DNA of 64,000 nt from an uncultured Phycisphaerales bacterium. GTDB lineage: Bacteria > Planctomycetota > Phycisphaerae > Tepidisphaerales > Tepidisphaeraceae. A program made the translations under genes and the position numbers. The stretch is taken from the NCBI GenBank assembly GCA_963844715.1, contig CAWJPJ010000008.1:640001-704000 (forward strand), read 5' to 3'. The notes beneath the pieces were generated by a model, which saw only the letters and a program-made list of their open reading frames with translations, was not told the DNA's origin and did not search any database. The first letter of the stretch is position 1; each line of letters begins with the position of its first letter. This document shows positions 1 through 64,000 of the stretch, one piece after another.

Positions 1-540
1 AGAGGAGAGGGGTTCGGGGACGGAGGCGGTGGCCGTTCCTGCCTCAACCCCATCGCTAAAGTTGACGAGAGTTACCGACGAGTTGAGTGCGGCTCCGTAC
101 GAAAAGGTGCTGTCTATGAAATCGGTTGCAGCCGCATTTCCGTCCACAAGGCTGTCGTAATCATTTAACTCGTCAGTGGGCGAAGATCCCACGACGGAGG
201 AGTAAGGTTGGCCTACCGCCAGCGTGGGGTCCCGAAATCCGAAAGTGATCCCACCCGTGGCGTATGAGCCGACAATGGAATACGCAACTACGTCGGTGGC
301 AGGAACGGAAAAATCCAACGTGGTGCCCGGGGCAGTGATGTTCCCCAGGGAATAATAGTTGAAACCCGGCGTGCCGCTTCCGTATAGGTATAGGAAATAC
401 GCATCGTTGAGCGGACTACTGTCCGTGATGGTGAGATGAATTCCCTCGGTAGGGCTGGCGGTGGCGACGGGAGCGGCAACCCATGACGTAGCCAAGCCAG
501 CGGCGAGGCAGGCGCTTTTAAACCCTGTACCCTTTACCAT
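1..540 (-). CDS. PEP-CTERM sorting-domain exoprotein (3' end runs off the window)
   Basis: Not in the ORF track. Hand translation from ATG at 540, with GAGGGAAGGA upstream: MVKGTGFKSACLAAGLATSWVAAPVATA (signal peptide)...GTATASVPEPLSS. The frame is open to base 1. Confidence 0.8.
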   Translation of the reverse strand, partial: MVKGTGFKSACLAAGLATSWVAAPVATASPTEGIHLTITDSSPLNDAYFLYLYGSGTPGFNYYSLGNITAPGTTLDFSVPATDVVAYSIVGSYATGGITFGFRDPTLAVGQPYSSVVGSSPTDELNDYDSLVDGNAAATDFIDSTFSYGAALNSSVTLVNFSDGVEAGTATASVPEPLSS

Positions 541-881
541 ATTTTCCTTCCCTCGAATGAATTGACGAGTACCTAGCTCCGCTGACAGCTTACCTCAGGG
601 AATCAGGCTCCCCCCTACAGGAATGCCCATTTCGATTTCGGATTTCGAGATTAACGACTCGTAAAGGGGAGGTCAACCAAAATGTCGAATGTTTTTTGCG
701 GACTTGTTTTCTCGTTTTGCGTCGGGCCGGGGTGAGAAATCGACAGCATGCGAGAAGAAATTGAAGGTGCTAAAACCAGAATAATCAGGGGCAATAACTG
801 GGGGATGAATAACGAGAATAACCAAGGACAGGCACCCACTTCTTCGTGACTTCGGGATCAGTCGCTTTTAAGCGATTTGCT

Positions 882-2642
882 TCAACCGTTGCGCCGACTG
901 GCTCGGAGGATTCCCGGAATAACGTATTCCCTCGCCACCACATCCCAGCTCATTTTACTTGCCAAAGCGAAGCCGCGTTCTATGAAGGGTTCGAATTCTT
1001 CGGGGGTGCGGGGGAGGCGGTTGACTAGTTCTATCGCTACGCGGCCGGAGACTTCGTGTTCCAGTTGATCGCGCTGGGGTTGGCCTATGGCCATGAGTTG
1101 CTCGGGGCGCATGCCTTTATTGGGGAGGTCGGTGTAATCGGCGACGATGACGTTGGGGGAGGGTTGGCCGCCGTTGGCTTTGTCTACGAAGCCGGCGCAG
1201 CCGCAGACGTTGGTGAAGATGCAGATGCCGCCGAAGCTGATGGGTTCTACCTGGGCGATGCCGAAGGGTTCGTAGATGCTTTGGCCGAACTCGGCGTCGG
1301 AGCCTTTTCGGATGTCCATGAATTCCATGTCCGCCGGCATGCGCACGCCGCAGGCTTTGGCGTCGAAGCCGAATTGGTTGATGAAGACGACTTTCACGTT
1401 TCGCGATCGGGCGTTGAATTCCTGCACGCCCTGGTAGTAGAGGGCTTCGCCGTTGGAGAGGTCGGGCAGACCCTCGCGGTGGACGACGGGCCAATGGTAA
1501 TGCTCTTCCATGCGGCGGATATCGTCGCCGCGACGGGCGGGGACCTCTGTGCTTAGGGTGAAGAGAATGGCCGTCTCGTTCCGCTGGCGCAGAATGCTTT
1601 CGACGTGTTCAAGCACGCGCAGATCGCGCCACAGGCCCTTGCTCGGGACGAGGCGCGTCACGTGCGAAAAGACGTAGTGCGGCTCGTAGCCCAGCAGCGT
1701 ATGGGCGTAAGCCTGCAGCTTCTTGCGGCTGGCCATCTTGTCGGCTGCGCTGATTTTCCAGTGCGGAACGCCGTTGTAGGCGACCTGGCTGTCCACGTGC
1801 ACGAAATCCGGGCCCATGAAGCGGATTTCCTTCAGCGTATAGTCCCCGACGGCGAAGATGCCGTCACAAAAACGGGCGGCTTTGACGAGCGAATATTTGT
1901 AGAACCCGCTTTGATCGCCGAAGACGTCTTCGAGGTAATGCCCCTGGCTGATCGCCTGGCGCATGACGTTATAAAACATGGTGTCGTGCCCGGGGTGGTG
2001 CTCGACGATGCGGCGCATCGGGGCCACTTCATGGGCGTAGAAGACGGTGCGGAAATTGCTGCGTTCCCCTTCGAGAATGGCGGCCAGAGCCGTGGGCATT
2101 CCCATGTATTCGTGGCTGAGGATCACGCACGGCTCGAGCTCGTTGCCGGCGCCCAGGTGGTTGAGGCAGGCGATCGCCGGCTTGGCGAGGCGCATGTACT
2201 GCTCGTAATCCCAGATGTGCTCGTACTTGCTGCTCTCGATGGCGAAGGTCTTCCAAAGCTCAAATTTGAACTGATTGATCTTTTCCTGGTCGTAATGGGA
2301 GACGTCGATCAGCAGAACCTCGGGCGTGCTGGTGACGCCGGTTTCCTTGCTGACGAATTTGCGGCGGCCGTAGACGATGGCGACGTCGAACTGTTGTTCG
2401 ATCTCGCGAAATCGCCCGGCCAGCGGGGAGCGGGAGAGGCTGTCGAGGCTGCTATATAGGACCTCGCCCTGGGGGCCGAGGCGCTTTTCGCCGCGCTCTT
2501 CGCCGGGCCAGTAAGGTCCGACAAGAATGTTGCGGGGAACCTTTTCGAGATATTCCTTGCTGGTCAGCAGCCCGTGCAGGACCGCGCCGATTCCGCCGAT
2601 TTTCTGGATCGCCTCATGCGTCACGTGGACGGCTGTTTGCAT
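882..2642 (-). CDS. GT3-family glycogen synthase-like glycosyltransferase
   Basis: 586 aa. N-terminal HEAIQKIGGIGAVL (E-x3-K-x-GG motif) and C-terminal SIYEPFG motif, as in GT3 glycogen synthases. Confidence 0.7.
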   Translation of the reverse strand: MQTAVHVTHEAIQKIGGIGAVLHGLLTSKEYLEKVPRNILVGPYWPGEERGEKRLGPQGEVLYSSLDSLSRSPLAGRFREIEQQFDVAIVYGRRKFVSKETGVTSTPEVLLIDVSHYDQEKINQFKFELWKTFAIESSKYEHIWDYEQYMRLAKPAIACLNHLGAGNELEPCVILSHEYMGMPTALAAILEGERSNFRTVFYAHEVAPMRRIVEHHPGHDTMFYNVMRQAISQGHYLEDVFGDQSGFYKYSLVKAARFCDGIFAVGDYTLKEIRFMGPDFVHVDSQVAYNGVPHWKISAADKMASRKKLQAYAHTLLGYEPHYVFSHVTRLVPSKGLWRDLRVLEHVESILRQRNETAILFTLSTEVPARRGDDIRRMEEHYHWPVVHREGLPDLSNGEALYYQGVQEFNARSRNVKVVFINQFGFDAKACGVRMPADMEFMDIRKGSDAEFGQSIYEPFGIAQVEPISFGGICIFTNVCGCAGFVDKANGGQPSPNVIVADYTDLPNKGMRPEQLMAIGQPQRDQLEHEVSGRVAIELVNRLPRTPEEFEPFIERGFALASKMSWDVVAREYVIPGILRASRRNG

Positions 2643-2757
2643 TGCTGTTTCCTCTCCGTACTGTATCGGCTAATTCCCGCTGGGGCGGGGAGTCGCAAAG
2701 TCTAACGATGCGACCGCTCCATTTGCAATGAAATCTCGCTTACAGGACCGATAGCCC

Positions 2758-3970
2758 GTGTCTTTCGCTTCAGGATCGCCTTCGCGCCGGTTACCGCAGC
2801 TTTTTCTGACCGAAGCCCTCGCCGCCCATGCATCCAACCTGCTGATGCTGGGAATCTTCTTTTATATGCACCGGCGTTTCGGGTGGGGGTCACTGGCGAA
2901 TTTATTGTTATCCGCTTCACAGGGTTGCGTCTACGTCGCCGGGGCGCTCTCTTCAAGTTTTTTTTCCTGGCGCATGGGACGCCGACGGCTCCTGCGGACG
3001 CTGAACGTTGCGATGGCGATTGTCATTTCGGTGGCGGCGTGCTGGAGCAATCAGTGGGTGATCGTCATCGTGCTTCTTTTTTACACGACCTTGTGCGCGG
3101 CGCAATGGCCGGCCCTGGAGAGCCTGGTCTGCGACGGCGCGGCGGCCGAGGAACTGGCGCGGCGGACCAATCTGTACAACCTCACCTGGGCGATCGTGGG
3201 CGCGGCAACCGTCGCGGCGAGCGGAACGCTCATCGAGATCTTCCCGCGCAGGATTTTCGTGCTGGCGGTTGTGGCGCATTTGATGTGCGGCATTCTGCTT
3301 CGCGTCGTTGCCGACGTTCCGCCGGCGCCTCCCGAGCATACGGCGCCGGAGCCGGAATTGGTTTCCCTGCGGTCCCTGGCGATGCTCCTTTCGCGCATCG
3401 CGCTTCCGGCGACGTACGCGGTGCTTTATGGAATCGGCGGCGCTGATGCCGACGCTCCCGGTCATCCGGGCGCTGAGCCCGCAGGTGCGCACGCTGGCCG
3501 GGTCCGTTTGGATGATGGCGCGGTTTCCGATTTTTGCATTTCTCGCTTTGACGACCTGGTGGCATACGCGGCCAAGAGCGCTCCTTGTGGCCAATGCGAT
3601 CCTGCTGGTCGCGTTTCTGGGGATCACGCTGCGGGTCTCGGAGTCGATGAGCGTGAATCTGGCCGTGATGGTGATCGCCCAAGTCACGCTCGGGGCGGCG
3701 ATGGCGCTGATCTACGCCGCGAGTCTCTACTTCGGAATGGTTCTGAGCGAGGGGAGCACGGAGCACGGCGGATACCACAAAGCGCTCATCGGATTGGGAT
3801 CAATCCTCGGTCCCGGCGCCGGGGCCATCGCGCAATGGGCCAACCCGCAAAAACCCGCCGCCGGAATCACGGCGATTGCCACGTTGTTGGGAGTCGCCGT
3901 CTTCGTCGCCGCGGTCGCCAGTTTAGTCGCCACGTTCACGCGGCGCGCCGCTTCCGAACAATCTCAATAA
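2758..3970 (+). CDS. MFS transporter (frameshift ~3430)
   Basis: Two hydrophobic multi-TM halves in ORFs 2758 and 3308; MFS-like loop SWRMGRRRLL. Confidence 0.7.
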
Positions 3971-4365
3971 CGCGGGTTTTTGGTCCGCGAGTTTTTATTC
4001 GCACGTCGATTCTTCGCGCGGGCAGTAATTTCGCGATTCGTTCCGCCCATTCGACGACGACGACGCCTCCCTGATCAAGCAATTCCGAAAATCCGATCGC
4101 CTCGAAATCCTCTTCGCCGCTGGTTCGATAGGCGTCGAGATGAAAAATCTTGTGTTTTTTTCCGGCGTAGACGTTGAGAAGGACGAAGGTCGGGCTGCTG
4201 ACGCGTTTGGCGTTCGCCCCCATGCCGCGCCAGCCCGCGCACGAATTGAGTTTTGCCCGCTCCGAGGTGCCCGTAGAGGGCGACGCATTCGCCGCCGCGG
4301 AATTGTCTGGCCAATTCCGACGCGATTTTTTCCGTCTCCCTGGGGCTTTTGGAGGTGTGCTTCAT
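3936..4365 (-). CDS. tsaE: tRNA t6A biosynthesis ATPase TsaE (frameshift ~4225)
   Basis: [35 protein letters not shown] and VVEWAE motifs. ATG overlaps the upstream stop (ATGA at 4362-4365). Confidence 0.9.
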
Positions 4366-5607
4366 GATGATCCGAAGACCGCCTGATGAAGCAATTCGAC
4401 GGGGTGAACGATGCGAATTGTTATGCCGCGATCTTGTGCCTGGGCCGCCAGATGCAGGGCGACACCCGGCATTTCCGGCGGCTACGATCTGGGCACCGGT
4501 TTTGGCGATTTCGTTCAGTTTGCGGTCCGCCAAATCACGGGCCATCTGCGGCTGGGTCAGGTTATACGTCCCGGCCGCACCGCAGCAGAGATCGCTTTCA
4601 GGCAGCGGGACAAGAGTGATGCCGGGAATTTTTGAGAGCAATCGCCGCGGCGCGCCGGTCACTTTCTGCGCGTGGGCTAAATGACAGGCATCGTGATAGG
4701 TGACGGTAGCGGCCACCGGCTTCATCGTCGGCAATTCCAAATCGTCCAGAACCTGGCAAATATCACGGGCCTTTTTTTCGAACTCCAACGCCTTGGCGGC
4801 ATATATCGGATCGTCGCGCAAAAACAGTCCATACTCCCTCAGCATCGCCCCGCAGCCGGCGACGGATGAGACGACATAATCCAATTTCCCCGCGGCTTCG
4901 AAGGCGTCGATGTTCTTGCGCCGAAGATGCGCGCGGTCTGGGCATCTCCGTCATGGTGATGCAGCGCGCCGCAGCACCCTTGCCCGCGCCGACGACGACT
5001 TCGGCCCCGCAAGCGGCCAGCAGTTCAACTGATTTTCGATTGACCTCGGAAAAGAGGCGCTTCCGACGCAGCCGGCGAAGAATCCGATCCGCGCCTTCGC
5101 GCCGGTCTTTCCCATATGCGTCGGCAAACTGGTCGGCCAAATCGGTCCCTGGCGCGGCAGCATTCTCATCAGCCCCCTGCGCCCGAAAATTCCCCACAGG
5201 CCGAGCCTTTGCAAAATACGCGGCGGCACCAGCGCGAATTTCAAACGCAGCGGGTAGGGCATCACGTGCCGGATTATCCACGCCGTGAATTTCGACGGCT
5301 CGGATCGCGGGAGCTTTTGCCGCGTCTCTTCGATCAGTTCGTGATAGATCACGTTGCTCGGGCAAGCGGTCTCGCAGGCGCGGCAATCGAGGCATGAATC
5401 AAGGTGCTTCCTGACCGGCTCCGTGGCGGAGATGTTCCCGTCGGAGACGCCGCGCATGAGTTGGATCCGCCCGCGCGGGCCTTCGGCTTCTAGGCCGGTT
5501 TCGAGATAAGTCGGGCAGACGGGCAGACATAACCCGCAATGGACGCACGAGAGCGCCCGCTGGTAAGTGCGCGGGTCGAGGCGGGTATTTGCCGCAATTT
5601 CGCTCAT
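4362..5607 (-). CDS. glcF: Glycolate oxidase iron-sulfur subunit GlcF-like (several frameshifts)
   Basis: [14 protein letters not shown] and [13 protein letters not shown] 4Fe-4S motifs; CCG-domain motifs YHDACHLAH and [10 protein letters not shown]-terminal HPVELL. Confidence 0.8.
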
Positions 5608-5679
5608 CGGGGTGACTCGCCTCCCTTTCGGCGATAAAGTATAACGTGACGCGACCGATCGCACCTTCACGGAGGATTC

Positions 5680-6801
5680 ATGCCCCCGCGCTCCATCAAG
5701 CTTTTCACCGTCGCCATCGCTCTTTTCTTTTTTGCCGCGGCCTGTCTGGCGGATGACTCCGCCACGACTCAGCCCGGGCCGGCGACCGAGCCTTCGGTTC
5801 AGGACGTCGTCGCCGACCTGACGACCGCGTCGCAGCAAATCGGCACGCTCATTCCGACGCCCAGCGATCTCTTCGATCCGGCGAAGCGAGCGCAATCGGC
5901 GGACCAGATGATTCCGCTATTGAAGCGCATCGACGCCGATTTTGCGACCCTGGCCCGGATTCAGCCGCAGTCCGCGGAACAGGCGATCACCAACCGCGTG
6001 CAGATTCACGCCATGCTCGTTTTGTACGGCGATTCATCCACCGAATCCGCGCTTCAGGAACTGGCGTCCAAATCCGTGCCGGGTTCGATTCCCGCGCAGA
6101 GTTCGCTGGTGCTGGCCGGTTGGTGGGAGAACAAAACCAATTCGAGGGAGCAGCAAAAATCGGTCGATCAGCTTAAGGCGCTGGCGCAGGCTCATCCGGA
6201 TGATCTGTCCGTCACGTCGGCAGCGCTGGCGATGGCGCAATCGCAAAGCAACGCCAACGCCGATCTGCTCGCCGAGGTGCAGAAGGTGCTCACCGACGAT
6301 CTCAAATCGCCCGAAGCGCAGGCCGTGGCCCAGGAACTGGCGGCGCAGCAAAAACTCGATTCCATGGTCGGCAAGCCGCTGGTCGTCTCCGGCCCGCAAC
6401 TCGGCGGCAAGCCCTTCACGACCGCCGATTGGAAAGGGAAAGTCATCCTCGTCGATTTCTGGGCGACCTGGTGCGGGCCGTGCATGGCGGAACTGCCGGA
6501 CGTCGTCAAAGCCTACAACGACAATCACGCCCAGGGTCTGGAAGTTCTGGGTGTATCCAATGATTTCAGCGCCGACGACCTGACAAAATTCCTGACGGCG
6601 CATCCGGAAGTCGCCTGGCCGCAGCTTTTCGACGCCGACGCCGCGAAGACAAATCAGTGGAACCCGGTCACGCTCGGCTACGGCATCAACGGTATTCCGA
6701 CGCTTTTCCTGATCGACAGGAAGGGGATTCTGCGAACCGTCGATGCCCGCGAAGACATGGCCGACATGATCCCCAAGCTGCTTCAGGAACCGGCGAACTG
6801 A
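5680..6801 (+). CDS. Secreted TlpA/ResA-family thiol-disulfide oxidoreductase with helical N-terminal domain
   Basis: Signal peptide; GKVILVDFWATWCGPC; YGINGIPTLFLID. Confidence 0.9.
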   Translation: MPPRSIKLFTVAIALFFFAAACLADDSATTQPGPATEPSVQDVVADLTTASQQIGTLIPTPSDLFDPAKRAQSADQMIPLLKRIDADFATLARIQPQSAEQAITNRVQIHAMLVLYGDSSTESALQELASKSVPGSIPAQSSLVLAGWWENKTNSREQQKSVDQLKALAQAHPDDLSVTSAALAMAQSQSNANADLLAEVQKVLTDDLKSPEAQAVAQELAAQQKLDSMVGKPLVVSGPQLGGKPFTTADWKGKVILVDFWATWCGPCMAELPDVVKAYNDNHAQGLEVLGVSNDFSADDLTKFLTAHPEVAWPQLFDADAAKTNQWNPVTLGYGINGIPTLFLIDRKGILRTVDAREDMADMIPKLLQEPAN

Positions 6802-7689
6802 TCCGGCGCTTTGAACGCGCTTGCCAGGCGGGACAAAACGGTGCGCTCCTCGGGACTGGGCGACCAGCGCGGGGGGTCGCCTCTCTTGAAAAAATAAACC
6901 GACCCGCCGACCTCGGCGGCGGATTTTCGATTGCCTCATCCTGCCCCGATGCGGTCCCCTTGACGATTCCGAACGCCGCGTCGGCGGACCAGCCGATTAA
7001 ATCTTTGGCGAAGTTCGATATTCGCGCCGGGGGCACGGAGGCGGAAAATCCCTCGGAAATAGGCGGCCAAAGTTTCGTCCGCAGCGCCATGTCCGCCTGT
7101 AAATCGTGGCGAAGAATTTCCAGCGGCCGATGCACGGCCAGTTCTTTGGCAAAAAAATCGATTGCCGCCGGGGAATCGAGCCAGCCGAGCCATAGCTCCT
7201 TCGAATTCAGTATTGCCCATCGCGGACGCAGCTTGGTCGGCAAGATCGTCCCAAGGAATTGATCGGAGGGTTCAAACCTTGCGGCGAGGGCGGCGGCGGG
7301 GCGTTTATACGTCCGCGTGGTGACCGCTTCGATTTTCCGAACAAGGCGCGTTGCCCGACCATGAATTTCGTCAGATCGTACCCCGCGACATTTTTGACCG
7401 TCCGCCCGCCGGCGGTGATCAATTCCCCGCTGTTTAAACGAAACTGGCATCCCAAAAGCAAATCCCGCCAGGCTCCGAACCCAAGCCGCAGCGACCCGCT
7501 GGAATTTTCCTCGACGAGCAGTCCAATGGGCAGATTCGCGTCGCCGTCGATCGGCAGCCATTGATCGAATTCACCGAGTTTTTGCTGAATCGCCGCGAGG
7601 GTCACATCGGCGGCGAACGTGGCCGTCAGGTCCGCGACGTGGCAATCGATCCCGCCCGCTGTCACCCACGGCTCGCGCGTCGTTGGCAT
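6783..7689 (-). CDS. glcE: FAD-binding oxidoreductase, GlcE-like (frameshifts ~7335 and ~6920)
   Basis: DLTAT, RDLLLG and GGRTVKNVAGYDLTK motifs of the FAD_binding_4/GlcE family. Confidence 0.7.
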
Positions 7690-7700
7690 TCCTTAATAGT

Positions 7701-8374
7701 CTATTCGACTTTGGCGATTTGGGTATTGCTGATGGCGTGCATGGCCCGCTCGATGGCATCCATCTCGTCGATCTGATTGGTTCCGTGCTCGGTGATGCGA
7801 TCGTAAAAGTTCTGCACGAGTTCCGAGGGATCGCGCACGCGGCCGATGTATTCGCGGGCGATTTGCCTTGCGGCTACGTTCAGGGCGTCGGTCGCGGCGG
7901 TCTCGGCGTCGGGGCCGGAGCCGTAAAAGTCCGTGCCGATGAGATTTGCGCAATGGCGGCGGCGACCTCGTCGCTGCGGGCGTAGAAGTGCTTGGCGATC
8001 ATGGCGTGGCCGTCTTCGTGAGCCATGATTTTTGTCCGGCCCGAAAGTCGATCCATTCGGTGATTTTCAGTTGCAGTGTGACGTGGATCGAATCGACGCG
8101 AACGGCCGTGACGACGTCGTCTCCGCTTGGGAATTGCATGAAGACGTGCCCCTGTACATTGGCGTGGCAGGAAAAATCGGCGACCGTCACGCCCAGCTCG
8201 TTCGCCTCGGGCGCGGGCATCTGGTGCGAGGGGACGCGGGTCGTAGAGGCTGGTGGAGCAAGCCGGCGGCGTTAAATCAATGGAAACGGGAACCGTTTGC
8301 CCCCGCGCCGAGGCGACGAATGACACGATCACGAATGCTGCCGACGCCGCCAGGACGCCTCGAAAATTGCTCAT
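7701..8374 (-). CDS. Secreted putative Zn-metalloprotease, DUF922-like (frameshifted)
   Basis: Signal peptide MSNFRGVLAASAAFVIVSFVASARG; AHEDGH (HExxH); C-terminal YDRITEHG, read across frames. Confidence 0.5.
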
Positions 8375-8479
8375 GACTTTTTGGTTCGGCGACGAGAATA
8401 TCGAAATTTCCAAAACAGTGTTAGACAAATTTTCCAGCCTGTGTACATTGGCCGCAGTCTGACGGCGGAGTCGCAAAAT

Positions 8480-8839
8480 ATGCCCAAATTAACCGTGGAA
8501 GGTGTCGGAACTTTCTTCGTCCCTGATGGGAAACGCCTGGTTCTGGCGCTCGAGGACGAGGCGAAGATCGATCAATTGCATTCCTGCGGCGGACACGCCC
8601 GGTGCACAACCTGTCGCGTGAAATTCATCTCCGGCGAGCCGGAAAAAGTCACCCAGGCGGAGCGAACCATCCTTTCGGCCCGTGGGCTTGGGGCCGAGGT
8701 GGGGCTGCGGCTGAGTTGTCAGATCAACTGCGACGCGGACATGCACATTGTGGCCGAAAGCCGCCTGGCCGGGAGCGGGAAGAAGGACGTGGGCCCGCGC
8801 CCGACGGATTCGATCACGCCGCCGCCGGTTTGGACTTGA
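8480..8839 (+). CDS. 2Fe-2S ferredoxin
   Basis: CGGHARCTTC...RLSCQ cysteine pattern; ATG at 8480. Confidence 0.9.
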   Translation: MPKLTVEGVGTFFVPDGKRLVLALEDEAKIDQLHSCGGHARCTTCRVKFISGEPEKVTQAERTILSARGLGAEVGLRLSCQINCDADMHIVAESRLAGSGKKDVGPRPTDSITPPPVWT

Positions 8840-8944
8840 TGGTGATGGGGAACGCGGTGCTGCGCATCACCGCTAAATGGGAAGCAAGTAGAAATTGACC
8901 CACTACCGAGTTGATTTGGGAAGGGGTCGCGTAAAATAGCATTG

Positions 8945-10056
8945 ATGCCGGAGATTCGCGTCGCCATCGCGGGAGTGGGGAACTGCGCCAGTTCGCTGGT
9001 GCAGGGATTGGCGTTCTACCGGGCCCACCCCGAGGGGCTGCTGTCTGAAATCGGGTTGAAGCACCCGGAACTGGGGGGCTGGCGGGTTTCGGACATTGTC
9101 CCCGTGGCGGCGTTTGATATTGATGCGCGAAAGTCGGGCGCCTCTCGAAGAGGCGATTTTTGCGCTTCCGAATAACACCAAGGAGATCGCCCGCCCGGTC
9201 CCGGGGACGGGCGTAACCGTCAAAATGGGCCCGGTGCTGGACGGCGTGGCGTCTCATTTGAGCGAATACCCAGCCGAATGGCGTTTTGAGCCGGCGGATT
9301 TGCCGCCGGTGGACGTCGCGGCGGAACTTCGATCGAGCGGGGCGGAGATTCTGCTGAATTATCTGCCGGTGGGGTCGAGAAAAGCGGCGGAGTTCTACGC
9401 CGAGGCGTGCCTGAAGGCGGGGGTGAGCCTGGTGAACTGCATGCCGGTCTTTATCGTTTCGGACCCTGCCTGGGCCAAACGGTTTGCCGATCGCGGCATC
9501 CCTTGCGTAGGGGATGATATCAAGGCACAGCTCGGGGCGACCATCACCCATCGGGCCCTGGCCCGGCTCTTCACCGACCGCGGCGTGCGCATCGACCGCA
9601 CTTACCAGCTCAACACCGGCGGAAACGCCGATTTTCTCAATATGCTCCAGCCGCCAGCGCCTGGAAGAGAAGAAGACGAGCAAGACGGAGGCCGTGCAGA
9701 GCCAGTTGAATGAGCCTCTGGATGAGCAAAACATCCACATCGGCCCCAGCGATTTCGTCCCGTTCCTCAAGGACAACAAAATCTGCTTCCTCCGCATCGA
9801 AGGCACAGGTTTCGGCGGCGTGCCGCTGGAATTGGAGCTGCGATTGAGCGTGGAGGATTCGCCCAATAGCGCCGGATCGGCCGTGGATGCGATTCGCTGC
9901 TGCAAGATCGCCAGGCAGGCAAAAATTGCCGGAGCGCTCGCCGCCGCGTCCGCCTGGACGATGAAAAGGCCGCCGCGGCAGATGGGCGACACGGATGCAT
10001 TGGCTGCAATGACGGCATGGGTGGCGGCGGAAACCCGAAACCAGAAATCCGAATGA
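8945..10056 (+). CDS. ino1: myo-inositol-1-phosphate synthase (two frameshifts)
   Basis: [60 protein letters not shown]. Confidence 0.92.
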
Positions 10057-10158
10057 CGAATCAAATCCGAATGCCCGAATGACAAAATGGGGGGAATGCC
10101 CTTCGCTCATTTGGTCATTCGGGCTTGATTCGGATTTCTGGTTTCGGATTTCGGATTT
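10030..10158. repeat. Heptamer-built long palindrome (family B), copy 1
   Basis: GAAACCC/GAAACCA/GAAATCC/GAATGAC units mirrored by GTCATTC/GGATTTC/GGTTTC; related copies at 50018 and 61053. Confidence 0.85.
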
Positions 10159-10381
10159 TTCTCGCGCTTGCGCTTGAATTCGGACCCACATCATTACAAT
10201 ATCTGACCGATAAACCGGCATTGTCGAACCATCAATGCTGGGACTATTGCTCGGCCAATGGAGTGGCCGATAGACCGAATCGTTCCAGCCGTGCGCGTTT
10301 CACCGCGGCGGCGCGTTTCGGGCCATAGGAAAATTCTTTGATTCGTCGCAAAGATTTTCCGGCCCAAGGACGGGCAGAAAA

Positions 10382-11735
<1,354 letters not shown>

Positions 11736-11743
11736 ACTTTTTT

Positions 11744-11854
11744 CCCTCTCCCCATGTACTCATGGGGAGAGGGAAGGGTGAGGGGCAATTTTTCGAAGGT
11801 CGGAAGACGGCCCCTCACCCTAACCCTCTCCCCGGAGTACCGGGGCGAGGGGAC
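11744..11854. repeat. BoxC-like palindrome inverted doublet (family A)
   Basis: CCCTCTCCCCATGTACTCATGGGGAGAGGGAAGGGTGAGGGG, a short spacer, then CCCCTCACCCTAACCCTCTCCCCGGAGTACCGGGGCGAGGGGAC; lies between convergent murA and mqnD. Confidence 0.9.
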
Positions 11855-11862
11855 CAAACCCC

Positions 11863-12717
11863 TCACCGTGCCGTTACGAATTCGATCTGACTAATCGCCG
11901 GTACAAGTCCTGCATTGGCCCCATCTTTCAGCAACCTGACAATTGCTTCCTTTCCCCGTGGCCCATAATCCAAAGTCCATTGATTGACGTACATTCCGAC
12001 AAATTGATCGGCTAGCTTCTTATCCAAATCCCTCCCAAATTGCAGGGCATACTCCACCGCCTCGGGCCGATGCGCCAGGCTGAATTCGATCGATTTTTTG
12101 ATGATATCGGTGACTTCCTGCATCACGGGTTGGCCGAGATTTTTGCGGATGCAATTCCCGCCGAGAGGCAGGGGCAGGCCGGTCTTTTTCTGCCACCAGA
12201 TTCCCAAATCGACGATCAAGTGCAGGTCAAGCTGCTGATAGGTCAGTTGGCCTTCATGAATGATTAAACCTGCGTCCACGACGCCGGCTTTCACCTGGCC
12301 GGGGATTTCATCGAATGGGATGACCACCGGCTCGAACGCCTCGCCCGCCTTTCCCATGCAGAGCTGGAGGGCCAGGAAAGCGGTGGTGAGCTTCCCGGGG
12401 ATGGCGATTCTTTTCCCTTTTAAATCCTCCAATTTGACGCCCTTGGTCGCGATGACCATCGGGCCGTAACCATCCCCCATGCTGCTGCCACAACTTGTCA
12501 GAGCGTATTTGTCGGCGACGTATGGATAGGCGTGAATTGAGATCGCGGTGATCTCCAGTTCACCCCGGCGGGCGCGTTGATTCAGCGTTTCGATGTCCTG
12601 CAATATGTGCTCAAACCGATAGTTTCCGGTTGGAATGAGATTCTTGGCCAGGCCGTAAAACATGAAGGCATCGTCGGGATCGGGCGAATGGCCGAGGCGA
12701 AGCAATTGTTCTGGCAT
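11863..12717 (-). CDS. mqnD: Futalosine-pathway MqnD (1,4-dihydroxy-6-naphthoate synthase), MqnA/MqnD family
   Basis: LGHSPDPDDAFMFY, QDIETLN, GLIIHEGQLTY, LPLPLGG, MYVN motifs. Confidence 0.85.
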   Translation of the reverse strand: MPEQLLRLGHSPDPDDAFMFYGLAKNLIPTGNYRFEHILQDIETLNQRARRGELEITAISIHAYPYVADKYALTSCGSSMGDGYGPMVIATKGVKLEDLKGKRIAIPGKLTTAFLALQLCMGKAGEAFEPVVIPFDEIPGQVKAGVVDAGLIIHEGQLTYQQLDLHLIVDLGIWWQKKTGLPLPLGGNCIRKNLGQPVMQEVTDIIKKSIEFSLAHRPEAVEYALQFGRDLDKKLADQFVGMYVNQWTLDYGPRGKEAIVRLLKDGANAGLVPAISQIEFVTAR

Positions 12718-12834
12718 GCCCGGCAGTATAAAGGCATATTACCGGTCAGACCAAACTTGGGCTCGGGGACGGCGGCGGGCAATAACGCTGCATCGTGTGC
12801 GTTTTACACGATAAAGAAGGAGCAGGATTCCGCG

Positions 12835-14312
12835 ATGACGACCCACCCGATGCTCCAGCCTTATCAGCCGACGGATTCCGATCCGTTTGACGAAGTCAAA
12901 GCCGCGCATTTGCTGAACCGAGCCGGTTTCGGCGGGACGCCGGAAGAAGTCGAAAACATTTTGAAGCTCGGCCCCCAAAAGGCGGTCGATGCGCTGCTCG
13001 ATTTTCCTGACGCTCCGGCCCAGGAGGGCGACGATGCCGGGCCGGATTTGTCGAGCATCGCCGATCTTCCGTCCAATTTCCGCCAGCTTCACATGATGCT
13101 GAACGATGCCGGCACGCCGCAGGAAAAGAAGATGCTTCAGCAGAAGTTTCAGCAGTCCAATCGGGAGGCCGTCGGCGCGATCATCAAATGGTGGCTCAAT
13201 CGCATGGCCTTCGGGCCGCATCCCTTGCAGGAAAAACTCGCCTTCTTCTGGCACGGGCATTTCACCACCAGCGCCCGCGACGAGCGGGCTGCGTCGCTGA
13301 TGTGGCGACAAAACGAACTTCTCCGCCGATGTGCGGCTGGAAATTTCAATCCCTTCCTGCACGCCATCTCCAAAGACCCCGCCATGCTCGATTACCTCAA
13401 CAACGCGCAAAACCGGAAACAGCACCCCAATGAAAACTACGGCCGCGAAGTCATGGAACTCTTCACCCTCGGAATCGGCAATTACACCGAAACCGACGTC
13501 AAGGAAGGCGCTCGAGCCTTCACCGGCTGGACCCACGACGGCGACCAATTCATCTATCGCGAATTCGACCACGACAACGGCGTGAAAACCTTCCTGGGCG
13601 CCAGCGGAAATTTCGACGGCGACGATGTCCTCAACATCATCCTCGAGCAGCCCGCCTGCCCGCGCTTCGTCGGGGGGGAATTGTTCAAATATCTCGCGTA
13701 CGACAATCTCGAAGACGATCTGGCGGTTGCCCTCGGCGACCTCTTTTATTCGAATCAATATGAAATTCGCCCGCTGGTTCGCACCATCCTGACCAGCAAG
13801 GCGTTTTATTCTCCGGAATGCATTGGGGTGCAGATTAAATCGCCGGTGCAACTCATGGTCGGCACCGTCCGCATGCTCGGCTTGCAACTGCCGCCGGAAT
13901 TGGCGGTCATTTCCGCGCTCAATCAGATGGGCCAGGTCCCCCTGAACCCGCCAAATGTCCGGGGCTGGCCCGGCGGGCACATGTGGATCAACACCAGCAC
14001 GCTCTTCATTCGCTATAACACGGGAGTCTGGCTCGCCGGCGGGGACGTGCCCGCCCTGGCGATGGTCCGGCGCAAAGGAGACGGCCGTGACTTGCCCCCG
14101 TGGATCGCGCGGGAACCGATTTTGACCCGCAAGCGCCGGGATCGAGCGGCGACGTCGTCGATTACTGGGTCAAGCGCCTGATCCAGCGTCCCATCGACGA
14201 CGACAAGAAAGACGTGCTGGTCGGCGCATTAGGACCCGATCCCACAAATATGGACGGTCAACGCCGTGTCGTACAGTTGATTGTGTCGATGCCGGAGTAT
14301 CAGTTGTGTTAG
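12835..14312 (+). CDS. DUF1800 family protein (frameshift ~14090)
   Basis: AAHLLNRAGFG, LQEKLAFFWHGHF, PAMLDYLNN, NENYGREVMELFTLG, PPNVRGW. Confidence 0.9.
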
Positions 14313-14323
14313 CGAGGTAGCTT

Positions 14324-15643
14324 ATGGACCAAAACCTGGCCACACGCCGCGTCTTTTTGCAGAGGGGCTTGGCACTGCTCGCGGTCGCCCCCACGATTCC
14401 CACATTTCTCGATCAAACGGTGATGGCGCTATCCAGCCCGTTTGATATCTCGCAAACGCAGCTCCCCAGCGGAAAAGACGGCAAAATCCTCGTCGTCGTG
14501 CAGCTTGGCGGCGGAAACGACGGCCTCAGCATGGTCACCCCCTACGGCGACGACGCCTATTACCAGGCCCGCACGCGCATCAGCCATCCGGCGAATCAGA
14601 TTCTCAAGATCGACGGTTACCTCGGTCTGCATCCGAGCCTGGCCCCGATCAAAGACCTTTTCGACAACGGCGAGATGGCGATCGTCCAAGGCGTCGGATA
14701 TCCGAACCCAAACCGCTCCCACTTCCGCGCCATGGACATCTGGCAAAGCGCCCAGCCCGATCGCGATTCCCCCAGCGACGGCTGGATTGGCCGATATTTC
14801 GATAACACCTGCCCAGGGTGCGACCCGCATGTGGGCGTCTCCGTCGGGCAGACTTTGCCGCTGGCGATGCAGGGCGACCGCGTCATGCCCGTGAATCTCG
14901 AGCGTGCCGAGTCGTACCGCTACAACGGGCACGACAAGACCCATTACCTGGAATTGAACAAGTTCGACGAAACCGCCGCTGCTTCGACCGGCGGGTTCGG
15001 CAACATGACGGTTCCCGTCCCCATCCCTCCCGGCGCTAAGCCAGCCGAAAGCGAGGCGACGCAACTCGATTTCCTGCATCGCACCGCCATGGATGCCCAG
15101 CTCAGCAGCGACCAGATATTCCGCGTGATGCGGAATCATGTGTCGGCTTCGACGTATCCGGCGGGGGAATTTGGCGCGGGGTTGAAGATGGTCGCGTCGA
15201 TGATCGCGGGGGGAATGCCGACGCGCGTGTATTACGTCACCCTCACCGGCTTCGACACCCACTCCGGCCAGCTCAATCGCCATGACGTCCTCATGAAACA
15301 ACTTGCCGACGGGCTCGCGGCGTTCTGGAAAGATCTGAAAGCCCAGAAAAATGACGACCGGGTTCTGGTTATGACGTTCAGCGAATTTGGGCGACGCATC
15401 GAGGAGAACGCCAGCAACGGAACCGACCACGGCGCGGCCGCCCCGATGATCGTCCTCGGCGGGAGCATTCAGCAGGGCCTGGTCGGACGCCATCCATCCT
15501 TGACCGATCTCGACCAGGGCGATCTGAAATACGGGATCGACTTCCGCTCCGTTTACGCCAGCGTGCTTCAGGATTGGCTTGAAACGCCGAGCAAGCCGAT
15601 TCTTGGGGATCAGTTTAACATTCTGCCGTTGGTGAAGACGTAG
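14324..15643 (+). CDS. DUF1501 family protein with Tat-like signal
   Basis: TRRVFL; LGGGNDGL, PNRSHF, GFDTH, FSEFGRR, GTDHG, IDFRSVY. Confidence 0.9.
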   Translation: MDQNLATRRVFLQRGLALLAVAPTIPTFLDQTVMALSSPFDISQTQLPSGKDGKILVVVQLGGGNDGLSMVTPYGDDAYYQARTRISHPANQILKIDGYLGLHPSLAPIKDLFDNGEMAIVQGVGYPNPNRSHFRAMDIWQSAQPDRDSPSDGWIGRYFDNTCPGCDPHVGVSVGQTLPLAMQGDRVMPVNLERAESYRYNGHDKTHYLELNKFDETAAASTGGFGNMTVPVPIPPGAKPAESEATQLDFLHRTAMDAQLSSDQIFRVMRNHVSASTYPAGEFGAGLKMVASMIAGGMPTRVYYVTLTGFDTHSGQLNRHDVLMKQLADGLAAFWKDLKAQKNDDRVLVMTFSEFGRRIEENASNGTDHGAAAPMIVLGGSIQQGLVGRHPSLTDLDQGDLKYGIDFRSVYASVLQDWLETPSKPILGDQFNILPLVKT

Positions 15644-16240
15644 TTCGTTTTACAGTCCACGGCGGGCGCGTTGTCTTTCTCGTTTCGGCGCACATAACAT
15701 CAACAAGAACGTAGACACCGACCCAAACGCGGGGTAAGCTACGCTCAGAATGGGATGCGTCGGGATGACGGCAGACATGGAAAAGTCGGCGTCGCCTGGT
15801 GCGCTTTTCGGTGACGGAGGCTCAGAGCATTTCATTCGACCGGCGGGCCAAGCCCGCCGAACGGGGTGTTCCCGCGGCAGTCCGCCGGGAGAACCTTGCC
15901 GAACGAGCCAGGCTCGGATGTAACGTCCACGGATTTTGTGCGCCGTGTGCGTTACGGAAGTGGACGATTGGCGTGCCGCCGCGGGCGGCCGTCGGTGATT
16001 GAAACCGGCGGCGTGCTTGCGACCCCATCGGCCGGTCGTAGCCGTTCGGAGCTGTACCGTCTGTCGGACTTGATCGCGTCTGGGGAAAACAGACGCGTCT
16101 TTCCGATCAGTCGGCGACTCCTGCCTACTCCGCCGCCGCGAGGCGTCCTGCCTCCTCGCCAGCCGATCCCCTCCCAAAACACGGATGTGAAATGGACCAG
16201 TCGCCCCAACGCACCTTGGCCGCCGCGCCGGAGACAGCCT

Positions 16241-18317
16241 ATGCCCGCTAAATCCAACTCCCTTGTGTCGATCATCGATAAAAAAGTCGATTCCTCCAAT
16301 TTCCGCGAGCAGCACTGGGAGGGAAGTTTCTGGGATTATCTCGACATTGTTCACGAGCATCCGGACGTCTGCCGCAACGCGTTTCAGCGCGTGTACGAAA
16401 TGATCCTCTCCTACGGGAGCGAATCGTTTAACCAGTTCAAGCAGGAACTGAACCGGTACAAGTTCTTCTCCGACCCGATCGATCATGGGGGCGACGCGAT
16501 CTACGGGCTGGAGCGCCCGCTGATGCAACTGGTCGATTTCTTCAAATCCGCCGCGCAAGGCTACGGCACCGAAAAACGAATTCTGCTTCTGCATGGCCCG
16601 GTGGGATCGAGCAAATCCACGATGGCCCGCCTGCTGAAAAAGGGTCTCGAGCATTACAGCCGAACCGAGGTCGGCCGCTGCTTCACGTACATGTGGCGGG
16701 TTCACCATCAAGGCCCTGGCGGCGACGAAGGCGAGCAATTCGTCGAGTGCCCCATGCACGAGGAGCCGCTGCTGCTCATTCCCAAGGAAGCGCGGCAGGA
16801 AGTGCTCGACGCCCTCAACGAAAAACTCCCCGACGGCCGGAAAATCCGCCTCTTCGGCGATGTCTGCCCCTTCTGCCGAAAAATCTACGGCGATCTCCTC
16901 GAGCAATACAGCGGCGATTGGAAAAAGGCGATGGAGCACGTCAAGGTGCGGCGGCTGATCCTGTCGGAAAAAGACCGCCGCGGGATCGGAACATTCCAGC
17001 CCAAGGACGAAAAAAATCAGGACAGCACCGAGCTCACCGGCGACATCAACTATCGCAAAATTGCCGAGTATGGCTCCGATTCCGATCCCCGCGCCTTCAA
17101 TTTCGACGGCGAACTCAATATCGCCAATCGCGGCATCGTCGAATTCATCGAAGTCCTCAAGCTCGACGTGGCGTTCCTCTACGATCTGCTGGGCGCGAGC
17201 CAGGAACACCTGATCAAGCCCAAGAAATTCGCCCAGACTTACATCGACGAAGTGATCCTCGGCCACACCAACGAGCCGGAATACAAGAAGCTCCAGGGCA
17301 ACGAAATGATGGAGGCGTTCCGCGACCGCACCATCAAGATCGACGTGCCGTACAACATCCGGCTCGACGACGAGATCAAGATTTATCTCAAGGATTTCGG
17401 CCCCGAGAAGATCAAGGGCATCCACATCGCCCCGCACACGATCGAGGTGGCCGCGATGTGGGCGGTGCTGACGCGTCTCTCGGAGCCGAAGAAAGCCGGC
17501 ATCACCAAGCTGCAAAAACTCAAGCTCTACAATGGCAAGAGCATTCCCGGCTTCACCGAAGACAGCGTCAAGGAATTGAAGGAAGAGGCCCCGCGCGAGG
17601 GAATGCAGGGAATCAGCCCGCGCTACATCCAGGACAAGATCAGCAATTCACTCGTCAGCCATCAGGCTCAGCTCGATCATTCCATCAACCCGTTTATGGT
17701 GATGAACGAACTCGAGGGCGGGATGAGCCATCATTCGCTCATCACGGATGAGGAATTGAAGAAGGAATACAAGGAGCTTCTGGCCGTCGTGCGCGAGGAA
17801 TACGAAGACATCCTCAAGGGCGAAGTGCAGCGGGCGATCAGCGCCGACGAGGACGCGATCAAGCGCCTGGCCGCCAATTACATCGAAAACGTCCGCGCCT
17901 ACACCCAGCACGAGCGCATGCGCAATCGCTACACCGGCCGCGACGAGGATCCGGATGAACGATTGATGCGCCTCGATCGAGGACAAGATCGACATCCCCG
18001 AAAGCCGAAAAGACGATTTCCGCCAGGAAATCATGAATTACATCGGCGCCCTGGCCTTGGACGGCAAGAAGTTCGAATACAACACCAACGCTCGGCTTCT
18101 CAAGGCCCTGGAATTGAAGCTGTTCGAGGATCAGCGCGACACGATCAAGTTGAAGAATCTGGTCAGCACCGTTGTCGACGATGAAACGCAACAGAAGATC
18201 GACGTGGTGAAGCAGCGGCTGATCAAGTATTTCGGGTACAACGAAACCAGCGCGACCGACGTGCTAAACTACGTTGCCAGCATCTTCGCCCGCGGTGATA
18301 CCAAGCAGGACGAATAA
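16241..18317 (+). CDS. prkA: PrkA/YeaG AAA+ serine protein kinase (frameshift ~17970)
   Basis: [54 protein letters not shown]. Confidence 0.92.
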
Positions 18318-18380
18318 ATCGGCAGCCAGTTCGGGCCGCACGCCGACAAATTTGTGTTCGGCGGCGGATTGGAAATTAAC

Positions 18381-18611
18381 GTGGCACGCATCAATCGACG
18401 CTCCGGATATTCGCTGGTCCTGACCGGCCTGCTCGGCCTGGTCTTTTTCTGGCTCACCGACCCGCGCATCGGGATGGCCCTGCGCTGGAACCATGGCGAA
18501 AACCCCATCGATCTGGCCAATGAACACCTCCCGGGAACCATCGTCGGCATGGGAGGCTCGGCCCTGGTCCTTTTAATGGGGATTTTCCTTCTTTCGCGGC
18601 GTCCGGTTTGA
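18381..18611 (+). CDS. Small two-TM membrane protein
   Basis: Two hydrophobic segments in ORF 18354..18611; likely GTG start at 18381; lies between prkA and yeaH. Confidence 0.55.
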   Translation: MARINRRSGYSLVLTGLLGLVFFWLTDPRIGMALRWNHGENPIDLANEHLPGTIVGMGGSALVLLMGIFLLSRRPV

Positions 18612-18677
18612 TGCGAAAATTCGTGCTAAAATGACGGTGAGTACGGAACCAACCCGCTTGCCTCCGGCAGTTGAAAT

Positions 18678-19771
18678 ATGGTTCTAAAGATCGAGAAAGA
18701 TCACCAGCGCTTCCGGCAGATCGTCAAAGGGCGCATTCGCGACGATCTGCGGAAATTTCTCACCAAGGGCGAACTGATCGGCAAGGAAGGCAAACACCTC
18801 ATCAGCATCCCCGTCCGCGGAATCGAGCTTCCCCATTTTCGATACGGCGACAATTCCTCCGGCGTCGGCGCGGGAGAGGGAAAAGAGGGGGAAGTCGTCG
18901 GAAAGGGGCAGGGCAAAACGGCCGGCGGGACCGAGGCCGGGCAGCACATCATGGAGGTCGATCTCACCCTAGACGAACTGGCGGAGATTCTGGCCGAGGA
19001 ATTGAAGCTCCCGCGCATCGAACCCAAGGGGAAGCACCGCATCACGACCGTTCGCGATAAATACAGCGGCATCCGGCGCGTCGGGCCGGAATCGCTCCGC
19101 CATTTCAAGCGATCGTTCAAGGAAGCGCTCAAACGCCAGATCATGATCGGCGATTATGACCCGGACAACCCGGTCATCATCCCGCAGCGTAAGGACATCC
19201 GCTACCGCAGTTGGAAGGAAGTCAAAAATCCCCAGTCCAACGCGGTCATCGTCTTCATGATGGACGTCTCGGGATCCATGGGAGAGGAGCAAAAGGAATT
19301 AGTCCGCCTCGAGAGTTTCTGGATCGACACCTGGCTTAGAAAAATTACGAGGGGATCGAGTCCCGCTACATCGTGCATGACGTTTCGGCCAAGGAAGTGG
19401 ACAAACACACCTTCTACCACCTCCGCGAAGACGGCGGCACGAAAATCAGCAGCGCCTTCCGATGCGCGAAGTCTCTTTTGGACGCGCATTATTCGCCCGA
19501 CGAATGGAACATTTATCTCTTCCACTTCAGCGACGGCGACAACAGCTCAGAAGCCGACAGCCGCGACTGCGTCAAGCTGCTCAAGGAGCAGCTGCTGCCG
19601 ATATGCAACATGTTCGGCTATTGCCAGGTCGCCAGCGCCTACGGCTCGGGGAATTTCATCAATGTCTTGCACGAGCATCTGCGCGGGAATGAAAAAGTCC
19701 TGACCAGCCGGGTCAATTCGAAGGACGATATTTACGATTCGATTAAGACGTTCTTCGGCAAAGGACATTGA
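18678..19771 (+). CDS. yeaH: YeaH/YhbH DUF444 vWA-like protein (frameshift ~19345)
   Basis: DHQRFRQIVKGRI, SNAVIVFMMDVSGSM, GGTKISSA, WNIYLFHFSDGDN. Confidence 0.88.
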
Positions 19772-19831
19772 AGTCCCCACTCGCGGGCCGTTGTTGAGGA
19801 TTTGCACTCAATCGAATAACGTCCATTCCGA

Positions 19832-20965
19832 ATGGAGGGATCTCCCCACAAATCGGCACGTCTCAGTGGATTGGACGGGCTGCGCTGCATCGCCATTCTC
19901 CTGGTCATCCTCTCGCATCTCTGTTCGCGATTGGATGCCCAATCCCAGAACTTTGTCCTCAGGGCCATCGTCAATCGCGCCGCCTGGGGCGTGGTGTTTT
20001 TCTTCGTCATCTCCGGATTTCTGATCACCTGGCTTTTGGTCTCTGAACAGGACAAGTCCGGCAGCATCGATCTGGTCCGCTTCTATCAGCGCCGCTTCCT
20101 GCGAATTCTTCCGCCCGCGTTCGCTTACCTTTTGGTCGTCCGCGTCATGACGATGTGCGGAGTGGTGTACGTCCCCTGGGCGGACGTCGCCAAATGTGTG
20201 TTCTTCATCCGCAACGTCGCCCGCACAGGGTCCCTTGAAACCATCCATTTCTGGTCGCTTTCCATCGAAGAGCAGTTTTATCTTTGCTGGCCGCTTTTTA
20301 TGCTCCTGACCCGCCGCCGTCTGCATATCCCGATCACGGTTTTTTTTGTGATCGCCGCGCCGTTTTGGAGATTGATCAATTATCACGTCTTCGGCGCACC
20401 GCCCGTGATCAATGTCTGGCGCACCGATCTCAATTACGACATGCTACTATTCGGATGCCTGATCGCCCTGGGCCGGCACGACCCCCGCTTTTTGCCACTC
20501 CTCCGCGGACCCCTTCTCCAGCGTCCTCGCAACGTCTATCTGACCATCGCCGCCTGTTTCTTCGTGGTCTACTTTCCCGCCCGCTTCGATCGCTACCTGC
20601 CGGTGGTTTCCTTGAGGCCATGGCTCTTCGCCATGGGAGCCGCAGTCATCATTAATTTTATGATCGAAGGGCATCGCTCCTTGCTGAACCGCGTTCTCGA
20701 CTCGCCTCTCCCCACCGCGATCGGACGCATCTCCTACAGTCTTTATCTCTGGCAGCAGCTCTTCTGTTTCGGCAAAGTCGGCGATCATTGGATGCGGCGC
20801 TTTCCGCAGGATGTCCTGCTCACGTTGGGAGCCGCGACGCTCAGTTACTATCTCGTCGAACTCCCCTCCTCCCGTCTGCGATCCCATTTCAAGTCGATGC
20901 GCCCCCCAAAGGTCACCATCGAGGATGCTCTCGAATCGCAACCTGCAACCGCAACCGCAACTTAA
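19832..20965 (+). CDS. Acyltransferase-3 (OafA-like) membrane O-acyltransferase
   Basis: LDGLRCIAILLV, FFVISGFLIT, FYQRRFLRILP, HFWSLSIEEQFY, GRISYSLYLWQ. Confidence 0.92.
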   Translation: MEGSPHKSARLSGLDGLRCIAILLVILSHLCSRLDAQSQNFVLRAIVNRAAWGVVFFFVISGFLITWLLVSEQDKSGSIDLVRFYQRRFLRILPPAFAYLLVVRVMTMCGVVYVPWADVAKCVFFIRNVARTGSLETIHFWSLSIEEQFYLCWPLFMLLTRRRLHIPITVFFVIAAPFWRLINYHVFGAPPVINVWRTDLNYDMLLFGCLIALGRHDPRFLPLLRGPLLQRPRNVYLTIAACFFVVYFPARFDRYLPVVSLRPWLFAMGAAVIINFMIEGHRSLLNRVLDSPLPTAIGRISYSLYLWQQLFCFGKVGDHWMRRFPQDVLLTLGAATLSYYLVELPSSRLRSHFKSMRPPKVTIEDALESQPATATAT

Positions 20966-21016
20966 AGTCCCTTCCCAGGTTTTGCGCCCGCAGGTAGCTT
21001 GTCTGGAAAGGATCAC

Positions 21017-22125
21017 ATGCAAGCCCTGGCTGTCTTTCCGGCAAGCAAAGAAGTGAGAGTGATCGACCACCCCGCGCCGGCGATCCCCAATCCCGCCGAT
21101 GTGATGCTCCGCATGATCGAAGTCGGGGTTTGCGGAACGGATAAAGAGATCGTTTCGTTTCAATATGGCACGCCGCCGCAGGGGTCGCCTTATCTCATCA
21201 TCGGGCATGAATCCCTGGGGGAAGTCGTCGAGATCGGCTCGGGTGTTAAGACGCTGAAGAAGGGGGACCTCGTCGTGACGATGGTTCGCCGGCCGTGCGA
21301 TCATCCCGATTGCATCGCCTGCCGGGCCGGGCGGCAGGATTTTTGTTACACCGGCGACTTCACCGAGCGGGGAATCAAGGGCCGGCATGGTTTTATGACC
21401 GAGTTCGTGGTGGACGACGAGGGCTATATGAATCTCGTCCCGCCGGGGCTGCGCGACATTGCCGTGCTGGTTGAGCCGCTGACGATCGCACAGAAGGCGT
21501 TGGAACAGGTGGTGCAGATTCAGGCGCGATTGCCCTGGGGGTGTCCAGTCGAGGAGGGCAAGCCGTCGCAATACTGCCATAAGGCGCTCGTGCTCGGGGC
21601 CGGGCCGGTGGGGCTGCTGGGGGCGATGTCGCTGATTGTGCGCGGGTTTGAAACGTGGGTGTATTCGCGGAATCCGGTGCCGAGCGTGCAGTCGGATTTC
21701 TGCGCCGCGATCGGGGCGCATTTTTTGCCGGCCACGAGCGTTTCCGTTGACGACGCGGCGCAGCAAATCGGGAACATCGATCTCGTCTATGAAGCCGTGG
21801 GGGCGTCGTCTCTGGCGTTTGACGTGATGCGCGTGCTCGGTACCAACGCAGTCTTCATCTTTACGGGCGTTCCGGGCCGCAAGGGGCCGATCGAGGTGGA
21901 CACCGACCTGATCATGCGCGACCTGGTGCTGAAAAATCAGGTCGTTTACGGTACTGTCAATGCCGGCAAGCAGGCGTTCATGGATGCGATATCGGATTTG
22001 GGCGAATTTCGCCGCCGCTGGCCGAGCGAGGTGAGCAAGTTGATCACCGGCCGGTTCACGATCGATCAGGCGTTGAAACTTCTCACCGGAAAACCCGGCG
22101 GGATCAAAAATGTGGTGACCCTCTA

Positions 22126-22126
<1 letters not shown>
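21017..22126 (+). CDS. Zn-dependent glucose 1-dehydrogenase (MDR family)
   Basis: [46 protein letters not shown] motifs typical of MDR glucose dehydrogenases. Confidence 0.85.
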
Positions 22127-24860
<2,734 letters not shown>

Positions 24861-24862
<2 letters not shown>

Positions 24863-24896
24863 AAAAAGCGGTCGGATGCCAGAGGCACCCGACCGC
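24861..24896 (-). terminator. Intrinsic terminator hairpin between convergent genes
   Basis: GCGGTCGG...CCGACCGC stem preceded by A7, which is a U-tract on the minus strand. Confidence 0.7.
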
Positions 24897-24958
24897 CACT
24901 CTCTCCGCCTTGGTTGACTCGGCGCCGAAGCGCCGATCCTCCTGATACGCTCCTCCTC

Positions 24959-27900
24959 CTAATTGATGCCGCCGTCGCCGTTGACCTGCCCGAGCTGGTT
25001 GTAGCAATCGTTGAGCAGGCTGGTGACGTTGTTATAGAGCACGCCGTTGCTCGCGTTGGCGTTGACCGCGACCATCATCTGGGTGACGCTGATCGTGGAA
25101 TTATTCGCCACGCCGAACGCGGCGCCGTTGGTTCCAACGTCGAACGTTGCATCGCCCAGGCCATCGGTTGTCGGGACGAATCCGAAGGAGACCCCGGCGC
25201 TCCGCCCAGGCCCAGTGTGGAGGAATAGATGTTCAACGCCGTCGCCATGACCTGCGCGTTGTTCTTCTGGCCGGAGACGTCGTAGTACGACATATACTTT
25301 GTGGCCACGGTCTCGGCGGTCTTATTGCCGAGGATCGACCCGCCGAACAGGTTCGGATACGTCGTCGCCAGCCAGTTGCCCAGCGTGGTGCTCGTCGAGC
25401 CGCCGAAATCCTTGATCAGTGTCTGCCCGAGGCTCGACCAGAAGAGCATGGTGGCGCTTTCGTCATCCACGTCGTCATGGAGCCCGGCGTTGTCGGCGCT
25501 GATGAGCCGATTCTGAGCCGAGTAGAAGATATTGCTGCCCGCGGGCCCGAGCTGGTTGATCGCGGCGCCGCAGACGAAGTCGATCTGATAGTAATTGTTC
25601 GGAATCGTTACCGTCAGCGTGTGCGTACCGGACGAGTACGTGCCGGTTGCCACCTGGAATTCGGTCTGCTCGCTGGCGTCGGAAGCGTTGAAGACCGGAT
25701 CGGGGGCGTTATAGGAGACCAAGGTGTAGGTCATCGGTGCGCCCGTCGGCACCGTAAAGGTAACGGTCACCGTTTCGCCCTGGGCAGTTGCGCCGCGCAG
25801 GTCGGTTACCGTCGTGGTCGCGCAACCACCGCCGCTTAACTGGAAGCTGAAGCAGGTCGGCATGCAGTTGCTTTCCTGGTAGTTGTCGAAGTTGAGGCCG
25901 GTGACTTTCTGCCCAGCGGCCACACTGATGCCGTAATAATCCGGCAGCGTCGGAGCGGTTTCGATATATCCGCTAGGTGTCACCTCCACAACGATGTACT
26001 TACCGGGCGGGACGTTCGTGAAGGAATAGGTCCCGTTCGCGGCGGAAGTGGTTGTCGCGTAAAGCGTGTCGCCGGTATCGTAAATTCCGTCGCCGTTCAC
26101 ATCCTTGTAAAGCTGGACCGTCACGCCTGACAGGTCCGTATCGTCGCTCGTCAGTCCGTTTCCGGTGAGGTCCTTGTACACCGTTCCGCTGATGCTGTCC
26201 GTGAGCGGCACGATTTCGCCGAAGTTGTAATTCAACCCGCTGCCGGCGGAGACAACCATGACGGAACTGACCGCACCAACAGCCGCTGTGCCGCCGAGCG
26301 TCCCCGCGTTGGCGGTCTCGCCGGTGTAACCGGCGGGCTGGGTCTCGGTCACCGTGTAAGTGCCCGGGGCCAGACCCGTGAAGGAATAGGTGCCGTTGGA
26401 AGCCGTGGTCGTGGTGGCGGACACAGAATTGCCCGCTCCGTTGGTTCCCGTCAGCGTGACGGTCACGCCCGACAGTCCGGTATCGCCGGCGTCGAACGTG
26501 TCGTTGCTGTTGTTGTCAACGTAAACGGTGCCCGCTATCGAGCCGGGCAGGTATTGGCCGAAGTTGTAATTCGTGCCTGCTTCGCCGGAGGTCACGGTCA
26601 CAGTGCTGACCTTCTCCGTTCCGGCGGTTCCGCCCAGGGAGCCGACGTCGCCGGCTTCAGCGGTGTATCCGGCGGGCAGAGTCTCGGTCACGGTGTAACT
26701 ACCGGGCGCCAAACCTGTAAAGGAATACGTCCCGTTGGCCGCCGTGGTAGTGGTCAGCGTGACGGGATTCCCAAGGCCGTTGGTGCCGGTGAGGGTGACG
26801 GTAACGCCGGCGAGTCCGGGTTCGGAATTGTCGACGTCGTTGCCGTTGAGATCGTTGTAGGCGGTTCCGGAAATGGAACTGGCCTGATACTCGGCTAAGT
26901 CGTAGCCCGTGCCTGTTTCGCCGGAGGTGACGGCGATGTGACTGATCAGGGCGATGCCGGCGGTGCCGCCCAGGGAGCCGACGTTAGCGTTTTCGGGGGT
27001 GTAGCCGGCAGGGACGGTTTCCGTGACCGTGTAGAGTCCTGGGGCCAGGCTGGTGAAGGAATAGCTGCCGTTGGAAGCGGTCGTGGTGGTCAGGTCCACG
27101 GCAGCGCCGGAGCCGGTGGTACCGGTGAGGGTGATGGTCACGCCGCCGAGGCCCGCATCGCTGCTCTTGTAGACGTCGCAGCCGCTGGCGTCGATGTACT
27201 TGATGCCGGAGATGCAGCTGGCCTGGTACTCAGCAAAGTCGTAAGCCGTGCCGGCTGCGCCGGCGGTTAGGGTGATGTTGCTGATTTGGGCGGTTCCGGC
27301 GGTGCCGCCGGCGGAGCCGACGTCGCCGTTTTCGGGGGTATAGCCGGCCGGCACGGTTTCAGTGACGGTGTAGATTCCGGCGGCCAGACTGGTGAAGGAG
27401 TACGCGCCGTTGGAGGCGGTGGTGGTGGTCAGGTCGACCGCGCCGCCGGTGCTGGTGGTGCCGGTGAGGGTGATGGTCACTCCGCCGAGGCCCGCATCGC
27501 TGCTCTGGTAGACGTCGGAGCCGTTGGCGTCGATGTACTTGATGCCGGAGATCGAAGAGTTCTGAGGGGGCACGTCTCCGAAGTCGTAATTGACGCCGGC
27601 GCTGCCGGAGCCGAGAGTGATCGAACTGACGACGCCGGTCCCCGCGGTGCCGCCCAGCGAGCCAACATTGGCTTTTTCGCCGGTGTAACCTGCGGGTTCG
27701 GTCACGGTGAGCATGTAGATGCCGGGGGCCAGACCGGCGAAGGAATAGCTGCCGTTGGAAGCGGTGGTGGTGGTGAGGTCGACGGCACTGCCGGCGCCTG
27801 TGGTGCCGGTGAGGGTGATGGTCACGCCGGCAAGGCCCGCATCGGTCGCGAGGTAGGTGTCGCTGGCAGTGGGGTCGACGTATTTAATGCCGGAGATCGA

Positions 27901-29574
27901 ACCGGTCTGATACTCGGCGAAGTTGTAGCTGGTGCCTGTTTCGCCGGAGGTGACGGTGATGTTGCCGATCTGTGCGGTGCCGGCGGTGCCGCCGAGGGAG
28001 CCGACGTCGCCGTTTTCGGGGGTGTATCCGGCAGGCACGGTCTCAGTGACCGTGTAGACTCCCGGCGCCAGGGCGGTGAAGGAATAGCTGCCGTTGGAAG
28101 CGGTGGTGGTGGTCAGGTCCACGGCACTGCCGGAGCCGGTGGTACCGGTGAGGGTGATGGTTACGCCGCCGAGGCCCGCATCGCTGCTTTGGTAGACGTC
28201 GGAGCCGTTGGCGTCGATGTACTTGATGCCGGAGATCGATCCGGGCTGGTACTCCGCGAAATTGTAATTGGTGGCTGCTTGACCGGAGGTCAGGTTGATA
28301 CCGGTGACTATCGCGGGGCTGGCGGTACCGGTCGAAGAACCGACGTTGGGGTTTTCGACAACGTACCCGGCCGGCGCGGTTTCGGAGAGGGAATAGATCC
28401 CTGGAGCCAGACCGCTGAAGGAGTACGCGCCGTTACGCGCCGGTGACCGTTGTCTCGGTGACGGAATTGCCGAGCCCATCCTGACCTGTGAGGGTCATGG
28501 TGACGCCGGCGAGACCCAGATCGGCGGCCTGGTAGGTGTCGGAGCCGTTGGCGTCGACGTATTTGATTCCGGAGACCGAGGCAGGGAGATAGTCGGCGAA
28601 ATCGTAGCCGGTGGCGTTGTCACCGCCGGTTTCGTTAGGATCGAGATTGATATTAGTGATGGAGTTGGTGCCCGGAGCCCCGACGGTTCCGCCGTCAGTT
28701 CCCGCGGAATCCTGGCCGTCGTCGTACCCCGCGGGCGGGGTTTCGCTGAGGGTATAAGTCCCCGGGTTAAGCATGGAGAAGGTATAGGCGCCGGAGACTC
28801 CGTTGATGGTGCTGGTGGTGGTGGTTTCCAGGACGGGATTGCCGTTGTCGTCGGTTCCGCTAAGTGTGATGGAGACTCCGTTGATTCCCGGCTCGCCGGC
28901 GTCCTGGACGCCGTTGTCGTTGAGGTCGTTGTATTTGACGCCGGAGATGCTGTCGAGTTCCGGGATCGCCCCCAGCACGCCCTTGGTGTCGCCGCTGAAA
29001 TCGACGCTGAAGCCGGGATCGCCCGGGTTCACATCGGTGAAGGTCGAGTTCTCGCTGTTGAGGACCAAACCGACGTCCTGCCCGGCAAACATTCCGTTGG
29101 TAAGCAGTTCGCCGCCGGTGGCGGTGAATCGGAAGTCGTAGGTGGCGGTGCCGTCGCCGTTGTCCTGGTAGCCGAATTGGGTGACGGTCCCAGAGATGAG
29201 GGTTCCGCTGAAAACCAATTCGCTCGGATCGTCGATGTCGCCGGTAACGGTCAAATCCATCGGGGCATGCCGCTGCCGGCGAGGCTGCCGTCGTTGTTAA
29301 CCGAGATGTTGAGGGAGAGATCGGTCGGATCGTTGACGGGATCCACTGTTCCATCGGGGAAGATGATCGCGACCGGCGTGGAATCGGCGACGAAGGCCTT
29401 GGTCGAAGCCGTGTAGGTCAATCCGCCGCCGCCCGCATAAGCGATTGCCGGAACGTTGGGCAGAACCCCAAGAAGCGACAGCATCTGCCGCTGCTCGAGA
29501 GATTCCAGAAGCATGATATCGGAACGCGACCGACGCTTGGTCTGCCGACCTTTTCGGCAACTGGCAATCTGCAT
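24959..29574 (-). CDS. Giant (~1540 aa) LEPR-XLL exoprotein with nine SdrD B-like repeats (frameshifts ~29260, ~28440, ~25160)
   Basis: N-terminal LESLEQRQMLS; nine SISGxxYxDxxG...GVTITLTG...TTTxxNGxYxF...PGxYTVTET repeats; C-terminal FW...LGNWLA...AQVMATALNIY domain; stop TAG at 24959-24961. Confidence 0.85.
26880..28260. repeat. Intragenic ~340-bp tandem repeats with high DNA identity (SdrD-B units)
   Basis: Long identical stretches such as GGCGTCGATGTACTTGATGCCGGAGAT and CCGCCGAGGCCCGCATCGCTGCT recur at ~27140-27215, ~27480-27555 and ~28165-28240. Confidence 0.85.
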
Positions 29575-29722
29575 AACGTCTCCCTCACTAAAAGTTAATC
29601 ACGACATCTGATCCGCGCATCGATTCACTCGAATCGTCGCGGTCTCCGTGCGCACACGCGCTTGACAACTATTTGATAACTGCCCTACGCCCCAAAAGTC
29701 GCAAAAGCAAATCGCAATTTCT

Positions 29723-30400
29723 TCAAGCTCGGCGCCGACGACGAGCAATGCCAAGCACGGAGCACAGCATCAAAACACCCGACGATGGCTCGGGGAAAAC
29801 GTTTGCCGTGTCGCTCAGAGAACTTTTCGTGGTGAAATTTTCGGTAAAGATGGGAGCGTTACCTGACCCCGTCTCGTTGGTGGGGCCGAAAATGATCGCG
29901 CCGATCGCCGAGCCCGTCGGGAACGCCGTGCCGTTCGAATCCTGAATAAACGCGAATTCAAAATCAGCGCCGGCATTGGTGTCGCTGGGTCCGAAACCGA
30001 ATTGGGTCAGAGTCGTCGAGTCGATATAGTCCGTCGCGCTTCCGCCGGTGGGCGTTCCTTTCACGACCAGGCTGTCGTTATCCCCGACAGGAAGCTGCGC
30101 TTTCGGAATCGCCTGAACCTGTCCGCCCACGATCTGCAAATAGGCCGTCAGATCAAACGTGCTGCTGCCGGAAGTCATGCTGACGTGAGAAGAGGCGGTA
30201 GTGAACCACGACTGGAAATCCGTGCTCGTGATTGAAAAAACTCCGACGTTGGTCCCGGCGTTGTACGTGTAATTGAACGTAAAGAAATTACAGTCCGCAT
30301 CCGGATACACCTGCGTCAAATTCAACGATTGAGCGCGTGCAATCCCTGAGATCATCAGCATCAGTAGAAATGCCCACCCGAAACCCCAAAATCGGCGCAT
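29723..30400 (-). CDS. PEP-CTERM exoprotein
   Basis: Signal peptide ending ARA-Q; C-terminal FPEPSSGVLMLCSVLGIARRRRRA. Confidence 0.88.
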   Translation of the reverse strand: MRRFWGFGWAFLLMLMISGIARAQSLNLTQVYPDADCNFFTFNYTYNAGTNVGVFSITSTDFQSWFTTASSHVSMTSGSSTFDLTAYLQIVGGQVQAIPKAQLPVGDNDSLVVKGTPTGGSATDYIDSTTLTQFGFGPSDTNAGADFEFAFIQDSNGTAFPTGSAIGAIIFGPTNETGSGNAPIFTENFTTKSSLSDTANVFPEPSSGVLMLCSVLGIARRRRRA

Positions 30401-31090
30401 GATCCTCTCCCTCTCTCCATGGGATTTTCAAAAAAGAAGAGAAAATCCCCGCCACGGTTCGACAACTTTTTACGAAATGAAAGCCCTTACCACGGTAAAA
30501 ACCCTACCCAGGTAGTGTCGCTCATGGGTGGTTATTATGTCAAGAATATTCATCAGGAAAGATGGATTAATTTCTTATAACTCTGTCCTATCCTTTTGCA
30601 AATTCAAGAGGATATGGCATTTTGGGGTAGTTCGGGGCCGTATCGATTTGTCGTATTCCGCGCTATCACTGTCGCAAATTGGGAGAGCAAGGCTCTGATA
30701 GGCGATTTTTCGGAAGGAATCCCCAATTCTGCGAAAATCGGTTCGCCAACCAGGTGGCTCTTTTACCCAATCCGACCGTTCGCGCCGACCAGAAGTCCGC
30801 CCATTAAAGGCGGCTGCGCAAGGGCAGCTCGGTAGATCTTTTGCACCTGGTCGCTCGCCCAATCGATCGTGTCTTTATACTTTTGCTCGGCGAAGATTGT
30901 AAAATCTACATTCACGATGTGAAAATAGGAGGCCGTTGCGCGAGGCGTGCGGAAAGGACTGGGTCGCGGCAGCCAGCCGCAAGTATATCAATCGAACGCC
31001 GGCCTGCTCCCGCCGAGCCCTCCTCCCGCTTCTTGACTTCCCCCGTCCGGTCGGCAGAATGCTCCCTCCCAAAACTCCCGGAGCTGGCCC

Positions 31091-31399
31091 ATGTACGCGA
31101 TTATCGATGATGGTGGAAGGCAACATAAGGTCTCGGCTGGAGATGTGATCAACATCGATCGGTCCGAAACCGACGAAAAAACTCTCACCTTCGATCGAGT
31201 CCTCCTCATCGCGGGGGACGGATCGCCGAAGATCGGCGCGCCAACCGTCCCTGGAGCAACCGTCAAGGCCGACGTCATTGGCGAAATCAAGGGAAAGAAA
31301 ATCGACACCATCAAGTACCGCCGCCGCAAGGGATATCACAAGAAGATCGGCCACCGGCAGACTCTTCTGGCCGTGAAGATCACCGCGATAAACGTATAG
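31091..31399 (+). CDS. rplU: 50S ribosomal protein L21
   Basis: MYAIIDDGGRQHKV...KYRRRKGYHKKIGHRQ. Confidence 0.97.
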   Translation: MYAIIDDGGRQHKVSAGDVINIDRSETDEKTLTFDRVLLIAGDGSPKIGAPTVPGATVKADVIGEIKGKKIDTIKYRRRKGYHKKIGHRQTLLAVKITAINV

Positions 31400-31410
31400 C
31401 TGTCAAACCG

Positions 31411-32799
31411 CTAAGGTTTCGGATTTTCCTCAGGCGTAATCGGCAGGCATTGACCCCCGACCAGGTGAATTGAGTTTCGCCCCGACCTCTTCGCCCCGAA
31501 CATCAGTTGCTTATCCGCCGCGTCGATTAAACCATTCGCATCCTGCGCATCCCACGGACAGACGGCAATTCCTCCGCTGATCGTCAAAGTTCCTTTGCCA
31601 TGATGGCCCAGACCGGGGTAATCGTGCGTCGCCAGCAGGCGGCGGAATCGATTCAGAATTTCCTGGGTCTCCTGCGGCGTGCGCCCGGCAGCGGGGGGAG
31701 CCTTGGGATCACGCGGCTGGCGCGGGCCCTCTATTTCCCAAAAAACCACCGCAAATTCGTCCCCGCTGATGCGCGCCACCAGATCGTGATCGCGCACGCA
31801 CCGGCGCATCAGCGTCGCGGTCTGCTTTAAAATCTCATCGCCCACGCAGTGCCCAAATTGATCGTTGTATTTCTTGAAATTGTCGATGTCGAAAAGAAAC
31901 AGTGTGACGGGGAAGCGCATCACCTTGGCTTTGTCGATGGTTTTCGCCAGAAAATGCCGGAAATATCGGCCATTTGCCAGCCCGGTCAGGTCGTCAGTGA
32001 TCGCCAGTCGCTGCAGGCTCGCGTGGCGATCCTGAAGGATCTGCACCCGCGCGATATGCTCGGAGAGCTGCGCCAGAAACGCCGCGGCAGCGACCCGATC
32101 GGCGCTCGATGGAATCGCCAGATGAAGCGCCAGCGGCGCAATCGCCGGCCCCGCGGCGGAATTCATCGGCCCCGTCGGACGGTGCGTGATCACCGTGACG
32201 TCGCCGCTGATTGGCGGACCTTGCGACTCCAGGGGCGTCGCGGACAAGCTCATCGGCGCCGGCAGCGTCGCGTTGATCCGCTTGATGATGAGGTCCACCG
32301 ATTCCTGCGGATTCCTCATCAGCATCAGCGCATCCAGAACAATCTGCGTCAGAGGAATCGCGCTCCAGACGGAATCCGTAGAACCCGCCGCGGGAGCATC
32401 GGCCGCGCACTTCGAGGCCGCGCCGGCAAGTCGCATCGGGGACGCGCTGAGCAATTCCACCAGTTCCGCCGCCGTGACCGGCGTCACCAGATAATCGTCG
32501 CAGCCGAAATCCATCATCTTCTGCGACAAAGGCTCAAGGGTGGGATCACCGAAGAGGAGCAGCCGGCTGTCTCCGCTCAGCTCCCGCAGCGTTCGCACCG
32601 CCGCCTCGGGGCGACGTTCCATCGGCTCGGCCGCGGCGAGAACGGTTGTGTATTGCTCGTGGCTCAGTTCCGCGATCGCGTCAAAAATCGTCGGCACCAT
32701 CCGCACATGCGCGGCGGGAATCGCCTGCGCCAGGGCGGTATAGACCTGCCGATCCTCGTCCCCGATCAGCAAAACTCGTTCATGTGTGAGTCGCACCAT
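31411..32799 (-). CDS. Diguanylate cyclase-like protein: pseudo-receiver plus GGDEF (SGDEF variant)
   Basis: TDDLTGLANGR, FDIDNFKKYNDQFGHCVGD, RDHD I-site, ARISGDEF; REC-like N-terminus (GCDDYLVTP). Confidence 0.88.
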   Translation of the reverse strand: MVRLTHERVLLIGDEDRQVYTALAQAIPAAHVRMVPTIFDAIAELSHEQYTTVLAAAEPMERRPEAAVRTLRELSGDSRLLLFGDPTLEPLSQKMMDFGCDDYLVTPVTAAELVELLSASPMRLAGAASKCAADAPAAGSTDSVWSAIPLTQIVLDALMLMRNPQESVDLIIKRINATLPAPMSLSATPLESQGPPISGDVTVITHRPTGPMNSAAGPAIAPLALHLAIPSSADRVAAAAFLAQLSEHIARVQILQDRHASLQRLAITDDLTGLANGRYFRHFLAKTIDKAKVMRFPVTLFLFDIDNFKKYNDQFGHCVGDEILKQTATLMRRCVRDHDLVARISGDEFAVVFWEIEGPRQPRDPKAPPAAGRTPQETQEILNRFRRLLATHDYPGLGHHGKGTLTISGGIAVCPWDAQDANGLIDAADKQLMFGAKRSGRNSIHLVGGQCLPITPEENPKP

Positions 32800-32927
32800 A
32801 GAACTACAACCAAATGGCCGGACGAAGTAGCGTAAATCACGCCCGAGAAAAGGCAATCGCTTGTACGGAACTAAATTGCAGAAAACCCGTGAAGATGGGC
32901 AAGAAAACCGCTTTAGCAGAGGGCCTG

Positions 32928-35405
<2,478 letters not shown>

Positions 35406-35645
35406 TTTCCCTACTCCGCCGGTCCCGACCCTACCCTAGGAAATGCGCAAAATACGAGAGCCCGCCCGGCGATGCCTTTGTACACGGCAGACTACTCCGG
35501 CAGCATTCGCAATGTCAATAAAAATAGTAGAGAAAGAAGGCAATTTAACCGAGCCCTATATTCGAGTTCGCTTTCGCCCCGATCCGACCGGCAAAATGCG
35601 CAGGATTCGGCGCGCAAACCAGGAACACTTACTTGCGCCACGGCT

Positions 35646-36968
35646 CTACTCCCCAGGCGTGTTCAGCGAAAACCGCGTCCACGTCCCCGTCCCCAGGGTC
35701 CCGGTCATGCTCACGGCATTCGAATTCAGCACCGTGTATGTCCCGTGATCGGTCCGGCCGCCGTCGGCTTTCAGACTCCACATCGAATTGGCGAAGTCGA
35801 CGTGCCCAGCTTCGGATTGCGTCTTCCCATTGGTCGTTGCCGCGACGCAATACCGTCCGTCCGGATCAATCGACCAGACGAGCAGGGTGTTTCCCTGCGC
35901 GGAAGGAATATTGATTTGCCAGGTTCCCACGATCGCCGCATCGACCGTGGTCGGCTCATTCATCGAAGCGGAGAGGCGCGTCCAGATCGCCGTTCCCAGC
36001 GTGCTCGTGATCTGCACGTTATTCGAGTCCTGAATGGTGTACGTCCCCTGATCGGTGCGCCCGGCGTCGCTGCGAAGCTGCCAGTTATTTTTTCCGAACA
36101 TGGCGTGCCCGGTTTCGCCCGGCACCGTGGACGGCCCCGTGATGTTGAGCGCGTAATCGCCATCCGAGTGGATCAGCCAGTTGAAGACCACGTCGCCCGT
36201 GGGCGTGGGGAAGCGCGTCCGCCAGGTATCGACCATCACTGGATCAACCGTCGGTGCGTTCGCGACCGGCGTGAAGCCGCCGGGTTGAGTCGTCGCATTA
36301 TTTTGCCCAATCACCGGCGCGGGGATCGGCGCCGGCGGGGGGGTCGGCGCGGGAGTCGGGGTCGGAGCGGGGGACGGGGCCGGCGTCACCACCGCCGAAT
36401 TCTGCCGGCCGATCATCCTATAGACCGAAAATATCGCCACCGCGCCCACCGCAATGATCACCGCCGCGGCGATCCAAATTACCGCCGTCGCCTTGGCCGG
36501 AGAAGTCGCGATCGTCGGTGCCGGCCGCGGGCCCGGAGCAGGCCCAGGCGGTTCCTCCGCCGGTCCGTTCTGCAAAAGCGTTTTCGTTTTCGCCGCCAGA
36601 GTCTGCAAATGATTCTCCAGCGGCGTCGTGATCGCATCCAGCCAATGCACCGACCCCAGGTAATAATCCAGCGACTTATTCGGCAGGATATTCTCCACGC
36701 GAAACGGAATCACCAATCGGCCCGCCTCGAACGCATGCTGCAACTCGCGCTTCACCTGCGGTGATTCGTTCGCATGACTCGAAAAAACCAAAATAAAAAG
36801 CTTCGCCTCCTCGATGGCGTTCACCAGCGCCTCGCTCCAATCCGCCCCCGGCTGAATATCCCGCGGCGCAATCCAACACCGAATCCCCGCGGACTCGAGC
36901 GTCGCGCAAGCCGCGTCCGCGATCGGCTTGTCCTTCGTCGAATAACTGATGAAAACGTCGTGAGCCAT
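35646..36968 (-). CDS. TIR-domain single-pass membrane protein with duplicated extracytoplasmic beta domain
   Basis: HDVFISYS, CWIAPRDI and SPQVKREL (TIR_2); TM segment VIWIAAAVIIAVGAVAIFSVY; two ~90-aa repeats each ending GTxxWTR. Confidence 0.88.
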   Translation of the reverse strand: MAHDVFISYSTKDKPIADAACATLESAGIRCWIAPRDIQPGADWSEALVNAIEEAKLFILVFSSHANESPQVKRELQHAFEAGRLVIPFRVENILPNKSLDYYLGSVHWLDAITTPLENHLQTLAAKTKTLLQNGPAEEPPGPAPGPRPAPTIATSPAKATAVIWIAAAVIIAVGAVAIFSVYRMIGRQNSAVVTPAPSPAPTPTPAPTPPPAPIPAPVIGQNNATTQPGGFTPVANAPTVDPVMVDTWRTRFPTPTGDVVFNWLIHSDGDYALNITGPSTVPGETGHAMFGKNNWQLRSDAGRTDQGTYTIQDSNNVQITSTLGTAIWTRLSASMNEPTTVDAAIVGTWQINIPSAQGNTLLVWSIDPDGRYCVAATTNGKTQSEAGHVDFANSMWSLKADGGRTDHGTYTVLNSNAVSMTGTLGTGTWTRFSLNTPGE

Positions 36969-37023
36969 TGAGCGAGGCAGAATACCAGCCCCCTAGGTCC
37001 GGAGCCAAAACATTTGTCTTACT

Positions 37024-37134
37024 CCTCTGCCCATGTACTCATGGGGAGAGGCTGGGTGAGGGGCATTCTTCGAATTTCAAAATGCGCCCTCACCCGCGCC
37101 CGCCGTGCCGGAACTAAAGGCACGGGCGAGGGGG
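37024..37134. repeat. BoxC-like palindrome inverted doublet (family A, degenerate)
   Basis: CCTCTGCCCATGTACTCATGGGGAGAGGCTGGGTGAGGGG...GCCCTCACCC...GGGCGAGGGGG; overlaps the mutM 3' end. Confidence 0.8.
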
Positions 37135-37943
37135 AAAACTGCACCGCGCCTGGCATTTCGGACAAAAGTGCGTCGACCGCCCCCCAAGCACGATCCTCGT
37201 AATCGCCGTCCCGCAAACGGAACATGGCTTGCCTGCGCGATCATAGACGCGATGGAGTTTTTGGAAGTCGCCGGAGTCGCCGTTGGCATCCCGATAATCG
37301 CGCAGCGTGCTTCCGCGGTGTCGTAGCGCCCGCCGCAGGACGACTTTGATCGCCCGAGTCAGCGCGGCGATCTGCGCAGCGCTCAATCGATCCGCCCGAA
37401 TCTTCGGATGAATCTTCGCGGCGAAAAGGGATTCATCGGCATAAATATTCCCCAGCCCCGCGATCAAAGATTGATCGAGCAGCGCCGTCTTAATCGCGCG
37501 CTTGGTTTTGGACAGGCGCTTAGCCAGTTCCCCCGCCCGAACCGTCAGCGGTTCAGGCCCCAGCCCCGTTTCCTCCGATTCAGTTTTCCCCAGCCAGAAA
37601 ATTCCCCCGAACCGGCGCGGGTCCGCGAAGCGAATCTCATCCTTCCCAAAGCTCAGCAGAAGATGCGTGTGAGAAATCCGAGGCGACCCAGGCGATTCAA
37701 CCGTCAACCGCCCCGTCATCCCCAGATGAATGAAAAATCGATTCCCATCATCAAGCAAAAAAACAATCTTCTTCCCCCGCCGGGCGATAGACGAGATAAC
37801 TCTCCCCGCGAGAAGCCTGCCAATATCCGTCCCGACAGGCTCAACAATATCCGCCGCAAAAGCTCCACTCCCACCACCCGCCTCCCCGCAATCCGCGGCG
37901 AAAGCGTCCGCACCACAGTCTCCACTTCCGGCAATTCAGGCAT
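37114..37943 (-). CDS. mutM: Formamidopyrimidine-DNA glycosylase (frameshifts ~37850-37760)
   Basis: MPELPEVETV, HLGMTG, DPRRFG, AGLGNIYADESLF, and a CSVC...FCPKCQ zinc finger. Confidence 0.95.
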
Positions 37944-37985
37944 AAGAAACTTTCTTGTCCCCTCTCCCTGTACTCAGGGAGAGGG

Positions 37986-38363
37986 TTAGGGTGAGGGTCG
38001 AACCTGAGTCAGCTCTCGAATAATAGTCCTAAGCACCGCGTCAGGATCCTTCATCACGTCATCATTCGGCACGCGCAAGACTCGCAAGCCGAGCTGCTCC
38101 AATTGGCGCGTTCGTTCCGCGTCTTTGACTAAGCCCGATTCGTCGCCATGTTGTCCACCGTCCAACTCAATTACAAGATTTTCCTTAAGGCAAACAAAGT
38201 CCACGACGTAACCTGCGATCGGATGCTGCCGGCGAAAACGAAAGCTTGCCATTTGGCCGCTCCGCAGAAGCGCCCACAACTTCCGCTCTGCCTCCGTGGA
38301 ATCTCTCCGAAGGCGCTTGGCTATTCCAGTCATTCGCGGACGGTGATCATGCCGGCCTAACAT
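37986..38363 (-). CDS. DUF559 (Vsr-like, PD-(D/E)xK-related) endonuclease
   Basis: C-terminal 125 aa of ORF 37986..39176: AKRLRRDSTEAERKLWALLR, FRRQHPIAGYVVDF, LVIELDGGQH, DAERTRQL...GLRVLR. The stop TAA lies inside the left repeat. Confidence 0.92.
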   Translation of the reverse strand: MLGRHDHRPRMTGIAKRLRRDSTEAERKLWALLRSGQMASFRFRRQHPIAGYVVDFVCLKENLVIELDGGQHGDESGLVKDAERTRQLEQLGLRVLRVPNDDVMKDPDAVLRTIIRELTQVRPSP

Positions 38364-38370
38364 GTAATAT

Positions 38371-38398
38371 AGAATCCCGCGCGGTTGGAACCCGTCAA
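38371..38398 (-). promoter_or_regulatory. Possible promoter for DUF559 inside the cassette
   Basis: Minus strand TTGACG-N16-GATTCT-N7-ATG; no SD visible. Confidence 0.35.
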
Positions 38399-38599
38399 GA
38401 ACCCTCACCCCTGCCCTCTCCCTGGGTACAGGGAGAGGGAGTAAAATCCCGCAAATCTGCAACTTTCGCCCCTCCGTCGGCGTCCATTGGATTGTTGGAC
38501 CGGCGCGGCAATAATACTCACGGATCGGCGATACGCCCTTTGCTTCCCTCTCCCCGTCCTCCGCTAGTTTCCCCAGGACGGGCAATGGGTTCCTCTTAT

Positions 38600-38639
38600 C
38601 CCCTCTCCATGTACTCAGGGAGAGGGTTAGGGTGAGGGT
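38600..38639. repeat. BoxC-like palindrome (family A)
   Basis: CCCCTCTCCATGTACTCAGGGAGAGGGTTAGGGTGAGGGT, nearly identical to 37959-37998. Confidence 0.9.
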
Positions 38640-38712
38640 CGAGCGCAAGTGCGCCCTCGGTTTCCCCAGGACCAGTGACGGTCGACGGCTTCGTTGTGCA
38701 GGAGTATAGAAA

Positions 38713-39802
38713 ATGACTGACCAGATCGGAGTCGTTGAACCCCAGGCCGGTGATCTTGCGGCCGAGGAACTTGCCGCGGTTGAAAAACTCCAGGGCGGGT
38801 ACAAGGAACTCAAAAGCGAACTCGGCAAAGTCATCGTTGGGCAGGACGCCGTCATTGAAGAATTGCTCATCGCTCTCTTCTGCCGGGGGCACGTCCTGCT
38901 CGTCGGCGTCCCTGGTCTGGCCAAAACGCTCCTCATCTCGACACTCTCCCGCACGCTCGGCCTGAGCTTTAATCGCATCCAGTTCACCCCCGACCTCATG
39001 CCCGCCGACATCACCGGCACCGAGGTTATCGAGGAAGACAAGACCACCGGCGGGCGGCAGATGCGCTTTGTTCGCGGGCCGATTTTCGCCAATGTCATCC
39101 TTGCCGACGAAATCAACCGCACGCCTCCCAAAACGCAGGCGGCTCTGCTCGAAGCCATGCAGGAGAACCAGGTCACCGCGGGGGGAAATCAGCATCGGCT
39201 TCCGCAGCCGTTCTTTGTGCTGGCGACGCAAAACCCCATCGAGCAGGAGGGGACCTATCCCCTGCCCGAAGCGCAACTCGACCGCTTCATGTTCAACGTG
39301 CAGGTCGGCTACCCAAGCGAGCAGGAGGAGTTCCAGATCGTCCGCCTGACGACAGCGGGCCAGCGCGCCGAACTGCATCATGTTCTCAGCGGCGACGAAA
39401 TCCTCCAGCTCCAGGAAATCGTGCGCAAAGTCCCCGTCGCCGATCACGTGATCAAGTATGCGTTGCAATTCAGCCGCCTGACTCGCCGCGGCGAACCCGG
39501 CTGCCCGGATTTCGTCAACGAATTCGTAGGCTGGGGCGCCGGCCCGCGCGCAGCCAATACCTCGTCCTCGCCGGAAAGGCCCGCGCCCTCCTCAAAGGCC
39601 GCTACCACGTCAGCACCGAAGACATCCGCCAGGTTGCGCTGCCCGTTTTGCGTCATCGCATCGTCACCAACTTCAACGCCGAGGCCGAGGGGGTCAAAAG
39701 CGATCAGCTTGTCAAAAAACTGATCGAGTTTATTCCGCGGCAGCAATACGACGAAAAAGACAGCTCGGCAGCGAAGCTGATCAAGGGCGCCCGGCGGCGT
39801 GA
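38713..39802 (+). CDS. moxR: MoxR-family AAA+ ATPase (frameshifts ~39550 and near the stop)
   Basis: [66 protein letters not shown]. Confidence 0.93.
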
Positions 39803-39813
39803 GGGGAGTCGCC

Positions 39814-40736
39814 ATGTCCGAAACCAACACCGATTACCGCAAATACCTCCAGCCGCGCACGCTTGCCCGCATCTCTGCCCTCGATTTGCGGGCCCGTCTC
39901 ATCGTCGAAGGCCTCATGGCCGGGATGCACCGCTCCCCATACCAGGGAATCTCCATCGAATTCGCCCAGCATCGCCCCTACGTCCCCGGCGACGACATTC
40001 GCCACGTCGATTGGAAAGTCTTCGGCAAGACCGACAAAATCTATCTCAAGCAATATCTCGAGGAAACCAATCTCCATCTCATCTGCGTCGTCGATGCCAG
40101 CGAATCCATGGGCTACGGCTCGATCGTCGAGGGGGCCGACAAATGGACCAAATACGATCACGCGACCGCCATCGCGGCCTCCCTCTCTTACATGGCCGTC
40201 CAGCAGCAGGATTCCGTCGGGTTGGCGATTTTCGATAGCGAGCTGCGGCGCTTCTTCAAGCCGAGTAATTCCCCGGCCCAGTGGAAACTCGTCACCCGCG
40301 AACTCACTCTCGTTCCGCGCTAAAAAAGACCAGCACGGGCCGCGTGCTTGATCAGCTTGCCGAAAAACTCACGCATCGCAGCCTGGTCGTCCTTCTCAGC
40401 GATTTCTTTGACGATTCGGATTCGCTTCAACAAGGCCTGCGCCATCTGCGCTATCGCAAGCACGAAGTGATGGCCTTCCAAATCCTCGATCCCATGGAAA
40501 TCGAATTCCCCTTCGAGGATGTGACGCTCTTCAAGGGCCTGGAAGGCGGCGGCGAACTGCTCACCGAGCCGCGCAGTCTTCGCGAGGGATATCTGGCGGA
40601 ACTGGCGGAATTCACCCACAGCCTGAAGCAGATGTGCCGGGGCATGCACATCGACTTTACGCGAATGAACAGCGGCGAGCCGCTCGATGTCTCCCTCAGC
40701 GCGTTCCTGGCAACGCGATCGGCGAGTATCACGTGA
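39814..40736 (+). CDS. DUF58 vWA-like protein (frameshift ~40318)
   Basis: [40 protein letters not shown]. Confidence 0.92.
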
Positions 40737-40743
40737 TCGGCAA

Positions 40744-42955
40744 ATGATGTTGGCGATCCTCTTTGTTTCCCCCGCATTTTTCGCGGCCGGGCGCTGCCTC
40801 GCCGCGGTTCCCATCCTCATCCACATCCTCAACCGCCGCCGGTTCAAGGAAGTCCAATGGGCCGCCATGGATTTCCTGCTGCGAGCCATGCGCAGAAACC
40901 GCCGCAGATTGCGATTCGAACAGCTTCTCCTCCTGGCGACGCGCTGCGCCCTGGTGCTGCTCCTCGGACTCGCCCTGGCCCGCCCGCTGGGTTGCCAATC
41001 CAACAGCCTCGCGCAATTGGCCGCCACGCGCACAGGCTTGCATGTACTCGTCATCGACAACAGCTATCCCATGTCCTACGCCACCGATCCGCAGGGCGAC
41101 CGCACACAGCTCGATCGTGCCAAGTCCCTCGCGCGCGACATCCTCTCCCGCCTCAGCAGCGGGGGGGAATCCGTGGCGATCGTCACCGCCTCGCGCCCTG
41201 CGCGGGCGATCATCGCGACGCCCACCTATGACCTCCGCGCCGCCGCGGCGGCGGTCGATCGCATCGAGCAAACCAGCGCCGGCTCGGACGAAGCCGGCGC
41301 CCTGGCTCTCGCCCGCGACATCGGCGCCGCCTCCTCCGATCAACCCAACAAGAATCTATATCTCATCGATGCCTCGCGCCGCGCCGCGTGGGAGCGCGAC
41401 GCCGACGCCCTCGTGCAAACCGCCCGCCAGCTTTCGATGATCTATAAATCCGGCATCGAGCACTTCGACGTCGGCGCGCCCTGGCCAATGGAACGATGCC
41501 GTAGTCGAGATCAAACCCGCCGACCCCCTGGTCACCGATCGCTTCGCCGCTGATTTCGTGGCCGATGTCCGCGGCTTCGGCCCCGGCGCGGGCGAGGCAA
41601 AACTAACCTGGACCCTCGACGGCCAGCCCATGCCCGCCGCCGCAAGCACCCTCACGCCCGCCGCCGCCCCAGCGCCAGTCACATTCACCCTCGCTTCCCT
41701 CGCCGGGGGAATCCACGTCATCTCCGCCTCCGTCGCCGGCGGCGATCCTCTGCGAATCGACGACTCCCGCTCGCGCGTCGTCAACGTCGTCAGCCAGCTT
41801 AAAGTCCTGATCGTCGAAGGCGAACGCGGCGTCGGCGGCCTTGGCTCCAGCGGCGCGTTCCTGGACACCGCCCTCAATCCCGCCGGCACCGAGGGCGCCA
41901 AATCCGACAGCTACATCGCCACCGAACGCATCAGCGATCTGGAACTCCCGAATCGGGTCTTCTCCGACTACCGCTGCATCTGTCTCTGCGGCGTGGGCGA
42001 AATTCAGGAAAACGTCGCGGCTGATCTGGAAAAATTCGTCCGCGCCGGCGGAACCCTCATGATCTTCATGGGCGATCCCGTCACCGCCGAGAATTACAAC
42101 GCCACCCTCTATAAACATCATCTCCTCCCCGGCCCCCTCTCGCGCCGCGTCAGCGTCGGCCCCGACGCTCCGCCCATCCATTTCGCATTCGATCCCAACG
42201 GCCTGCTCAATCCCCTCCTCGAGGATTTCCGCGGCCACCAGGACACCGGCATGGAAGCCGCGGAAATTTACACCTATTGGCAAATCGATCTCCCCCCCGA
42301 TTCCAAAGCCGAGCGCGTTCTCGATTTTCGCCCGCCCGAGGGCTCCAAAAATTCACCGCCCGATCCCGCGATCACCGTCCACTCCCTGGGCGCCGGCCGC
42401 GTCGTCTACTACGCCACCAGCGCCGACCCCAATTCCGAGTGGACCACCTTCATGGCTCACCAGGCCTATCCCGCCCTCATGCACATGCTCGTCCTCGGCA
42501 CCGTCAACAGCGGCGATGAGTGGATGAACCTGGCCGTCGGGCAGAGTGTAACCGTCCCCGCAAACGTCAAAATGACCGCCGCCCCGATCCTGCGCGACGC
42601 CGAGCAAACCGAATATCCGCTCCAGCAGTCCGTTGACGACGAGGGCCAGACCGTTTATCGAAGCCTCCCCATCCAGAAGCCGGGCATTTATTCCCTTTCG
42701 ACCGGCGCCGACAATTTTAAAATCGCCGCAAATCTCCCCTCGGACGAAGCCGACGTTCGCCAGATCGACGACGCCGGACTCAAAGCCATGCTCGGCGACA
42801 TCGACATCCGCATGGAAGGCGACTCCCTTCCCCCCGCCGCCGAACAATCTCAACCGGAAAAAGATTTAGGCTGGAGCGTCATGCTAGCCGTCCTGGCCCT
42901 GGCGGCAGGAGAATGCGTCATGGCCATGAGATTCGGACATCATCGAAGGAATTAA
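40744..42955 (+). CDS. BatA N-terminal, vWA and GATase-like membrane protein (frameshift ~41480)
   Basis: PILIHILNRRR...WAAMDFL...LLLLATR...LALARP (BatA); VLVIDNS; C-terminal TM. Confidence 0.85.
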
Positions 42956-42990
42956 GATGAGCGTTCGATTTCGGAAAATACTCGCGACAA

Positions 42991-43030
42991 CCTCCTCCCC
43001 CGGTAATCCGGGGGAGGAAAGAGGAAGGGG
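42991..43030. repeat. BoxC-like palindrome (family A, degenerate)
   Basis: CCTCCTCCCCCGGTAATCCGGGGGAGGAAAGAGGAAGGGG. Confidence 0.65.
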
Positions 43031-43085
43031 TTCAGGACGAAGTCGCGAACCTTTGCTGGCGATTTCCAAATTTGCCTTTTTCCCT

Positions 43086-43232
43086 GGACGGTTAGGGGAA
43101 GGAAAAGAGGGTGGAGGGGGTGCGGGGGAGAATTCCGCCAGTTTCCGCAGGACGGGGCCGTATGGTTTTTCTCCCGCCTCCCCTGCATTGTATTTGAATT
43201 TGCATTTCGTCTTTCACCGAGCGCCAACTTGC
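43086..43232. repeat. Family D repeat (single arm)
   Basis: GGACGG...AGGGGAA...GGGGTGCGGGGG...GGGGCC...TATGGTTT...GCATTG...TTGCATTTC, collinear with 52783-52902. Confidence 0.7.
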
Positions 43233-43295
43233 ACTCGATATCACGAAACGTTGCGCCGTCACTACAACGCCAGAGGAGCAGGCTTTTAAACATTC

Positions 43296-45680
43296 ATGCA
43301 ACGCCTCCTCGAAATCCTCCTCGGCCTCAAACCCGGCTTCCTTGCCCAGGAAGGCCATGTCTCCATCCAGTTCAATCCCACCTGGCCCTGGCAACAATAC
43401 ATCGGCGGCGCGGCCCTCTGGAATCTCGCCCTCATCGCCGCCGGAATCGCACTGATCGTTTACGTCTATCGCCGCGAAGGCAAATCCCGCGGGGCTCGCA
43501 TCTTTCTCGGAATCCTGCGCGGCTCACTTCTTGCCCTGATCCTCGTGCTCCTCAATCGCCCGCTCCTCACGCTCAGCCAGATGCACCGCGATCCATCCGT
43601 CGTCGCGATCCTGGTCGACGACAGCGCGAGCATGAAGATCAAGGACGTTCCCGAAACCGACGGGCAATCGCATTCCCGCCTCGACGCCGTGAAAGACCTC
43701 CTCAACAACGGCCTGCTGCGCCGCCTCTCCGCGGTGCACGACATTCGCCTCTACGACTTCAGCCGGGGCCCGCACGCCATTTCCGATGTCGCGGATCTCC
43801 AGCCGATCGGCCAGGAGACGCAGGTCACCACCTCCGTTCGATCCGTTCTGGAGGATTTACAAGGCCAGCGCCTCGCGGGAGTGGTCATCTTCAGCGACGG
43901 CCGCGAAACCCCCGCCAGCGCCCGCGCGACGAGGTGCAGGCCGTCAAAGCATTCGGCGTCAAAATCTATCCCGTTCCGATCGGCTCCGATCAAATGCCGC
44001 GCAATATCGCCGTCCAATCCGTCAACTTCGAGCCCGCCGCTTTCGTCGACGACGTGACCGATTTCAAAATCACCCTTCGCGCCACCGGCTACGAGCCGAA
44101 CCATCCGATCGTCCTCAGCCTGATGAGGGAGATCACCGAGGACGGCAAAATCCTCGCGCGTTCCCGTAAAGGACGACATGGGCCACGACATTTCCAAAAC
44201 GGTCATCGCCCCCGACTCCCAGCCCTTCGAAGCCGAACTGCAATACAAACCCACGACCGCTGACATGCCCAACGCCAATCTCGTCGTCGAAGCCGTCCCG
44301 CAGCCGGGCGAAATCGACGAAACCGACAACTTTCGCAAGGTTCAGCTTGCCGTCCTCGACGACAAAATCTCCGTCCTCTACGTCGACGGCTATCCCCGCT
44401 GGGACTACCGCTATCTCAAGAATTCCATGCTTCGCGATCGCACCGTCAAGATCAGTTGCCTGCTCACCAGCGCCGACCCGAATTTCCGCCAGGAAGGCAG
44501 CGACGACCCGTCGCGTCCCGGCGGCACCTGGGCCATCACCGCCTTCCCCAGCAGCATCGACCAGCTCATGGACTACGATGTCATTGTCCTTGGCGACGTT
44601 GACCCGCGCCAATTCACCGATGCCCAGCTCCAGCTCATCAGCGACTTCGTCAGCAAAAAAGGAGGCGGCTTCGCCATGGTCGCCGGCCCGCGCTGGTCCC
44701 CGCAGGCGTATCGCCAAACGCCCATCGAGCCGGTACTGCCGGTAAATATTTCTCACGTCGAACCTGACGACTCGACGACATCCATCACCGAAGGCTTCCG
44801 CCCCGTCATCACCGCCGCCGGCGCGGAGACCTCCATTTTCCGATTCTTCGCCGACCCCGCTTCCAACGACGAGTTTCTGAAAAATCATCTCCAGGAAATT
44901 TTCTGGTATTGCCATGGCGTGACCGCCAAGCCCGGCGTCGGGATCGTCTACGCCGAGCATCCCACCGATCTCGGCCCCGACAATCGCAAGGCGCCGCTTC
45001 TGGTCGCCGGCCGATTCGGCGCGGGCCGCACCCTGTTCTCCGCCATCGACGATTCCTGGCGCTGGCGCTTCTATACCGGCGAATCCGTTTTCAATACCTA
45101 TTGGGTGCAGCAACTCAGATATCTGGCCCGAGGCCGCAAACTCGGCCAGCGCGGCCTCATCTTCACCAGCGACGAGGACTCCTACGAACTGGGCCGTCAG
45201 GTGGCACTGCGCGTGCGGCTATTATCGCCCGATCTCATCCAGCAGGCCCCCGACCCCCTCCCCGTGCAAATTATCGACGATGCCACTGGCCAGACCGTCC
45301 GCCAGGTGCAATTGAGCCGCCAGGGGATGGCAACCGATGTATTTACCGGCTCCTATACAGCCGACCGCGCGGGCGCTTTTTCGGCCAAATTAATGCAATT
45401 GGGAAATGCCGCCTCCTTTGCGTCGTATAATGTGCAGATGCCGCAGTTGGAATTGGACGACCCGCGGGTGGATGTTGCGGGCCTCAGCCGATTAGGCGGC
45501 GAAGAACCGATCCCGTTCGACCAGGCGGGCGCGAGGCTGCCCGCCATCATCCATAGCGCCGCTCGCGTCTTCCCGATCGAGGCCACCCAGCCCCTCTGGA
45601 ACGCTCCGCTCGCGCTAATACTCTTTGCGATCCTCATCACCACTGAATGGATCGCCAGGAAGATGCTCGGCATGTTGTAA
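43296..45680 (+). CDS. Membrane protein with vWA and glutamine-amidotransferase-like (GATase1-like) domains (frameshifts ~43930, ~44160)
   Basis: Two N-terminal TMs; ILVDDSASM, VIFSDGR, VLYVDGYPRWDYRYL, YDVIVLGDV, GAGRT...WRWR; C-terminal EWIARK. Confidence 0.82.
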
Positions 45681-45783
45681 GACGGACGCCATTCGCCTGC
45701 GCGCCCATTTTTACCCCCGCCCCCGGCACTCCGGGGGAGGGCAGGGGAGGGGGCCCGCGTGCGATTAAAGGACGATCCGTAAA
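45681..45783. repeat. ~100-bp family A unit filling an intergenic gap
   Basis: Hairpin CCCCGCCCCCGGCACTCCGGGGGAGGGCAGGGGAGGGGG plus tail GCGATTAAAGGACGATCCGTAAA, matching 56085-56186. Confidence 0.75.
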
Positions 45784-45798
45784 CGAAGGACCGGAAGT

Positions 45799-48700
45799 AT
45801 GCCGCCGACGGCGTTGATCGATTCCCTCAAGTCCGTGCGCGTGCCGCGTGCGCCGCCTCAGCGTTCTGCGGGGATTCGCTCTGGTCGTCTCCGCCGCGGC
45901 CGGGCTTCTCCTGTCGGTCGTCCTTCTAGATTATTTCCTGAATCTTGCCCCCATCCCGCGCGTCGTCATCATGATCGCCGCCGGCGTCGCGCTCATGACT
46001 GCAGTCGTCCGCTGGGTCGCCCGCCCGGCTGCCGCCCGCATGGGTCTTTCGGAAATCGCCGCGCGTCTCGAGGACGCCTTCCCCCAATTCGACGATCGCC
46101 TCCGCAGCGCCGTCGATTTCTCCAGTCAATCTTCCCCCGGCTCGCGCATCATGCAGGACCGCGTGATGAGTCAGGCCGCCGATCTGGCGCACCAGACCGA
46201 CCTGAATCAGCGCCGTCCTCACCAAACCCGTCTGGTATTCCCTCGCCGGAGCCGGCGGTTCGATCCTCGTCCTGGCGCTGCTCGGCCTGTTCATGGGCAG
46301 CGAATATCTCCTCCCCGCCATGTCCCGGCTTCTGACGCCATTTCAGGGTGCGGCCTGGCCGAAGCGCGTACAGATCATCATGGAAAGCACGCTCCCCGAT
46401 CGCGTTCCCGCCGGCCGGCAGATCGACGTCCGCATCCGTCTGACCAAAGGCGACAAACCCTCGCGCCAAGCCGAAGTCTGCTGGGATTGGGGCGATGGCC
46501 GAATCGAAAAAGAACTCATGACCCGCGGCCCCGACGGCATCTACACCGCGACCCTCGACTCCCACAGCCAGGGGGCCATGCGCGTCTGGACCGAAGCCGG
46601 TGACGACGCAACCGCGCCGCGCACGGTCACTGTCGTCGAGCCGCTCGGCATCAAGACGGTCCAGCTCATTGTCACGCCGCCGCCGTACACCGGGGAGTCT
46701 GCGTCGACGATCCAACTTGATTCAACCGCCGCCACAGTCACCTACGGCTCCAATCTCTCCCTTGTCGCCACATTCAACAAAAATATAGACCCCGCGCACC
46801 CGCTGGATGTTCTGCCCGGCCAGGGCGAGACAAAAATCCCGACCATCACCTGGGACCTGGCCGCAGGCCCGGAGGCGTCCGGAAAATGGATTGCCCGCGA
46901 CACCGTCGCCTTTGCTTTGCGCGCGGTTGACGCCGACGGCTTCGCCAACAACGACGCATCGGAATACCAGGTCATCGTCCGCGCCGACCAGCCCCCCGAT
47001 GTGCAGGTGACCTACCCCGAGCACAACGAGGAATGCACGCCGCAGGCGATCGTCCCCATCAAGGCCATCGCCGAGGACGATTTCGGAATCTCCTCTCTCC
47101 GTCTGGTCGTCATGCGCCTCGGCGACAATCCCCAGACTCTCGCTTCCGTCGATCTCGTCCAAAACGGCCAGCCCGCCGGCGGCGCATCCTGGAACTCCAT
47201 GGAAACCACCGGCGACATCCGCCGCTGGCAACTCGATTACCCCTGGGACCTCTCCAAAATCGAGCCGATCCTCAAGCCCGGCGATTTGATCGAATACCAC
47301 CTCGAAGTCACCGATAATTTTTCCTTCGAGGGAAAGACTCATCCCCCCGTCTCCAGTTCGCGCTTCCGCATCGCGATCGTCAGCCAGGACCAGTTCGCCT
47401 CGATCATGGGAGATTTGCTGGCTCAGGTCCGCCAGCAGGTCGTCGACGTCCGCAACAGCCAGCGGGCGATTAAGGAAGAGACCGCCGATTTGCAAAAGCA
47501 GTCCGCCGGCGAGAAGAAATTCACCCTTGCCGACCGCGCCCAGGCCGAGGCACTCGTCGCCACGCAAACCACCGCGGCGTCGCAAACGCGATCGGCGTCC
47601 GAGCGGCTCGGCGATCTCGTGCAGCGTATGGACGAAAATAAATCGACCGCCCAGGACCTGCGCTCGATGGCCGCAGACGTTCGCGACGCTCTCAGCGACA
47701 TCGCCGAGCATCCCATGAAGACCGCCGCGTCCAAAATCGACGACGCGAAGGACCTCACCGGGGACAATTCAAAAACCGCCGATGCCCGCTCTTCCGATCT
47801 CGACGCCGCCCAGGACCAGCAGGAAGACGCCGCGCGGAAGCTCGACGAAGCCGCCTCCCGCATGGGCGAAGCCGGCGGCTTGCCCAAGGAGATCGAGCAG
47901 CTTCAGGAAATTCTCGCCGAGCAATCCCGCATCAACCGCGCCAGTGACGACGTCGGCCTGCGAAATCTCGGCAAAACCCCCGACCAAATGAGCGATCAGG
48001 ATCGCGCCGAGCAGCAAAAGAACGCGGAGGATCAGAATTCCCTGGCCGACAAAGTCGACAAGGCGATCGACCAATTATCCGCTCTCTCCAAGCGCCTCGA
48101 GAAACCGACCCCGCCTCCTCCGCCGCCATGCAGCAGGCCGCCAAATCCGGACAGGATCAATCCGTCGCCTCGCAAATGCGCCAAAGTTCCCAGGCGCAAA
48201 AGCAAAACCAGCAATCCGCCGCCCAGCAGGCCCAGGCTCAGGCGCAAGTCGGCTTGCAAATGATGATCCGCGAACTCGAAGAGGCGCAGCGCCACAAGCT
48301 CGAGGAACTCTCCCGCCAACTGGCCGACATGCAGCAGCAAATTCAATCGCTTATTCGCCAGCAGGCCGGATTGAATTACCAGAACCTCGCCCTCCGCAAC
48401 GGCGACGTTCTGGCCAAGACCGATCCTAAAATCATCGATGATCTCCTCGAAAAGGCCCAGTGGACCCGAGGCCACGAACCCCCCGTCCCGGATCTCGACA
48501 CCCAAAGCCGCCTTCAGGAGCAGAATGAGCGGAACGCCCGCAGCGTCGGTCAAGCCGCCGAATCGCTGCCGGATGGGGCGTCCCTGGCCGTCGGGCTCGA
48601 TCGCGCCGCTCAGCAGATGAGCCGGGCCATTTCCTTCCTGCGCGACGACTCGGTTTCCGACACCGAGCGCCTCTCCAGCGCTTACGATCCTCCGCAGATC

Positions 48701-50005
48701 GAAGCCCTCGCCGCGCTCGTCAAGACCGCCGCCGATCTCGACGAGCAGATGCGCAAGAACAACGACCAGCTCAATCAGCAAAAGAAAGACACCCTGCGCG
48801 CCGCGTACGAAAAGATTCTCGCCTCTCAGAAGAAAATCGACGGCGACACCAAGACTCTCGACCAGGCCCCGCGCACGCCCGACGGGCAGCTTTCCCATCG
48901 TGATTCCATACGCCTGCGCCAGCTCCCCGGCGAGCAGGGCGATCTGGCCGACATCACCGCCAAGATGCAGGGCGATCTCGAAGCCCTCGGCGGCATCGTC
49001 TATGTCTGGGCCAATAGCGACATCGTCGACGCCATGCGCGATGTGCAAACCGATCTCGTCGCCGGCAAGACCGACGCGGTCACGCAATCCGAACAGCAGC
49101 GCATCGAGGATCAGATCGTCGCCATGATCGAAAGCCTCAAGGTCAAGCCCAAGCAAAGCCAGTTCGCCCGCGGGCACAATTCCGGAGCCGGCGGCCGCGG
49201 CGGGCAAGGCGGCGCGCCGCCTCTCCCCCCCGAAGCCGAGCTCCGTCTCCTCAAGCGACTTCAGGAAGCGATCAATAAATCCACCGTCACCCTCAGCGCC
49301 CAGCCGATTCCCCCGGATTCAAAACTCGTCGCCCTCGGCGAGCGCCAAGGCGAGCTGCGCACGCTCCTCGGCAAACTCCTCGACCAGGCCACCCACAACC
49401 AGATGACCGTCGGCCCCGAAGCCGATCCCAAGCAAAAACTCCCCGAGGAGGCCAGCGACGAGGACATCGACAACCAGGAACTCGAGCACGTCCTGCTCAA
49501 CGGCGACGGCCAGCCCGATCCCGATCAAGTCAAAAACGACGTTGCCCTCGTCGGCCAGCGCATGAGCCGCTCCCATCAGCGCCTCGCCGACGATCACGAT
49601 CCCGGCCAGACCACCCAGAAAATCCAAAAGCGCATTTTGGACAACCTGGATTCCCTCATCGAAATGGCCCGAGCCGAACAATCCGAACCCAAGCCCGGCC
49701 AGGGCCAGCCCTCCCAGGCCACCGACCCCACCCAGGGCCTCCAGCCCGACAACCAATCCACCTCGCGCCAGCCTCCCCAGCAGATCACCGGCACCACGCC
49801 CGCCTCCGTCGCCACCAACAACCGCGACGTGGACACGACCGGCACCCCCACAACCGACATCACGCAAACCCTCAAGGAATGGGGCGCGCTGTCCCCGCGC
49901 AAGCGCGCCGCCGTCATCGAAGCCGCCACGGAAAAACCCATTGAAAAATTCCGCGGCCTGATCGACGATTACTATCGAGCGTTGGGAACCAAGACGGGCG
50001 AGTAG
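45799..50005 (+). CDS. Large membrane-anchored protein with Ig-like region and long Q-rich coiled coil, DUF4175-like (frameshifts ~45840, ~46210, ~48110)
   Basis: N-terminal TMs; DQPPDV and AEDDFGI motifs; helical Q-rich repeats; C-terminal WGALSP...IDDYYRAL. Confidence 0.78.
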
Positions 50006-50017
50006 GGCGGCGGCGTC

Positions 50018-50206
50018 AAACCCGAAACCAGAATGACGAATGACGAATCAAACCAGAATGCCCCAATGACGAATGACCGAATCGCAACGCAACGTTTTTT
50101 CGTCATTTGGTCATTCGGATTTGTCGCCACGGCGACTCGCCTGCGGAGAGATTCGTCCCGCCACGGCGGATGCTGGCGCACATTCTGGTTTCGGGTTTCG
50201 GGTTTC
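50018..50206. repeat. Heptamer-built long palindrome (family B), copy 2, with a nested insert
   Basis: AAACCCGAAACCAGAATGACGAATGACGAATCAAACCAGAATG...TTTGGTCATTCGGATTTG[58 bp]ATTCTGGTTTCGGGTTTC. Confidence 0.85.
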
Positions 50207-51274
50207 CGCGCGCTACTGCTGTTCTTAGCTCCATGCATTCTCCTCCCGCGCACCGCCCTCGCCCAACAATCCCCCCCGCGCGGTCTTGCCGCGACTCCCA
50301 GTCAGGTCAACGGCAACGAAATCACCACCGACCAGCAGCACGCCGTCACTCGCGGCCTCGACTTTCTCGCCTCCCGTCAGGCTCCCGACGGCTCCTACGG
50401 CGGCGGGGGGGGTTACGGCGCAACCGCCGCCATCACTTCCCTCGCCGGGCTTGCCTTCATGGCCGATGGCAATCTCCCCGGTCGCGGCAAATACGGCGAC
50501 ATCGTGCGAAAAGCCGAGGAATTCGTCATCCACAATCAGCAGGAATCCGGTTTGTTTACCGCTAGCGCCACCCAGGGCGAAATGTACTCCCACGGTTTCT
50601 CCACTCTCTTCATCGCCGAAATCTACGGCATGACCGGCGACGACGACGTCAAGGAACATCTCCAAAAAGCCGTCCGACTCATCGAACGCTGCCAAAATTC
50701 TGAAGGCGGCTGGCGCTACCAGCCCGCCCCCGTTGACGCCGATATCTCCGTCACCATCTGCCAGGTCATGGCTCTCCGCGCCGCCCGCGACGCGGGCATC
50801 AAGGTTGACGCCGATGTCGTCCAGAAAGCCATCGGCTACGTCCGCCGCTGCCAGAATTCCGACGGCGGTTTCAGCTACCAGGCCCACGGCGGCGAAAGCG
50901 GCTTCGCTCGCACCGCCGCCGGAACCGCCGCCCTCTATTACGCCGGCGTCTTCCAGGACAACGCCGTCACCCGAGGCCTCGACTATCTCTCAAGATCCAT
51001 CCCCACCCCAGACCAGCCCGGCCCCGAAGACCGCGGCAACTTCTTCTTCTACGGCAACTACTACGCCGTCCAGGCCATGTTCCTCGCGGGCGGAAAATAC
51101 TGGCAGGACTGGTACCCCGGCATCCGCGACGTGCTGATTGCCCGCCAATCCCCCGACTCCGGCTCCTGGGAAGGAGAAGTCGACGCCGACTATTGCACCG
51201 CCATGGCCTTGATTATATTACAAATGCCCAACAGGTATTTGCCCGTCTTCAACGGCAAAGGCCCCGGAAGCTGA
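50033..51274 (+). CDS. Secreted prenyltransferase/squalene-cyclase-repeat (alpha/alpha barrel) protein
   Basis: Repeats LASRQAPDGSY, QNSEGGWRY, QNSDGGFSY, QSPDSGSW; signal h-region RALLLFLAPCILLPRTALA. Start position uncertain. Confidence 0.85.
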   Translation: MTNDESNQNAPMTNDRIATQRFFVIWSFGFVATATRLRRDSSRHGGCWRTFWFRVSGFRALLLFLAPCILLPRTALAQQSPPRGLAATPSQVNGNEITTDQQHAVTRGLDFLASRQAPDGSYGGGGGYGATAAITSLAGLAFMADGNLPGRGKYGDIVRKAEEFVIHNQQESGLFTASATQGEMYSHGFSTLFIAEIYGMTGDDDVKEHLQKAVRLIERCQNSEGGWRYQPAPVDADISVTICQVMALRAARDAGIKVDADVVQKAIGYVRRCQNSDGGFSYQAHGGESGFARTAAGTAALYYAGVFQDNAVTRGLDYLSRSIPTPDQPGPEDRGNFFFYGNYYAVQAMFLAGGKYWQDWYPGIRDVLIARQSPDSGSWEGEVDADYCTAMALIILQMPNRYLPVFNGKGPGS

Positions 51275-51354
51275 CCCCCAATTGCTTCCTCCTGTATATT
51301 TAGCGGCGGTCGCCGCCGCGACCGCATTCGAATAGCGAAACCCCGCGTGTCCCC

Positions 51355-52513
51355 ATGCGAACCACCACAACCCTCTTCCTCCTAACTCTGCTAGTCCTGA
51401 CGGCCCCCTGCTGGGCCCAGCAATCCTGGACCCTAACCAACGCGCACCTGACTCTCTCCCAAATCCAAACCACGCAAATCACCCCCGACACCATCACCAC
51501 CGCGAATTCCCAAATCCCCTGGACCCAAACCCTCGAACTCTCGCGCAACATCGACCCCGCCACCCCCGAACCCTATGAAATTTTCCTCGCCGGCGGCGAC
51601 CACATCTTCGGCACCGCCGCCGGAGTCTTCGGCGAAAAAATCATCTGGAAAAATTCCTTCCTGGGCTCTCTCAATCTCACCCTCGATAACGTCGCGGCAA
51701 TCGTCCGAGGCTCCGCCTCCGCGGGCGACCTTTCCGCGCCGCGCACCGACGACGTCGTCCATCTCTCCAACGGCGACACCGCCCACGGCGTCGTCACCAA
51801 CGTCTGCGCCCCTGGGCGTCACCCTCCAAACCGGCGCCGACGCCACCACCAACACCACCCTCCCCTGGATGACCGTCAATTCCGTCCTCTTCTCCTCCTC
51901 CCCCCAGCCTCCCCCGGCCGCCCGAATGTTCCGCGTCCATCTCTCCGACGGTTCCGCCATTTCCATCCCCGCCGTCAGCGAGAGCGCCGACAAAATCAAC
52001 CTCACGCTCTCGGATCAAACCGTCCGCCCCATCGACCCCGCCGCCGTCGCGACCATCGAGCAAATCAACGGCCCCCTAACCTGGCTAACCGATCTCACCC
52101 CCGCCGAGAACATTTATAAACCCTATTTCAACGAATGGTTCCCCGCCCGCTTCGACGAAACCGTCGCCGACAACAAACCCATCGGCCAAAAATACCCGGG
52201 CTTCCACCACGGGATAGGCTGCCACGCCTACAGCCGAATCTCCTACGCCCTCACCGGCCAATACGCCGCCTTCCGAACCCAATTCGCCGTGGATTCCGAC
52301 TCCTCCCTGGCCGACGTAACGGTCAGAATTCTTCTCGATGGCAAACCCGCGCTGGAAGAGAAGAACATCAAAGCCGGCCAAATCTACCCGGTGGTCACGA
52401 TCCCCCTGGGCACAGCCAAAACCCTCTCGCTGGAAGTAGATTACGGCCAAAACTTCGCCACCCAAGCCCGCTTCGTCTGGCTAGACCCGGCACTCCTCCG
52501 CGCAGCGCAATAA
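51355..52513 (+). CDS. Secreted NPCBM/NEW2-domain protein (frameshift ~51805)
   Basis: Signal peptide; HGIGCHAYSRISY, F.AVD, LSLEVDYG...WLDPAL. Confidence 0.82.
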
Positions 52514-52585
52514 TTTATCCCCTCTCCCCATGTAATCATCCGATCGCCAGACGCGGTTTGCTCTGGAGGCTGTTGGGAACGCTCG

Positions 52586-52886
52586 TGAAATTCCAAGGCC
52601 AATGCAATGCGGGAGGGAAGGGGCGAACCACATCCGGCCCCAAGAGTTTCGCCCCTTCCCTCCCGCACCCACCCATCCCCACTCCTTTTCCCCTCACCGT
52701 CCGGAGGCAAAGAGAAAGCCGGACCCTTGTGAGCTCGACTGCCCCGGCGAGGCACGGCTGCCCTTTTCGCATTTGGGGTCTTGGACGGCTTGAGGGGAAA
52801 AGGAAGGGAGTGGGGTGCGGGGGCGAGGGAAACCTTTTGGGGCCTGATATGGTTTCCCTCGCCCCCGCATTGCATTTTGCATTTCA
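52586..52886. repeat. Family D ~300-bp inverted-repeat element
   Basis: Arms ~52586-52701 and ~52783-52886 are imperfect reverse complements, each with an internal hairpin. A truncated family A half-copy precedes it at 52519-52539. Confidence 0.8.
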
Positions 52887-53014
52887 TCGCGCGCCGATCT
52901 GCGCCGGAAGTTCGGAAGGCCATCGTCCCCAAGGAAGAAACCACGAATCCCGCCCAGCATGCCAGATAAACTGCGGAAATCCTGAAAACCCCCTCGACGA
53001 CCCCACCCACCGGA

Positions 53015-55086
53015 TCAACCCCGCGCGGTCGCCGCGTCGCACCACTCCCCCCACATCATTCGATACGCCCCTTCAACTCCCGCCGCAAATCTCTTCCCAT
53101 CGCACAATGGCGACCCCATCATCCGCCCCCTCAGCGTCCGCCGAAGTTCCCCCAATCGCCCCAAATCGTTCGCCAGTTCAGTGACGATTCGCACATACTC
53201 CTCCTCGGTCCGCGCAATCAATTCCCCCAGTCTCAGATTGCTCAACTGGCTCAACCCCGCGCGCCCGACAACCGTCTTTCCCACCAGCGTCACCACCGGG
53301 ACCCCCATCCACATCGCATCCAGACTCGTGGTATGCCCGTTATAAGGAACCGTCTCCAGACAAACATCGATTCGGTAATAAGTCCGCAGATACCCGTCGC
53401 GCGGCTGAAGCTCCACAAACTCCACGCCGCCCCCCGTCCACCCCCAGCCGCTCAATCACCCGCCTCCGCGGCTCCCCGCGCGGCGCCAGCAAAATCAGCC
53501 GCGACGTCGGCGCCGCTTTCAACACCGCCGCCCAAACCGCCAGGCTCTCATTCGATATCTTGCAAAAGTTGTTCAAGCAACCAAACGTGATAAACCCATT
53601 CCGCGAAGCCGGGGGTGCTCGCGCCCGGATCATCGCTCAAAGCGCCATAACACCAAAACGTCTGAGGCAGTCGCACCGACTTCTCCGCATACCGCCCCTC
53701 ATGCTCCCCCGGCGGATCCAAATAAGGATCCGTCAACCGATAATCCATCGCCCCCATCCCGGTGGTCCCGGGATAAGCCAGCCAGGCCACCTGCACCGGC
53801 GCCGGCTTGCGCAAAAACCAGCGGCCGTCCCCCCGCCATGTGCATCGCCAGGTCCACCAGAATATCGATCCCATCCTCCCGAACCCGCGCATCCACTTCC
53901 TCATCGGTGAGCCCCACCGTGCTCCGCCAGGCATCGCAAAACGTGCGAATCCGCCCGGTCACTTCATCCTCTTTCGTCACGCCAGAATAAGCGTAAATCT
54001 CAAATCGCTCGTGATCGTGATGACTCAGCAAAGGAATCGTGAAGAGCGATTGGCAATGTTCTCGAAAATCCCCGGAAACATACCCGATCCTCAGCCGGCG
54101 ATTTGTGTCCCGCTTGTTCGAGTAGGTTCGATCCATTCGCCTCAATGGCGCCGCGCATTGTTCACTCCACTTCCGATGCTCCTCGAATATTTCCTCAGCC
54201 CTAAACCCAGGATGAAATTGCAGCGCAAAGAGAAGATTGCTGTGCGCATCCTGAAAATCAGGATTGATCGCCACGGCTTTCCGAAACGCCTCAATCGCCT
54301 CCCCGACGCGCCCCTCGTCTTTCAGCGCGCTCCCCAGATTGCTATGCGCCCGCGCATAATCCGGCCGCAGCGCAATCGCCTCGCGATACGCGGCCACCGC
54401 CTCCTCCAATCGTCCACCTTCCTTCAATGCCGTGCCCAAATTATTCCGCGCCTCCGGCATCCGGGGCGCCAGTTCAATCGCCCGCGCATACGCTCCCAGC
54501 GCCTCCTCGAGCTCTCCCTTGTCGCGCAAAGCGTTCCCCAGATTGCAATACGCCTCCGCATACTCAGGCGAAATCGCAATCGCCTGCCGAAACGCCCCGG
54601 CAGCCTCCTCAATCCGCCCCCGATCCCGAAGCGCGATTCCCCAGATTATTATGAGCCTCCGCAAACCCCGCCCGCCGCTCAATCGCCCCGCGATACGCGT
54701 TGATCGCCTCGTCCAATTTCCCCCGCTCTCGAAGCGCATTCCCCAGTCCGTTAAAAGCCTCCGGAAAATCGCCCTTCAAACGAATCGCCTCGCGATAAGC
54801 CGCAGCCGCCTCGTCTAGTTTCCCGGCACCCCGCAGCGCGTTCCCTAGATTGCAATGCGCTTCCGCATACTGAGGCTGAAAGCGCAATCGCCTTGGCGAT
54901 CAGTTCAATCGCCACATCGACGTCCCCCCTCTGAAGCGCAATCAACCCCAAATGATGCACCGCCCCCGCATGCGTTGGCTCCTGAGCCAGAATTTCCCGA
55001 TAAATCCCCTCCGCCTCGGCCAATTCCCCGGCCTGGTGATGCCGCACGGCCAATTCAAACGCCCGTTGGATCGAGGAATCAACCAT
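53015..55086 (-). CDS. TPR-repeat O-GlcNAc transferase/SPINDLY-like GT41 protein (multiple frameshifts)
   Basis: TPRs (AHCNLGNAL, ARNNLGTAL); RLRIGYVSGDFREH, IDILVDL, APVQVAWLAYPGTTG, ITFGCLNN, PYNGHTTSLDAMWMGVPVV. Confidence 0.9.
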
Positions 55087-55154
55087 GCAACCTATCGCAA
55101 CTATCCCGCCCATGTCCCGCGACCGCAAGCCAAAATGCTTACCCGTTCCCACAT

Positions 55155-55188
55155 CCCGCGAAGCCGGTAGTGCTCGCACCACCGGACC
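55155..55188. repeat. Family E hairpin repeat (also at 56019, 57549, 57690; similar at 53601)
   Basis: Consensus CCGCGAAGCCGGCGGTGCTCGCACCGCCGGAC. Confidence 0.8.
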
Positions 55189-55209
55189 ATGAAAGGCAAA
55201 GAATATTCA

Positions 55210-55294
55210 GCCACAGATAAAAATCAGATTCACACAGATAAAATTTCCCCATGGCAACTCATTCCATCCGTGATCATCGGTCCCCATCCGTGGC
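55210..55294. repeat. Family C palindrome (CACAGAT decamer arms)
   Basis: GCCACAGATAAAAATCAGATTCACACAGAT...ATCCGTGATCATCGGTCCCCATCCGTGGC. Confidence 0.65.
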
Positions 55295-55336
55295 AAAAAT
55301 CCCGTCCCCTCTTCCCGCGCCTAATATATATTCCAC

Positions 55337-55639
55337 ATGCCCACCCCCCTGAACATCGCCGCCACATGCAACCTCCCGCCGGCGCAGCTTACCTCCCGCC
55401 GCGACGAGCTGATCCCCTTCTTCAAATCCGCGCAGCGAATAGATGACCTCCCCAACGGCCTCCGCTTCCACTTCACCCCGCGCCCCGGCCTCCTCGCCGA
55501 ACTGGCCCGCATCATGGACCAGGAAAAAGACTGCTGCACCTTCCTCCGCATGCAACTAACCTTCGAGCCGAGCCAAGGAACAATCCTCTTCGAACTCACT
55601 GGCCCGCCGGGCGCTGTGGAAACGCCGCGTTTGGAATAG
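55337..55639 (+). CDS. Small hypothetical protein with TCxL and ExxCCxF motifs (possibly metal-binding)
   Basis: ATCNL...GLRFHF...EKDCCTFL...LTGP pattern. Confidence 0.7.
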   Translation: MPTPLNIAATCNLPPAQLTSRRDELIPFFKSAQRIDDLPNGLRFHFTPRPGLLAELARIMDQEKDCCTFLRMQLTFEPSQGTILFELTGPPGAVETPRLE

Positions 55640-55659
55640 AATTTGTCCGTGCAAAGGGT

Positions 55660-55711
55660 CTCCGCAGATTGTCACCCCCGACCTGATGATCGTGGAGAAT
55701 AGTCATGAGTG
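55660..55711 (+). pseudogene. Possible C-terminal remnant of a PIN-domain toxin
   Basis: Reads PQIVTPDLMIVENSHE* and overlaps the start of the next small gene; P-x-I-x-TP is a common PIN C-terminus. Confidence 0.35.
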
Positions 55712-55908
55712 ACTCCTCAAATCAGCCCTCGACTTCCGTAGACGACGTCCGCCGCGTCCGCGAGCGGATCGCCCTCCACCACGGCGGAAATCTTCGCCAA
55801 CACCGCGAGGAGACCAACCGAATTTTCGAGGAACTGCGCCACAAGCTGAATCTAAAGCTCGCCGAACCCCCCGACCCGCCGCCTCACCGCAATACGATCG
55901 CGGGATGA
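55705..55908 (+). CDS. Small helical protein, probable PIN-associated partner/antitoxin
   Basis: GGAG RBS; VDDVRRVRERIALHHGGNL resembles the VEEVRxxR small proteins that follow PIN genes. Confidence 0.55.
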   Translation: MSDSSNQPSTSVDDVRRVRERIALHHGGNLRQHREETNRIFEELRHKLNLKLAEPPDPPPHRNTIAG

Positions 55909-56084
55909 TCAACTCAATTCCCATGCGCCGACCCATAAATGATCGGGACTAAATCCCTCTCGTTTATTTCACGCGCGAGATCCACGCCTTCATGGTGATT
56001 TAACCCCCGCCAATCCTCCCCGCGAAGCCGACGCCCCTCGCACCGCCGGATCCCCACCAGCAACCAGCAGCTAGAAACAAGAAA

Positions 56085-56183
56085 TACGGATTGTGGTTGA
56101 TATCCGCGCACATTTTCCCCTCCCTCGGTACTCCGGGGGAGGGTTAGGGAGGGGGCGGGGGCGCGATTTAAGTACGATCCGTA
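56085..56183. mobile_element. 99-bp family A unit with TACGGAT/ATCCGTA ends, inserted in a heptamer array
   Basis: 7-bp terminal inverted repeat, central BoxC-like hairpin, AAA on both sides; removal restores AAACAAG-AAACTAG-AAACTAG-AAACCAG. Confidence 0.6.
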
Positions 56184-56214
56184 AAACTAGAAACTAGAAA
56201 CCAGCAACTATTCT

Positions 56215-57523
56215 TCAATATTCCCCCACCTCAATCCGATCCACGAACGCCCGCCCAAACGCCAGATTCGCGACCCACCCAATCGCCATCGTCTTCATGA
56301 TCTGGTTCCGCACGAAGAGTCCCGCCGCCGTCTTTGGCGCAAACGCCGGCCCGAACCGCGCCGCCGCCTTCTGCTTCTTGGCCACGAACGGCCCGAAAAT
56401 TTCCTGATACCGCGCAAACGCCCGCGAATAGTCGCCGTTTCCGCGGTCTAACTGCGATTCTCGCTGAATCCCGCCGCACTCGATTTCCCCCTCCTCCGGT
56501 ACCCCCGGGGAGGGTTGGGGAGGGGGCCGGCTCGGGGGCGTGCGCGTCACCCATGCACGGTTGCCGTAATTCCCCGGCCAGAATATACGCTGCGATCATC
56601 GCCAGCGCCGACCCCTGCCCGCCCAGCAGTGAGACGCACGACGCCGCATCCCCGACCAGCGCCACCCGCCCATTCGCCCACGACTCCCCCGGCGGACTCA
56701 TCCGTATCTGACTGACCCGATCAAAATAAAGTTCGTCGCTCGCGTCCAGCGCCTCCAGAATCCGCGGGCACTCCCATCCGCTCTTTCCAAATCGCGAATG
56801 CAAAATCGCCTTCTGCCCGCTGGCGTCCTGTTCCCCAACCCGCTCCATCTCATCGTCGGCGAACACAAACAAAAACATCGTCCGATCATCGCGCAGAGTA
56901 AACCGCCCGACCATCTGTCCCACCTCCGTATAAGTCACATAAACCAGTTCATCCCGCGGCCGGTACCCCGCAACCTCGAACGCCGCGACCTTGTATCCCA
57001 TGTACTTTTCAAACTGCCTTTCCGCCCCAAACACCAATTCCCGCACGCGCGAGTGCAGCCCATCCGCCCCGATGACCAGATCAAATTCGCCGCGTTCCCC
57101 GCGCCTCGAACGTCACCCGCACCCCGTTTTCGTTCTGTTCGATTTGATTGATGCTGCTGCCGAAGATCGTTTCGACCTTCCCGTCGATCGTGCCAAAGAT
57201 CAAAGCCGCCAGGTCCCCGCGCCGATGCTGACGTAACGCCCGCGAATCGCCCGCGTGAAGGCATCCACCGCAAACCCCGAAATCCGCCGCCCCGTCTCGT
57301 CCACCGCCCACAATTCCTTCACGATATAACCGAGCCGAAGAATTTCCGCCCCAAGCCCCATCCGCTGGGCGATATCGAATCCAGCCCCCCAAAAGTCGAT
57401 GACATACCCGCCGGTTCGCAAAGCCGGCGACCGCTCGACAATCGTCGGCTCAAATCCATACCGCAAAAGCCAATAAGCCAGCGTCGGCCCGGCAATCCCC
57501 GCGCCGGAAATTAAGATCTTCAT
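56215..57523 (-). CDS. FAD-dependent monooxygenase (frameshifted, and interrupted by a repeat insertion; possibly a pseudogene)
   Basis: ILISGAGIAGPTLAYWL, GGYVIDF, GADGLHS region, GRVALVGDAA, GQGSALA, AFARYQE. Confidence 0.85.
56449..56569. mobile_element. Family A unit inserted in the monooxygenase CDS between TAA direct repeats
   Basis: TAA at 56449-51 and 56567-69; deleting 118 bp restores AYILAGEL-DRGNGDYSRAFARY. Confidence 0.7.
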
Positions 57524-57762
57524 CGTGATTCAACCCTCTCCCGCGAACCCCGCGAAGACGGCCGTGCTCGCGCCGCCGGACCCTCTGACACTCGATCCAA
57601 CTTATCCGATTGAACCACCTTCTGACATCCAAACAAAAACCGCCCAATCCCCGGGCCGCCACCCCCGCGCCGCGAGCCCTCCCTCCCTCCCCGCGAAGCC
57701 GGCGGTGCTCGCACCGCCGGACCTCTCGAGTTCCACCCTCCACCGCGCCCCGCCTTAGTTAT

Positions 57763-57807
57763 CCCCTCTCCCCATGTACTCATGGGGAGAGGGCGAGGGT
57801 GAGGGGC
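57763..57807. repeat. BoxC-like palindrome (family A)
   Basis: CCCCTCTCCCCATGTACTCATGGGGAGAGGGCGAGGGTGAGGGGC, almost identical to 11744-11786. Confidence 0.9.
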
Positions 57808-57863
57808 GACCAGCCGCGAAATGCCGGATTCGCAAACGCAAGTAACTGGGAACTGGCCCCTCG

Positions 57864-57903
57864 TTGAAACGCAGCAAACCAGTGTTATACTAATTATAGA
57901 ACA
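57864..57903 (+). promoter_or_regulatory. Promoter with overlapping palindromic operator for the GntR gene
   Basis: TTGAAA-N16-TATACT with extended TG; imperfect palindrome TGTTATACTAATTATAGAACA (57883-57903) covers the -10. Confidence 0.6.
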
Positions 57904-57921
57904 GATGATCGGAGGCATTGA

Positions 57922-58316
57922 ATGTTTTTTAGCATCGATGAAAAGGATCCTCGCCCGTTTTATGAGCAGATCGTCTCGCAGGTGAAGGCGGCGGTGGCTG
58001 ATGGCCGACTCCCCGTCGGGGAAATTCTTCCCGGCGTCCGCGACTTGGCCGACGGGCTTGGAGTTAACCTCCATACCGTCCACAAGGCCTATCAACGGTT
58101 GCGCCGACGCCGGAATCATCGATCTGCGCATCGGCAGGAACGCGAGGATCGCTGCCCGTGCGCAGGCCCGCCGGAAAGCGACAGGTGCAGAGGACGATCG
58201 GGCGCAGGGTCGAAGAAATCGCTGCCGAGGCGGCGATGCTCGGCGTCACCCGCCAGGAATTCAGCAGGATCGTTCAGCGAGCGGTCGCCGGGAAATTGAA
58301 GGGGGCCGCCTCTTGA
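57922..58316 (+). CDS. GntR/YtrA-family transcriptional regulator (two frameshifts)
   Basis: PFYEQI...LPGVRDLADGLGVNLHTVHKAY; short C-terminal AAMLGVT helix. Confidence 0.85.
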
Positions 58317-59242
58317 GCCGCCCTCTAAGACATCCTTGGTGGCTGCATCTTCCGACTTTGCTCGCGCTCGCTGTTTGCATTGCGGTGCCGCCGCTCACTC
58401 GCCCTTGGCCGCCGCGTCCGAGGGGATATACCTGGGAAGATTGGGCGATGCCGGTGGCGCTTCTCATCGTCCTTCTGGCGTGGGAGGTTGCGGCAAGCGA
58501 ACTCTGGATTCGCGCCGAAAACGGCCGAAAACGGTTCAATCGCTACCTGCTCTGGCCAGCGGGATTGGGCGGCTGGATGGCTGGGATCCAGATCGGCATC
58601 TATTGGGCTCGGCTACAGGGCATTACGCCGCAGTCAACGATTTACGCGGCCGGAGGCGCAGCATTTTGCCTGGCGGGCACCGCAATTTTGGAATGCCTCC
58701 GTCGGCCTTTGCCCCAGGTCCCGGCCGCGCCGGCGCCTGCCGACATCGGCAACGAACTTCGCCAAGGCGATAGGTGGACCTATTTCACAGTTGAGCGATC
58801 CCGATGGATCAGTCGCACCATATTCGTGCTTCTATCGCTCGCTCCCTTGTGCCTTATTTGCACTATGGATGGTCGTTTCCGGCACCTTGAGTGGACTGAC
58901 CTTGTCATCTTTCTGCCGTGGCTTCTGATCCTATTGCTCGATTCGCTGGTGGGTTCGCTGCGAATTCAGGTGAACCCAACACAATTGGTCCTTCGCAGCG
59001 GCCTGGGCTTCCCATTATTAAGAGTCCGGGTCGCGGAAATTTCGAGCATCGGCGTCGAATCGGTGCATCCATTCGCGGATTTTCGAGGCTGGGGAATTCA
59101 GTCGCGACACGGAATGCGCGCCTACCTTTTCGGAGGTAGTCGAGGAGTTCGCATCGAGACGCGCCAGGGAAAGAAATACCTGATCGGCTGCCGAGAGCCA
59201 GAGCACTGGCCAGCGTGCTTCGAGCCGCCGCGCCGGCAATAG
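58313..59242 (+). CDS. Multi-pass membrane protein with C-terminal PH-like domain
   Basis: TTGA overlap with the GntR stop; ~6 TMs; GWGIQ...AYLFGGSRGVRI...KYLIG. Confidence 0.65.
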   Translation: MSRPLRHPWWLHLPTLLALAVCIAVPPLTRPWPPRPRGYTWEDWAMPVALLIVLLAWEVAASELWIRAENGRKRFNRYLLWPAGLGGWMAGIQIGIYWARLQGITPQSTIYAAGGAAFCLAGTAILECLRRPLPQVPAAPAPADIGNELRQGDRWTYFTVERSRWISRTIFVLLSLAPLCLICTMDGRFRHLEWTDLVIFLPWLLILLLDSLVGSLRIQVNPTQLVLRSGLGFPLLRVRVAEISSIGVESVHPFADFRGWGIQSRHGMRAYLFGGSRGVRIETRQGKKYLIGCREPEHWPACFEPPRRQ

Positions 59243-59625
59243 AAAATGCCAACGCGCAATAATTGTCGGGTCCGCGAGGCGACAGGATCGTCGCCCGAAC
59301 GTTCACGTCCAAAGTGTCTTTTCAATATTCAACAAACCCCACCCCCCGTTCTACTTTCCACCCTCCACTTTCTCCCATCTATCGCAACTCCCCCCAACCC
59401 CCATTCGCAGTCAAAGTGTTACCTTTTGCCCAAAACTGTCCGGTACGACCCAATTATTTTGTCGCCAGATTTGCGCAAAAAAAAGAGGCCGGTGCTCGCC
59501 GTTACACCGGCCTCCAAACATAGGCTGCCCGACCATAAGGTCGGAGACCCACAGCCTCAGCGTTGGATATCGACGAATACATTGCCAAAACTTCATAAAT
59601 TCTCGGACCGAGGCAATTCGTCATC

Positions 59626-59823
59626 AACCGCCAAGACGCCAAGAACGCCAAGACCAAAGACAGACAATCACTTACAACTCATCTCCCTGAAACTCACGTC
59701 GTTAACCGCCACGCCGCCGAGAACGCCAAGACCAAAGACAGACAATGACTTAGCACGCGCTCCTTCCAGCCTCTTCCAACTCTCTCTAGCCTCTAGATTG
59801 GCGTCCTCTGCGGCTTGGCGGTT
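59626..59823. repeat. Family C palindrome (CGCCAAGAA units) with duplicated left arm
   Basis: AACCGCCAAGACGCCAAGAACGCCAAGACCAAAGACAGACAAT at ~59626, a variant at ~59705, and right arm TTGGCGTCCTCTGCGGCTTGGCGGTT. Confidence 0.75.
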
Positions 59824-59852
59824 CAATCAGACCCTCCGTATAATCACCCGCC

Positions 59853-61046
<1,194 letters not shown>

Positions 61047-61052
61047 GCGGCG

Positions 61053-61182
61053 GAAATCCGAAACCCGAAACCCGAAACCCGAAATCCGAATCAAACCAGA
61101 ATGCCCAAATGACGAAATGGTCTTTTCGCTCATTCGGTCATTCGGATTTGATTCTGGTTTCGGGTTTCTGGTTTCGGATTTT
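61053..61182. repeat. Heptamer-built long palindrome (family B), copy 3
   Basis: GAAATCC(GAAACCC)3GAAATCCGAATCAAACCAGAATG...CATTCGGATTTGATTCTGGTTTCGGGTTTCTGGTTTCGGATTT, between convergent genes. Confidence 0.88.
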
Positions 61183-61415
61183 CAAGCGGTTCGCCCGAAC
61201 CGCGCCTTAAACGCCTCAAGCGACTCCACCCCCGGCGGCAACTTCGCCTCCTCGGCCAGCAAAACCGGAATCCCCTCGCGGATCGGATAGCGCAACCCGC
61301 CCGTTTCGGCGATCAGCCACCCGGATTCCAACCGCAATCGGCTCCCCGTCACCGGACAGCGAAGAATATCCAGGATCTGTGCGTCCAGGCCGGCGTTGGT
61401 TTTGGTTTCAGCCAT
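61182..61415 (-). CDS. Trm112/YcaR-family protein
   Basis: LDILRCPVT...YPIREGIPVLLAEEA. Confidence 0.88.
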   Translation of the reverse strand: MAETKTNAGLDAQILDILRCPVTGSRLRLESGWLIAETGGLRYPIREGIPVLLAEEAKLPPGVESLEAFKARFGRTA

Positions 61416-61492
61416 GCCGCGGAAGTATAGGGAAATGGGCGGTTCTTGTATAATTTCAGAATGCGACATACAGACGCTAAGACGTATGGAGC

Positions 61493-61756
61493 ATGCCGAT
61501 GCGATTAGCCAAAGTGACCTTGAGCGCGGACAAGGACCTTATCAAAAAGGGGAAGCAACTGGCCGAAAAGGAGGGAACATCGCTTTCCTCGATGTTTTCC
61601 CGGTTCCTGACCGCCGTGCTGGCGCGGCGGGGGAAGCGGCGACCCGCCGGTCCGTTGACGCGGAAGGCGACCGGATTAGCCAAGCTTCCGGCATCGACGA
61701 CCGATCGTGAACTCCTCGAGGACGCATTGAGCGACAAATACGGGCGGGCGCGATGA
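61493..61756 (+). CDS. DUF6364-like ribbon-helix-helix antitoxin
   Basis: KVTLSADKDLIKKGKQLAEKEGTSLSSMFSRFL...LSDKYG. Confidence 0.75.
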   Translation: MPMRLAKVTLSADKDLIKKGKQLAEKEGTSLSSMFSRFLTAVLARRGKRRPAGPLTRKATGLAKLPASTTDRELLEDALSDKYGRAR

Positions 61757-61833
61757 CGGCCTTCGTCGATACCAATGTGCAACTGCCCGTCCGGTCACCC
61801 GCCGAGTTCCTGGCGGCCCGTTCGTTCGATTAG
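61753..61833 (+). pseudogene. Internally deleted PIN/VapC toxin (26 codons)
   Basis: ATGA overlap with the antitoxin. MTAFVDTNV-Q-LPVRSPAEFLAARSFD* joins a PIN N-terminal motif directly to a PIN C-terminal motif. Confidence 0.75.
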
Positions 61834-61861
61834 GCGCGATGAACGAATCGCGGAGGCGATC

Positions 61862-62393
61862 ATGAGCAACTCAAGCTGGACCATCCGGCAGCTATCCGCC
61901 GTCAGCGACCCCGAACTTGAATCGCTCTGCGACGTTTTGCTCGATTGCGTCGAAGGCGGCGCATCCGTCAGCTTCATGCATCCCCTAACGCGCAACCGCG
62001 CGATGGCGTTTTGGCGCAAGGTTGCCGAGGGCGTCGCCAATGGCGAGCGGATTTTGATTATCGCCGAGGACGAACTGGGATTGTGCGGCACCGTGCAGCT
62101 CATCGTCGGCTTGCCGGAGAATCAGCCGCATCGCGCCGATCTGGCGAAGATGCTCGTGCTGCGCCGGGCCCGGCGGCGGGGACTGGGAGAAGCACTCATG
62201 CGCACCGCCGAAGCGGCAGCGCACAGAGCTTGGCAAAACCCTGCTCGTCCTCGATGCCGTCACCGGTGGCGACCCCGCGCGGCTCTACCAGCGGCTAGGC
62301 TGGGTCCGCGTCGGAGATATCCCGAACTACGCCCTCATGCCCGACGGACAGCCGTGCGGTACGACTTACTTTTATCGCGACCTTCGCCAGTGA
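61862..62393 (+). CDS. GNAT acetyltransferase, Ttr-like (frameshift ~62225)
   Basis: DCVEGGASVSFM, ENQPHRADLAKMLV, RRRGLG, LLVLD, IPNYAL. Confidence 0.88.
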
Positions 62394-62401
62394 TTCGCGG
62401 G

Positions 62402-63223
62402 CTATCCCTTGATGAAGGCCAGCAATTCCTGATTGATCTGTTCCTTCAGCGTCGTGCACATGCCGTGCGGAGCGCCGTGAATGACTTTGAGCTTGGCGTT
62501 TTTGACGATTTTCGACGATTGCATGGCCGCCGCCGCGATCGGGACGATCTGGTCATCGTCGCCGTGCAGGATCAGCGTCGGAACGTCGAATTTCTTCAGG
62601 TCTTCGGTCATATCTGTTTCCGAAAAGGCCTTGATGCAGAAATACGACGCGGGGAATCCGCACAACATGCCTTGCGTCCAGAAACTGCTGCGAACGCCTT
62701 CGGAAATCCTGGCGCCGGGGCGGTTATAGCCGTAGAACGGCATCGAGAGGTCTTTCCAGAACTGGGACCGATCGTTGACGACCGCTGTTCGCAATTGATC
62801 GAACACATCCATGGGCAGCCCCACCGGATTGGCCGGGGTTTTCAGCATCAGCGGAGGAACCGCGCTGATGAGGACCGCCTTGGCGACACGCTTGGTGCCG
62901 TGACGACCGATGTAACGGGCGACTTCGCCTCCGCCGGTCGAGTGACCGACGTGGACAGCGTTCTTTATATCAAGCTTCTCGGTTAACTCCGCCAGGTCGT
63001 CGGCGTAGGTGTCCATATCGTTCCCCTGCCACGGCTGACCGGACCGGCCGTGCCCCCGGCGATCATGGGCGATGCAGCGATAACCCTGCGAACTCAGAAA
63101 ATACATCTGATCTTCGAAGGCGTCGGCGCTCAGAGGCCAGCCATGACTAAAAACAATCGGCTGCCCCTTGCCCCAGTCGTTGTAAAAAATCTCCATGCCG
63201 TCTCGAGTCGTGATTCTGGACAT
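62402..63223 (-). CDS. cpo: Non-heme chloroperoxidase-like alpha/beta hydrolase
   Basis: [41 protein letters not shown]. Confidence 0.9.
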
Positions 63224-63462
63224 GCGTTGACTCCTTTCGCGCGGAATTCAGCGAGATTCCGCAGGGGTGTGGGTTTCGGACGCGGTTGCTCAGCCAATCG
63301 CACAAATCCTAGCTCGCGGCGGCGAGTTTAGTCACCAACAAAATCTAAATTTTACGGATCACAGTTAATATCCGCGCACCCTTTCAACCCTCCCCCGTAT
63401 TCCCAATATTTTTCGCATTTCTCGCAAGCGTAAGACTCTTCGGCCTTTGCGGATCATGGTGC

Positions 63463-63576
63463 AACCGCAGAGGACGCCCGGTGAACGCGGAACGCGGAGA
63501 TAGATACAGGATACTCCGTCTTTAGATCGTATTTCCCTCTCCTCCAATCTCCGCGCTCTCCGCGTCCTCTGCGGTT
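63463..63576. repeat. Family C palindrome
   Basis: Perfect 15-bp terminal IR AACCGCAGAGGACGC...GCGTCCTCTGCGGTT with internal CGCGGA units. Confidence 0.8.
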
Positions 63577-63718
63577 CATTTCCCCTATTAGAATTAGTGG
63601 GTTACGCCAAAGTCGGAGAATGCCGCAGCAATTCGGCGGAGCACGGCGTTAGCCTTGTCGGAATTCGAGCCAGTTCTTGGAACGTTTCAGTGAATCCTCT
63701 AAAGTTGAATTTTGTCCC

Positions 63719-64000
63719 TTGGCAAAATTAGCCGACAAGATTCGCAGCGCAGGTTCGGAAAGAGCGCTATGTCTTCAGCGTTCACGCCAACGACGTTCTT
63801 AGAAGCCGGCACATTATGGCATGGCAGGTTGTGGAGGGCTTGGACGTCGCTACGGTTGCGCGCGAGAGGCCGGATGCACAGCCCAACCCGGTGGTTGAAT
63901 TTGACCAGCGATTGGCCGACGGAACGGCCGTAAAGGTTGTATGGGCGTGGATTTCCCGTCCCCGCATCGCTAAACTTGTGACGGTGCACTTCTATAACAG
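63719..64000 (+). CDS. DUF4258-like (BrnT/RelE-type) putative toxin; 1-nt frameshift ~63752; runs off the window
   Basis: Not in the ORF track. Hand translation: MAKLADKIRSA/VRKERYVFSVHANDVLRSRHI...VKVVWAW...AKLVTVHFYN. Confidence 0.6.

Follow-up and report, generated by a model that had tools for sequence, protein, structure and literature searches.

The cassette and its gene

The window (the whole 64,000-nucleotide stretch of DNA that was analysed) carries in its mutM-moxR spacer a ~490-bp cassette, at 37955-38445, in which a DUF559 gene is enclosed by a hairpin-plus-tail repeat present in two inverted copies (Table 1). The left copy is composed of a T-rich lead, a hairpin (CCCCTCTCCC-TGTACTCA-GGGAGAGGG), TTA and a tail, GGGTGAGGG, that is directed into the gene. 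The inverted arms, at 37960-37998 and 38401-38439, are 39 nt in length, 90% complementary and 402 nt apart. A preliminary description of this DNA had reported an intact gene of this kind between inverted repeats, with its stop codon inside the left copy, and both points were confirmed; the stop codon, TAA, reads as TTA on the opposite strand, at 37986-37988, between blocks 2 and 3 of that copy. The possible promoter described as abutting the right copy was not recovered, as a scan of both strands from 37850 to 38750 yielded no sigma-70-like site, and a terminator scan was also empty.

Table 1. Nuclease gene and repeat copies located in the window
Feature	Position	Strand	Remarks
Gene-less doublet	11740-11853	.	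+ copy, 24-nt spacer, - copy
Doublet-like pair between TIR gene and mutM	37020-37135	.	+ copy at 37020-37064
Left BoxC/TM copy	37955-37998	+	nhmmer E 3.8e-12; DNA hairpin -13.3 kcal/mol, z -3.8
DUF559 (Vsr-like PD-(D/E)xK) nuclease gene	37986-38363	-	125 aa; conserved family residues intact
Right BoxC/TM copy, inverted	38402-38445	-	nhmmer E 1.6e-10; second loop CAG; tail directed into gene
Third copy, same spacer, truncated doublet	38596-38639	+	without counterpart in relatives' spacer
Solo copy, divergent variant	42992-43017	+	E 8.9e-4
Solo copy	45710-45753	+	nhmmer model match
Solo copy	56113-56155	+	nhmmer model match
Solo copy	56484-56526	+	nhmmer model match
Solo copy	57761-57807	+	nhmmer model match

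The encoded protein matched Pfam DUF559 (PF04480) over profile positions 4-108 of 109, with 128.2 bits against a cut-off of 20.6, and is homologous to PDB 3HRL (E 2.9e-22). Residues E26, W30, D55, E66, D68, G69, H72, D81, R84, R97 and N100 are conserved in at least 90% of 75 sequences. D55, E66, D68, H72 and D81, the nuclease-core residues, are all present and each occurs in 73-75 of the 75 aligned homologues; by analogy only, they are the putative catalytic residues. In the profile search only DUF559 and MTES_1575 nuclease models matched the nested gene, and neither a transposase of a known class nor a recombinase gene was found in the cassette. The match to NCBIfam PRK09767 (YcjD; E 1.5e-26) reached 92.8 bits, below the equivalog cut-off of 218. 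PDB 3R3P, a 'mobile intron protein', displayed a weak but real similarity (E 0.009), and the PADLOC 'homing endonuclease' model matched weakly (E 5.5e-4); the PADLOC matches were only weak ones, to nuclease domains of larger proteins. A TIR-domain gene is located 1 kb from the cassette.

Parts of the stretch are present in four soil-metagenome runs, all from a single study and available as contigs; no RNA data set containing it is listed. Contigs identical to the window bridge the junctions of mutM with the left repeat, of the left repeat with the gene, and of the gene with the right repeat and the third copy; these contigs may stem from the same sample as the window assembly. One contig joint that skips 37983-38397 was not counted, its shorter side being only 26 letters long; it most likely represents another doublet.

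Repeat copies in the window and in the genome

The preliminary description had listed 13 repeat positions in the window. Eleven correspond to matches of our nhmmer model; the remaining two are a variant with an inserted module at 37086 and, at 52519, the 5' half of a hairpin only. The variant is the inverted partner, at about 37086-37135, in the pair between the TIR gene and mutM. The 11 copies exceed by approximately 4-fold the 2.5 expected from the genome average, and a 21-mer tail motif was matched six times at no more than 3 mismatches, as opposed to 0 in 100 shuffles. All 13 sites inspected fall between long ORFs. A perfect direct repeat of 13 nt, GTTTCCCCAGGAC, stands on either side of the third copy in the mutM-moxR spacer (38567-38579 and 38660-38672). 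As single-stranded DNA, the gene-less doublet at 11740 is predicted to fold into three hairpins with both tails mutually paired (-46.7 kcal/mol, z -9.4).

When the iterated model was run on the complete 4.55-Mb genome, 180 copies were obtained at E<=0.01, compared to none in the reversed genome. A stem of at least 8 pairs is present in 158 of the 180, and 70 distinct 5' arms were counted. Compensatory variation of the stems around a largely kept GTAC, noted previously, is supported qualitatively: the loop-adjacent stem positions vary as complementary sets (ATG/CAT, CGG/CCG, CTG/CAG, GTG/CAC) and GTAC is central in 130 of the 158 stem-bearing copies. An attempt to match the 180 copies as subfamilies to the three cassettes of the genome was abandoned, with 51 copies unparsable and the classes not clean.

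Approximately 140 of the copies, solo or in doublets, are not associated with any gene. Among them are 26-27 gene-less +/- doublets with the same tail-to-tail geometry as the cassettes and a spacer of 22-24 nt, and it is exactly this spacer position that the DUF559 gene occupies. The genome encodes three DUF559 genes, diverged paralogues rather than recent duplicates, and each of the three is flanked within 100 nt by a + copy to its left and a - copy to its right. Only three +/- pairs in the entire genome are spaced by 100-1000 nt, and each of them encloses DUF559.

Relation to the BoxC/PIT/TMECO motifs and to YcjD

BoxC, PIT and triplex motifs, familiar from E. coli since the 1990s, occur in hundreds of genomes; to our knowledge, no origin, enzyme or function has been assigned to them. 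In the accessible text of Holder et al. (2015, PMC4666352), E. coli BoxC, PIT and TMECO are treated as one G/C-rich intrastrand triplex motif, with the pattern CCCTCNCCC N3-6 GGGNGAGGG N3 GGGNGAGGG. Earlier studies of it, by Bachellier and by Hoyne and Maher, are cited there. That text reports no mobility gene near the motif, in contrast to the nuclease gene nested here; the supplement of TMECO-flanking genes may list ycjD as an uncommented neighbour.

The resemblance to BoxC proposed in the preliminary description proved correct, in that the blocks CCCTCNCCC, GGGNGAGGG and GGGNGAGGG match the published TMECO consensus exactly, including the TTA second loop of 'type A'. Also shared are the G.A stem mismatch of the CCCTCGCCCC/GGGGAGAGGG copies, the dispersed and intergenic distribution, and inverted doublets that pair a TTA-type with a non-TTA-type copy. 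The first loop, however, is 8 nt long with a GTAC centre instead of 3-6 nt, and the strict published pattern therefore finds 0 copies in the genome; relaxing it (first loop 3-10, second loop 2-4) yielded 42, compared to 0 in the reversed genome. The host, a planctomycete-like MAG, is outside the Proteobacteria listed for TMECO. With these blocks in common, the repeat can be placed in the published BoxC/PIT/TMECO class as a variant in loop length. The class is characterised by a G-rich strand that forms an intrastrand purine-motif triplex in vitro; for the present repeat a Watson-Crick hairpin was computed, and within doublets both tails are predicted to pair with one another instead.

The link extends to E. 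coli itself. The earlier suggestion that ycjD lies near BoxC at fabI was verified, as ycjD does adjoin a BoxC copy there, and its stop codon falls in a degenerate BoxC hairpin loop. YcjD and the DUF559 protein have a fold family in common, although the latter is not a YcjD equivalog. That family also includes Vsr, the very-short-patch repair endonuclease for T:G mismatches, which is encoded by a syntenic repair gene paired with Dcm. A literature search found no paper linking DUF559 with BoxC repeats.

Insertion of the cassette

The mutM-moxR spacer measures 769 bp here, compared to 89 and 143 bp in two genomes of the same genus and 111-227 bp in seven genomes of the family, and none of these nine spacers contains a repeat. 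The empty site sought for in relatives is thus present, and comparison of the spacers establishes the cassette as an insertion relative to close relatives. Exact insertion boundaries could not be defined for three other sites of the window, where the spacers of genomes G001 and G002 were too diverged or held other inserts.

In relatives, murF, hsdM, a UDG gene and a DUF1156 methylase gene were each found to contain the cassette in frame. The in-frame copies in murF, hsdM and others are read through, with no intron or intein, and murF of the present genome is uninterrupted. Repeats alone occur in coding sequence as well, for example as the repeated PSPxGRGxGEG stretches in the DUF1156 gene of locus L101.

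Similar 9-11-mers (GAAACTTTCTT / GCAACTTTCGC) bracket the cassette, similar 10-12-mers flank the murF insertion of genome G017, and flanking repeats of at least 8 nt were counted 17 times in this genome against 4.6 expected, at no fixed position. Direct repeats of at least 7 nt, examined as a possible target-site duplication, flank 9.5% of 42 cassettes and 9.1% of the controls. Given this lack of an excess among the 42 cassettes, and of a fixed position here, we do not claim a duplication.

Association of the repeat with DUF559 genes

An inverted repeat pair surrounds 14 of the 15 stand-alone DUF559 loci in relatives, and in 13 of these 14 the tails point inward; large proteins of the relatives with a DUF559-like domain had such a pair at 0 of 12 loci. 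In a set of 76 loci from many phyla, 43 had a flanking inverted-repeat score of at least 20, all with the same architecture of C-block, G-block and G-tail, and 33 had no flanking inverted repeat of that score. The enrichment around DUF559 genes which the preliminary description had proposed to look for is clear: the score was reached at the gene in 42 of 71 cases, and at 0 of 564 when eight shifted control positions were used.

The number of repeats, for which the same description had proposed such a test, follows the presence of the gene in relatives, in a sample of the phylum and in E. coli, if imperfectly. In 30 relatives, at least 4 repeats were present in all 10 DUF559-positive genomes (median 53.5) and in 7 of the 20 DUF559-negative ones (median 0; Fisher p 0.001), and the planctomycete phylum sample gave an odds ratio of 5.8 for repeat and DUF559 (p 0.003); these p-values overstate the case, because related genomes are not independent. 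Among the five E. coli strains sampled, those with ycjD have 23 (MG1655) and 29 (55989) copies, and those lacking it have 1 (IHE3034), 2 (CFT073) and 11 (Sakai, in which no DUF559 was found). The exceptions run in both directions. Stand-alone DUF559 was not found in 13 of 20 repeat-rich planctomycete genomes. In the genome G018 (95% complete, 4 contigs), with 69 pattern matches and fresh-looking doublets, it was absent by both family and protein search. Conversely, 5 of 18 DUF559-positive planctomycete genomes had 0 matches to the pattern, which misses variants.

Comparison with known mobile systems

REP/REPIN repeats go with RAYT (TnpA-REP) transposases of the HUH Y1 type, whose genes are described as present once per genome and inherited vertically. 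In both systems a dispersed hairpin repeat, found solo and as inverted doublets, accompanies a low-copy enzyme gene flanked by inverted copies. The enzyme here is a PD-(D/E)xK hydrolase and not an HUH tyrosine enzyme, so that no covalent strand transfer would be expected. Moreover, the cassette contains no HUH Y1 gene, and its own gene, neither single-copy nor syntenic, exists in three diverged copies, in an insertion-polymorphic cassette that also enters coding sequence.

Terminal inverted repeats, one small gene and many gene-less derivatives with the same ends, kept even in genomes without the gene, are likewise features of insertion sequences and their MITEs; the present cassette differs from them in lacking a DDE, serine, tyrosine or HUH transposase and a consistent target-site duplication. 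Among Vsr-like (EDxHD) homing endonucleases, that of PDB 3R3P (I-Bth0305I) shares a related nuclease domain and the character of a small selfish inserted gene. Here, by contrast, there is no intron or intein, the ends are structured inverted repeats, and many gene-less end copies exist.

A proposed nuclease partner for the repeats

DUF559 is a large family that includes E. coli YcjD and has a solved structure; we know of no function for it, and no report on the activity, binding or movement of any DUF559 protein was found in the accessible literature. The explanation which we favor, with a probability of roughly one half, is that the DUF559 nuclease recognises BoxC/TM repeats and cuts at them, and thereby spreads or maintains both the repeats and its own cassette. 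As the pairing recurs across many bacterial phyla, the nuclease is likely to be the long-missing partner enzyme of these repeats. The protein would bind the repeat in a folded (hairpin or triplex) or palindromic form and nick or cut it there, following which replication or repair by the host would copy the element. A hydrolytic PD-(D/E)xK nuclease alone cannot join strands, and for this reason the copying step by the host must be assumed. The ~140 gene-less solo copies and doublets would then be non-autonomous derivatives moved in trans, similarly to MITEs, and such derivatives could outlast the DUF559 gene. We infer that the nuclease may spread the repeats in the way that RAYTs do, a role that is weakened by the repeat-rich genomes without DUF559 (G018, 13 of the 20 in the phylum sample, and Sakai).

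The main rival to this explanation casts DUF559 as a parasite of the repeats, a homing-type endonuclease gene standing on its own. Once its product had cut a gene-less doublet or a repeat-flanked site, repair from a filled copy would carry the gene into the break, with the repeats serving as homology; the repeats would owe their own spread to some other process. The location of the gene exactly at the spacer position of the doublets fits this proposal, as do the similarities to PDB 3R3P and to the PADLOC model, the many repeat-rich genomes without DUF559, and the repeats found alone inside coding sequence in L101. Yet at the one clean empty site, mutM-moxR, the relatives have no doublet, repeats and gene being absent together, and murF of this genome is likewise without both; an active homing gene should also fill its targets, whereas 27 doublets are unfilled here and only 3 are filled. 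The rise in repeat number with DUF559 is not predicted by pure parasitism either, although target-rich genomes may prolong the persistence of a parasite, and on balance we consider the proposal unlikely, if deserving of serious attention. Less probable still, in our judgement, is a host-serving, structure-specific repair nuclease comparable to Vsr, which would resolve or remove the hairpins or triplexes of the repeats. In that case regulation or linkage would account for the position of its gene, and mobility of the repeats would fall to a different enzyme, for example a Y1/IS200-like transposase. The Vsr-like fold family, the association of the motif with polymerase stops and local genome instability in the accessible text of Holder et al. 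(2015, PMC4666352), and the 5 Y1_Tnp (PF01797) genes of the genome all speak for it, but the repeat adjoins 0 of these 5 genes. A housekeeping gene would furthermore be syntenic, whereas the corresponding site in congeners lacks the cassette, the gene has three diverged copies here, it is found in frame inside other genes in relatives, and ycjD is patchy in E. coli (3378 of 5426 genomes).

The inverted repeats might alternatively render the gene invertible and hence phase-variable, or serve solely to insulate a defence-type nuclease gene through RNA or DNA structure. According to the accessible text of Milman 2023, predicted targets of programmed inversion show a 14-fold enrichment of 'DUF559 domain-containing protein', but an enrichment of this sort follows from the inverted repeats themselves, and flipping a whole gene with its own start and stop, in a cassette with no recombinase gene, changes nothing obvious. 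The neighboring TIR-domain gene would suit a defence function, for which PADLOC provides only the weak matches to domains of larger proteins, and the same repeats are present ~140 times without any gene; we attach very little probability to either version. Close to refuted is a generic hot spot or coincidence, in which a repeat indicates an unstable spacer where any gene that arrives may be trapped. TM loci are rearranged more than control sites (accessible text of Holder et al. 2015, PMC4666352) and the window is itself enriched in copies, but a trap of this kind does not explain why DUF559 is the only cargo (3 of 3) of the widely spaced inverted pairs, why none of the 564 shifted positions reached the score, why genes with other DUF559-like domains are never flanked (0 of 12), or why the geometry is fixed, with inward tails at 13 of 14 flanked loci.

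Extended beyond this genome, the partner-enzyme explanation would make DUF559 proteins the mobilising enzymes of BoxC/PIT/triplex repeats throughout Bacteria, and the cassette a pan-bacterial, transposase-independent selfish replicator with hairpin or triplex ends, a Vsr-like hydrolase as its sole gene, MITE-like doublets that it sheds, and an in-frame life in essential genes such as murF; we advance this wider version tentatively, and with somewhat more doubt than belief. If the pairing is functional, it would explain the BoxC repeats and the DUF559 family at once, and would constitute a second, mechanistically different replicator composed of a repeat and its cognate enzyme, REPIN-RAYT being so far the only one. 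The question becomes testable in E. coli K-12, the sampled strains with and without ycjD differing in their number of repeats.

The nuclease insert in MurF and HsdM of the relatives amounts to 170 residues, which prompts the question of how host proteins tolerate such inserts.

Structure of the cassette and its repeats

The preliminary description had placed an intact DUF559 gene between two inverted repeat copies, and this arrangement was borne out: the open frame matched Pfam DUF559 at 128.2 bits (cut-off 20.6; profile positions 4-108 of 109), and the two arms, 39 nt each and 402 nt apart, are 90% complementary, with both G-rich tails directed inward, at the gene. The TAA stop codon was likewise found inside the left copy, as the complement of its TTA. 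The possible promoter claimed at the right copy was not confirmed, since a scan of 37850-38750 gave no sigma-70-like site; no intrinsic terminator was found there either.

Features of the window and of related loci (G000, genome holding the window; G002, same genus; other G numbers, relatives; C, contig; L, locus extracted from another genome)
Feature	Position	Strand	Remarks
DUF559 gene	window 37986-38363	-	open frame, 125 aa
Left repeat copy	window 37955-37998	+	TTGT-CCCCTCTCCC-TGTACTCA-GGGAGAGGG-TTA-GGGTGAGGG
Right repeat copy	window 38402-38445	-	left-copy unit in inverted form
BoxC copies with inserted ~35-nt module	window 37086-37135; G000 C6:541642, C6:1081601, C6:110430, C6:1095692, C7:1277835		
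Same-orientation arrays	G000 C4:77719-78350; C4:84501-84860		4 copies each, 45-234 nt apart
Duplicated ycjD 3'-end fragment	L088 1405-1625 (MG1655, 1351204-1351424)		~50 nt, between TMECO no. 9 and ycjD
In-frame cassettes	L117 (G017); L109 (G013); L118 (G006); L101 (G021)		in murF; hsdM; UDG/DUF4130; DUF1156 methylase
Heptamer run, GAATGAC-like	L129 (G002:C31, ~35720-35870)		where the window has the 11740-11853 doublet
Y1_Tnp (IS200-like) genes	G000 C6:612548-612889; C8:63110-63451		
mutM (Fpg)	window 37114-37943	-	two frames, break near 37854, ~30 codons in
TIR_2 protein gene	window 35646-36968	-	440 aa; N-terminal TIR_2 domain (E 2e-25); one gene from cassette

The 21-nt tail motif had six window matches at up to three mismatches and none in 100 shuffles. 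An nhmmer model, seeded with ten window copies and iterated twice, recovered 180 copies (E≤0.01) from the 4.55-Mb genome of 8 contigs, and the reversed genome gave none; 11 fall inside the window, where 2.5 would be expected. The model hits 11 of the 13 positions originally listed; of the other two, 37086 is a variant carrying an inserted module and 52519 only half a hairpin. Stems of at least 8 pairs are formed by 158/180 copies, and 70 different 5' arms occur. In 130 of the 158 the centre is GTAC, and the stem positions beside the loop vary as complementary sets, which supports qualitatively the compensatory variation also proposed. As a single strand, a doublet (a gene-less inverted pair of copies with a short spacer) is predicted to form three hairpins with the tails base-paired to each other (-46.7 kcal/mol, z -9.4). 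In some copies a second repeated module of ~35 nt (...CGTGCCGAAACTAGCGGAAGGGGACAGG...-like) lies within the stem or loop, which suggests either that one element inserted into another or that BoxC copies are the target of a further repeat family. Copies usually stand alone or in inverted doublets, unlike those of the two same-orientation arrays on C4.

Resemblance to BoxC and TMECO

The repeat appears to be a loop-length variant of a published class, named BoxC in E. coli, later PIT elements and then TMECO. The last, a G/C-rich 'intrastrand triplex motif' whose oligonucleotide folds as a triplex in vitro, has the consensus CCCTCNCCC N3-6 GGGNGAGGG N3 GGGNGAGGG and 3610 copies in 262 proteobacterial genomes (Holder et al. 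2015, PMC4666352). The resemblance to BoxC noted at the outset holds: all three blocks are identical to this consensus, and the second loop is TTA, as in TMECO 'type A'. Copies with CCCTCGCCCC/GGGGAGAGGG show the G.A mismatch in the stem here too, and just as the inverted doublets of E. coli join a TTA-type with a CCG-type copy, each of the three cassettes of this genome has a TTA copy opposite one of CAG, CTG or CCG type. The sole departure from the published motif is the first loop, of 8 nt with a GTAC centre here and 3-6 nt in TMECO, because of which the strict pattern finds no copy in this genome, whereas a loop-relaxed pattern finds 42. In two places Holder et al. say that they found neither transposase nor integrase, nor any other mobility function, near the motif, and the terms 'endonuclease', 'DUF559' and 'ycjD' are absent from their main text (PMC4666352). 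No publication linking a BoxC-type repeat to a DUF559 nuclease was found in the literature searched, from which most subscription journals are missing.

Pairing of DUF559 genes with the repeat

Each of the three DUF559 genes of the genome is flanked within 100 nt by a + copy to its left and a - copy to its right, and these three are the only +/- neighbour pairs 100-1000 nt apart (gaps 375, 404 and 406 nt). The 26-27 further +/- pairs are gene-less doublets with partly palindromic spacers of 22-24 nt; the gene therefore occupies the position of the doublet spacer. The three genes are diverged, copy b being distant from a and c; copy c carries two frameshifts, which may be assembly errors of the same kind as the indel in mutM. 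None of the five Y1 (IS200/RAYT-type) genes is adjoined by the repeat. Two Y1_Tnp genes probably represent the same insertion sequence, given their identical scores and 226-aa frames; the nearest to them is a BoxC doublet 1.3 kb away from the one on C8, not adjoining it.

When one genome per species was scanned with the window protein, 79 loci were obtained in many phyla (best match, a Tepidisphaeraceae MAG, 67% identity, which makes a planctomycete the probable host). The 200 nt left of each gene were aligned with the reverse complement of the 200 nt to its right. An inverted-repeat score of at least 20 was reached in 43/76 testable loci; shuffled flanks never exceeded 14.5. Among loci with full flanks, 42/71 reached this score at the gene, against 0/564 at eight positions shifted by 600-1200 nt, and palindromes are thus enriched around DUF559 genes, the point that the preliminary description had asked to be checked. 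A common architecture (C/T-rich stem, loop, G/A-rich stem, spacer with at times a small second hairpin, and gene-facing G-rich tail) recurs in Alpha- and Gammaproteobacteria, Deinococcus, Binatia and others. At 33/76 of these diverse loci no flanking repeat was found, which counts against the reading preferred below.

A search of 30 relatives recovered 15 stand-alone DUF559 loci. Tail-inward inverted pairs flank 13 of them, 8 detected by the model and 5 by alignment; one of these pairs is without the tail on its right copy. Of the two other loci, the first has an inverted pair with tails outward and the second is a truncated gene with a single copy. No repeat was found near the 12 large proteins of these relatives that carry a DUF559-like C-terminal domain. 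In E. coli, where the stated proximity of ycjD to BoxC was borne out, TMECO copy no. 9 (Holder's Table 1) lies ~170 nt downstream of the gene, and a degenerate BoxC hairpin holds the ycjD stop codon in its loop; a different palindrome occupies the 5' side. This locus is a decayed form of the repeat-DUF559-repeat arrangement, and its duplicated 3' fragment and stop codon in the hairpin loop look like the scar of an older cassette rearrangement.

Insertion of the cassette

In relatives, mutM and moxR lie side by side in divergent orientation. Their spacer, measured between start codons, is 769 bp in this genome, with BoxC present, but 89 and 143 bp in the same-genus genomes G001 and G002 and 111-227 bp in seven family-level genomes; two longer spacers (G009, 510 bp; G018, 1288 bp) hold unrelated inserts, and BoxC was found in none of these relatives' spacers at E≤1. 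Since conserved spacer sequence aligns after the cassette, the two repeats, the gene and a third copy were all added in this lineage. The empty site sought in this region therefore exists, and it holds no doublet. No consistent target-site duplication was found among this genome's copies or cassettes from diverse genomes. The intergenic spacer that holds the 11740-11853 doublet is a recurrent insertion site; in the doublet's place, an insert of 510 bp containing small ORFs occurs in G001 and the heptamer run in G002.

Four of the 15 stand-alone-type genes of relatives are embedded in host genes and keep the reading frame; host domains stand on either side, and the repeats are translated as Pro/Gly-rich linkers. 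One host is MurF, normally essential; the MurF of this genome lacks the ~170-residue insert.

Co-occurrence across genomes

All 10 relatives with a stand-alone DUF559 (E<1e-20) had at least 4 pattern hits (range 4-435, median 53.5), while the 20 without had 0-1 in 13 cases and 6-69 in seven (median 0; Fisher p 0.001 over the thirty, related genomes not being independent). G004, flagged as unpublished, is counted among the 20, and the result is the same without it. A further 150 genomes were drawn evenly from the phylum, each with a completeness of 90% or more; 7/18 with DUF559 and 13/132 without were repeat-rich, i.e. had at least 8 hits net of control (odds ratio 5.8, p 0.003, with the same non-independence); G159, G091, G087 and G075 were left out, their signal not rising above the backwards-pattern control. 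These counts are to be read with a pattern that overlooks variants and catches poly-C/G noise, and with MAGs that frequently lose repeat-flanked genes.

The gene ycjD is present in 3378/5426 complete E. coli genomes; in phylogroups A, B1 and C it fills the spacer between fabI and sapF, and eefRABCD takes its place in B2 and others (PMC12817139, 2026). By the strict published TMECO pattern, two strains with DUF559 have 23 (MG1655) and 29 (55989) copies, and three without have 1 (IHE3034), 2 (CFT073) and 11 (Sakai). Copy number tracks DUF559 by both p-values and in these strains, but imperfectly: 13/20 repeat-rich genomes of the phylum sample lack the gene, and 5/18 with it have no pattern hits, both of which speak against our reading. 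In G018 (95% complete, 4 contigs; 69 hits, uniform doublets) neither family nor protein search found DUF559, a further result against it.

The protein and a possible mechanism

By its sequence, the protein is a predicted Vsr-like PD-(D/E)xK enzyme. It matched PDB 3HRL ('endonuclease-like protein', E 2.9e-22) and 3R3P ('mobile intron protein', E 0.009), and YcjD was grouped with Vsr in a 2005 survey (PMC1189080). Residues D55, E66, D68, G69, H72, D81, R84, R97 and N100, conserved in at least 90% of 75 homologues, are intact. The match to NCBIfam PRK09767 (YcjD) is under the equivalog cut-off, and PADLOC gave weak hits only (DpdF, Hhe nuclease domains, a 'homing endonuclease' model). No report on the activity of any DUF559 protein was found in the literature searched.

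The DUF559 gene and BoxC-type ends form a specific, ancient and insertion-polymorphic pairing, accompanied by many gene-less copies of the ends; that they stand together by coincidence is scarcely credible. Our preferred reading, with a probability of about 0.5, is that the nuclease cuts at the repeat, the host does the copying and gene-less units are moved in trans. The predicted nuclease would recognise the folded or palindromic repeat and cut there, and a new copy would arise through host replication or repair; solo copies and doublets would be non-autonomous derivatives. Gene-less copies may outlast a lost gene in a MITE-like manner, which would account for repeat-rich genomes without DUF559.

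Such genomes, like the nuclease relatives of the protein, would also suit a homing-type parasite that invades doublets, an explanation we regard as possible but rather unlikely, as the empty sites are free of doublets and 27 doublets stand unfilled in this genome. A role of the nuclease in host repair appears improbable. Still less probable is that the inverted repeats serve inversion or insulation; the 14-fold enrichment of DUF559 among predicted inversion targets given by Milman (2023) is attributable to the inverted repeats.

Neighbouring genes

The frameshift in mutM is probably an assembly error or strain variant and not the mark of a dead gene, as one additional G follows 37854, precisely where the frame changes, in one contig from a soil metagenome (run X1, depth 2.4); single-base indels seem to occur in this 85% complete genome. 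The nearby TIR_2 protein has weak PADLOC matches to TIR defence proteins, and a BoxC doublet lies between its gene and mutM.
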